A DNA stretch of 64,000 bases from Legionellaceae bacterium (GTDB lineage Bacteria; Pseudomonadota; Gammaproteobacteria; Legionellales; Legionellaceae), in NCBI GenBank assembly GCA_947474165.1, contig CANJHO010000001.1, positions 18-64,017 of the forward strand, written 5' to 3'. The position numbers and the translations under genes were made by a program. The notes beneath the pieces are model-generated. The model ran no database searches and was not told the DNA's origin. It saw nothing but the letters and a program-made list of their open reading frames with translations. This document shows positions 1-64,000 of this stretch, in pieces; within the stretch, counting starts at the first letter, position 1; the number at the start of each line of letters is the position of its first letter.

Positions 1-9859: not shown

Positions 9860-11029
9860 CTAATCACCCTCGAGTCCATGGATTGGTTTCATCCGGCTCC
9901 ATTGTTTACAGCTGGGACAATGCCAATGTAATAGTTTTCCTGCATAACCGCAGTGCTCACAACGATAAATGGGCTTATTCTCTAAAAATTTACTGGTAAT
10001 ATCATACAACATTTGTAATTTATCACGTACTTTCCCATGAGATGATTCCAAATGCCAATAAATAAGACGATTTAATCCTCGTATCGAGGGATGTCGACTT
10101 AAATGCCCTGAAATAAAATCAATTGCAATATCCACGCTTTTTTCATTTCGCAAATAATCGCCCACCACAAAAATAACGGAAGCACGGGGATATTCATTCA
10201 GTGTTTGTTCCAAATAATCCACACATTCATCCATGGCCTCTAATTCACGATGGCAATGAACCAATGGTTCAATGATCTCTGTTAAAAACTCAGCATCTTG
10301 TTCTGGTACATTTTTTAAGGCACGAATGGCTTGTTTGAAGCGACCATTTTTTATTTCAAGGTTAGCCAACATCAAACTCGCACGAACGGATTGTTTGTCA
10401 ACTGATAACGCCTGCTTAATCGACGCATAGGCTTTATCATAAGCGTTTGTTTTTAAGGCATGGGTTGCTATTTCACAATGATAGTGAGCCGCTTGTGACT
10501 GCATGCAACTGCCTGTTGATGCCTCTAATTGTTGGATGACATCCAAGGCTTTTTCCCAGGCTTTCTCTTGTTGGTAAATCGCTAATAAACCACGAAGGCT
10601 ACTGATTTCAATGGTGCCACCGAGCTCTACAACCTCAGTGAAAATACGTTCTGCTCTATCAAAAACACCAGCGCTCATATAATCTTGGCCTAAAGCCATC
10701 AATGCTTCTTTACGCTGAGATAAGGTTAATTGCGGTCTTGCAATTAAATTTTGGTGAATTCGAATGGCCCTATCGACCTCACCTCGTCGTCTAAACAAAG
10801 CCCCCAATGCCAAGTGTGTTTCAACCGTGTCACTATCAACTTCTAGTAATTTAATAAAAACATCTACTGCTTTATCAGGTTGTTCATTTAATAAGTAATT
10901 TAACCCCACAACATATTCACGAGAAAAGTGATGACCCTTGTTTTTTTCTTGGCCTGAATCACTACGGCTGGCAACCCACCAGCCAGACCAGGCCGCAGCA
11001 GGCAATAACAAGGGCCATAAATGAATCAT
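9860..11029 (-). CDS. lapB: Lipopolysaccharide assembly protein B (TPR plus rubredoxin-like zinc finger)
   Basis: N-terminal TM, TPR repeats and C-terminal CEHCGYAGKLLHWHCPSCKQW. Follows lapA as in other gammaproteobacteria. Confidence 0.9.
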   Translation of the reverse strand: MIHLWPLLLPAAAWSGWWVASRSDSGQEKNKGHHFSREYVVGLNYLLNEQPDKAVDVFIKLLEVDSDTVETHLALGALFRRRGEVDRAIRIHQNLIARPQLTLSQRKEALMALGQDYMSAGVFDRAERIFTEVVELGGTIEISSLRGLLAIYQQEKAWEKALDVIQQLEASTGSCMQSQAAHYHCEIATHALKTNAYDKAYASIKQALSVDKQSVRASLMLANLEIKNGRFKQAIRALKNVPEQDAEFLTEIIEPLVHCHRELEAMDECVDYLEQTLNEYPRASVIFVVGDYLRNEKSVDIAIDFISGHLSRHPSIRGLNRLIYWHLESSHGKVRDKLQMLYDITSKFLENKPIYRCEHCGYAGKLLHWHCPSCKQWSRMKPIHGLEGD

Positions 11030-11055
11030 TTATACTCTCCAACAAAAATAAAAGC

Positions 11056-11346
11056 TCAATGTTGATCGTTTAAGGGGATAGCGCGTAAATTTTTAATTTC
11101 TTTTTCAGTCAGCCGCAACTGATTTTTTATTTTACGATGTTCTGCTTTTAAGCGCCAATAGCTCGCTAAAAATAAAACAAACCCGACCACCATCCCGATA
11201 CCCAACATGATGGTCATTAATACTGAAATCGGTGTTTTAAGGGTAGTAAAATAAAAGTTAACTTGAACTGAGGTCGCATTCAATGCAGCAAAACTAACCC
11301 CCACTACAATAAGTAAAATATAAAAGATAAGAATAAATATCCGCAT
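11056..11346 (-). CDS. lapA: Lipopolysaccharide assembly protein A (YciS/DUF1049)
   Basis: 96 aa with two TM helices and a basic C-terminal tail. Conserved position upstream of lapB. Confidence 0.8.
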   Translation of the reverse strand: MRIFILIFYILLIVVGVSFAALNATSVQVNFYFTTLKTPISVLMTIMLGIGMVVGFVLFLASYWRLKAEHRKIKNQLRLTEKEIKNLRAIPLNDQH

Positions 11347-11389
11347 TTGTAAAATCCTTATTTTTAATAGGGAGCATGTTAGGAGGTTC

Positions 11390-11407
11390 TATACTGCGCG
11401 CAGCATA
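11390..11407. repeat. Palindrome family copy TATACTGCGCGCAGCATA
   Basis: Matches 17 of 18 positions. Overlaps the left end of the adjacent hairpin element by 4 nt. Confidence 0.8.
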
Positions 11408-11560
11408 CATCCGACATTCCGCACCGGCGTCTTTTTTGCTAAAACTTGAGTAAATTTGAATTTTAAATACTCATTTACGTGCGTGTAAACTGCGCTTTAA
11501 AATTTAAATTTACTCAAGTTTTATCTAAAAAATACTGTGGTGCGGAATGTCGGATACATG
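11404..11560. repeat. 157-bp nearly perfect long hairpin (MITE-like or structured RNA element)
   Basis: Outer arms 11404-11425 and 11539-11560 (22 nt, 2 mismatches). Inner arms 11441-11467 and 11496-11522 (27 nt, 1 mismatch). A further 21-nt copy of the right arm lies at 11656-11676. Confidence 0.75.
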
Positions 11561-11582
11561 GCAGTCACGACTACAATCCCAT

Positions 11583-11611
11583 AAAAAAAGCGTAGTTGTC
11601 TACGCTTTTTT
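11583..11611 (-). terminator. Rho-independent terminator downstream of rpsA (symmetric, potentially bidirectional)
   Basis: Stem AGCGTAG / CTACGCT with a 4-nt loop, flanked by an A7 run and a T5 run. Confidence 0.7.
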
Positions 11612-11731
11612 AAAGAGAATATCTGGCTTTAATCTGCGATCAACCCGACATTATCCTGTGGTGCGGAATGTCGGATCAACGACAGACTGCGTTCGGTACA
11701 AAACCACGGTCTTGTACCACACGCCGTCTGA

Positions 11732-13408
11732 TTATTCGCTGTCTTTATTTGCCATTTTTTCCTTCAATAAATCACCTAGCGTGGCTGTTGCTTCACCACT
11801 GCGCGAGTATTTTTTGATAGCATCTGCTTGTTCTTGTGCATCTTTTGCTTTTACAGACAGTGAAACTGTGCGATTTTTTCTATCAATATTAATGATTTTC
11901 GCTTCAATTTCATCGCCTTCTTTAACGATAGTGCTTGCATCAGCCACTTTGTCATCTGACAAATCATTTGCACGAATTGTTCCGAAAACGTCTTCCGCTA
12001 GCTCAACCGTTACAGTCTTGGCATCAACAGTGGTTACTTTTCCTTTCACAACGGCACCCTTGGTGTGCTCATCAGCGTAACTTGTAAAATTGTCACCCTC
12101 TAATTGCTTCAATCCCAAGGAAATGCGTTCACGCTCTGCATCGATTGCAAGAATAATCGCTTCCAGTTCTTGACCTTTTTTGAATTGCTTGACGGCTTCT
12201 TCACCGGGCACAGTCCAAGAAATATCAGATAAATGAACCAAGCCATCAATCTCACCATCTAAGCCGATAAAGATACCAAAGTCTGTAATGGAGCGAATTT
12301 TACCACTAACTTTTTGACCTTTGCTATGACCTTGTGAGAAATTCTGCCATGGATTGCCCACGCATTGCTTCATGCCCAAGGAAATACGACGGCGATCTTC
12401 ATCAATTTCAAGGACCATCACACCCACAACATCACCCATGGTGACAACTTTGCTTGGGTGTACATTTTTATTGGTCCAATCCATTTCAGACATATGAACC
12501 AAGCCCTCAACCCCTTCTTCAATTTCAACAAAACAACCATAATCAGTAATATTGGTTACTTTGCCTTCCATTCGCTTGCCGACAGGATAACGCTCAACCA
12601 GATCGACCCAAGGATCGTTACCCAACTGCTTCATGCCCAAAGAGACACGATTGCGTTCGCTATCGAAGCTTAATACTTTAACTTTAACGTCTTGGCCTAC
12701 GGTTAATAACTCACTGGGATGCTTAACACGTTTCCATGATATATCTGTAATATGCAATAGACCATCAATGCCGCCCAAATCAATGAACGCACCATAATCG
12801 GTGAGGTTCTTGACGACACCCGCTAATTCTTGGCCATCATGCAGTGAATCAAGCAATACTTGTCTGTCAGCACTACTTTCCTCTTCAACCACAGCACGAC
12901 GTGAAACAACAATATTGTTGCGCTTAAGATCCATTTTGATAACTTTAAATTCAAGTTCTTTGCCTTCAAGATAGGATGGATCCCGTACAGGTCGAACATC
13001 AACCAACGAACCGGGTAAAAATGCACGAATAGTGCCAATTTCTACGGTAAACCCGCCTTTGACTTTACCAGAAATTAATCCGATAACGGTTTCATTGTTT
13101 TCATGAGATTTAGATAGTTTACGCCAAGCTTCTTGACGTTTGGCTTTTTCTCTTGAGAGCAGTGTCTCACCATGGCCATCTTCAACGGAGTCCAATGCGA
13201 CTTCTACAATATCGCCTACATTGATTTCCAATTCGCCATTTTTATCATGGAATTCTTCTATTGCGACAATGCCTTCGGATTTTAATCCGGCATTTAAGGT
13301 CACGTAATCATCATCGATTTCTATCACTTTGGCAGATATAATAGCACCAGGATAAAATTGTGCACCGATAATACTTTTCTCAAATAGTTCTTTAAAACTT
13401 TCAGACAT
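11732..13408 (-). CDS. rpsA: 30S ribosomal protein S1
   Basis: Six S1 domains. N-terminus [12 protein letters not shown] resembles E. coli MTESFAQLFEES. ATG 13408 preferred over TTG 13429. Confidence 0.97.
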
Positions 13409-13468
13409 GTTATTAAACTCTTTAGTCAATAATTAGAAGTGCACGCTCCGCGCAACCTCCCCCCATGA

Positions 13469-14164
13469 TCATCGATTAATCAAAGCTTTATCAGTTAATT
13501 GCAATACCCTGTTAAAAACCTGATCAATTGTCAAACCTGTTGTATCAATCTGCACTGCATCCTTTGCAGGCTTTAATGGTGAATAGGATCGCTCGGTATC
13601 CCTTGAATCCCGTTTAACCAATTCATCAACAACCTGGGCGAGGCTAACATCATTTCCACTTTGTTTCAACTGTAAATAGCGTCTAGCTGCTCTTTCTTCC
13701 ACACTAGCATACAAATAGATCTTTAAAATTGCATCTGGAAAGATAACCGTACCCATGTCTCGGCCATCGGTTACCAACCCTGGAGAGATAGCAAAAGCCC
13801 GCTGTCGCGCAAGTAATGCCCGCCTAACTTCTGGTATCACTGCAATTTTTGATGCATTTTGACCACTTTGTTCGGTACGAATGTCAGCACTTATATTTTT
13901 TCCATCTAAAATAACCACGCTGTTTTGTGCTAGATCAACCTCAAAGCGTAAATCAAGGATCTGTGCTAGTGAGGCCAGGACCTCGATTTCACTGAAGTCA
14001 ATTGCGCGTTTTGTCGCCGCAAAAGCCAGCACTCTATATAAAGCCCCACTGTCTAAAAAATGCCAACCCAATTTTGCCGCTAACATATGACAAAGCGTGC
14101 CCTTCCCTGTTCCACTTGGGCCATCGATCGTAATCACTGGCACATTGTTTTTATTTTGCATCAT
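13469..14164 (-). CDS. cmk: Cytidylate kinase
   Basis: P-loop ITIDGPSGTGKGT. Conserved aroA-cmk-rpsA order. Confidence 0.93.
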   Translation of the reverse strand: MMQNKNNVPVITIDGPSGTGKGTLCHMLAAKLGWHFLDSGALYRVLAFAATKRAIDFSEIEVLASLAQILDLRFEVDLAQNSVVILDGKNISADIRTEQSGQNASKIAVIPEVRRALLARQRAFAISPGLVTDGRDMGTVIFPDAILKIYLYASVEERAARRYLQLKQSGNDVSLAQVVDELVKRDSRDTERSYSPLKPAKDAVQIDTTGLTIDQVFNRVLQLTDKALINR

Positions 14165-15467
14165 GAATTTCCTGTATTTGAAGCCTCACTTGATGAGCTG
14201 TTGTTACAAACGTTGGAAAAGAGGTGACAATATTCGCACAGTCCCTAATTGTTACTGGTGATATTGCAACACTCCCTGCAACGGCAAATGCCATGGCGAT
14301 ACGATGATCTTGTCGGGAATCAATCACTCCGCCTTGTAGTACCCCACCCTCCATCAGAAGACCATCCTCAAGGACTGTCACATCAATCCCTAAGCGCTGC
14401 AATCCCTCCGCCATCGCTCCAATCCGGTCACTTTCTTTACATCGCAATTCTTTCGCTCCCTGTAGGTAGGTTTTTCCTTTGGCACAACTGGCTGCAATCA
14501 ATATCACAGGAAATTCATCGATTGATAAAGGCACTAGGTCCAGAGGGATATCTATCCCTTTTAATTCAGCGTGTTTGACTTGTATATCGCCAACCCATTC
14601 TTCACCATATAAACGTTGATGGGTTATTTTTATATCAGCGCCCATGCGCTTTAAAATCTCTAAAATACCGGTGCGAGTCGGATTAATGCCCACATTCCTA
14701 ATCAATAAATTTGATCCTTTAACCAAGGTTGCGGCCACAATAAAAAAAGCCGCTGAGGATAAATCTCCTGGAACCATCACTTCAGTCCCTTGGCATTCAC
14801 TCGAACCGTTAAGGACGATGGTATGCCCAGATTGTTGAAGCGGATAAGAAAATGTTCTCAATAAGCGCTCGGTGTGATCACGTGAGAAGCCCTGCTCAAT
14901 GATCCGTGTTTCTCCTTTGGCATAAAGTCCTGCCAATAATAGGCAAGATTTAACTTGTGCGCTAGCCAAGGGCATCTCATAAGTAATCCCATGTAAGATT
15001 TGCCCACCCTTAATGTGCAACGGTGGGCAACCCTGAGCTGTTGTGATAAATGCACCCATTTGCTGCAAAGGCCGGCTAATTCGCTCCATCGGCCGTTTTA
15101 AAAGACTTTCATCGCCCGTGAGCGTGCTATCAAAGGATTGACCTGCCAATAAACCTGCCATAAGGCGCAAGGTCGTGCCTGAATTACCACAAAAGATGCT
15201 TTGTTCTGGTTTTTTTAAGCCGTATTTCCCTGCGCCATGAATCACAATGCGCCCTGAGGAGGGTCCTTCAATGAGAACACCCATCGATTGAAATGCACGC
15301 AAAGTAGCCATGCAATCTTCGCCATCTAAAAAACCCGTCACGGTCGTCACGCCGTTTGCAATAGCTCCGAGCATAATAGACCGGTGAGAAATAGATTTAT
15401 CGCCTGGAACCACGATATCGCCCTGCAAGGCCTCTGCAGGACTACTCATCAAATGGTAGGCAGTCAT
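14151..15467 (-). CDS. aroA: 3-phosphoshikimate 1-carboxyvinyltransferase (EPSP synthase)
   Basis: 438 aa with the motifs PGDKSISHRS and LFCGNSGTTLRLM. Confidence 0.95.
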   Translation of the reverse strand: MTAYHLMSSPAEALQGDIVVPGDKSISHRSIMLGAIANGVTTVTGFLDGEDCMATLRAFQSMGVLIEGPSSGRIVIHGAGKYGLKKPEQSIFCGNSGTTLRLMAGLLAGQSFDSTLTGDESLLKRPMERISRPLQQMGAFITTAQGCPPLHIKGGQILHGITYEMPLASAQVKSCLLLAGLYAKGETRIIEQGFSRDHTERLLRTFSYPLQQSGHTIVLNGSSECQGTEVMVPGDLSSAAFFIVAATLVKGSNLLIRNVGINPTRTGILEILKRMGADIKITHQRLYGEEWVGDIQVKHAELKGIDIPLDLVPLSIDEFPVILIAASCAKGKTYLQGAKELRCKESDRIGAMAEGLQRLGIDVTVLEDGLLMEGGVLQGGVIDSRQDHRIAMAFAVAGSVAISPVTIRDCANIVTSFPTFVTTAHQVRLQIQEIHDAK

Positions 15468-16555
15468 TACTGATATTCCTTAGCAAAATCTTGCATAAAG
15501 GCAACCAGTGCTTGAACCCCTGCCATAGGCATTGCATTATACAAGCTAGCACGCAGCCCACCCACACTCCGATGGCCTTTTAAGGCGAACAATCTGCGTT
15601 GAGTTGCTTCTTTTAAAAATGTGGTCTCAAGGGCCTCTTGCTTGAGGGTAAAACACACGTTCATGAGGGAGCGAGAATGTTGCTCCACGCTGCAATGATA
15701 AAATTCAGAATTATCAATGAATTGATATAATAGATCTGCCTTTTTACAATTGATAGCGAAAAGCGCCTCAACCCCGCCTTGTGATTTGACCCAATCCAGC
15801 ATTTTCAGCGCCAAATAACAATTAAACATCGGCGGTGTGGCATACATTGAGTGATGGGTCACATGGGTTTGATAATCCATCATGGTGGGTATCGGTGGAT
15901 AGTCTACCCGGCCCAATAGATCATCACGAATGATAACTATCGTTAAGCCCGCTGCTGAAATATTTTTTTGAGCCCCCGCAAATATCAACCCAAAATCTGT
16001 CACCTTAAATGGTTCACTTAAGAGGCAAGAGGTCATATCAGCAATCAATGGAATAGACCCGACATCGGGCATTTTTTCAAAACGAACCCCATTGATTGTT
16101 TCATTGGGAGTATAATACACATACGCCGTGTCCTCCCGAAGATCCCAATGTCGGGGATTGGGTGAGGCGCGAAACTGGTTATTTTCTGAACTGGCGATTG
16201 AATAAGCCTGCTTTAACTTACGGGCCTCTTCATAAGCCATTGAAGACCAAATGCCAGAAATCAAATACCCCGCGTTGTCACTGTCCCGCAGCAAATTCAT
16301 GGGCACCATGGCAAATTGCGTCCGCGCAGCACCGCCTAGGAATAGAACATGATAATGATTGGGTATGGACATTAGAAAACGAAATCCCGCTTCCAAATCC
16401 TCCATTAAGGCTTGAAACGGTGGCGTTCGGTGACCTATTTCCATCACCGACATCCCTAAACCCTGCCAATTTAATAGCTCTTTTTGTGCCTCGAGTAAAA
16501 TAGACTCAGGCAACATCGCAGGGCCCGCACCAAAGTTATACGCTCTCGTTGTCAT
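15467..16555 (-). CDS. serC: Phosphoserine aminotransferase
   Basis: N-terminus [15 protein letters not shown]. 362 aa class V aminotransferase. Confidence 0.93.
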
Positions 16556-19121
16556 CGATTAAAAGCTCACCTTCTGGTAGTTCATCATCGTCTTGTATTT
16601 CATCAATGCGCTGCATGCCAACAACCCGCTCACCGGGAGATACATTAATCAATCGGACCCCTTGGGTATTTCGACCAATAATTGACAATTCGCCCACTTT
16701 AAATCGAACCAAGGTGCCTTGATCGGTGATTAACATGGCTTGATCAAGTTCAGTTACTTGTTCTGCACGGACCACCTTTCCATTGCGCTCGCTGACTTGT
16801 ATAGAAATAACACCCTGCCCCCCGCGACCTGTCACCCGATACTCATCAACATCCGTACGCTTGCCATAACCAAACTCAGTGGCTGTTAAGATCGTACCCC
16901 CTGGATGGGCTACAACCAATGAAATAACGGACTGATCTTCTTTTAAACGAATACCACGAACACCACGAGCCGTTCTCCCCATGGGTCTGACCAAGGTTTC
17001 ATCAAAACGAATCACTTTACCTGCATCAGAAAATAGCATAATGTCTTTGGTGCCATCGGTAATAGCGACACCAACCAATCGATCATCATCGTCTAAATCA
17101 ACTGCAATAATACCGTTGGAGCGAGGACGGCCAAACGCTGTTAGGGATACTTTCTTAACGGTTCCCCGTTTGGTTACCATAAAGACAAATAGTCCTTCTA
17201 AATATTCACGAACTGGCAACATTGCATTAATGGATTCATTTTCAGCCAATGGTAAAATATTGATGATGGGTTTACCACGAGAAATGCGGCTTGCTAAAGG
17301 CAATTCATAGGCTTTTAACCAATATAATTTACCATGATTAGAAAAGCACAGGAGTGTATCGTGGGTGCTTGCAATAACCAACCGCTCAACAAAATCCTCC
17401 TCCTTCACGTGGGTTGCTGATTTGCCTTTCCCACCCCGACGCTGGGCTTGATAAGCTGAAATGGGTTGATATTTCACGTAACCCTGATGGGACAGAGTGA
17501 CGACCACATCTTCTTCAGTAATCAAATCTTCAATGGTCAAATCCTCGCGAGACGCGGTGATTTCAGTTCGTCGCTTATCCCCAAATTGAGCCTTCATTTC
17601 AAGTAATTCATCTCTTATCACTTGCATCAAACGCTCTGGTGATCCAAGGATATCGAGTAGTTCCTTAATAACATCTAATAATTGTTCAAATTCGCTTAAA
17701 ATTTTGTCCTGTTCCAATGCGGTTAAGCGATGGAGTCGTAATTCAAGGATAGCCTGCGCTTGCAGAGGAGATAAGCGATATCCCTCATCACTTAAACCAA
17801 ATTCAGGTTCTAAATCATCTGGTCTTGATGCGCCACTGCCTGTATTTTTTAACATCCCAAGGACCAAGCCTGGCTGCCAAGACCGAGATAACAAGCCTTC
17901 TTTAGCATGTTGAGGCGTGGAAGATTGCTTAATTAAATCAATCATTTCATCAATGTTTGCCAGTGCAATCCCTAAGCCCTCTAATAAATGGGCGCGATTA
18001 CGCGCTTTTTTCAATTCAAAAATACAACGACGGGTCACGACTTCACGACGATGTTTAATAAAGTATTCTAAAATTTGTTTAAGATTCAAGGTGCGTGGTT
18101 GCCCATCCACCAAGGCTACCATGTTGATGCCAAATACGTTTTGCATCTGTGTGTGTGCATAAAGGTTATTGATCATCACCTCAGCCACTTCACCGCGTTT
18201 TAGCTCAATAACCACGCGCATGCCTTGTTTATCCGACTCATCTCTAAGACCAGAAATGCCCTCTAATTTTTTATCGCGCACAAGCTCTGCAATTCGCTCA
18301 ACCAATCGGGCTTTGTTCACCTGATAAGGCAGCTCATGAATAATAATTGCTTGTCGGCCCGTGTGCTCATCTGTTTCAATATCCGTGCGTGCGCGAATTG
18401 AAATACGTCCCCTTCCCGTGCGATAGGCCTCAACAATCCCTGCCCTCCCATTAATAATAGCTGCCGTTGGAAAGTCAGGCCCTGGAACAATTTCCATGAG
18501 TTCATCAATAGTCAACTCAGGATTGGCAACCAAGGCGATGCACGCATCGATAATTTCCGTGATATTGTGGGGTGGGATATTGGTCGCCATACCCACGGCA
18601 ATCCCTGAGGATCCATTCACCAACAAATTAGGGATTCGAGAAGGCATAACAACAGGGGCAAATTCTGTTTCGTCATAATTGGGACTAAAATCAACTGTTT
18701 CTTTATCAAGATCAGCCAGTAACGCATGAGCCAGTTTTGACATTCGCACTTCAGTATAACGCATGGCCGCAGGCGCATCCCCATCCACGGAACCAAAGTT
18801 ACCCTGACCATCCACTAACATATATCGCATCGAAAAATGCTGTGCCATGCGAACAATGGTATCGTAAACCGCCGTATCTCCATGAGGATGGTATTTACCG
18901 ATGACATCCCCAACCACGCGCGCTGATTTTTTATAAGGTTTATTCCAATCATTACCCAATTCACTCATGGCAAATAAAACGCGCCGATGAACTGGTTTTA
19001 ACCCATCGCGCACGTCAGGTAATGCACGACCAACAATAACGCTCATGGCGTAATCCAGGTAGGATTGTTTTAATTCGTCTTCGATATTGACTGGTGTAAC
19101 TTCTTTGGCTGAATAAACCAT
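16536..19121 (-). CDS. gyrA: DNA gyrase subunit A
   Basis: QRDR reads [19 protein letters not shown]. Full-length 861 aa with an acidic tail. Confidence 0.98.
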
Positions 19122-19415
19122 GGTGAGGACAGGTCCTTATGCAATGATTGAAATAAAACTAGCTTAATAGAATAGCATACACACCACTTTAAATGAATCG
19201 TCATCATGGATGAATTATATGGGTTTTCTTTTTAGCACCCCATTAACCGTGGCGTATTGGATTCTACCTCGCCAATTGCTCGGTTGATTGTTGTACTATT
19301 CTTTGATGCATTAGGTAATCGATAGCCCTCGTCATTATCAATGAATACACTTGCTATTATTAGATAGTATTCTAGACTAACAACTCATTTAGTTTAGAAA
19401 ATAGGGTTTGCACCT

Positions 19416-20201
19416 ATGTTATGGATAAACCAATTACACTTATGGATTGCTTTTTTAGCAACTCTTTTTTTAGTCTTGTTTCATTATTTAAGCCCTTGGT
19501 TTGCAGATAATTTACCTGGAAATGGCCGAACCTTTGTTTCCTTCGCTGGCGGTGTGGCAGTTGCCTATGTTTTTTTACACATGATGCCTGACTTGGTGGA
19601 ATATAATAAACCCATTGGTCGTTTTTTATTAAACAATCAGTGGCTAACCCCATTTACTGAACTGCTCATTTATATGGTCGCTTTATTCGGTTTTCTTATT
19701 TATTATGGCTTTGATCTCCTGGCTGAACGATATCAAGACAAAGACCATCAAGAAGGATACGTATATGGCCTCCATTTGAGCATGTTTTGTCTTTATAATT
19801 TTTTAATCACCTACACCATGTCGCTACGCGCACTCAGCAGCCTCACTGCCACCGTATTATTTACCCTTGCAATGGCTTTGCATTTTGTATTAACTGATCG
19901 TAAATTCTGTCGTTTTTATAAAACACAATTTAAGCACCTGGGTCGTTTTATTCTCATCTGCGCTTTATTACTAGGCTGGCTTTTTTCAGTTATTTTTGAT
20001 CCGGTGAATATTCTGGTTGCAGCCTTCATGCTTGCTTTCTTGGCAGGTTCAATTTTACTCAATGTTTTTAGAGAGGAATTACCTGCCGCAGGCTTAACGA
20101 GCTATTGTTGGTTTAGCTTTGGGGCCTTGCTTATCACGGTTATTTTATTATTGCAGACATGGTTTAGTGTGATAGCGTTTCACGCGATATTAAGCGAATA
20201 A
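19416..20201 (+). CDS. Polytopic membrane protein, possibly ZIP-like metal transporter
   Basis: About 8 hydrophobic segments. SFAGGVAVAYVFLHMMPDL and LAGSILLNVFREELP resemble ZIP TM motifs. The assignment is tentative. Confidence 0.45.
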   Translation: MLWINQLHLWIAFLATLFLVLFHYLSPWFADNLPGNGRTFVSFAGGVAVAYVFLHMMPDLVEYNKPIGRFLLNNQWLTPFTELLIYMVALFGFLIYYGFDLLAERYQDKDHQEGYVYGLHLSMFCLYNFLITYTMSLRALSSLTATVLFTLAMALHFVLTDRKFCRFYKTQFKHLGRFILICALLLGWLFSVIFDPVNILVAAFMLAFLAGSILLNVFREELPAAGLTSYCWFSFGALLITVILLLQTWFSVIAFHAILSE

Positions 20202-20408
20202 AAAGGCAATTAAAGTGGGGATCAGTTATTATTCTGGATAATTGTGCATAGGCCTAGCGAAGAGGTATATGTACAGATATTCCATGTTATAATACTGCGC
20301 ATCAACTAAAATTGACTGTGAGTGTTCATTTTTATATAGTTCTGCACATTAAGAGATGTTGCGCTGCTAAAAATAGTGCCACGCCCCTATAACCTAGGAG
20401 TTTCCCCC

Positions 20409-21680
20409 ATGACGAAAAAATTCGCGCATTTGAGCATTGACGGCCAGAGCCCAATTGATTTACCTATTTATACGCCTAGCTTGGGTCATGATGTCATTGA
20501 CATTAACAGACTGGGTGAGGCGGGTGTTTTTACTTATGATCCGGGTTTTATGTTCACCGCCGCCTGTGAATCTAAAATTACTTATATTGATGGGGAAAAG
20601 GGCATATTACTCTATAGAGGATATCCAATTGAACAATTAGCGGAAAAAAAGGACTTTCTTGATGTTTGTTATTTATTGTTAAACAGTGAACTACCTAATC
20701 CAAAAGAAAAATCTCACTTTATTAGTTTAATTAATAATCACACCATGGTTCACCAACAAATGTATCAATTCCTTAACGGGTTTAGGCGTGATGCCCATCC
20801 CATGGCGATTATGGTGGGCATCGTCGGTGCGTTGTCTGCTTTTTATCATGATTCCATGGATTTAAATAAACAGGAAGATCGCTACACCTCAGCCATTCGC
20901 CTGATAGCAAAAATGCCAACCCTTGCCGCCATGACCTATAAATATTGCATCGGCTTACCTTATATGTACCCGCAAAATAAAATGTCTTATGCTGAAAATT
21001 TCCTTCACATGATGTATGGGGTTCCCTCTGAAGACATCACCCCTAACCCTGTGATTGTCAAAGCGATGGATACCATCTTCACCTTGCATGCTGATCATGA
21101 ACAAAATGCTTCAACTTCGACCGTACGGCTCGCGGGATCAACCGGTGCCAATCCCTTTGCATGCATTTCTGCAGGCATTGGTGCGCTATGGGGGCCTGCA
21201 CATGGAGGAGCCAACGAAGCGTGTTTGAATATGCTAAAAGAAATTGGTGATGTCAGCAAAATCAACCATTTTATTAAACGTGCCAAAGATAAAGACGATC
21301 CGTTCCGCTTAATGGGCTTTGGTCATCGTGTTTACAAAAGTTATGATCCTCGTGCAAAAGTAATGCGGGATACCTGCCACAAAGTTTTAAACACCATGGG
21401 TGCGAAGGATGAGCCCTTGTTTAAATTGGCCATGGAATTAGAACGTATTGCCTTAGAAGATGATTATTTCATTGAGAAAAAATTATATCCAAATGTCGAC
21501 TTTTACTCAGGGATCACGCTCAGTGCCATTGGGATTCCATCAAATATGTTCACTGTTATTTTTGCACTGGCTAGAACAGTTGGCTGGATGTCACATTGGA
21601 TGGAAATGACAGCCAGTAAATCTAAAATTGGCCGACCACGCCAATTATATACCGGGGAAAAACAACGGAATGTTGATTAG
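20409..21680 (+). CDS. gltA: Citrate synthase
   Basis: Motifs [14 protein letters not shown] and [13 protein letters not shown] 20409 lies 8 nt after AGGAG; the ORF opens at GTG 20376. Confidence 0.96.
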
Positions 21681-21689
21681 GATCAGGCG

Positions 21690-21713
21690 TTAGGATCGGG
21701 CGCCCGATCCTAA
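21690..21713 (+). terminator. Palindromic hairpin after gltA (possible terminator, no T-run)
   Basis: TTAGGATCGGGCGCCCGATCCTAA is a perfect 24-nt palindrome starting 10 nt after the stop. Confidence 0.35.
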
Positions 21714-21720
21714 GTTCGTC

Positions 21721-21753
21721 CTTAATATTTCCTTAAGTAACCGCTCGTATACT
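21721..21753 (+). promoter_or_regulatory. PmrA-type tandem box plus -10 (CTTAATATT-TC-CTTAAGTAA-N7-TATACT)
   Basis: First repeat matches the published Legionella/Coxiella PmrA consensus cTTAATatT exactly; the second matches 6 of 9 positions. A -10-like hexamer follows 7 nt downstream. Confidence 0.5.
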
Positions 21754-21798
21754 CTGCACATTAAGATGATATTGACGCCAACTTAAGGAAGTATTGTT

Positions 21799-21965
21799 AT
21801 GAAATATATAATTGCCACCCTGCTCTCTTTTTTATTTTTGTTAACGGCAGTTATGCCATTACAAACGCTGAAATTCCAGATGAATTTAATGTCACAGAGC
21901 ATTGGATTAGCTTAACCACAAGCTATGATATTGAAACCAAGACACAAAAATTAGGCACATTATGA
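21799..21965 (+). pseudogene. Frameshifted and truncated remnant of a signal-peptide-bearing gene
   Basis: ATG frame gives MKYIIATLLSFLFLL and stops at 21915. The adjacent frame continues VNGSYAITNAEIPDEFNVTEHWISLTTSYDIETKTQKLGTL to 21965. The switch point falls in the T6/T5 runs at 21828-21839. Confidence 0.5.
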
Positions 21966-22007
21966 TGAGCCCCTCGAACTTTTTGGATGGAAATTGCTGT
22001 AAGCGTA

Positions 22008-22427
22008 TCAAAGAAATTTCAAACCAAAACGTTCATAATTTTCTAACTTAGCATCATGGCTGACGAATACCATGCTCTGGGATATACACTGCCAAATGAT
22101 GAGCCTATCAAATGGATCATTATGTTTTTCAACCAAAGGCAATTGATAAAAACTTGCAAAAATATCCGGTGTGATTTGTGCTGTCTCAAGACCCATTTTC
22201 GTAGCAAGTGTCGGTAATTCATTAGGTAGCACACCCAATAACGCTAGTTTTCCCAACCGATATTTTAATGAAATTTCCAAGAAACTGATTGAGCTTACTG
22301 AAACCTGATTGTTACAATCTTCAAGCTGTTGGATAGTTTGTGCTGGAAGTTTCTCTGGAGAAAAAATCAACCACAGCAATACATGGGTATCAATAAGAAA
22401 ATTACTCATCTCCAAGTAACTCATCAT
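22008..22427 (-). CDS. vapC: PIN-domain toxin, VapC family
   Basis: FLIDTHVLLWLIFSPEKL N-terminal PIN signature. Overlaps the antitoxin stop; the alternative ATG 22409 gives the classic ATGAGTAA overlap. Confidence 0.8.
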   Translation of the reverse strand: MMSYLEMSNFLIDTHVLLWLIFSPEKLPAQTIQQLEDCNNQVSVSSISFLEISLKYRLGKLALLGVLPNELPTLATKMGLETAQITPDIFASFYQLPLVEKHNDPFDRLIIWQCISQSMVFVSHDAKLENYERFGLKFL

Positions 22428-22650
22428 CTGTCATTTCAAAATTTTTATTCAGCGTATATGATGCGCGGTCTTTCAATATACCGAAAACCCGTGGGTTTGC
22501 ATCCTCCAAAGATTTTTGGTAGGGAATCAACATGGCGACCTTTTTATGATGTCTACCATATTCAATAATGAACATCTCACCATTTTCTCGAACACGGTGT
22601 AATATCTCTGAAAATTCAGCTTTCAGGTGTCCAACTTGTATCGCTTCCAT
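22402..22650 (-). CDS. Phd/YefM-type antitoxin
   Basis: 82 aa. Has the pattern MEAIQVGHLKAEFSEILHRVRENGEMFIIEYGRHHKKVAMLIPY. Lies immediately upstream of the PIN toxin. Confidence 0.75.
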   Translation of the reverse strand: MEAIQVGHLKAEFSEILHRVRENGEMFIIEYGRHHKKVAMLIPYQKSLEDANPRVFGILKDRASYTLNKNFEMTDDELLGDE

Positions 22651-22776
22651 TGTTCTTTCCTGCTATCACTGTGTCCTCATAGGCTAGTTGCAACTACAAA
22701 ATATAGCAGTTAAGAATGGTCTCACACCGTAGAGATTTGCTAAGATATACGCTTCACTCCCAATACGTTGTCTATT

Positions 22777-24102
22777 ATGATCACTCAATCACCGGTTCTT
22801 ACTGTAAGCCAACTCAACCGGCAGGTTCGCTCCTGGCTTGAGCATGAAATGGGTCTTATCAGTGTTGAGGGAGAGCTTTCAAATTTAAGCAAACCGGCTT
22901 CCGGGCATTTCTATTTCACCCTAAAAGATGCAAGCGCTCAAATACGTTGTGTTTATTTTCGAAATCGTCATGAAGGCACTGATAGCAATAGCCTTCAAAA
23001 TGGACAACAAGTCCGACTCAATGGCCATTTAAGCTTGTATGAGGCACGAGGAGACTATCAACTCATTGTCGAGCAACTTAAAGAAGCCGGAGAAGGCGAT
23101 TTATTTAGAAAATTTGAGTTATTAAAAGAAAAACTCAAAGCCTTGGGCTTATTTGATGCGAGTAGAAAACGCACCCTACCGCCTTTTCCGCAGTCTATTG
23201 GTATTATTACCTCAGCCACAGGTGCTGCCCTTCGTGATATTCTAAGCACCCTCGCCCGCCGATTTCCTGTTGCAAACGTCATTGTCTATGCAAGTGAAGT
23301 CCAAGGCATACAAGCGGCCCCACAACTCATCAACGCACTCAATCTTGCCCAACAAGATAAACGCTGTGATGTTCTCATATTGGCACGTGGAGGCGGCAGT
23401 ATGGAAGATTTATGGGCGTTTAATGATGAACGTTTGGCGCATGCAATAGCCAGTTGCCAAATCCCAACAATATCCGGTGTGGGACATGAAACAGACACCA
23501 CCATTGCTGATTTTGTTGCTGATTTGCGTGCGGCAACGCCAACGGCCGCAGCCGTTGCAGCCACCCCTAATTTACTTGATTTAATCTCTTTTTTTCAAAC
23601 CATGGAGACTCGAATACAAGGATCGATGATGCGCCGTATGCAACATCTTAATCTATTGCTGCAACATCAAACACAAAAATTAGGGGATCCACGCCCCTTA
23701 ATCAGCACGTATTGGCAATCTCTTGATTATTTAAGCAATCATCTACAACATGCCATGCAACAATTATTAGGAAAAAAAAGGCAAGCGCTTCATTTGACGA
23801 CAACACGCTTAAACACTAAAAACCCAGTCCTCCTCTTGCAACAAGCACGTACACACCTACAACAGCTAGAAACCAGCTTAATTCAACACAGCACACTGAA
23901 AGTGTCCCGACTAAAACAACGCTTCACGAACCAACTCGCCACGCTCCATGCAGTGAGTCCTCTGGCAACATTGGATAGAGGTTATGCCATTGTCACTTGT
24001 AATCAGAAGGTTTTATTCGATAGCCATGAAGTTGCTGTAGGGGATGTGGTTGATATTCGCTTAGCCAAAGGTGTTTTCAAGAGCACTGTTATCAAAAAAT
24101 AA
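22777..24102 (+). CDS. xseA: Exodeoxyribonuclease VII large subunit
   Basis: N-terminus LTVSQLNRQVRSWLEHEMGLISVEGELSN parallels E. coli XseA. An alternative TTG start lies at 22768. Confidence 0.92.
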   Translation: MITQSPVLTVSQLNRQVRSWLEHEMGLISVEGELSNLSKPASGHFYFTLKDASAQIRCVYFRNRHEGTDSNSLQNGQQVRLNGHLSLYEARGDYQLIVEQLKEAGEGDLFRKFELLKEKLKALGLFDASRKRTLPPFPQSIGIITSATGAALRDILSTLARRFPVANVIVYASEVQGIQAAPQLINALNLAQQDKRCDVLILARGGGSMEDLWAFNDERLAHAIASCQIPTISGVGHETDTTIADFVADLRAATPTAAAVAATPNLLDLISFFQTMETRIQGSMMRRMQHLNLLLQHQTQKLGDPRPLISTYWQSLDYLSNHLQHAMQQLLGKKRQALHLTTTRLNTKNPVLLLQQARTHLQQLETSLIQHSTLKVSRLKQRFTNQLATLHAVSPLATLDRGYAIVTCNQKVLFDSHEVAVGDVVDIRLAKGVFKSTVIKK

Positions 24103-24115
24103 GGAATATTATACA

Positions 24116-24697
24116 ATGCTGAATGAACTCAATGACAATCTACAACTTTTCATTGACCAAACCAAACTCAATATAAACACCTTGGCTATTATTTTAACCA
24201 TTCTGTGGGTTGTTTTTTTTATTAGTGAGTTAACCGGAAAACGACTCTTAATCTTAGGGATCTTCCCTAGGAAAATTTATAGTCTATTGGGAATATTCTT
24301 CGCCCCATTACTTCATGCAAACTTTAATCATCTATTTTTTAATTCTGTTCCTTTAGTCGTCTTAAGTGATTTTATACTGATTCAGGGGTTAAATTATTAT
24401 TTAAAAGTGACCTTGATGATTACCCTTATCAGCGGTTTTTTAATTTGGTGTTTTGCAAAGCCTGGCATACATGTTGGTGCAAGTGCGGTGATTACTGGCT
24501 ACTGGGCCTTGTTGGTCTACAATATTTATCAGCAAGGGACACTCGCTGCCATAATGCTTGGCATTATTTGTATTTATTATTTTGCAGGGATATTTTTAGG
24601 TATATTCCCGGGGAAAAAAGGGGTTTCCTGGGAAGGGCATTTGTTTGGGTTACTGGCAGGATTTGCTACAGGGTATTTCTTGACTAACAATTCGTAA
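24116..24697 (+). CDS. Rhomboid-family intramembrane serine protease
   Basis: Multi-TM protein with GASAVITG (GxSxxxxG) and HLFGLLAG. ATG 24116 follows AAGGA. The longer ORF from 24071 overlaps xseA. Confidence 0.7.
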   Translation: MLNELNDNLQLFIDQTKLNINTLAIILTILWVVFFISELTGKRLLILGIFPRKIYSLLGIFFAPLLHANFNHLFFNSVPLVVLSDFILIQGLNYYLKVTLMITLISGFLIWCFAKPGIHVGASAVITGYWALLVYNIYQQGTLAAIMLGIICIYYFAGIFLGIFPGKKGVSWEGHLFGLLAGFATGYFLTNNS

Positions 24698-24840
24698 TAT
24701 AGAGTTCCCGCCCAAAAAATTCAGTGCTTGCTTATTGAGTCCTGGCGTACGGCGGGAATTGTTCTTTCTTAACATAAGTCCTATTGTTACAACAAAACTG
24801 CGTGTATACTATTTGACCCTAAAACCACCTGATCGATCCA

Positions 24841-27800
24841 ATGGCAAAACCGCTGCTGATTACTTCAACCATTGCCACAAAACAAACCTTCGGCCAATTA
24901 TATGGCAGTAGTTTGCCATTGGCGCTAGCCGAATATTGTGAGTTAACCCCTGGCGTTAAACTCTTGGTGGCCCCTAACAATTTAGCGGCAGTCGAATTGT
25001 TGGATGAGTTACAGTTTTTTCTTAAATCTGAACCCCAAGACATCCTCCTATTTCCCGACTGGGAAACCCTTCCCTATGATAGGTTTTCTCCTCACCAGGA
25101 TATTATTTCTGAGCGCTTAAACACCCTCAGTCGCTTACAACAATCCACCAATGCCATTGTGATTAGTGCTGCCAGTACATTAATGCATCGGCTCTGCCCA
25201 CCTCAATTTATAACCGCTCATGGGCTCATGTTGTCCGAAGGTCAAACCCTTCATTTAGAACAATTTAGACAACAGCTAGAACAAGCAGGCTATCATTGTG
25301 TTAATAAAGTATTAGAACATGGCGAGTTTGCAGTGCGTGGCGCTATCATTGATCTCTATCCCATGGGAAGCCCGCTCCCTTTTCGTATCGAGTTATTTGA
25401 TGAAGTGGTCGATAGTTTGCGTCGTTTTGATCCAGACACGCAGCGAACCATTGAAAAAATCAATCAAATTCAAGTGTTACCGGCCCGTGAATTTCCATTA
25501 AATGATCAGAGTATCGCCTTGTTCCGACGCACCTTTAGAGAGCAATTTTCAGGCAATCCCAGTCGATGTCCCCTATATGAATCCGTGAGTGAGGGACAAT
25601 TTCCTAGCGGCATTGAATACTATCTTCCTTTGTTTTTTGAAAAAACAGCGACTTTCTTTGATTATCTACCCAGCAATGCTTCAGTCTGCCTCATTGAGGC
25701 CATTCAAACAGAAGCCGAGCACTTTTGGCAAGAACTCAATACCCGTTATGAACAACGAAGTTCTGACATTTCCAGACCCATCTTAAGTCCATGCCATTGT
25801 TTTTTAAACCCAACTGAACTGCTGACCTATGCCAATCAATATCAGCAATTGCGACTTCACCACACGCCCATCGAGAAAAAAGGTGCTGTGATTAATTGCC
25901 ATGTAGATAAAGCCCCTTTACTGCCAGTAGAGCGCCAAGCAGCTGAACCTTTGGCTAATTTATGTCACTACATGACAGAGCCCAATCACCGCTATTTGAT
26001 TGTGGTCGAAAGTGCTGGTCGTCGCGAAGTACTCCTTGATCTACTCAAGCCCAGCCAAATGAGTCCAAAAATACAAGCCTCCTGGTCTGCTTTTCTTGAA
26101 GACACAGCCTTTATTAATATCACCACAGGCCCACTCATTGAAGGATTTGAATTAATCGACCAATCCTTGTCTATCATTGTTGAGGCACAACTTTTTGGTG
26201 AACAAAGCACACCACTTCGCCGCAGTGCTCAAAAATCAGTTGACCCTGATCTCATTATTCGTGATTTGGCTGAACTTCAAATCGGGGCACCTGTTGTGCA
26301 TTTACAATTTGGTGTAGGCCGCTATCAAGGACTACAATGCATCGAAAACCAAGGCTTTGCTAATGAGTTTTTAGTGTTGTCCTATGCCTTTGAAGATAAA
26401 ATATATGTCCCCGTTACCTCATTAAATCTTATCAGCCGCTATACAGGTGCCGATTCAGAACATGCACCATTGCATCGTTTGGGCAGTGAGCAATGGCAAA
26501 AAGAAAAGAAAAAAGCCGCTGAAAAAATTCATGATGTGGCTATTGAACTATTAGATATTTATGCAAAACGTGAAGCAAAGCCTGGGCACGTCTATGCGTT
26601 TCACTCCAATGATTACCAACGGTTTGCCACAGGCTTTCCTTTTACTGAAACCTTCGACCAACAGCAAGCCATTTTACAAATCATAAAAGATTTACAATCA
26701 CCCCGTCCCATGGACAGGCTCATTTGTGGCGATGTGGGATTCGGCAAAACAGAAGTTGCGATGCGAGCGGCCTTTATTGCCGTGCAGAATAACAAACAAG
26801 TGTGTGTGTTAGTCCCCACCACCCTGCTAGCAGCGCAACATTTTGAAACATTCCGTGACCGTTTTGCAGATTTTCCAGTGAACATTGAATTATTATCCCG
26901 ATTTCGGAGTGCAAAAGAATCAGACACCGTTGTTCAATCATTACAAGATGGCCGCGTTGATATCGTGATTGGTACACACAAATTATTCCAAAAAAACATT
27001 GCCTTTCGTGACTTGGGCCTGCTTATTATCGATGAAGAACATCGCTTTGGTGTTAAACAAAAAGAACACATTAAGTCAATACGTACCCATGTCGATATTC
27101 TTTCCATGACAGCAACACCTATACCCCGCACCCTGAATATGGCAATGGCAGGCATTCGTGATATTTCATTGATTGCAACACCTCCCGCTAAACGATTAGC
27201 CATCAAAACTTTTTGGCAAGAGCAAAATGAGCCCCTGTTAAGAGAGGCGATATTGCGAGAAATTCTCCGGGGCGGTCAAGTGTTTTTTTTACACAATAAT
27301 GTGCAAACAATTGAGCGAGTCTCCCAAACCTTGCAAGCGCTTGTGCCTGAAGCTAAAATTCACATCGCGCATGGCCAAATGAGAGAGCGTGAATTAGAGC
27401 GAATCATGTCGGATTTTTATCACCATCGCTTCAACGTACTCGTCTGCACAACGATTATCGAAACAGGTATTGATATCCCCACAGCCAATACCATTATTAT
27501 CGACAGAGCTGACAAATTTGGTCTGGCACAATTGCATCAACTTCGAGGCCGAGTAGGTCGATCACACCACCAAGCCTATGCGTATTTATTTACACCGAAT
27601 GAAAAATTATTAAGCACTGATGCCGTTAAGCGATTAGAAGCCATTGTCTCATTTGAAGCCTTGGGTGCAGGCTTCACCTTGGCCACCCACGATCTGGAAA
27701 TTCGTGGTGCAGGAGAATTATTGGGCGATGATCAAAGTGGTAATATGCAAGCCATCGGCTTTAATCTGTATATGGAAATGCTTGATAGAGCAGTGAGTGA

Positions 27801-28287
27801 TTTAAAAGCAGGAAAAATACCTGAGCTTGCAGCCCCCATGTATTCAGGGCCTGAGATTGATTTACAACTCAGTGCTATTATTCCAGAGCAATATATTGTT
27901 GATATTCATACCCGCCTAATCATGTACAAGCGCATTGCAAGTGCCTTGGATAAACAGCAATTGCATGAATTACAAGTTGAATTAATTGATCGTTTTGGAC
28001 TCTTGCCTCAGCAGGTAAAATATTTAATTTTAATTACTGAATTAAAATTCGTCGCAGAAAAACTAGGGGTAACGCGCATTACAGCAAGGGCTAACCAGGG
28101 AAAAATTGAATTCAATGAAAAGCCCGCCATCGATGCGAGGATATTGATCAATCTAATCCAAGTCCACGCCAAACGGTATCAAATGGAAGGGCCTGCTCGC
28201 TTACGATTTACCCTAGACAGCACAAGCCATGAGGCCCGTATTCATGAAATACAGGCCTTGCTCATTCAATTAAAGGGGACTGGCTAA
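24841..28287 (+). CDS. mfd: Transcription-repair coupling factor
   Basis: 1148 aa with helicase motifs [11 protein letters not shown] and DEEHRFG and the TRG region. Confidence 0.97.
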
Positions 28288-29723
28288 CCTGTACCACCAA
28301 CCGTTAATCCATCAATTTTCAAAGTCGGCTGACCCACGCCCACGGGCACCGATTGTCCATCTTTACCACAAACACCGATGCCACCGTCTAAGGCTAAATC
28401 GTTTCCGATCATGCTGATTTTTTTCATCACTTCAGGCCCACTCCCTATCAACGTTGCCCCCTTAACAGGACGTGTGACTTTGCCATTTTCTATGAGATAA
28501 GCCTCACTTGCCGAAAACACAAATTGCCCTGAGGTGATATCAACTTGGCCTCCACCAAAATTAACTGCATAGAGACCCCGTTCAACTGATCGAATAATCT
28601 CTGCCGGATCATGCTGTCCTGCCAACATATAGGTATTGGTCATTCTTGGCATGGGGACATGCGCATAAGATTCTCGCCGACAATTGCCCGTGGGTTTCAT
28701 GCCCATTAATTTTGCATTTAATTTGTCTTGCATGTAATTAACCAGTACCCCATTTTCTATGAGGGTTGTGCATTGAGTGGGTGTTCCTTCATCATCCATC
28801 GTCAACGATCCGCGCCTGTCAGCCAAGGTTCCATTATCCATGACCGTCACCCCAGGCGATGCCACCTGCTGGCCTATACGTCCTGAAAAAGCAGAAAGAC
28901 CCTTGCGATTAAAATCACCCTCTAAGCCATGGCCAACCGCTTCATGCAGTAACACACCAGGCCAACCTGGACCTAAAACCACGGGCATCATTCCGGCAGG
29001 CGCATCCATTGCATCTAGATTAATAAGTGCCTCACGCACGGCTTCTCGCGCGTAACCTAAAGCTCGATTTTCATCAATAAAAAAGGCATAGCCCACACGC
29101 CCACCACCACCAGAACGTGCGGATTGCCGCCTCCCCTTGTCTTCAACCATCACGCTGACATTGACACTCACCATGGGCCGCACATCCGCAATCATCTGGC
29201 CGTGCATGCCGGCTACCATCACAACTTCATAACAACCACTTAAGGAGGCATTGACTTGGATCACACGAGGGTCTATGCGCCTTGCTTCGATATCAATGGA
29301 TTCTAGCAGTAAAATTTTGTCTTGCTTGCTCATGCCCTCAATGGGATTAAAGCCTTGATATCGCGCAATCGGTGCGCTGACAATTTTTATAGCCGGCAGG
29401 GCATGAGAACCTTTAAATGCGATGGACCCTGCGGCCTCTGCGGCACGCTCCATTGCAGGTAATAAAATATCATCACAATAGGCATACCCTGTTTTATCGC
29501 CACTCACAGCACGAATACCCACCCCTCTGTCAATGGAATAGCTTCCACTTTTTACCTCAGAATCTTCCAAATACCAGGATTCATAACTACAACTTTGAAA
29601 ATAAATATCGGCATCATCGACATGACGACTTAACATCGACCGGATTAATTTATCGATACCTGATTCATCAATAGAAGCGGGTTTTAATAGGAGATCCTTG
29701 GCAATGGATAGTGCTAACTTCAT
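28284..29723 (-). CDS. tldD: Metalloprotease TldD
   Basis: [11 protein letters not shown] motif. 479 aa. Confidence 0.93.
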
Positions 29724-29750
29724 AATATGACCTTTAAAATTAAAAAAATA

Positions 29751-30569
29751 TTATATACTGCGCGCGCAATATACGTGGTGATCATTGCATGGAAATTGCC
29801 TTCGCAATGTTCGCAAGTGTTCTAAATCAATATCAGCAACAATAACACCAGGCTCTACTGGTTGCTCTGCTAATATAGTACCCCAAGGTTCGATGATGAG
29901 GCTATGCCCATAAGTGTGACGGCCACTCGCATGCACACCACCTTGGTTCGGTGCTAAAACATAACACAAATTCTCAATCGCTCGTGCGCGCAATAAAATT
30001 TCCCAATGAGCACGTCCAGTGGTTGCTGTAAATGCAGAGGGAATACTGAATAATTCCGCACCTTTTAAAACCAATTGACGATAAAGCTCAGGAAAACGCA
30101 AATCATAACAAACGCTTAACCCAACGCAACCTACCGGCGTATCAACGACAACCGCAATATCCCCACGTTCAATGCTCAGTGATTCTTGATAAGCTTCTTG
30201 TGTTGATACCCCGACATCAAACAGATGAATTTTATCGTAGTGCGCGACAGTGTTCCCCTTCTCATCAAAAACAAAACTGCTTGCTTTGACTTTATCTTTT
30301 GAACATTTTATAGGGATAGTACCGGCAATCATCCAGAGCTTATAACGCTTCGCCAGTTGCCCCACTGCTTGTTGAATCTCGCCCTCGCCATAGGTTTCTG
30401 CGATGAGCAGTTTAGCCTTATCATCGGTTCCCATGAAAGCAAAATTTTCAGGTAAAACCAACAGCTCAGCCCCTGCTTCTTTCGCATCTAAACAAAACTG
30501 GTCAAGTGATTGTAGGTTTTCTTTTACTTGGGCTGAAGAAACCATTTGTAACACGGCGGCTCTAGTCAT
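29751..30569 (-). CDS. Carbon-nitrogen hydrolase (nitrilase superfamily) protein
   Basis: LLVLPENF and GLSVCYDLRFPELY (catalytic Cys) motifs. Start at ATG 30569; the ORF extends to 30623. Confidence 0.8.
   Translation of the reverse strand: MTRAAVLQMVSSAQVKENLQSLDQFCLDAKEAGAELLVLPENFAFMGTDDKAKLLIAETYGEGEIQQAVGQLAKRYKLWMIAGTIPIKCSKDKVKASSFVFDEKGNTVAHYDKIHLFDVGVSTQEAYQESLSIERGDIAVVVDTPVGCVGLSVCYDLRFPELYRQLVLKGAELFSIPSAFTATTGRAHWEILLRARAIENLCYVLAPNQGGVHASGRHTYGHSLIIEPWGTILAEQPVEPGVIVADIDLEHLRTLRRQFPCNDHHVYCARSI
29754..29773. repeat. Palindrome family copy TATACTGCGCGCGCAATATA
   Basis: GC core is expanded by 2 nt and the right arm has 1 mismatch. It encodes the last 7 codons (VYCARSI) of the hydrolase and lies 31-50 nt upstream of the tldD ATG. 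Confidence 0.8.
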
Positions 30570-30627
30570 CCTGTTTATCCGGTATAAAAAAACAAGCTTA
30601 CACGGTTTGTGGATTAATCTCATGTTA

Positions 30628-30808
30628 TTATCGAACCCAGGGCAAAATCATGTGTGCTCACAAAATATCATGTAGGGTGTGCAAAGCGCAGCGTGCACAC
30701 CATGTCGCTTATCGCTCCTATTACCCTACACGTTTTATTAAATAGGATAATAGATAAATGTGTGTGATCTATTTTGTATCACACATGATTTTGCCCTGTT
30801 ATCGAACC
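30628..30808. mobile_element. MITE: 161-bp element with 19-bp perfect TIRs and a 10-bp target site duplication
   Basis: TIRs are CAGGGCAAAATCATGTGTG (30638-30656) and its exact reverse complement (30780-30798). They are flanked by TTATCGAACC at 30628-30637 and 30799-30808. No ORF inside; the interior is rich in sub-hairpins. Confidence 0.85.
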
Positions 30809-30902
30809 CACTTGTCAATCCAAATCCGTCGAGTTAGACTTGAAACGCGACAAATGCACCCCATATGTGTTATACTTAACATAAATCATCACGGAGTTAT
30901 TC

Positions 30903-31577
30903 ATGAATAGAAATGACGTTTCAGTACTCGGTCACCGACAAGAGTCGGCGATCGCCACGAACAAGGTGTTGCGAAACACTTACCTGTTGTTGGGCATGAC
31001 CTTTCTTTTTAGTGCGTTTACGGCTTATATGTCGTTTTCCACACACACGCGTCCACTGAATCCAATCATCTTTTTCGTGGGTGCTTATGGTCTGATATTT
31101 TTAACCAATGCGCTTAAAAATAGTGCGTGGGGTCTTGTCAGTGTCTTCGCGTTTACAGGCTTTATGGGCTATTTCCTAGGACCCATCTTAAGTGCTTACA
31201 TTGCCCACTTTTCAAATGGTCCACAACTGGTTGCAACCGCACTAGGCGGTACTGGTGTTATCTTTTTTGCACTGTCTGCTTATGTATTAACAACCCAAAA
31301 AGACTTCAGTTATATGGGGGGCTTCCTGTTTGTTGCTGTGATGGTTGCCTTTCTAGCCATGATGGCCAGTGTTTTCTTCCAAATTCCGGCCTTGTCTCTT
31401 GCTGTTTCAGCGGCGTTTGTCCTAATTTCATCAGGTTTAATCCTCTTTCAAACCAGCGAAATTATTCACGGTGGTGAAACCAATTATATCTCTGCAACAC
31501 TTTCCTTGTTTGTATCCATCTACAATTTGTTTATCAGCTTGCTCAATCTGTTAGGCGCCTTCTCCGGCCGTGAATGA
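30903..31577 (+). CDS. BAX inhibitor-1/YccA family membrane protein
   Basis: 224 aa with 7 TM segments. N-terminus KVLRNTYLLLGMTFLFSAFTAY is typical of the family. Confidence 0.85.
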   Translation: MNRNDVSVLGHRQESAIATNKVLRNTYLLLGMTFLFSAFTAYMSFSTHTRPLNPIIFFVGAYGLIFLTNALKNSAWGLVSVFAFTGFMGYFLGPILSAYIAHFSNGPQLVATALGGTGVIFFALSAYVLTTQKDFSYMGGFLFVAVMVAFLAMMASVFFQIPALSLAVSAAFVLISSGLILFQTSEIIHGGETNYISATLSLFVSIYNLFISLLNLLGAFSGRE

Positions 31578-31655
31578 TTAGAGGCAACATCGCGTAATCC
31601 AAGATCTACGTCCAGGATTTATAGTCAAGGATTCCTGGGTTACGCGGCCTGCTTA

Positions 31656-31844
31656 TTATTCAGACTCTAGCTCGCGCAGATGCCGAATCATTTCACGTTC
31701 AAATGCCGCTAAGGCTGCAAAAATACCGAATACTAATTTACCCGCTGCACTCGTGGTATCAATTGCAGCCCCATGTCCTGTCAGTACTTTCAATCCTTTA
31801 TCTCTATGCTGCGCGCGCAGTATACATTGCCACGGCGATTGCAT
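31656..31844 (-). pseudogene. Serine recombinase (resolvase/invertase) fragment
   Basis: AIDTTSAAGKLVFGIFAALAAFEREMI matches the conserved end of the resolvase catalytic domain. The N-terminal catalytic part and the C-terminal HTH are missing. Its upstream end is cut by a palindrome copy. Confidence 0.7.
31805..31824. repeat. Palindrome family copy TATGCTGCGCGCGCAGTATA
   Basis: Near-perfect palindrome with 1 arm mismatch and an expanded GC core. Lies inside the resolvase remnant, 75 nt upstream of the 713-aa ORF. Confidence 0.8.
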
Positions 31845-31898
31845 CGTTTGTCTTATTTGTATAAACTATGGGAAATTTAAAATCATGTAGGTTTAATT

Positions 31899-34040
31899 AT
31901 GTCTGATAATACACTTTTTAATTATCTTAGCGATCGAGCATCAGCACCGGTCATTGATTCCATTGAAAATCTAAGACGTGAGGAAAAAACCAACCGGTCC
32001 GGCATCAGGTATTTTCTGCTTGATATGAAAAAATGCCCAGACGAGGTCATTAAGGGCTTCACCGTAATCAATCACCATATCAGTGTCTACGAACATGGGG
32101 ATGAATATCATTACACGGCTGAATTGACTGACGTGGATGGAGATCAGTTTCGCTTGCATGTCTATTTCAATCATAAAGGTGAGGTCACAAAACTACCTTT
32201 TTTCGAAATCAAAAATGATCAAGATGAGTATATTCATTACGCGGCAGAACAATACGATAAGGCATTAATCAAATTAGCCAAAGACACGACCCAACCTATC
32301 ATTAAAGAATTAAAAGAGGGGATAAAACGTCACATTCAGATACTAGAAACAGCGTACACAACAATAGAGGCTCAGGCTTGTGATTTATCAAGAACCGTAT
32401 CGGAAAATTATGAGGCTTATATCAATAAACTTGATGCTGCCTATCGAGCATCATTAGCGATCATCCCCTTTGCTGATAAGACATCCATTTATACTGTGCG
32501 AGCCAACAGGCTTGAAAAATTGAAAAAGGCTTTTGAGCATCAACACACCATTGAAACACAAACTCGTGTTTTTGAGACTCAGAAATCAGAAGATGATGTG
32601 CAAAGCCCAACTGGTGCTGAGCCTATCAACCCCATCTTCCAGACAGCGCCAACAGTTATACCTATTTATATAGACATTGAAATCAACGAATTAGCTGAAC
32701 GTTTTAAAAAACTGTCAGAAAAAAAGAATGAAGTAGAACAGGCTGAAGAGCTGGCTGATATTCGGGCAAAAACAGTTGAGTTTTTTTTGCGATTAGATTC
32801 GAGTACTACACTCGCCTCTCTGGCATCCTTAGCGCTTTTACAAAAGCTAGACAGTGATACTGCTGTAAAAGGACGCGATCTATACAATAGGTTGCTTATT
32901 ACAAGACATGTTGATGGCTTGAGGTATTTGCCTAATTTCCACCATCTAATCGAGGATAAATATCTTGAGTATGCCTTGGTAAAAAAAGATGATAAATTTT
33001 TAAACTTTGTCATTGAATGTGGCGATTATGATATTAATCATCCCATCACGGTGAGAGGAACACGTTATCTGTCTGCTGCGCATTATTGTTTCGATGCTTA
33101 CACTGATGAAACACCAATGGCTGCATGCCTATCTGTTTTATTAAATCGTGGGGGATCTGCATCATTATTTGTCCCTAACGCTGATGGTTTGCCAATAGCA
33201 TACGCTATGTTATCGAGGGCTGATCATTCTCTAAGAGAAGTAATGTTTTCAAAGTTTCAAAATGACTCACAGGCGATTGCCAACTTTTTGAGAGAATTAA
33301 TTTCAGCACTTGAAGAATACCTAGTTCAAGACCCAGATGACAAAAAAAGAAAGAATAATGAGGTTAAGAGAACGATAGCTAAATCTAAGGAGCAAATTTC
33401 ACAGCTTCAATCCGGCTTAGTATCCCCCCGAGATTTTTCTTTATTTGCCGAAACGGAAGCGGCTTTAAGAGAGCATTTGGGTAAGGAAACAGATATAAAT
33501 AGATTGGATAGCGATCCTGTAATTGTTCAAGAACGAGAAAGAATGATAAAGGCGCTAGATAAATTAACGAAAGTTATCACACCTAAAGAAGCTAGAGCTT
33601 GTAGTCTCAGATCACGGGAGGATATAAAACGACGGTATTCTCAGCTTAAAGAAAAATCCTTTCAAGGCGTGGAGTACCCAAAAATAAGAAGGGAAGCCAT
33701 CGCGGAAATAGTAGATCATAGGAAGCAGTACGAAAGAGCATACGAATTACAGATGCTGAAAAAAGAGATTCAAAGATACCCTATGGATGCTAAGACGGGT
33801 AAGCCAGGTAAAAACCAACAACGTCTCTTAACAAGAGCAACGCAATTAAATGAAGAAACAATAGCGTTTTATAGAAAGTATTATCCTAATGAAAAAGACG
33901 TTGAAAAAGGGAAAAAAATGCTGGATATGATAGTGAATATGATGGTGGATATAATGAAGGAGCGTATCATGGCATCACCTTCTGAATATATACCTGATTT
34001 AGAAGAGGATGGTGCATCTTCTTTTGATTTGGCACTATAA
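31899..34040 (+). CDS. Hypothetical protein (713 aa), coiled-coil rich with ankyrin-like segment; effector candidate
   Basis: Long ATG ORF. Central segment (about 32950-33230) follows a degenerate ankyrin pattern (RGTRYLSAAHY...LSVLLNRGGSASLFVPNADGLPIAYAML). C-terminal half is K/E-rich and helical, with an acidic tail PDLEEDGASSFDLAL. Confidence 0.75.
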   Translation: MSDNTLFNYLSDRASAPVIDSIENLRREEKTNRSGIRYFLLDMKKCPDEVIKGFTVINHHISVYEHGDEYHYTAELTDVDGDQFRLHVYFNHKGEVTKLPFFEIKNDQDEYIHYAAEQYDKALIKLAKDTTQPIIKELKEGIKRHIQILETAYTTIEAQACDLSRTVSENYEAYINKLDAAYRASLAIIPFADKTSIYTVRANRLEKLKKAFEHQHTIETQTRVFETQKSEDDVQSPTGAEPINPIFQTAPTVIPIYIDIEINELAERFKKLSEKKNEVEQAEELADIRAKTVEFFLRLDSSTTLASLASLALLQKLDSDTAVKGRDLYNRLLITRHVDGLRYLPNFHHLIEDKYLEYALVKKDDKFLNFVIECGDYDINHPITVRGTRYLSAAHYCFDAYTDETPMAACLSVLLNRGGSASLFVPNADGLPIAYAMLSRADHSLREVMFSKFQNDSQAIANFLRELISALEEYLVQDPDDKKRKNNEVKRTIAKSKEQISQLQSGLVSPRDFSLFAETEAALREHLGKETDINRLDSDPVIVQERERMIKALDKLTKVITPKEARACSLRSREDIKRRYSQLKEKSFQGVEYPKIRREAIAEIVDHRKQYERAYELQMLKKEIQRYPMDAKTGKPGKNQQRLLTRATQLNEETIAFYRKYYPNEKDVEKGKKMLDMIVNMMVDIMKERIMASPSEYIPDLEEDGASSFDLAL

Positions 34041-34206
34041 AAAAGGGGGAATACAATGAAAAAATTCGGATCTACTTTTAAACACAGGGGGTTCTACGTA
34101 AGCATTTTTCTGATTGAAAAACATTGAAAGATAAGTATGAATTTGGATGAAGAAAACGATAGATACTTCATGCGGCCTGCTTACATGATGATCTTGACCT
34201 GCTTCC

Positions 34207-35178
34207 TCAGCCCTGTTGCCAACTGGCTTTGGCTCGATATAATGCGGGCAAATCAGCAGTTGTTTTATTACATTTAACAGATAAATCAAATAGTTCTCGT
34301 CTTTCTTGATAATAAATACCTAAAGGGACGGGGTACTCAGGAAAGGCAAGGCGTGCGAGGTGCATGGCAGCCATGAAATTTCTCGAGTCATGATGATACG
34401 GCTCCGTTGTTGTCATATTAACTTTCTGAAATTGCCCTTCAACCAAGGTCAAGGCCCACTCCTCTGCTGCACCAAATTGCAAGGGTTGGCCTTCTCGCAA
34501 TGCGATGGTCTTTTCAGCCCGGTTGGCTTTTAATGTAAACTCATCAAAGGCGCCTGCGTTAAAAATATGACAATCTTGATAAATTTCTATAAAAGCACAG
34601 CCCTGGTGCTCATGTGCTTTTTTAATGATCTCAGCCAACTGATTGGGATCTTTATCAACGGCTCTCGCCACAAAACTAGCGCCAGCAGCCAAGGCCAAGG
34701 TCAAAGGATTGACCGGTTGATTGCTAACCCCCATTGGGGAGGTTTTTGTTACCTGTCCTTTCTGTGAGGTGGGTGAAAATTGCCCTTTGGTTAAACCATA
34801 GACCTGGTTATTCACGAGCAAAATTTTAACATTCACATTGCGTCGCAAACAGTGAATCAAGTGATTGGTTCCAATACTCAATGCATCCCCATCACCGGTG
34901 ATCACCCAAACACATAAATCATCTCGCATCGCCTTTAAACCCGTTGCAACCGCCGTGGCTCGCCCATGAATGGTATGAAAACCATAGGTGTTCATGTAAT
35001 AAGGCAGACGACCTGCGCATCCAATGCCTGAAACAAACACATGCTGCTCTGGTGGAAGGCCTAACTCAGGTAAAATACGTTGCAATGCCGAAAGAATCGC
35101 ATAATCACCACAACCAGGGCACCAACGGACTTCCGTACCATTCTCAAAATCAGCGCGTTTATAAATCGTCTTATTCAT
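34207..35178 (-). CDS. korB: 2-oxoglutarate/2-oxoacid:ferredoxin oxidoreductase beta subunit (TPP-binding)
   Basis: WCPGCGDYAILSAL and ITGDGDALSIGTNH motifs. Confidence 0.88.
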   Translation of the reverse strand: MNKTIYKRADFENGTEVRWCPGCGDYAILSALQRILPELGLPPEQHVFVSGIGCAGRLPYYMNTYGFHTIHGRATAVATGLKAMRDDLCVWVITGDGDALSIGTNHLIHCLRRNVNVKILLVNNQVYGLTKGQFSPTSQKGQVTKTSPMGVSNQPVNPLTLALAAGASFVARAVDKDPNQLAEIIKKAHEHQGCAFIEIYQDCHIFNAGAFDEFTLKANRAEKTIALREGQPLQFGAAEEWALTLVEGQFQKVNMTTTEPYHHDSRNFMAAMHLARLAFPEYPVPLGIYYQERRELFDLSVKCNKTTADLPALYRAKASWQQG

Positions 35179-37000
35179 GGGTCACCTCAGCAAGGGGCAA
35201 ATGAGCAAGGGCTTTAATGGCCTTCACCAATGTGGTGGTGGTAAAGGGTTGACCGTTACATTGACTTAAGGCATGTGCATCTACCAAATAATCAGCACGT
35301 AATAATTGACACAATTGACCACTGTTTAACTCAGCAACCAGGATCTGTTGATACCGTTTAAGTAGCATTCCCAAGCCCTCAGGCAATGGATTTAAATGCC
35401 GTAAATGAAGCAATGCCACAGGGATGCCTTCAGCAGCACACTGCATTAGCGCGGCCCTAAGGCTTCCATAAGTACTCCCCCAACCCACTAACAAAATATC
35501 TGAATGCTCATCCCCTTCAATGATCAGTTCAGCATACTCTCTCGTCATGCCAGCAATTTTTTGTCGTCGTGTCTCCACCATGTGTTGATGATTTGCAGGA
35601 TCATAACTCACACGCCCCTCATCACCTTGCTTTTCTAAGCCACCAATCTGGTGAATAAACCCTGGAGTTCCAGGAATATTCCAACTGCGACTTAACAGCT
35701 CATCTCGTTGATAGGGTTTGGGAAATCGATTGATCTTGATTTCTGGAATTTTCAAGTCTTCTACGTCAGGGATTTTCCAAGGCTCTGCAGCATTCGCAAG
35801 GTAGGCATCTAATAAGACAATCACGGGCGTCATGTATTTAATGGCTAAACTAAACGCCTCAATGAGGGTATTAAAACAATCTGACGGTGATTTTGCAGCT
35901 AAAACAGCAAGAGGGGCCTCGCCATGTCGACCATAAAGCGCTTGCCGCAGATCACTTTGCCCTGTTTTTGTAGGTAGGCCAGTGGAGGCGCCTGCCCGTT
36001 GCACGTCCAGCAAAACCAGGGGCAGCTCCGTCATAACAGCCAGGCCCAGGCCTTCACTTTTTAAATCAAGCCCAGGACCTGATGTACAGGTTAAGGCCAA
36101 ACCTCCACCATAAGCTGCTCCAATGCATGCACAAATGGCTGCAATTTCATCCTCAGCTTGGAGTAACTGCACGCCAAAGTCGCCTAATTTGGCGCATTCT
36201 TGTAAAATAGCTGAAGCTGGCGTTATTGGATAGCCTGCAACGAAAAGGGGCTTATTTGTCGCCACAGCCATTGTTGCAATGGCTAAACCGATTGCTTCAA
36301 TCCCTGTTATTTGTCGATAATCCCCCTGCAAGCGGCTAACCTGTCCCAACATATAATGCGTCCGCGTCAACTCCAGGGTCATTGCGTAATTGTAACCGGC
36401 TAATAATGTCTCCGTGTTGGCTTTAGCCATGGCAGGATTATTTTTAAATTTCTTTGTAATAAAAGACAGACAATGATCGGTGGATAAATCAAAAAGCCAT
36501 AATACAAGCCCTAAGACATAAAAATTCTTGGTTTTTTTAGCCTCTGCATGACGTATTCCTAAGCCTTCCAGTGCTTTTAGGGTATACGTAATCAAGGGTA
36601 AAGAAACCACCTGATAGTGTTCGGCTGCGTCAGCCAGTAAATCAGGGTTTATCCCCGCTTTTTCCCAGTCTTTGGCTTGCATGCTGTCTTCATTAAGAAT
36701 CAGCAGTCCGCCTTGATTAAGGAATTGTAATGAATTTTTTAAAGCGGCTGGATTTAAAGCGACTAAAACATCGAGGGCTTCACCCGCTGTGAAAATCGCC
36801 TCCTCAGCCATGGCCAATTGAAAACCAGAAACACCGGCAACAGTGCCCGCTGGAGCGCGAATCTCTGCGGGAAAGTCAGGCAGTGTGCGAACATCTCGAC
36901 CGGTTAATGCCGCCGTGATGGTGAGTTGCTCGCCCACCAGTTGCACGCCATCACCGGAGTCTCCCGTTAGGCGAATTACAATTGCGTCAGTCATTGACAT
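35171..37000 (-). CDS. korA: 2-oxoglutarate/2-oxoacid:ferredoxin oxidoreductase alpha subunit (fused gamma-alpha type)
   Basis: 609 aa. N-terminal gamma-like domain (GDSGDGVQL) followed by an alpha domain. Overlaps korB by 8 nt. Confidence 0.85.
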
Positions 37001-37733
37001 AATTTCTCGCTTCTTGCATGAGTTGGTGCATCTGTCTCACGGCGTCTTTTAAGCCACAAAACAGGGCTTTGGCCACAATGGCATGTCCTATATTTAATTC
37101 ATGTAATACCTTAATACTAGCAATGGATTGAACATTATGATAGTGCAAACCATGCCCTGCATTCACCAGCAGATTAAGACCATGGGCATATTCAGCCGCA
37201 TCACGAATCCGCTGAAGCTCAGTTAATTGGGTGGCTTTATTGCTTGCATCAGCATAAGCCCCTGTGTGCAGCTCAATAACAGACGCCCCCACTGCAATGG
37301 CCGCATCAATTTGTCGCAGGTCTGGATCAATAAATAAAGAAACCTCACTCCCTATTTTTTCCAATCGTTTAACAGCATCTGTCACGGTTTTTAAATTACC
37401 AAGCACATCCAAGCCGCCTTCAGTGGTTAATTCTTCCCGTTTTTCAGGCACAAGACAGGCATGTTCAGGTCGTATCTCTTCTGCAAAATCAAGCATCTTT
37501 TCAGTAATCGCTAATTCAAGGTTCATTCTTGTTTGCAATATCGCTTTGATAAGACGAACATCACGGGCTTGAATATGACGCAAATCCTCTCGCATGTGTA
37601 GGGTAATGCCATCAGCACCGCCACATTCTGCATCAATAGCGGCTTGCACCGGATCAGGATAACGCGTACCACGCGCTTCGCGTAATGTGGCAATGTGATC
37701 GATATTAACGCCCAGTAAGATGTTTTTTTTCAT
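36987..37733 (-). CDS. pdxJ: Pyridoxine 5'-phosphate synthase
   Basis: [28 protein letters not shown] and ELHTG motifs. Start at ATG 37733; the ORF extends to 37793. Confidence 0.93.
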
Positions 37734-37865
37734 GTTGATGCCCAAGTGATTTAATTGTAAATGATAATCCAAGCGTGCTAAAAAGAATATCATTCACAAA
37801 ATTTGATCGGCAAAAAAATGATCAAGGCCGGTTTGTTGTTTGATCCAGCAGGTTTTAAGTGCTTA

Positions 37866-37947
37866 AATGTTGAAGTTATTCAGAAGCCTAAGAAATCTTC
37901 TAAATAACTTCAACATTATTCCCTTCTCCCCGAACACGGGGAGAAGG
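37866..37947. repeat. Two adjacent strong hairpins (REP-like) between divergent pdxJ and pilin genes
   Basis: Hairpin A has 15-bp arms AATGTTGAAGTTATT (37866-37880) and 37903-37917. Hairpin B is CCTTCTCCCCG-AACA-CGGGGAGAAGG (37922-37947). Confidence 0.75.
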
Positions 37948-37978
37948 TGCCCGTTGGGCGGATGAGGGGCTCTTGAAC

Positions 37979-38002
37979 AGATATACTGCGCGCAGTATAT
38001 CT
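37979..38002. repeat. Perfect 24-bp palindrome AGATATACTGCGCGCAGTATATCT (best copy of the family)
   Basis: Exact self-complementarity over 24 nt. Lies 53 nt upstream of the pilin ATG. Confidence 0.9.
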
Positions 38003-38054
38003 ATTATTACAGGCAACACCGTGATTGAGGTGCTTATTGAAAACTTACCATTTT

Positions 38055-38507
38055 ATGAGCCAACCCCCAAATGTTAATAAAGGATTCTCTCTGATTGAGT
38101 TATTAGTAGTCCTTTCTATTACGGGCATTCTTTGTGCCATAATCTATCCAGGATACCGAGATACCATTACTCGTACCCATCGTAGTGATGGTCAAACAGC
38201 CCTTCTAGATTTAGCCATCCGAATGGAGAATTATTATACCAAAAACAACACCTATAAAACGGCGACCATTGGCCAAGGCACATCGACCGACGTATTAGTC
38301 CATGCCACATCCCCAGAAGGCTTTTATTTATTAAGCCTCTCTAAACTCACTCACTCGACCTATACGCTAAAGGCAACCCCTACCCCTTCACAAGCCAATG
38401 CCGATAGCCGTTGCCAATCATTGACCTTTAATAGTCTAGGTATTAAGGGAATTACTACCGGCCCCGCAGGCAACCCAACAGCGCCTGCTTCAACCTGTTG
38501 GTCATGA
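38055..38507 (+). CDS. pilE: Type IV pilin (PilE-like)
   Basis: Leader MSQPPNVNKG followed by FSLIELLVVLSITGILCAIIYPGY. C-terminal Cys pair. The ORF opens at TTG 38025, but ATG 38055 gives a canonical short leader. Confidence 0.85.
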   Translation: MSQPPNVNKGFSLIELLVVLSITGILCAIIYPGYRDTITRTHRSDGQTALLDLAIRMENYYTKNNTYKTATIGQGTSTDVLVHATSPEGFYLLSLSKLTHSTYTLKATPTPSQANADSRCQSLTFNSLGIKGITTGPAGNPTAPASTCWS

Positions 38508-38600
38508 TGCGAGGAAAAGGACAAAAATACACCATAATGAATGTTGAATAATCATAATTATGGTGTATAATACTAGCAACACCATTTGGGGGGTAAAAAC

Positions 38601-40220
38601 ATGCCAAGAACTGCTGCCAACAATAGCTTAACACTCATCAACAAAGCAGGCCTGCCTGTTATCTTAAACAGGAAACGTTTAGAGCAGTTATTCGCCCATA
38701 CAGAGTTATTTCTTCATCCCAATAAAAATGAGCAAGTCACCCCTGAAAATTCAGTTGAATTAAGTAATCAATTGCTTTCACGCTCAGGATTAAAAACAGC
38801 CCAACAGGTGATTCAATTTTTGAAATCCCCTAAGGGGCTCCTTACCATTGCACTCATTAATGATGAGTTGGCCGAAATTGCTGCATTAGAAGACGACATT
38901 CAACATCAAATACTAAAAGAACAGCTTGAGAAAAAATGTTTCTTTGCACTCTTTCTTTTAGGCCTAATGCATAAACGCAAAGCGCATGCACATCATGTAT
39001 TAGATGAAAATGCAGCACAACAGCGTGAACATAAATTACATGAAGATAAGCAAAAAGCCATCGCAGAGGAAGAAGCTGTGGCTGCATTACAAACATTAGA
39101 ACCTGATCAAAATGACCGTGACACCTATAAGGCGGAGTCCACTGAAATTGAAAAAGCACTCCTTCTTAAACTCCTTGAAGCTAAAATCCTGGGAGAGCAG
39201 CTTCAGGACCTCCAGGCACAATATAGAGAGACCATAAAAAAATATGCTGCCTATCAAGATCTCATTGGTGCTATTCATGGCCAGTTTAATGAAAACACAG
39301 CCACAGAAACCATTCAAAGTAAAATAGAAGAATTAACTAAAGAAATTAACCAACATCAAGAAACCTTAAAATCTGAAGACCAAACTGATATGCCGCATCT
39401 TATCGCATTGCGTGAGACTATTTTCGGACTAAACTTACAAGTAACGACATTACAAGACCTCAAGGCCGTAAAAAATCAAGCAAAGGTTTTATATAATAAA
39501 GACTACGAACGAGTCAGTTCTTTTGCTGATGCTGAGTTTATTTTACCAACGACACTGAAATTTGTAAAAAAAGATAACAAAAATTACCTTATTCCCTCAA
39601 ACCAGTCGCTTGAAGACATGAGCATTGCCGATCAAACTGCTGCTGAAGAAAAATTTAAACAACTCAAACCTGAACATAAAATGAGTGCAAAAAACCTCGT
39701 GCAACACTACTTGGGTAAAGAAATAGAACGACATCATGCCAAAAAAGAAGCCTTATTTTTGGCTAGTGAAGTCATGCAGGAAACACTGCTGTTGTTACAA
39801 AATCAACTGCTAGCGATCCAGGCAACGCTCACCAATGATGAATTGCTCGTAAAACAACCCAAACCCACGCCTGCCATGAAAATGCACCCCATCCCCTCTA
39901 CCACGCCAAACTCAAAATGGATGAGTGATAATTACAAACAAATTTTAATTCTTATGCGTGAAAATCCAACAGCAAGGTCCATTGCTTGGTTAAAATCAAA
40001 CCTAGCCAATGTCAAGCCTGGCGATACACTATACGAACAATTAAAGGCCCTGAGGCCAGGCGCACCTATTCCGCCTGAAACAATGAAAAATTTGTTGGCA
40101 TTAAACCCATTGGTCAGTGCTTTTTTACAGCATCACCATCCCAATAGTCCAGCACCAAAAGCGGCTGACAAAACGCTCGAACAGTCTTCTAGGCATTCGA
40201 TGCGTCCAATTAATCGGTAA
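38601..40220 (+). CDS. Hypothetical coiled-coil protein (about 539 aa); effector candidate
   Basis: ATG 38601 follows a GGGGGT Shine-Dalgarno-like run. Long heptad-like, Q/E/K/L-rich stretches. No recognised domain. Confidence 0.7.
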   Translation: MPRTAANNSLTLINKAGLPVILNRKRLEQLFAHTELFLHPNKNEQVTPENSVELSNQLLSRSGLKTAQQVIQFLKSPKGLLTIALINDELAEIAALEDDIQHQILKEQLEKKCFFALFLLGLMHKRKAHAHHVLDENAAQQREHKLHEDKQKAIAEEEAVAALQTLEPDQNDRDTYKAESTEIEKALLLKLLEAKILGEQLQDLQAQYRETIKKYAAYQDLIGAIHGQFNENTATETIQSKIEELTKEINQHQETLKSEDQTDMPHLIALRETIFGLNLQVTTLQDLKAVKNQAKVLYNKDYERVSSFADAEFILPTTLKFVKKDNKNYLIPSNQSLEDMSIADQTAAEEKFKQLKPEHKMSAKNLVQHYLGKEIERHHAKKEALFLASEVMQETLLLLQNQLLAIQATLTNDELLVKQPKPTPAMKMHPIPSTTPNSKWMSDNYKQILILMRENPTARSIAWLKSNLANVKPGDTLYEQLKALRPGAPIPPETMKNLLALNPLVSAFLQHHHPNSPAPKAADKTLEQSSRHSMRPINR

Positions 40221-40424
40221 ATTTCCCAAGAACTGCTGGTTAGCCTGTGGGTTTCTCAATAAAATGACGTGATTACCCAACAAGTGCCAGCCCCTGCCCC
40301 AAGGACTAATGGCGCTGCCTACATTTACGAATTTTAATACGACCATGTCTCCAGTTGAACTACCCGTTGCAAAATCTGCCTAAGTTATGATAACTTACTA
40401 CAAAATTTAAAGACTCGTAGGTGT

Positions 40425-40796
40425 ATGAATATGAAACAAGCACAAGACACTGCAAAAAAAGATAAATTAAACACCCTCGATTGGCTTGCAGAACATTTTC
40501 CTGCCGCTTTTTTTAAAAAAACATCTCAAGTTAAACCGCTTAAAATAGGCATTTTTGATGACATTATTGATTTTTATGAACGGCTTGATTCGCCCCCCTT
40601 TAGTAAAAAAATCTTACGTGAAGCCTTAAATTACTATAGCTCCTCACCTGCCTACTTAAGTTGCCAAAAATCAAATACCGCTCGGGTCGATTTATTTGGA
40701 AATGAAGTCGATGTTGTGAGTGATGAACAGGCCAAGTATGCCCACCTTCGGTATCAACAACGGTATATAGAAAAAAAACAGCCCAAGGAATTGTAA
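40425..40796 (+). CDS. Minimal ProQ/FinO-domain RNA-binding protein
   Basis: 123 aa. LDWLAEHFPAAFF...VKPLKIGIFDDI...LREALNYYSSSPAYL is the ProQ/FinO N-terminal domain pattern. Confidence 0.8.
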   Translation: MNMKQAQDTAKKDKLNTLDWLAEHFPAAFFKKTSQVKPLKIGIFDDIIDFYERLDSPPFSKKILREALNYYSSSPAYLSCQKSNTARVDLFGNEVDVVSDEQAKYAHLRYQQRYIEKKQPKEL

Positions 40797-40811
40797 AAAA
40801 ATAAGAATCGG

Positions 40812-40821
40812 GCGCAGTATA
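40812..40821. repeat. Half copy (GCGCAGTATA) of the palindrome family
   Basis: Right arm only. Lies between the convergent ProQ-like and ubiG stops. A degenerate copy of hairpin B lies at 40834-40853. Confidence 0.4.
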
Positions 40822-40872
40822 ACCCCATCATTACCCGTAAGCGGGAGAGGTGCTCAACAACTTAATCAGTCC

Positions 40873-41568
40873 CTAAAGTTTCCGACAAACCAGTAGATAA
40901 TTTACATCAATGCCCGGTTGAAGCGAGGCTACTCGTGTGAAGGGATTATAGGACAAACCTGACATGCCGACGGTTTCAAACCCTGCAGCCCTTGTCATGG
41001 CCGACAATTCGCTGACTTTAATCAATTTATCATAATCATGGGTTTGACGCGGCAATAAGCCGAATAAGTATTCTGCAGCAATAATCGCAGTAGCATAGGC
41101 TTTCATTGTTCGATTGATCGTTGATAAAAATAAATACCCACCTACGTTAAGCATGCGCGCACAGTGGTTAATCACCAACTGAGGATCAGTGACGTGCTCT
41201 AACATCTCCATACAAGTCACCAAATCAAATGAACCCTTTTTATAGTCTTCCAACGGTTTACAAACATAGGTTATTTTTAATCCCTCGGCACTGGCATGTG
41301 CCATTGCCGCATTGATTGCCTCGGGCTCAACATCAAGTCCCGTAACAATCGCACCTTCCCTAGCCAAGCCCTCAGCCAAAATCCCACCACCACAGCCTAC
41401 GTCTAAAACAGACTGTTGAGTCAATTGACTAAATTGCCGAATAAATTTGATACGCACTGGATTGATATCGTGAAGGGTTTTTAAAGGCCCTTCAGTATTC
41501 CACCATTGCGTGGCCTGTTGGGCAAATTTAGCCACTTCCAGCGCATCAATTGTTGTTTTTTTTGTCAT
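40873..41568 (-). CDS. ubiG: Ubiquinone biosynthesis O-methyltransferase
   Basis: VLDVGCGGGILAEGLAREGAIVTGLD SAM motif. N-terminus WWNTEGPLKTLHDINPVR is typical of UbiG. Confidence 0.9.
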   Translation of the reverse strand: MTKKTTIDALEVAKFAQQATQWWNTEGPLKTLHDINPVRIKFIRQFSQLTQQSVLDVGCGGGILAEGLAREGAIVTGLDVEPEAINAAMAHASAEGLKITYVCKPLEDYKKGSFDLVTCMEMLEHVTDPQLVINHCARMLNVGGYLFLSTINRTMKAYATAIIAAEYLFGLLPRQTHDYDKLIKVSELSAMTRAAGFETVGMSGLSYNPFTRVASLQPGIDVNYLLVCRKL

Positions 41569-42274
41569 ATTGGCCTAATAAGTCCATGGGTTTAAAAAAA
41601 TTCACTACCTTGGGATCCGTAATGAAGCTTATATTATAAGGATGCACCGCGTAAAGACCCGTTAAAAGATCGGTGCTCGCGATCTTTTGTGCAATGTTCC
41701 CCAATAACACTAGCCTTAATGAGGGATTTTCCTCCGCCAATTGATGGAGCAATGCCTGAATAAAAGGTTGCCATTGGCGGGCATGATAAGGGACCTGCCC
41801 CTCACGATAAACCAAGGATGCATTCAATAACAAAAAACCTTCAGACATAAAGGCTGAAAATAATTCCGAAGCCGTCTGAAGATACTGCGATTTATCCAAT
41901 CTGGCAATCGCTGCTTGTGAAAAATCATCTATCAGATCACCACGAGCAAATAAAAACATTTTGATTAAATTTCGCAATGAAGTGGCCTTGTTCACGGATT
42001 TAGAAAGACCTGTCTCCCTCCATAAAGAACCAACCGAGTTATCCCAAAAAGCATACCCATTGGCCGAGGCTTGCCTTGGATACGGCGACTCCCCGAGAAG
42101 AATATAATGCGTTGCAGATAGTGGCATATTAAATGCTGCAAATAAGCATTGAAGCCCTGGCAACCATCCTGGATTATTTTTTAGTGCGTCAAGATAGGTT
42201 GAGTCCATGGTTTTAAGCGAGCACTTAAGAATAGCCTGCCATTCTGGATGCACTGTTTGGATGAGATTTTGCAT
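41546..42274 (-). CDS. Uracil-DNA glycosylase superfamily protein (divergent family-1-like)
   Basis: ILLGESPYPRQASANGYAFWD parallels the Ung motif VILGQDPYHGPGQAHGLAF. Start at ATG 42274; the ORF extends to 42340. Confidence 0.55.
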   Translation of the reverse strand: MQNLIQTVHPEWQAILKCSLKTMDSTYLDALKNNPGWLPGLQCLFAAFNMPLSATHYILLGESPYPRQASANGYAFWDNSVGSLWRETGLSKSVNKATSLRNLIKMFLFARGDLIDDFSQAAIARLDKSQYLQTASELFSAFMSEGFLLLNASLVYREGQVPYHARQWQPFIQALLHQLAEENPSLRLVLLGNIAQKIASTDLLTGLYAVHPYNISFITDPKVVNFFKPMDLLGQYDKKNNN

Positions 42275-42327
42275 GCATGCTCCGTAAAAAAATGCCATTA
42301 TATACTGTATGCAGAGCAGAGAGAAAA

Positions 42328-43533
42328 ATGGACCCCTCAATCACAAAATTACTGTCTTGTTTGCGCGCCAATGAATCGATGATGATGACGCAATTACACC
42401 ATTTTTGTCAGATTAATTCAGGATCTGATAATTTATCAGGGCTAGCGTCTATGTGCGCTGTCTTAAAAACCGCCTACGCCCCACTGGCAGATCACATTGA
42501 AACCCATCGCCTACCCCCTGTTTCAATGATCACCATGCGTGGTGAAACCACCCTTCAACCCTGTGGGGATCTATTATTCATACAAAAACGCCCTGAACTT
42601 CAACGACGTATTCTTCTAAGCGGGCACATGGACACCGTGTATGGCCTGACCCATTCCTTTCAAACATTAAAACGTATCAATGCAAACTGCATGAATGGCC
42701 CTGGTGTCGCTGACATGAAAGGTGGTCTCATTGTCATGTTGCATGCCTTAATTGCCTTTGAGGCATCGCCTCATGCAGCAAACATTGGCTGGGATGTGGT
42801 CATCAATGCAGATGAGGAAATCGGCTCACCCGCTTCCAGTGTATTTTTAGAATCTATTGCCAGAAACTATGAAGCGGCCTTGGTCTATGAGCCCACCCTG
42901 ACTGCCGGTGGTACCCTGGCAAAAAATCGCAAAGGCAGTGGCAAATTAACTTTGATTGCCTCAGGTAGAGCCGCTCATGCCGGTCGGGCATTTAATGAGG
43001 GTCGAAATGCCATTTGTTATCTTGCTGACACCATAACAGCCATCCATGCGCTCAATGGTCTTCGTGATGGCATTACCATCAATGTGGGGAAGATTGCAGG
43101 CGGGGATGCTTTGAATGTCGTGCCTGATAAAGCCGTAGCAAAACTGGATATACGAATTAGTCATCCTGAAGATGAACAATGGGTACGACAAAAAATTGAT
43201 GATATTATTAACAACAATCAACGTGAAGGTTGTTCATTGCACATAGATGGCCACTTTGGTCGACCCGTAAAACAAGTTAACTCGGCATTAGAAAGCCTAT
43301 TTTTTCGCCTACAACACCTTGGAGAATTACTGGGATTATCCATTGATTGGAAGGACAGTGGGGGTTGCTGTGATGGGAATAACCTTGCGGCCTTTGGACT
43401 ACCAGTACTCGACACGCTGGGGGTTCGTGGCGGTGATATTCATAGCGACAATGAATTTATATGTCTTGATAGCTTAGTTGAGCGCGCGGCGCTAAGCGCA
43501 CTCCTACTCATGGATTTAGCCGAAAAAGCTTAA
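42328..43533 (+). CDS. M20-family metallopeptidase (carboxypeptidase G2 / deacylase-like)
   Basis: LSGHMDTVYG, GVADMKGG and NADEEIGSPAS motifs. Start at ATG 42328. Confidence 0.8.
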   Translation: MDPSITKLLSCLRANESMMMTQLHHFCQINSGSDNLSGLASMCAVLKTAYAPLADHIETHRLPPVSMITMRGETTLQPCGDLLFIQKRPELQRRILLSGHMDTVYGLTHSFQTLKRINANCMNGPGVADMKGGLIVMLHALIAFEASPHAANIGWDVVINADEEIGSPASSVFLESIARNYEAALVYEPTLTAGGTLAKNRKGSGKLTLIASGRAAHAGRAFNEGRNAICYLADTITAIHALNGLRDGITINVGKIAGGDALNVVPDKAVAKLDIRISHPEDEQWVRQKIDDIINNNQREGCSLHIDGHFGRPVKQVNSALESLFFRLQHLGELLGLSIDWKDSGGCCDGNNLAAFGLPVLDTLGVRGGDIHSDNEFICLDSLVERAALSALLLMDLAEKA

Positions 43534-43545
43534 GGATTGAGGACA

Positions 43546-44565
43546 ATGATAGTATTCCGTAGGGCGCTCATGGATGATTTGACTGACATACACCAGTTAG
43601 CTAATCAAAGGGGCGTGTTAGGCATCACCACATTGCCTAATCATATTGATTTGCTAACTAAACGACTGGCTTGGTCAAATACATCCTTTAACAAAGCATT
43701 AAAATCCAGGGGCCCTGAATATTATTTATTTGTACTTGAAGACACCGATAGTCGAAAAGTCGTCGGCACATCAGCCATCGAAGCAAGTATTGGGTTTGAT
43801 GCCCCCTTTTATTCTTACAAACTCTCAAAGCTCACGCGAATGTGTCATGCCCTTGATATTCGAACGGATTATGAAGTATTAAATCTCGTGAATGATCATC
43901 AAGGGGTTAGTGAAATCTGCACCCTTTTTCTAGATCCAAACTATCGAAAGCACAGTTTTGGGCTCCTTTTATCCAGGGCTCGTTTTTTATTCATTGCCAC
44001 GTTCCCTAAACGATTTTCTAAACAAATCATTGCAGAAATGCGAGGAAATGCGAGTGAGGAGGGCCACTCCCCCTTCTGGAATGCAATCGGTGCTCATTTT
44101 TTTAAAATGTCATTTCTTGAAGCAGATCGGCTCACCTTGTCCACTGACAAACAATTCATTGCTGATTTAATGCCCAGACATCCTATTTATGTCAATTTAT
44201 TAGATCAAAGCGCCCAAGATGTGATTGGAATCCCCCATCCATCGACCATGCCTGCCATGCGAATTTTATTCCATGAAGGATTTCATTATAACAACTATGT
44301 CGATATCTTTGATGGTGGCCCGACGATTGAAGCGTCACGCGATCAAATTAAGACGGCAGCCGAGAGCAAAGTCTTTAACTTTAAAAATAGTCTTGATAAA
44401 GTTGCCAGCAAAAGGTTTATCATTGCGAATACAACACTAGATTTTCGTGCCACGGTGGGGCAAGTCATTTTCAATCAGGAAGAATCCTCTTGCACACTAA
44501 CGCATGAAACAGCCGCGGTATTACAAGTGCAAGCAGGCGACTCACTTCGGATTTCACCGTTATAA
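43546..44565 (+). CDS. astA: Arginine N-succinyltransferase
   Basis: N-terminus MIVFRRALMDDLTDIHQLA parallels E. coli AstA. Followed by astD and astB. Confidence 0.85.
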   Translation: MIVFRRALMDDLTDIHQLANQRGVLGITTLPNHIDLLTKRLAWSNTSFNKALKSRGPEYYLFVLEDTDSRKVVGTSAIEASIGFDAPFYSYKLSKLTRMCHALDIRTDYEVLNLVNDHQGVSEICTLFLDPNYRKHSFGLLLSRARFLFIATFPKRFSKQIIAEMRGNASEEGHSPFWNAIGAHFFKMSFLEADRLTLSTDKQFIADLMPRHPIYVNLLDQSAQDVIGIPHPSTMPAMRILFHEGFHYNNYVDIFDGGPTIEASRDQIKTAAESKVFNFKNSLDKVASKRFIIANTTLDFRATVGQVIFNQEESSCTLTHETAAVLQVQAGDSLRISPL

Positions 44566-44586
44566 TCCATAATCAAAGGATCCCGC

Positions 44587-46044
44587 ATGAAACAGCACTA
44601 TATTGACGGACAATGGGTGAAGGGACATGGTGCCCCATTGACCTCAATCAATCCCGCAGATGGCACGCTGATATGGCGCGGCACACATGCGACAGGAATT
44701 GATGTGGCTAAAGCGATGGATGCAGCCCATCGTGCTTTTGATAGCTGGTCTTGTTTGAGCCTCACGGCCAGAGGCACACACCTTCAAAATTTTGCAAAAC
44801 AAGTGGAAAAAAGACGTCAAGCCTTAATCTATTCCATTGCAGAAGAGGCAGGAAAACCGTTGTGGGAAGCAGCAACGGAGGTCAGTGCTGTGATATCTAA
44901 AATCAAGTTATCTTTACAGGCTTATGAAGAACGAACAGGAATGCACCATAAACCAAACCCTGAAGCCCAAGGTATGCTTCGTTATAAACCGCTGGGTGTT
45001 GTTGCAGTGATTGGCCCTTTTAATTTTCCTGCCCATTTAAGCAATGGACATATTGTGCCAGCACTCCTTGCGGGTAATACGGTGGTGTATAAACCCAGTG
45101 AGCTAACACCTGGGGTGGCCGAATTGATTATCCAATGTTGGGATGAGAGTGGCTTGCCTAAGGGTGTAATTAATTGTATTCAAGGGGATGCAAGCACTGG
45201 AAAAATATTGCTAAATCAGGATCTCCAAGGTGTCTATTTTACGGGAAGTTATCAAACCGGTCTAAAAATAAATCAACTATTCAGTGATCGACCTGAGGTA
45301 ATGCTTGCCCTAGAAATGGGGGGCAATAACCCATTGATCATTGATACCATCAAAAATATTCCTGCCGCAGTTTACCATACCCTACTCTCAGCCTTTATCA
45401 CAGCAGGACAACGCTGTACCTGTGCAAGACGCATACTGATTCCCGATAATGCCCTGGGAGATGAGTTTCTTTCACAATTGGTGAATGCCACTAAATCATT
45501 AAAGGTGGGTCCTTATACGGACACCCCAGAACCCTTTACAGGCCCTGTGATTAGTCATGCACATGCCTTATCGCATTTGAAACATCAAGCCTCTCTCATC
45601 AAAGCCGGGGGTAAAGACATCCTGATGATGTCACTGCTTAAAGCAAACTCAGGACTGCTGTCACCCGGACTCATTGACATGACTGGGGTTGATAATCCAG
45701 CCGATGAAGAAATTTTCGCACCGCTGGCACAAATTTATCGCTACACCCATTTTGATGATGCACTGATGCTCGCCAATAAAACCCGCTATGGTTTGGCTGC
45801 GGGGTTGATGAGTGATAGCGAAGCACATTACCATCAATTTTATCAAACGATTCGCGCGGGCTTAATCAACTGGAATAGACCCACCACGGGCGCTGCCGGT
45901 AACCTTCCTTTTGGTGGAATAGGCAAAAGTGGCAATCATCGCCCTAGCGCCTACTTTGCTGCAGATTATTGTGCCTACCCGATTGCCAGTTTAGAGCAAG
46001 CTGAATTAACCTTGCCTGAGCAGCCTGTGCCTGGGATTTTCTAG
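44587..46044 (+). CDS. astD: Succinylglutamate-semialdehyde dehydrogenase
   Basis: Aldehyde dehydrogenase with the motifs LEMGGNNP and GQRCTCARR. Sits in AST cluster context. Confidence 0.88.
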
Positions 46045-46062
46045 CTTCCTTAAGGAAACATC

Positions 46063-47427
46063 ATGACCGTATATGAATTAAATATGGATGGATTGGTAGG
46101 GCCCAGCCATCATTATGCAGGTCTCTCCGTTGGAAATATTGCATCCCTATCCAATGCAAGACAACTATCCAACCCTAGGGCTGCAGCGCATCAAGGGATC
46201 GCAAAAATGAGGCTATTGCATCAACTGGGATTAAAACAAGCCCTACTGCCACCCCATCAACGTCCCAATCTTCAGTTATTGCACCAACTTGGATTTACTG
46301 GCACACCGGTGATGCAACTCAACAAAGTAAAACGTGAAGCCCCCCTGATACTGAGTGCCTGTTATTCCGCATCAAGTATGTGGGCTGCCAATGCGGCAAC
46401 CGTCACACCCAGTCTAGATACCGATGACAAACGTGTTCATTTTACACCAGCCAATCTCATCAATAATTTGCATCGCCAGCAAGAAGCTGCTTTTTCAGCA
46501 CAACTCTTCAAGACATTATTTGCCGATCCAGATTATTTTCACCATCATCAACCCTTGCCTTCATCTATAACCACCAGTGATGAGGGGGCGGCCAATCATA
46601 CGCGCTTTGCTCAACACCATAGCGAGACAGGCATTCATTTATTTGTTTATGGCAAACAGGCCTTACCCCCAAATAATCCCGCACCAACACCCACCCGATT
46701 CCCCGCCCGACAAAGCTTAGAAGCCTCACAGGTTATTGCACGGCGTCACTTATTACGCCCCGAACAAGTCATCTTTGCAGCTCAAAATCCAGCTGTGATT
46801 GATGAAGGGGTATTTCATAATGACGTTATCGCTGTGGGAAATGAGTCATTATTACTTCTTCACGAAGATGCTTTTCTAAATCAAGCGGATGTATTAGCGG
46901 AATTATCTGATAAATCCTCATTTCCAATACAGATTATCGAGGTCAAACGAGGCATTATCCCTGTGAAAGAGGCAGTGCAAAGTTATTTATTTAATTCTCA
47001 ATTGATTAGCTTACCCCATTCATCACAGCATAAAAAAATGGCATTAATTGCCCCCAGTGAATGTGAAACACATCCGTCAATCAAAGCCTACATTGATGAA
47101 CTAATTGCCGACCCTACAAATCCCATCACAGAAGTTCATTTTTTAGATCTCAAACAAAGTATGAAGAATGGTGGAGGTCCCGCATGCCTTCGGTTGCGTG
47201 TGCCGCTTAATGAAGAGGAACTCGCGGCAATGGCCCCAGGTATTTTGGTCAATAATCAACTTTTAGATCAATTAGATACTTGGGTTGATCAATATTATCG
47301 CTCAGCATTACATCTAGATGATTTGGCTGATCCACAGCTAATGGATGAATGCTTTTCAGCCTTGGATGCGCTCACGGTTATGCTGGGATTAGGCGCTATC
47401 TATCCTTTTCAGCGTGCCAATAATTAA
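46063..47427 (+). CDS. astB: N-succinylarginine dihydrolase
   Basis: N-terminus [21 protein letters not shown] matches AstB ([21 protein letters not shown]). Confidence 0.92.
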
Positions 47428-47645
47428 ATCGTTGAAACGGGGTCCATATATGGGCAAAGAGCGCCCATAAAAAATTGTGCGAAAAATAATGTAAACGATC
47501 CTCCAAAGAGCCTTCCCAGTATGCTCTTTTTCATTCGCCGAAAATCGCTGCCAGATGAGATCTCTACTATGGCAGAGTTGAATGCCTGTGATATCATCAC
47601 CTTCTAACAAAAAGGTTTTGATAATGACTACGGAGGACAAGCAAC

Positions 47646-48488
47646 TTGAGACATTGGCTGTTATCTTTTTGTATTTTTTTTTCTCCCCCTATTTTTCCAT
47701 GGAATGCATTGGGCCATCGGCTTATCGCACAAATCGCTTATGATGAAATAACACCACACACAAGACAAGTGTTGAATCGCTATCAGCTCGCACTTGATAA
47801 AATATATAAACCCCAAACATTGGTGGATTCGGCGGTCTGGCTTGATATGTTGCGATATCAAGGGATTGGTTGGTATGCGCCCATGCATTATATTGATATT
47901 CCTTTTTCAGAGGATGGAAGCCCATTGCCTATACCGCAACAAATTAATGCGGTATGGGCGATTGACAATGCAAACAATGTGTTGCTAAATAAATATGCGA
48001 CAGATTTTGATAAAGGCATTGCTTTGCGTATTCTACTCCACGTTGTGGGTGATATTCATCAGCCGCTTCATGCGGCAACAAAAGTATCAGCCCATTTTCA
48101 GCGGGGTGATCAAGGGGGCAACCTAGTGCCCTTAACTGGCAATCCTGTTGCTAAAAATTTACATGCCTATTGGGATAGAGGCGCTGGGCTATTAAAAACA
48201 AAAAAACGACTGAATGCTTCAGACACTAGAGAAATGGCTCAAATACTAGAGAAAAAATGGCCCTGTTCGAAAGAAGATTTAAGATTTAATGCGCGCCTTT
48301 GGGCGGAAGAATCCCATCAATTGGCCGTCAATCATGCATATAAATTTCCAATCGATTCAAACTATCAACAAAATACTCAAACGATAATAGCACATCGTAT
48401 AGCGCTAGCAGGTTGTCGATTAGCTAACTTGTTGACTCAACTAGATTTAGCATTAACAAATCATTTATCAACCCTTAAAATATCATGA
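47646..48488 (+). CDS. S1/P1-family nuclease (secreted, zinc-dependent)
   Basis: WNALGHRLIAQIAYDEI, HVVGDIHQPLHA, GGN and LHAYWD motifs. TTG start lies 8 nt after GGAGGA. Hydrophobic leader. Confidence 0.85.
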   Translation: MRHWLLSFCIFFSPPIFPWNALGHRLIAQIAYDEITPHTRQVLNRYQLALDKIYKPQTLVDSAVWLDMLRYQGIGWYAPMHYIDIPFSEDGSPLPIPQQINAVWAIDNANNVLLNKYATDFDKGIALRILLHVVGDIHQPLHAATKVSAHFQRGDQGGNLVPLTGNPVAKNLHAYWDRGAGLLKTKKRLNASDTREMAQILEKKWPCSKEDLRFNARLWAEESHQLAVNHAYKFPIDSNYQQNTQTIIAHRIALAGCRLANLLTQLDLALTNHLSTLKIS

Positions 48489-48498
48489 GGATTTTTAT

Positions 48499-49950
48499 AT
48501 GTTAACCCAGAAACAGATTGAGCAATTTTTGAACGCGGTTTCATCGGCTAAAATGCAAATGGATGGCTTTGCACCAACATCTTGGTTACATCATTTAGAA
48601 GCTCGTTTTACTCTATTTTGTTTGGAGGGCCATTTACGAAGACCCACGATGACAGTCGAAAATGATCTTATCCTTTTTTTAAAAGCACGGTGGGAGAAGG
48701 TTCTTATCAACACGAACATTCAGTATCTTCATGATTTTACTAATCCTGCTAATCAAGCGTGTATTAGCATCGCCCGAGGACTGGGAATCATATTAAACGA
48801 TTCATATTTAGGGTTCTTGATGCCAACCCTTTTTCTGGTAAAATCTCAAGACTATACAACTTCACCTTATATCGATAACGACCTGCTCTTGCATGATCTG
48901 GTCTTAAGTGATTGCAATACCCGTATCATTCACCTTCCGGATGTGTTGGACTGTTCACAAGAGGATGGTATTTTAAAACATAACTCCTTGGTATTGAATA
49001 AAATAAAAATATTAAGTCCAAGTGAACAAAACCGTCTTCTGTCTAGGCATCCAACAGTAAATACCTATTATGATGCCTTAAAAGCACGAGTGGACTTTAA
49101 AATATCCGGTGATACGGTCGGCGCTGCGTTAACTCGCTTAATCCAGGGCCTACGTGATGGGGGAGAAAAAAAAACGCGTAAGGCGGATAATTCAGGTGCT
49201 GCTGCGAATCAAGCCGTTGTAGAATTTTATGAGTATATGGAAACGCTAGACGATGCGATCAAGGTGCAGTTGATGAATGCCACTAAATATGATCGCTATA
49301 AAGGTGCCAAACCAGAGTTGCTCTCAATAGAATCATTGTGGCATTCATTGACCTGTCACAAAGAAAACAAGTTCAAGGATGTTACTTTTTGTGTGGAATC
49401 AATCGCAAATAGTTTAGAGGAAATACTTGTAGAAAATCCCTGGCTCTATAATTTACTTTCTTATTGGGGTGAGGCTCCCACGACACTATCTGAGTTAAAT
49501 ACGTCTATTCTTGAAACCAAAGTATTAATGGAGACCGCTTTACCATTCCTAGAAAAACACCCTTGTTATGTTGAAGGGGATAATATGGTATTAATTTATG
49601 CCTTATTAGATGCCATACAATCCAACCAGAATTTTCCTCTACTGGTGAATGATGTTGCATCCTTTGTAAAACAATATGAATTCTTCTTAAAAGAGAAACA
49701 AAATGTAACACTAATTTCAGTGGTACTAAAACAAATTAGCAAAAGCTACCCTCACGGTTTTATGTTGGAAGTACTCGAAAAGTTGGATATTCATGAAAAA
49801 AAGAGTTTTAAAATGCTCACAGGTTTTTTGTCGGATAGCGTTGACTTCAGGAAACCAGAATTACCTACATTTTTTCATAAAAAACGCCCCGGAGAGGAGC
49901 GATTGGATTCAACCAAGCACCCAAGGATGGAATCAACCGGATCAGATTAA
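48499..49950 (+). CDS. Hypothetical protein (483 aa); effector candidate, apparently co-transcribed with the nuclease
   Basis: ATG lies 10 nt after the nuclease stop and is preceded by GAGGA. No recognised domain. Confidence 0.7.
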   Translation: MLTQKQIEQFLNAVSSAKMQMDGFAPTSWLHHLEARFTLFCLEGHLRRPTMTVENDLILFLKARWEKVLINTNIQYLHDFTNPANQACISIARGLGIILNDSYLGFLMPTLFLVKSQDYTTSPYIDNDLLLHDLVLSDCNTRIIHLPDVLDCSQEDGILKHNSLVLNKIKILSPSEQNRLLSRHPTVNTYYDALKARVDFKISGDTVGAALTRLIQGLRDGGEKKTRKADNSGAAANQAVVEFYEYMETLDDAIKVQLMNATKYDRYKGAKPELLSIESLWHSLTCHKENKFKDVTFCVESIANSLEEILVENPWLYNLLSYWGEAPTTLSELNTSILETKVLMETALPFLEKHPCYVEGDNMVLIYALLDAIQSNQNFPLLVNDVASFVKQYEFFLKEKQNVTLISVVLKQISKSYPHGFMLEVLEKLDIHEKKSFKMLTGFLSDSVDFRKPELPTFFHKKRPGEERLDSTKHPRMESTGSD

Positions 49951-50031
49951 GTCGATATTATTTTATTCGCATGATTAAACAGCAAAACAGATCGATACTG
50001 GACCTCTCGCACCACGCCCGGGGTCCATTCA

Positions 50032-51285
50032 TCAACCCAAATAAGGAGACCATGCTGGCTCTTGTACATCGCCCGCCCTTGAGGGTAATCGTATTTTTAC
50101 ACGTCCATCAATGGTGACCATCGACAAAACACCTTTGTCTTGGTAATGGGTTGCATAAAGCACTAACCGACCGTTAGGCGATACTGAGGGCGATTCATCC
50201 AATTGTGAGGACGTTAAAGGGGTAATCCGACCACTACCCACATCCTGTACACCGATATTAAACTGCCTGTCTTCACGGTGCAGCATCACAATGAATTTTT
50301 GATTATACGTATACGATGCCCGAGCATTATAGTTTCCATCGTAGGTTACTCGACTAATGGCGCCATTTGCAAAAGATAAGCGATAGATTTGTGGTGATCC
50401 ACCTCGTCCTGATGTGAACAATAAAGAACGGCCATCCGGTGAATAACGGGGCTCTGTATCAATGGCATCACCAAAAGTGACCTGAGTTAAACGACCCGAA
50501 GCCATATCAATGGTGTAAATTTTGGGGTTACCCCCTTTGGATAAAACAACAGCCAGTTGTCGACCATCGGGTGACCATGAGGGGGCACCATTAATGCCTG
50601 CAAAATCTGTGATGAGTCGACGTTGACCTGTTTCCACTGAAACAGTGAATATTTGAGCCCGCTTTTTTTCAAAAGAAACATAGGCAATATGCAGTCCATC
50701 AGGTGACCAAGTGGGTGACATAATGGGCTCAGGAGACACCAATAAACTGCGTGGATTACTGCCATCGACGTCAGCAACCTCTAATGAATACCGTGTTCTA
50801 TCACCACGCTGAACCAAAATATAAGCGATTCGTGTTGAAAAAATACCTCGTTCGCCGGTTAGTTTCTGATACACCTCATCGCTGATATGATGCGCCAAAG
50901 CATTTAATTCATTCCCATTAATTTGATAGTCTTTGGCCAGTAACAATCGACCATGAGCGGCTGCATCAGCCAACTGAATATTCACATGATAATGATTACC
51001 CCCTGTCTGTTGAACCTGACCTGATAAAACGCTGTCAGCACCTGCTTGACGCCATAAGTTAATGTCTGGCTGACCTTGGGTTGGTGGGGAAATCAATTTA
51101 AACTGGCCTGACATGCGCAAGTCACCCTGAATAATGCTGGTCAATTGTTCGGCTGATGGTGGGCCATTAAACACATTAATCGCAATGGGCAATGCCGAAT
51201 TGATTCCTTGTGTTAATTCCAAGTCCACGGCAAATGCTGCTCCCGTAAAACAAAACAAGCAGATGGAAAAAAAACGATTCATCAC
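50032..51285 (-). CDS. tolB: Tol-Pal system beta-propeller protein TolB
   Basis: Signal peptide. Repeated SPDG/SWSPDG propeller motifs. Confidence 0.95.
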
Positions 51286-51288
51286 AAA

Positions 51289-52242
51289 TTACCCCCTGGC
51301 ATTTTCTGGTCGTACCGTTAAACTAATATCACGAAATACATTGAATATAGACGGGTCGCTCGGCACTGGCAATGGCGATGCCTTATAAATGGCTGATTGT
51401 GCCGATCGGTCTAAAATAGCATCCCCACTGCTGCGCGTCAGGTTCACATCAAGAACCGCGCCATTGGGCGCCAATCGGATCCGAAACTGACTGGATAATT
51501 GACCATTTACATTCTCTGGCAAAATCCATTGTCGACTAATTGCATCGATGATTAATGCCTTGTATTTATCAACCTCACCTGCCATCCGTGCATTATTTTC
51601 TGCAGTTAAGGCCGCCTGTTGTAAGTTAGCTGCTTGCTGTTTTTGTTCTAAGGCTTCTTTCGCTTTTAAAGCACTCGCCTCCATTGCACGCGCCAGCTCC
51701 AATGCTTTTTTCTTATTTAACTCAGCCAGTTTTTTGGCTTCTTGTTCCTGTTGCTCTTGCAGCTTTTTTTGCTGGCTTTTCATTTCTGCAAGATTTTTCT
51801 CTTCCGCTTCTTTCTGTATTGTTAATTGTTTTAAACGACGTTGCTCTTCGGCCATTTTCTTCTCGCGCAGAATGGCCAATTGAGCGGCTTCATTTTTTAA
51901 TTTTTCTAAATGTTGCTGCTCTTGAATACGGTTCTGACGGGCAGCTTGTGCCTGTTGTGTTAACATGCGTTGCCGATTATCTTCCACTTGTCGTTGGTGC
52001 GCCTGCTCATTTTTTAATCGATTTACCGTGTTCATCACCTCAGCACTATTCACACTAACGGCCTTAATCACCTCTTCCTGATGCAAAGTAGCAATCGGCT
52101 GTGATGCGCTGGATTCGGTTTTTGTAGCTTGTACCAATACAGGCCGCGCAGTTATTGATTCTATCAATAAAAAAACAGCGATCAATACATGCAAGGACAC
52201 TGCGGCAATAAATGCATTTCTATAACTTAAGCGGGCAATCAT
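51289..52242 (-). CDS. tolA: Tol-Pal system protein TolA
   Basis: N-terminal TM, long K/E/A/Q-rich helix and a TolA C-terminal domain. Sits between tolR and tolB. Confidence 0.88.
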
Positions 52243-52697
52243 GCTTGATTCTCTCCTTTAACATCAGAGGAATCCGTCAGCAAACCCACCTGCTCAGCGC
52301 CCGCCTGTTTTAACAGATTCATGGCCGACATCACCCGACCATAGGAAACACCTTGATCCCCTTTCACTAAAACATTCAATACCTGTTTCGATTGCCGTGC
52401 CAACTCAAGTTCCGCTGCAACACGGACCATCAAGGTTTGAGGATCAATCGGAGCATTGGGGAGGGTGTGTAGATTTAAAAAAAACTCCCCCTCTCGATTA
52501 ACAGATACAATAATAGGCTCTCTATCAGCCGCTTTAAGGGTTGCACTGGCCGTTTTTGGCAAATCCACCGTAACGCCTTGGGTTAATATAGGGGCTGTTA
52601 TCATAAAAATGACGAGTAACACCAACATCACATCAATGTAGGGAACCACATTAATTTCAGACATGGGACTGGTGCGGCGTTTTTTGTTATTGAGCAT
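52239..52697 (-). CDS. tolR: Tol-Pal system protein TolR (ExbD/TolR family)
   Basis: [25 protein letters not shown] motif. Confidence 0.9.
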
Positions 52698-52700
52698 GCA

Positions 52701-53375
52701 TCATCCCCTTACTGGAACACTCGTTTGTTGCGAAATCAAGGCAACCAACTCTTCTTGAAACAAATCATAACGATTCAACAGCGCATTCGCACGCGTTGTG
52801 TATCGGTTATAGGCAATAACGGCGGGAATCGCTGTAAAAAGACCCAAGGCAGTAGCGACCAACGCTTCAGAGATACCAGGGGCCACCATGGCAATTGTGG
52901 CTTGCTGTGCCTGACCCAAGGCTTGAAGGGTGGTCATGATCCCAAGTACTGTACCAAATAAGCCAACATAGGGCGCGATAGAACCTACAGACGCAAATAA
53001 GGGCAGATGCTGCTCTAAACATTCTGCTTCTTTGGCTTGACTAATTTGCATCACGCGCTGAATGGGGAGCAAATCAATGTTGCCTTGTTGACGAACCCGC
53101 ATAAATTCTTTAAACCCCGCATGAAAAATAGCGGCAATCCCTTCTTTTTCAGACTGATTACTGTCAATGTCTGCATACAGTTTGCTTAAATCTGTACTGG
53201 CCCAAAACCGCAAATTAAATGCATCATATGCTTGTTTTTTTAATTTAAAATACCAGGCTCTCTGTAAAATAAGCGTCCATGATGCAATGGATGCAAACAA
53301 CAAAATGAGCATGACCAATTTAACAACCATGCCGGCTTGGAAGAAATAACTTAAAATACTCATGTGATTAACCAT
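52701..53375 (-). CDS. tolQ: Tol-Pal system protein TolQ (MotA/ExbB family)
   Basis: Three TM segments. Motif APYVGLFGTVLGIM. Confidence 0.92.
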   Translation of the reverse strand: MVNHMSILSYFFQAGMVVKLVMLILLFASIASWTLILQRAWYFKLKKQAYDAFNLRFWASTDLSKLYADIDSNQSEKEGIAAIFHAGFKEFMRVRQQGNIDLLPIQRVMQISQAKEAECLEQHLPLFASVGSIAPYVGLFGTVLGIMTTLQALGQAQQATIAMVAPGISEALVATALGLFTAIPAVIAYNRYTTRANALLNRYDLFQEELVALISQQTSVPVRG

Positions 53376-53404
53376 ATTATACCCTCTTATTCTTGTCTAA
53401 ATTT

Positions 53405-54415
53405 CTAATCATGATGTTCCGAAACCATACCAAAATGTTGATAAGCCAAGGGAGTCGCAATCCGCCCTCTGGAGGTCCTCATTAAAAAACCCTGCTGAAT
53501 TAAAAAAGGTTCAATGACATCTTCAATGGTCCCTTTTTCTTCACCAATCGCTGCCGCAATACTTTCTATGCCAACCGGGCCACCATCAAAACGCTCAAGA
53601 ATGGCAAGCAACAATTTTCTATCCATAATATCAAAACCATGTTGATCAACACGCAGCATATCAAGGGCTAAGCGGGCGATATCATGCGTGATAACGCCCT
53701 GCCCTTTCACTTCAGCATAATCGCGTACGCGCCGTAACAGCCTATTGGCAATGCGAGGTGTTCCTCGAGCGCGCATTGCAATTTCATGCGCCCCTTGACT
53801 GTCTGTTGGGACCTGCAATAATTTCGCTGATCGCGTTACAATGCACGTTAAGGCCTCTACTGAATAAAACTCTAATCGTTGCACAATGCCGAAGCGATCA
53901 CGTAATGGAGAAGTTAAGGAACCTGCACGGGTTGTTGCGCCCACCAAAGTAAAGGGGGGTAACTCCAATTTAATAGATCGCGCCGCAGGCCCCTCCCCAA
54001 TCAGGATATCTAGTTTGTAATCCTCCATCGCGGGATATAAAATCTCCTCGATAACAGGACTTAAGCGATGAATTTCATCAATAAACAAGACATCATTTTT
54101 TTGAAGATTAGTAAGGATTGCCGCAATATCGCCTGCCCGCTCAAGCACAGGTCCTGAAGTTTGGCGCAAATTAACACCCATTTCATGCGCAATGATATTC
54201 GCAAGCGTTGTTTTCCCAAGACCAGGTGGCCCAAAAATCAGTACATGATCTAGGGCATCTTGACGTTTAATCGCTGCATCAATAAAAATTCGCATTTGCA
54301 AGCACACTTCATCTTGACCAATATATTCATCAAGACTCAATGGACGTATGGCTCTGTCGAACACATCCTCAGACTCAATAGATTGCATACTAGTTAAACG
54401 ATCACTTTCAAGCAT
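53405..54415 (-). CDS. ruvB: Holliday junction branch migration helicase RuvB
   Basis: [11 protein letters not shown]alker [10 protein letters not shown], and the AAA+ arginine sensor region. Confidence 0.97.
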
Positions 54416-54505
54416 TCAGAGGGCAGCGTAAATAAGGGTTATAGGATTCTAACACAGGTTTTATAGGTATATAATCCAATATTAAAAGTTTCTAGGATTA
54501 AATCA

Positions 54506-55603
54506 ATGACCACGCATTTTCACACCAGGCTCATTTCTCTCGATGTATTTAGGGGAATTATTGTCGCATTGATGATCTTGGTCAATAGCCCTGGGAATCA
54601 CACCGCTTATGTATGGCTTGAACATTCAGTTTGGAATGGGTTTACCTTGGCTGATTTGGTGTTTCCATCATTTATCTTTATTGTTGGGGTGTCCTTGGCA
54701 ATCAGCTTAAGTAAAGCTCAAGAAAAACATCTATCATTCCAACAACTTTTCCCTAAAATTCTAATCCGTACCGTGGTTTTATTTTCAGTGGGGCTATTCT
54801 TAAATGCTTTCCCCCATCATTTCGATTTTGGCACACTTCGTGTTTTTGGTGTATTACAGCGAATTGCGATTTGCTATTTTATTGCGGCCACCTTATTTCT
54901 AACCACACGAATATCCACCCAAGCCTTAATCATGTTGGGATTAATGATAGGTTATTGGCTCCTCATGACAAGACTATCTGGGGTCTATGATTTAAGTCCT
55001 AAAGGAAATTATGCAGCGTTTATTGACCGTCATCTCTTTTCATCAGCCCATTTATATGGAAAAGTATTTGATCCAGAAGGCTTATTGAGCACGCTCCCTG
55101 CTATTTCAACCGCATTACTAGGCAATTTAACCGGCGCATGGCTTAATTCATCCCATTCTCAGAATAAAAAAGTCATGCATTTAACCCTAGCCGGTTTTTT
55201 TGCAGTTGTAGCCGGTTGGCTTTGGGGCTTGTGGTTTCCTATTAATAAAGCACTCTGGACGAGTTCTTATGTATTATTTGCTGGTGGGTTTTCAGTCCTC
55301 ATCCTTGCCCTTTGTTATTGGCTTATTGAGGTAAAATCATTAAAAAAATGGTCCAGGCCTTTTGAGATTTTTGGACTGAATGCCATGCTAGCCTATGTAT
55401 TGCATGTGATTTTTTTAAAAATTCAGGCTGCAATTTCTATTCCAGGACCAACCGGTAAGACTAGTAATCTACGCGTATTCATTACAGAACACCTATTTGG
55501 TTGGGCTTCTTTAGAGAATGCATCCTTATTCTATGCTGGTTGTTATACAATACTCTGGCTTCTAATCATATGGCTCTTTGTGATTAAAAAATCCAAGCGC
55601 TAA
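54506..55603 (+). CDS. Heparan-alpha-glucosaminide N-acetyltransferase-like (DUF1624/DUF5009) membrane acyltransferase
   Basis: RLISLDVFRGIIVALMILVNSPGN N-terminal signature. About 10 TM segments. Confidence 0.65.
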   Translation: MTTHFHTRLISLDVFRGIIVALMILVNSPGNHTAYVWLEHSVWNGFTLADLVFPSFIFIVGVSLAISLSKAQEKHLSFQQLFPKILIRTVVLFSVGLFLNAFPHHFDFGTLRVFGVLQRIAICYFIAATLFLTTRISTQALIMLGLMIGYWLLMTRLSGVYDLSPKGNYAAFIDRHLFSSAHLYGKVFDPEGLLSTLPAISTALLGNLTGAWLNSSHSQNKKVMHLTLAGFFAVVAGWLWGLWFPINKALWTSSYVLFAGGFSVLILALCYWLIEVKSLKKWSRPFEIFGLNAMLAYVLHVIFLKIQAAISIPGPTGKTSNLRVFITEHLFGWASLENASLFYAGCYTILWLLIIWLFVIKKSKR

Positions 55604-55613
55604 GGAGAAATAA

Positions 55614-56621
55614 ATGCAGACTACGGGTCTTTTCCCTAACACACGATTGAGACGCTTAAGAGGCAATGCCAGCCTCCGATCCTTAGTCCAAGAAACCAGC
55701 CTTAATATCAATAAACTGGTATTACCTTTATTTATCAAACACGGAAAAGGAATCAAGCACCCTATCGCCTCCATGCCAGGACATTTTCAGCTGAGCATCG
55801 ATCAATTAGAAGAAGAAATTAAAAGCATTTGTGATTTAGGGATTAAGTATATTATTTTATTTGGGATTCCCCTGAATAAAGATGCCTGTGGATCAGAAGG
55901 TTATTCAGATAAAGGCATTATCCAAATGGCTTTACCCATTATAAAAAAAATAGCACCTGACCTATTAGTCATCACGGATGTGTGTTGTTGTGAGTACACC
56001 GACCATGGCCACTGCGGTATCATTGATTCAGAAAAAAGCAATACCGAAATTTATGTTGATAATGATAAAAGCTTGGATTTATTAGTTCGATCAGCGGTGA
56101 GCCATGCCAAAGCTGGAGCAGATATCATAGCCCCTAGCGCCAATATGGATGGCATGGTCATCCGTATTCGTGAAGGCCTGGATGCAGCAGGCTTTCAGCA
56201 CCTTCCTATTCTCAGTTATTCCGCTAAATATGCCTCATCAATGTATGGTCCATTTAGGCAAGCTGCAGAAGGAACACCTCAATACGGAGACCGGAAGACC
56301 TATCAAATGGATTATGGAAATGCCGCTGAAGCCCTTCGTGAGTGTGCTCTTGATATTGCTGAAGGCGCTGATATGTTGATGGTTAAACCTGCTCATACCT
56401 ACCTTGATATTATCCACCGTGTAAAATCAGAGTTTCCCTATTTGCCCTTGGCGGCCTACCACACCAGTGGTGAATTTGCGATGATCAAAGCGGCCGCTGA
56501 AAAAGGATGGATCGATGAAAAAAACAGCGTATTAGAAATACTCACCGCCATTCAACGCGCAGGGGCCGATTTTATTATTAGTTACTATGCTAAAGAGGTT
56601 GCTGAATGGGCTAATTTTTGA
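55614..56621 (+). CDS. hemB: Porphobilinogen synthase (delta-aminolevulinate dehydratase), Zn-type
   Basis: DVCCCEYTDHGHCG cysteine-rich metal site. Active-site lysine contexts. AAGGAG lies before the ATG. Confidence 0.95.
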   Translation: MQTTGLFPNTRLRRLRGNASLRSLVQETSLNINKLVLPLFIKHGKGIKHPIASMPGHFQLSIDQLEEEIKSICDLGIKYIILFGIPLNKDACGSEGYSDKGIIQMALPIIKKIAPDLLVITDVCCCEYTDHGHCGIIDSEKSNTEIYVDNDKSLDLLVRSAVSHAKAGADIIAPSANMDGMVIRIREGLDAAGFQHLPILSYSAKYASSMYGPFRQAAEGTPQYGDRKTYQMDYGNAAEALRECALDIAEGADMLMVKPAHTYLDIIHRVKSEFPYLPLAAYHTSGEFAMIKAAAEKGWIDEKNSVLEILTAIQRAGADFIISYYAKEVAEWANF

Positions 56622-56657
56622 GTAGTATAGCACGCTAAATTTGCAGGAGTATTTATT

Positions 56658-57053
56658 GTGATGGATCTCACCCAGTTAATGATAAAAAAAGCCTTTAACG
56701 CATTACAGTATGCTTATGCCCCCTACTCCCACTACCTGGTCTCTGCCTGTATTTGTAGTGGGGATGGAAGTCTATCTATCGGGGTCAACGTTGAAAATAG
56801 CGCGTATGGTCTCACCATCTGTGCTGAACGTTCTGCTATTTGCCAAATGGTTGCTGCAGGACAACGTGAAATACAAAGCATGGTGCTCATGGCTTTTGAT
56901 AATGCACTGTGTGCCCCTTGTGGTGCTTGCCGTCAATGTATTTATGAATTTTCCACCCCGAAAACCCTGATTCATTTATGTAATCAAGAGACGATATTAC
57001 AAACAATGACTCCGGATGAACTTTTACCCATGGCTTTTAGCCTTAAAGGATAA
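56658..57053 (+). CDS. cdd: Cytidine deaminase (small tetrameric type)
   Basis: CAERSAI and CAPCGACRQ zinc motifs. 131 aa. Confidence 0.9.
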   Translation: MMDLTQLMIKKAFNALQYAYAPYSHYLVSACICSGDGSLSIGVNVENSAYGLTICAERSAICQMVAAGQREIQSMVLMAFDNALCAPCGACRQCIYEFSTPKTLIHLCNQETILQTMTPDELLPMAFSLKG

Positions 57054-57057
57054 CCTC

Positions 57058-57879
57058 ATGAACAATACTTCAGCCCATTTAGCCTCAGCGATCATCAAAG
57101 AGCGTAGGCCCTCTTTCAAACCAACCATCGGTATTGTTCTGGGCTCAGGCTTAGGTAGCTTTGCTGAGCAGCTTGATGATGCACTTACCATCAACTATGA
57201 AGAACTACCTGGTTTTCCTAAATTAACCGTGGTGGGTCATGGTGGTCATTTGGTATTGGGATATTTAGGTGGTGTGGGGGTCGTTTGCCTTCAAGGTCGC
57301 GCTCACAGCTATGAAGGGGCTAATCATGAGACGGTTAAAACTTATATACGCACCTTAAAACTATTAGGTTGTGATCATTTTTTAGCAACCAATGCATCAG
57401 GCTCTCTTCGAAAAGAAGTCGGCCCAGGTGAGCTGATGTTAATAACCGATCACATTAATATGCAACCTGGAAACCCCTTGGTAGGCCCTAATGATGACGA
57501 ATTTGGCCCACGCTTCCTCCCCCTAGACAATGCCTATGATCATTCGCTTCGCGAGCGACTACTGCGAATTGCTCAGGATGAGCACATTGCCCTACATCAG
57601 GGGGTCTATTTGGCTGTACTAGGGCCTAACTATGAAACAGCTGCTGAAATCAGGGCGTTTGCCATCATGGGCGCCGATGCGGTCGGCATGTCAACCGTCC
57701 CTGAGGTGTTAATAGCGAACCACTGTGGGATGAACGTTGCGGTGATTGCCACCATCACCAATTATGCAACAGGACTTGACCACACAAGCCATAGTCATGA
57801 AGCAGTCGTCGCCACTGCATCAAAGGCTGCAGAAAAATTAAATCGATTAATCAAACGTTTTGTTGTTGAATTGGCATGA
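57058..57879 (+). CDS. Purine nucleoside phosphorylase (trimeric PNP/XapA/PunA type)
   Basis: GSGLGSF, GRAHSYEG, GPNYETAAE and GMSTVPEV motifs. ATG 57058 lies 7 nt after AAGGA. Confidence 0.9.
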   Translation: MNNTSAHLASAIIKERRPSFKPTIGIVLGSGLGSFAEQLDDALTINYEELPGFPKLTVVGHGGHLVLGYLGGVGVVCLQGRAHSYEGANHETVKTYIRTLKLLGCDHFLATNASGSLRKEVGPGELMLITDHINMQPGNPLVGPNDDEFGPRFLPLDNAYDHSLRERLLRIAQDEHIALHQGVYLAVLGPNYETAAEIRAFAIMGADAVGMSTVPEVLIANHCGMNVAVIATITNYATGLDHTSHSHEAVVATASKAAEKLNRLIKRFVVELA

Positions 57880-58649
57880 ATTTAGATGATCGATTAACCA
57901 ATGTATTGCGTGATGTGCATTCTCGAATACAAGACACTCAATCACCTTCTGTGGATGAAATTCTGTCACTCATTGATTTAACCAATCTTGATCCCATGGC
58001 GACGCCAATGGAGATAAACCGGCTTGCAACGAGTGCCTACGAGCACCATACCGCAGCAATTTGTATTTTACCGGAACACCTTCATCATGTACCAGTTGAA
58101 AACTCTATTAGACGGGCCACAGTGATGAATTTCCCCTATGGCAATTTTCAAATCAAAGAAGTATTACAAACTATTGATCAAGCAGCACGCGGTGAACGAT
58201 TAGATGAAATTGATTATGTTTTTCCTTATCAGAGCTATTTGTCAGGAGATCAAGTTCAGGCCCTTTCTGATTGCAACGAAGTGTATCGATCTTGCAAAGA
58301 ACATCAGCTGACTTTTAAAGTCATACTAGAAACAGGCGCCCTACCCTCTAATGATATGATTTATGAGCTAAGCACTTCTATTCTGCAGCAAGGCTGCGAT
58401 TTTATCAAAACGTCTACAGGAAAAATTGCCAATGGCGCAACCCTCCCTGCCGTATTTTCAATTCTTTCAGCCATCCTTGACACCAATATCTCCTGTGGGA
58501 TTAAAGTGTCAGGGGGTATAAAAACAACTGAACAAGCGCATACCTACATCCGATTAGCCACCTATATGTTGAATATACCGGTGAACAACCAATGGTTTCG
58601 TTTCGGTGCAAGTAGCTTGCTGGATAATTTATTGAGAACCTACATTTAA
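57876..58649 (+). CDS. deoC: Deoxyribose-phosphate aldolase (long E. coli type)
   Basis: LIDLTNL, IDYVFPY, DFIKTSTGK (Schiff-base Lys) and FRFGASSLL motifs. Confidence 0.9.
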   Translation: MNLDDRLTNVLRDVHSRIQDTQSPSVDEILSLIDLTNLDPMATPMEINRLATSAYEHHTAAICILPEHLHHVPVENSIRRATVMNFPYGNFQIKEVLQTIDQAARGERLDEIDYVFPYQSYLSGDQVQALSDCNEVYRSCKEHQLTFKVILETGALPSNDMIYELSTSILQQGCDFIKTSTGKIANGATLPAVFSILSAILDTNISCGIKVSGGIKTTEQAHTYIRLATYMLNIPVNNQWFRFGASSLLDNLLRTYI

Positions 58650-58676
58650 TCCGTTAGGGATAAATTCTAAACACAC

Positions 58677-58720
58677 CTTAATTTTTCTTTAATAATTCCT
58701 TAATAATCGGCGTGTATAAT
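58677..58720 (+). promoter_or_regulatory. Triple PmrA-type direct repeat plus -10 (CTTAATTTT-TC-TTTAATAAT-TC-CTTAATAAT-N7-TATAAT)
   Basis: Three TTAAT-centred 9-mers with an exact 11-bp period (58677, 58688, 58699). TATAAT at 58715-58720. The spacing to the -10 is the same 7 nt as at 21721. Confidence 0.55.
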
Positions 58721-58845
58721 TTCGCGCAAGCTCTCAATAATCATGGGAAATCTTAAAAATACACATAGAAACACTGAGAAAAAAATTGACAAATTTATGA
58801 ACAATATGTAAACTTGTTCCATCCTTCAACCGAGGCTATCGATTC

Positions 58846-59982
58846 ATGCGTTGTTTTATTAGTTTTCTGATTTTTTGGTGCGTATTTTTCAATACAAATG
58901 CTCAAAACATTGATTGTCAAAAACAACATTGTATTGCAGTGGTTGACGCCGGCAGCACCGGCTCAAGACTTCATATTTATGCCTATGACTTAGATGAAAA
59001 CAATAATCCAACACGAATTAGTGAACGTTGGTCTCAAAAAATAAAACCAGGTTTTTCCTCTTTAAACCCTAATCAGGAGGTTATCAATGCCTACCTAACT
59101 GTTTTGTTTGCCGGCTCCCCCGAGAAAAACTTACCAGTCTATTTTTATGGAACAGGTGGCATGCGATTACTTCCTAACTCAAAGCAGCAGTTATATTACC
59201 AAGCATTAACCAATTGGTTTTCTAATCAGAATCAATGGCTGTTGAAGAATGCTAAAACAATTAGTGGGCGTGAGGAAGGAGCATTTGGCTGGCTTGCTGT
59301 AAATTATAAACAAGGGGCTTTTTCTTCACCCGACAAGCCATTATTGAGCGTGATGGACATGGGTGGAGCCTCTGTTCAACTGACATTCCCTGTAGAAAAT
59401 ACTGATGAAATTGACCCGGAAGATCTATTTAGCATTGATGTACAGGGTCGACACCTTGTCTTGTATACGCATAGCTTCCTTAGGTTAGGCCAAATGGTCT
59501 TTTTAGAACAATTTACAAACATAGAGAGCTGTTTTTCCATGGGTTATGAACTGCCTAATGGTTCGCTTGGAAAAGGTGATACACAGACTTGTAAGCAAGC
59601 AGTATCTAAAATAATAAATACTATCCACGAAGTAAGACATACAGTAAAACCCGCGATGGATAGGAAAGCATCAAATCGATGGTTTGCTTTGGGTGGGGTG
59701 GCATCTCTGGCTGAGAACAAGCCGCTCGCATTTGAAAATCAACAATTTACTAATCAAGAACTGTTAGAACGAGCGGATAATGAAGTCTGCCACAGGCCCT
59801 GGCTTGATTTATTGACCGAAAACCCGAACAACCCTTACCTTTACGGCGCTTGTTTTTTTTCATCCTATTATTACTCACTGATGGTCGATGGGTATGGGAT
59901 TAAAAAAGAAGAACCCATCAATTATATCCCCCAAGCCGATAACATTGACTGGTCTTTGGGTGTGGTATTGCACCAACATTAG
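58846..59982 (+). CDS. GDA1/CD39-family nucleoside triphosphate diphosphohydrolase (ecto-NTPDase/apyrase), secreted
   Basis: Apyrase conserved regions: VVDAGSTGSRLHIY (ACR1), YGTGGMRLL (ACR2), GREEGAFGWLAVNY (ACR3), VMDMGGASVQLTF (ACR4). N-terminal signal peptide. Confidence 0.9.
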   Translation: MRCFISFLIFWCVFFNTNAQNIDCQKQHCIAVVDAGSTGSRLHIYAYDLDENNNPTRISERWSQKIKPGFSSLNPNQEVINAYLTVLFAGSPEKNLPVYFYGTGGMRLLPNSKQQLYYQALTNWFSNQNQWLLKNAKTISGREEGAFGWLAVNYKQGAFSSPDKPLLSVMDMGGASVQLTFPVENTDEIDPEDLFSIDVQGRHLVLYTHSFLRLGQMVFLEQFTNIESCFSMGYELPNGSLGKGDTQTCKQAVSKIINTIHEVRHTVKPAMDRKASNRWFALGGVASLAENKPLAFENQQFTNQELLERADNEVCHRPWLDLLTENPNNPYLYGACFFSSYYYSLMVDGYGIKKEEPINYIPQADNIDWSLGVVLHQH

Positions 59983-60005
59983 AGCTAAACCAGCAGCGCA
60001 AGATG

Positions 60006-60034
60006 ATGACATGTCTTCAACAGAGGTATATAAT
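60006..60034 (+). promoter_or_regulatory. Sigma70-like promoter for tRNA-Thr
   Basis: ATGACA, then a 17-nt spacer, then TATAAT. The -10 ends 11 nt before the tRNA 5' end. Confidence 0.45.
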
Positions 60035-60045
60035 TTGCCGAGTTA

Positions 60046-60118
60046 GCCGCTGTAGCTCAGTTGGTAGAGCAATTGATTCGTAATCAGGAGGTCGGGTGTT
60101 CGATTCACCCCAGCGGCA
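60046..60118 (+). tRNA. tRNA-Thr (anticodon CGU)
   Basis: Manual cloverleaf: acceptor GCCGCTG/CAGCGGC, D arm GCTC-AGTTGGTA-GAGC, anticodon loop TTCGTAA, T arm GGGTG-TTCGATT-CACCC, discriminator A. CCA is not encoded. Confidence 0.9.
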
Positions 60119-60246
60119 TCAGTTTTAGTAAGGGCTGCAGAGGGTTTGTAAAAATATAAAACAGCGAAATGGGGCACTGGTGGGGCACTAGGTAATAACA
60201 AATCACAACAACGATCCTCACTTGTGGTCTGTTAAGGGATATTCAA

Positions 60247-60567
60247 ATGTTTGCAGTAATCTATCGATCGTACATTAAGCCAGAGCTAGAAGAAGAGTAT
60301 CAGAATTTATGGAAACAGGTTGCTAGTTATTTTATCCAGCATAGAGGTGCGATTGGTTCATGTCTTCATAAGACGGAAGATGGAATATGGCTGGCTTATT
60401 CAAGATGGCCAGATAAAGCCACTCGTGATGCATCATGGTCTAATGATGGTAGCATTAATGACCTACCAAGTTTTATTAACGAAGCAATTACAAAAATGAA
60501 AGACTGCGGGGATTCAGATCGCAAATTATCGGAAATTTGCATGGAAGTTGTTGAGGACTTGCTTTAA
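60247..60567 (+). CDS. Antibiotic-biosynthesis-monooxygenase (ABM)-like small protein
   Basis: 106 aa. MFAVIYRSYIKPELEEEYQNLWKQV...GAIGSCLHKTEDGIWLAYSRWPDKATRD fits the ABM/ferredoxin-like fold pattern. Confidence 0.55.
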   Translation: MFAVIYRSYIKPELEEEYQNLWKQVASYFIQHRGAIGSCLHKTEDGIWLAYSRWPDKATRDASWSNDGSINDLPSFINEAITKMKDCGDSDRKLSEICMEVVEDLL

Positions 60568-60701
60568 TTGGAATAAAGAAATTTGGGTTATCCATTACTT
60601 GCAAGCCAGCGAGAAATAAATTGTGAACTCGATAATAGTTATTCTATTACCGAGTTTCAAAAAGTGCGCCATGGCAAAAATAACAAGACAAAAACCGCAG
60701 T

Positions 60702-64000: not shown

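Follow-up and report, generated by a model that had tools for sequence, protein, structure and literature searches.

A family of short palindromes is dispersed through the 64,000-nucleotide stretch of Legionellaceae DNA analysed here (the window), and we propose, with a probability of roughly two in three, that it is a lineage-restricted, insertion-polymorphic and non-autonomous mobile repeat of REP-like character, driven in trans by a putative enzyme. Comparison with relatives shows that whole palindromes are added, in a lineage-specific burst, to non-coding DNA or to the very 3' tips of genes, that their positions differ between sister species, and that sequence variants pass from copy to copy. 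The family is real and previously undescribed, and is best classed with the small dispersed extragenic palindromes.

The palindrome family in the window

The family has the consensus (C)TATACTG(CG)1-2CAGTATA(G) and is 18-24 bp long and almost perfectly symmetric. Its best copies extend to GATATAC...GTATATC, and otherwise the flanks add only a weak C...G extension. One arm remains perfect in every degenerate copy, the break in the half copies falling at the CG core (Table 1). Similarity between copies is limited to 18-24 bp, or to 32 bp in one variant; an all-against-all BLAST of 300-nt flanks revealed no longer element around the palindrome, nothing being shared between loci beyond it. No GTAG or CGTC head is present in the palindrome or its flanks, the consensus being fully symmetric, and no doublets of the REPIN or BIME kind occur, all copies being singletons of which the closest pair lies 2 kb apart. 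The flank motif CTAAGC, found beside copies three times, was dismissed as non-significant after multiple testing.

Table 1. Copies of the palindrome in the window and their gene context
Copy	Sequence	Position	Strand	Context and remarks
Perfect 24-bp palindrome	AGATATACTGCGCGCAGTATATCT	37979-38002	.	Exact 18-mer core, in no other window copy; gap between the divergent pdxJ and type IV pilin genes
Full copy	TATACTGCGCGCGGTATATA	6412-6431	.	One arm mismatch; convergent orphan giant ORF / ubiA gap, 1 nt past the ubiA stop codon
Full copy	TATACTGCGCGCAGCATA	11390-11407	.	Between rpsA and lapA, with lapA 43 nt downstream
Full copy, 20 nt, (CG)3 core	TATACTGCGCGCGCAATATA	29754-29773	.	Last codons of the CN hydrolase gene (YCARSI); 30 nt upstream of tldD
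Full copy	TATGCTGCGCGCGCAGTATA	31805-31824	.	At the 5' truncation of a resolvase remnant, in an inserted islet; an orphan 713-aa ORF begins 74 nt downstream
Full copy	TATGACCGCGCGCAGTATA	60703-60721	.	Core of the 32-nt variant AAACCGCAGTTTATGACCGCGCGCAGTATAAT at 60692-60723; ABC-transporter ORF reads through; ABM/ABC convergent gap
Half copy	CGCGCGCAGTATA	713-725	.	Core with a single perfect arm; in front of the giant ORF, 50 nt past the E2 acyltransferase gene
Half copy	GCGCAGTATA	40812-40821	.	Convergent ProQ-like gene / ubiG gap
Doubtful degenerate half copy	TATAATACTGCGC	20289-20300	.	76 nt upstream of gltA; family membership uncertain

A sequence-only reading of the window had already listed the perfect 24-bp palindrome along with the other full copies, six in all, and two half copies. 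We confirmed the sequence of the perfect copy and found all eight elements where that reading had placed them, with two sets of ends now put at 6412-6431 and 713-725; the gene contexts it gave are correct. Only 1 nt separates the copy at 11390 from an unrelated MITE-like element of 147 bp, at the terminal inverted repeat of the latter. The truncated resolvase remnant that the sequence-only reading described is real as well: the gene is 5'-truncated (PF00239 positions 88-130) and ends at the copy at 31805, in an islet between the Bax1-I and POR genes. A second Legionellaceae repeat (37925-37969) lies 10 nt from the copy at 37979, and a composite of the palindrome and this repeat was rejected as inconsistent across loci. 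An Rfam search of the window reported one tRNA and nothing else, which leaves no known RNA family as the identity of the palindrome.

Enrichment and extragenic placement

With up to three mismatches allowed, the 18-mer has 4 matches in the window against 0.00 in 100 dinucleotide-preserving shuffles, so the recurrence does exceed chance, as had been supposed. The arm-plus-core 9-mers TATACTGCG and CGCAGTATA occur 9 times in the window, every time within the eight elements, and the half site is therefore not found alone. About 90% of the window is coding on a simple ORF map, and all eight elements are intergenic or lie in the final 6-7 codons of a gene; by our own arithmetic the chance of such a placement for eight elements is ~0.114^8, or ~3e-8. 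The original statement that the copies stay out of conserved coding sequence stands to this extent and requires one amendment, since those at 29754 and 60703 are read through by the carbon-nitrogen (CN) hydrolase and ABC-transporter ORFs.

Copies occur at a density of ~1 per 8-10 kb and in convergent, tandem and divergent gaps alike, with three of the eight window copies between convergent genes (giant ORF/ubiA, ABM/ABC and ProQ/ubiG). A stop codon is no more than 11 nt away from about one third of all copies. The two positional classes first distinguished, at 3' ends and upstream of start codons, amount to no more than copies landing in every kind of intergenic gap.

Different positions in relatives

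The window carries Legionella-like genes, including those for a LidA-like protein, a ProQ/FinO-domain protein, a DOT1-like methyltransferase and a CD39-type NTPase, and the best named relatives of its CN hydrolase and S1 proteins come from named Legionella species. The nearest CN hydrolase among 5.8 billion proteins is 80% identical and that of the best named species, L. bononiensis, 68%, which implies that the species is undescribed in the collections searched; at this best match of 80%, those collections held no closer relatives that would provide exact empty sites.

A scan of metagenome contigs with TldD yielded 32 Legionella relatives (TldD 68-88% identical, 338 kb), most of which retain the CN hydrolase-tldD-mfd and Bax1-I order, and the 338 kb around their tldD genes contain no copy of the palindrome. 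Likewise, no copy occurs in 72.5 kb around rpsA in four relatives (S1 95-97% identical), in which the order gyrA-serC-aroA-cmk-rpsA-lapA-lapB-pyrF-udg-ubiC-ubiA is kept. At the density of the window, ~38 copies would be expected in these ~410 kb by our own arithmetic, versus 0 found. The individual junctions agree. The element is missing from the CN hydrolase/tldD junction in all relatives compared; the rpsA-lapA spacer measures 81-82 bp in L119 and L120, where it holds the rpsA terminator only and no copy, versus 385 bp in the window; and the 3' flanks of ubiA in L117-L119 are unrelated to that of the window and have no copy.

The two closest relatives found carry the family, at sites other than those of the window. 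In L112 (CN hydrolase 76% identical) the copy GATATACTGCGCGCAGTATATC lies 1 nt after the yjdM stop codon, and in L114 and L115 (CN hydrolase 80% identical) the copy TATACTGCGCGCGGTCATA lies between tldD and mfd. These relatives are without the copies of the window, the CN hydrolase/tldD junctions of all three having no element; conversely, no copy is present at the tldD/mfd junction of the window or of L112, nor at yjdM in the window. As judged from the aligned junctions, the comparison shows insertion polymorphism between sister species, and the presence/absence differences that had been raised for orthologous intergenic regions are found at the tldD, rpsA-lapA and ubiA sites and in L112, L114 and L115.

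Insertion at the CN hydrolase/tldD junction and a shared 32-nt variant

The evidence for insertion as a unit comes from the single filled/empty pair that can be aligned. From the conserved His-His codons of the CN hydrolase gene, the tldD ATG is reached after 51 nt in the window, versus 31 nt in L114 and 33 nt in L112. Subtracting the 20-nt palindrome from the window spacer leaves 31 nt, of which 19 positions match L114 without a gap. Removal of the 20 nt thus restores colinearity with L114, and the palindrome accordingly arrived as a unit at a TA-rich spot. The CN hydrolase ends in ...HH(V/I)L... in relatives versus ...HHVYCARSI in the window, and so insertion of the palindrome has changed the C-terminus of the protein. 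The tail ...LYCARS* of the ABC-transporter ORF is likewise supplied by the copy at 60703. No direct repeats were found beyond the palindrome, a 2-nt TA duplication being indistinguishable from the TATA ends of the element itself.

Two species share a 32-nt variant, AAACCGCAG(T/A)TTATGACCGCGCGCAGTATAAT, with 31 of 32 nt identical at loci unrelated to each other, its second site being the tldD/mfd junction of L114 and L115. Such identity at non-homologous loci is most readily accounted for if a shared variant was copied. Both Logan contigs, L114 and L115, stop 10-11 nt past the element, where we infer that the repeat broke the assembly. Among the possibilities first listed for the palindrome, that of a REP-like repeat or mobile element is supported by these comparisons: the same sites are empty in relatives, other sites are filled in sisters, one junction differs by the length of the palindrome, and the 32-nt variant sits at unrelated loci.

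Distribution beyond close relatives

The exact 18-mer was found in 30 stretches among one-genome-per-species contigs (596 Gb). Nineteen of them belong to about 10 Legionellales-type metagenome-assembled genomes (MAGs) of 34-46% GC, with at most 4 copies per MAG, and no named Legionella species was seen among the exact matches. All 19 of these copies are intergenic, and their flanking genes are unrelated housekeeping genes, including bamA, skp, fabZ, holB, gyrA, recR/ybaB, ppa, atpB and rpsF. Within the bamA-skp operon, L002 and L025 have their copies in different gaps, and in L019 a copy lies 16 nt upstream of a pilin-like gene.

The matches outside the Legionellales number 11, versus ~9 expected by chance in 596 Gb (uniform model, our own arithmetic). 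Four copies in three MAGs of termite-gut Tannerella, between ordinary genes and with unrelated flanks, clearly exceed chance and are the sole non-Legionellales matches to do so; two copies in Victivallales are paralogous. Phage contigs gave one match, an extended version of 26-30 bp, which is about the chance expectation, and a plasmid collection gave none. The distribution is patchy, the family being abundant here, present in the two nearest relatives, missing from most Legionella and found again in distant lineages.

Alternative explanations

A symmetric site of 18-24 bp would suit the operator of a dimeric transcription factor, here one controlling a regulon of pilin, tldD, lapA, the 713-aa ORF and others. 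Start codons follow four of the copies at a distance of 30-75 nt, the exact 18-mer is kept across distant Legionellales, and the pilin-like gene of L019 provides a second genome with a copy before such a gene. However, the same promoters in relatives are without the site, the 410 kb devoid of copies taking in tldD, lapA and two loci where pilin homologues occur; in addition to the three copies between convergent genes, a fourth follows the 3' end of the E2 gene, and two lie within ORF 3' ends. The genes flanking the 19 other loci share no theme, the bamA-skp copies of L002 and L025 occupy differing gaps of one operon, and both the 32-nt variant and the insertion of matching length point to pasting rather than evolution in place. 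With the equivalent positions empty in relatives and the flanking genes unrelated, we rejected this proposal of the sequence-only reading as quite unlikely; the neighbours are assorted housekeeping genes and therefore form no regulon. The same reading had offered a symmetric promoter module, in which each TATACT arm would act as a -10 box with a GC-rich discriminator and transcription would start in both directions. TATACT does match TATAAT at 5 of 6 positions and is followed by GCGCGC, and several copies are upstream of genes, but a -35 match of at least 4/6 at 16-18 nt accompanies 19% of arms versus 15% of nearby control positions, and the one arm flagged by a promoter scan takes its "-35" from conserved CN hydrolase codons. 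Copies in convergent gaps would yield antisense RNA only, the arm retained by the half copies at 713 and 40812 would transcribe back into the 3' end of the upstream gene, and the equivalent promoters of relatives have no element; without enriched -35 boxes the module is barely credible and was discarded. Hardly more plausible is a DNA-uptake sequence for natural transformation, like the DUS of Neisseria or the USS of Haemophilus but paired as inverted repeats. Legionella is naturally competent, neisserial DUS often stand as inverted pairs after genes, and the pilin gene downstream of the best copy has a match to the Pfam model ComP_DUS; this match, however, reflects the general pilin fold and is no evidence of sequence specificity. 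DUS and USS occur at ~1 per kb, against ~1 per 8-10 kb for the palindrome, whose half-site 9-mers are never alone and never in coding DNA, and most relatives are without the element. Sequence selectivity is not reported for DNA uptake in L. pneumophila (PMC8897410), and on this ground and the lack of isolated half sites the uptake explanation was rejected.

Two further explanations were considered. The element might owe its retention mainly to the RNA hairpin, which would stabilise 3' ends, serve as a processing site or terminate transcription, roles proposed for some REPs. The perfect copy would form a 10-bp stem with a CGCG loop (-11.5 kcal/mol, z = -4.3), and about a third of the copies have a stop codon within 11 nt. 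In the three imperfect copies between two ORFs of the same strand (11390, 29754 and 31805), the mismatch is a G-U wobble on the ORF strand and an A-C clash on the other, so that the ORF strand folds 3.9-5.5 kcal/mol better (-6.6 versus -2.4, -8.8 versus -3.3 and -9.6 versus -5.7 kcal/mol). This pattern is suggestive and may stem from selection on RNA structure or equally from transcription-linked mutation bias; with n = 3 (p ~0.125) it proves nothing. Against a hairpin function, most stems are weak (-5 to -9 kcal/mol; copies other than the perfect one fold at -5 to -10 kcal/mol), copies also occupy divergent promoter gaps (37979, L008, L019 and L020), and the arrival of identical sequences at new sites would be left unexplained. 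An intrinsic terminator was rejected, as no copy has a T-run after the stem and the terminator scan reports none of the copies. Of the RNA 3' hairpin originally suggested, a possible side effect is what survives, and as the main reason for the element it is improbable. The palindrome could instead be a crossover site, or the leftover, of site-specific recombination that moves accessory or effector cassettes, with the half copies as hybrid junctions. The orphan giant ORF, for which no homologues were found, is bracketed by the half copy at 713 and the full copy at 6412; one perfect arm is always retained and the half copies break at the CG core; the copy at 31805 lies exactly at the truncation of the serine-recombinase gene within an inserted islet; and the crossover sites of small serine recombinases resemble an 11-2-11 layout. 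Most copies, though, lie between core genes (CN hydrolase/tldD and rpsA/lapA here, bamA/skp, recR and gyrA elsewhere), the event at CN hydrolase/tldD added the palindrome alone and no cargo, and there is no resolvase near any copy other than 31805, which also disposes of the resolvase as the driver of the family. We consider such a recombination site very unlikely.

Proposed mechanism

We therefore return to the REP-like repeat mobilised in trans. A trans-acting enzyme encoded elsewhere in the genome would recognise the palindrome, either as a single-stranded DNA hairpin or as a symmetric duplex site, and paste copies of it into AT-rich (TA) positions; the enzyme could be a RAYT (REP-associated tyrosine transposase)/IS200-type HUH transposase or another transposase or recombinase. 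Copies landing in genes would be lost by selection, and copies would persist only where genes stay intact. Once inserted, the element would be transcribed within the neighbouring mRNAs, where it can fold into a hairpin of 7-10 bp. Hairpin formation and the rewritten protein C-termini would be side effects of insertion and not the cause of the element's existence. No transposase, RAYT or recombinase was found beside the copies in the window, at the 30 loci of the exact 18-mer (up to 8 kb) or in L112-L120; the best 25 of 73 Pfam families among 67 flanking ORFs include no transposase, and no multi-copy protein was found near copies.

REPs are usually species-specific, and the conservation of the exact 18-mer across Legionellales MAGs of 34-46% GC and in Tannerella speaks against a REP-like repeat; an identical 18-mer in distant lineages could point to a conserved binding protein instead. 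In a bolder version of mobility, which we regard as unlikely, the palindrome of 18-20 bp would alone make up a mobile element, smaller than any known, and a symmetric enzyme would insert it intact at TA sites; the gene for this enzyme would move horizontally among bacteria sharing protist or amoeba-associated niches. A horizontally moving enzyme gene would explain why the 18-mer is dispersed in several Legionellales and termite-gut Tannerella and missing from most Legionella. A further point against the REP-like mobile repeat is that, to our knowledge, a unit of 18-20 bp is shorter than any element with demonstrated transposition.

Significance

The palindromes add an undescribed family of small dispersed repeats for Legionella, where we found none reported; a literature search turned up neither the 18-mer nor any combination of "REP-associated tyrosine" with Legionella. 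They show that such elements are active in remodelling both the DNA between genes and the C-termini of proteins in a species that is uncultured or undescribed. The copies mark recent insertions, which could be used for strain typing, and they probably cause assembly breaks. They are also a warning that recurrent palindromes near genes are not automatically operators or promoters. The family breaks several rules of classical REPs in its perfect symmetry, the absence of a GTAG tag, its singletons and the same sequence in distant lineages, and finding its driver could thus reveal a new way of mobilising very short DNA.

Comparison with known repeat families

The REP/RAYT systems of E. coli, Pseudomonas and Stenotrophomonas resemble the Legionella palindrome in being short extragenic palindromes of high local density, lineage-specific and differently placed between species, which often directly follow stop codons and may form a hairpin in mRNA. 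REPs, however, are ~21-40 bp long with an imperfect or bulged stem and a GTAG or CGTC head, whereas the Legionella palindrome has 18-24 bp, a perfect and fully symmetric stem and neither head; RAYT/IS200-type enzymes use both the tag and the bulged stem. REPs form REPIN or BIME doublets and the Legionella palindrome only singletons; RAYT is found with classical REPs, whereas none was seen near the palindrome within the regions searched above (window, 30 loci up to 8 kb, L112-L120); and, unlike REPs, the palindrome recurs as an identical 18-mer in distant lineages. It is REP-like in behaviour and should not be filed as a REP/RAYT member, because the GTAG/CGTC head, the imperfect stem and the doublets are all missing.

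The cyanobacterial HIP1 (GCGATCGC) is likewise a very short, perfect, GC-cored, over-represented and lineage-restricted palindrome, the mechanism of which is debated. It measures 8-10 bp, is abundant inside genes and arises by point substitution, whereas the Legionella palindrome is strictly extragenic and arrives as a unit. Correia elements (CREE) have TATA ends, insert into TA-rich DNA, are dispersed between genes and are transcribed as hairpins. They are 100-155 bp long, with 26-bp terminal inverted repeats and an internal region, in contrast to the two abutted 9-10 nt arms of the Legionella palindrome. The TATA ends, the apparent insertion at TA-rich sites, the intergenic dispersal and the hairpin transcripts are nevertheless features that the palindrome has in common with them and with other TA-targeting MITEs (for MITEs in general, PMC5896051). 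Classification as a MITE was rejected, as the palindrome is far too short for an element of 50-500 bp with terminal inverted repeats around an internal region.

The small form of QMITE2 in Coxiella burnetii is described as REP-like, without terminal inverted repeats or direct repeats; it occupies 3' UTRs and intergenic DNA, extends over the final bases of ORFs and occurs also outside its host lineage (PMC5896051). QMITE2 is much longer, carries a GTAG REP and is a target of IS1111 (PMC5896051). It has no sequence similarity to the Legionella palindrome. In its placement, its overlap with gene ends and its occurrence beyond the host lineage, the small form is the nearest analogue of the palindrome within the order (PMC5896051).

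Palindrome variants in other genomes

Three MAGs of termite-gut Tannerella, with a GC content of 49-58%, carry the exact 18-mer core of the palindrome at four intergenic sites in all, a number that exceeds chance; the flanks of these sites are unrelated, and the neighbouring genes include those for asparagine synthase, a metallophosphoesterase and a TonB-dependent receptor. In the closest relative, two independent Logan contigs (L114 and L115) both stop 10-11 nt beyond a variant of the palindrome, suggesting that the element has enough copies in that genome to interrupt k-mer assembly. The single match to an extended form, on a phage-like contig, is about what chance would give. In one Legionellaceae MAG (L022) the 18-mer is the centre of a longer perfect palindrome, and the element looks as if it had been inserted at the tip of a pre-existing hairpin.

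Copies of the palindrome precede type IV pilin-like genes in both the window and L019, a Legionellales MAG. These two genes, from different genomes, are non-orthologous, and the pilin homologues in the relatives L053 and L061 have no copy of the palindrome, so the association is probably a coincidence.

Other repeats, inserted sequence and orphan genes

A second repeat family, CCCTTCTCCCC-N5-GGGGAGAAGGTGCC..GGGCGGATGAGGGG, which forms a GC-rich hairpin followed by a tail, is common to several Legionellaceae genomes. The rpsA-lapA spacer measures 385 bp in the window versus 81 bp in relatives, an enlargement due together to a MITE-like unit, a solo third copy of its terminal repeat and the palindrome; the motif of this terminal repeat, ATCCGACATTCCGCACC, was found in none of the 121 compared loci. 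The Bax1-I and POR (2-oxoacid:ferredoxin oxidoreductase) genes, direct neighbours in relatives, are separated in the window by an islet that carries a resolvase remnant and an ORF of 713 aa; this ORF matches no Pfam family and lacks a counterpart in the relatives' loci.

A search of 5.8 billion proteins gave no homologue of the giant ORF at E<=1e-10, and the ORF contains no Pfam domain; flanked by a half copy of the palindrome upstream and a full copy downstream, it may encode an orphan effector. A further perfect palindrome, unrelated to the REP-like family, lies directly 3' of the gltA stop codon. The PIN-domain ORF and the small upstream ORF that overlaps it may constitute a toxin-antitoxin pair.

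Coordinates of the repeats and associated features
Feature	Sequence	Position	Remarks
Palindrome variant	L114	3205-3233	
Palindrome variant	L115	3091-3120	
Extended palindrome ATAATATACTGCGCGCAGTATATTAT	L121	3855-3884	IMG/VR, 37% GC
34-bp palindrome ggctcgacTATACTGCGCGCAGTATAgtcgagcc	L022	3830-3863	between convergent genes
18-mer, Tannerella	L009	4477	
18-mer, Tannerella	L011	4467	
18-mer, Tannerella	L013	210	
18-mer, Tannerella	L014	192	
Second family	window	37925-37969	10 nt from perfect palindrome
Second family	L026	about 7450-7506 and 7619-7680	
Second family	L030	about 4690-4745	
Second family	L040	about 7910-7966	
MITE-like unit, 147 bp	window	11409-11555	17-nt terminal inverted repeats flanking long AT-rich hairpin
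Solo 17-nt repeat	window	11660-11676	
Pilin-like gene	window	38055-38507	palindrome 52 nt upstream of start
Pilin-like gene	L019	5865-6320	palindrome 16 nt upstream of start
Islet	window	31578-34200	
Resolvase remnant	window	31659-31805	minus strand; covers just positions 88-130 of PF00239
Giant ORF	window	1263-6353	about 1,691-1,696 aa
24-bp palindrome TTAGGATCGGGCGCCCGATCCTAA	window	21690-21713	
PIN-domain ORF	window	22008-22427	minus strand
Small ORF	window	22402-22650
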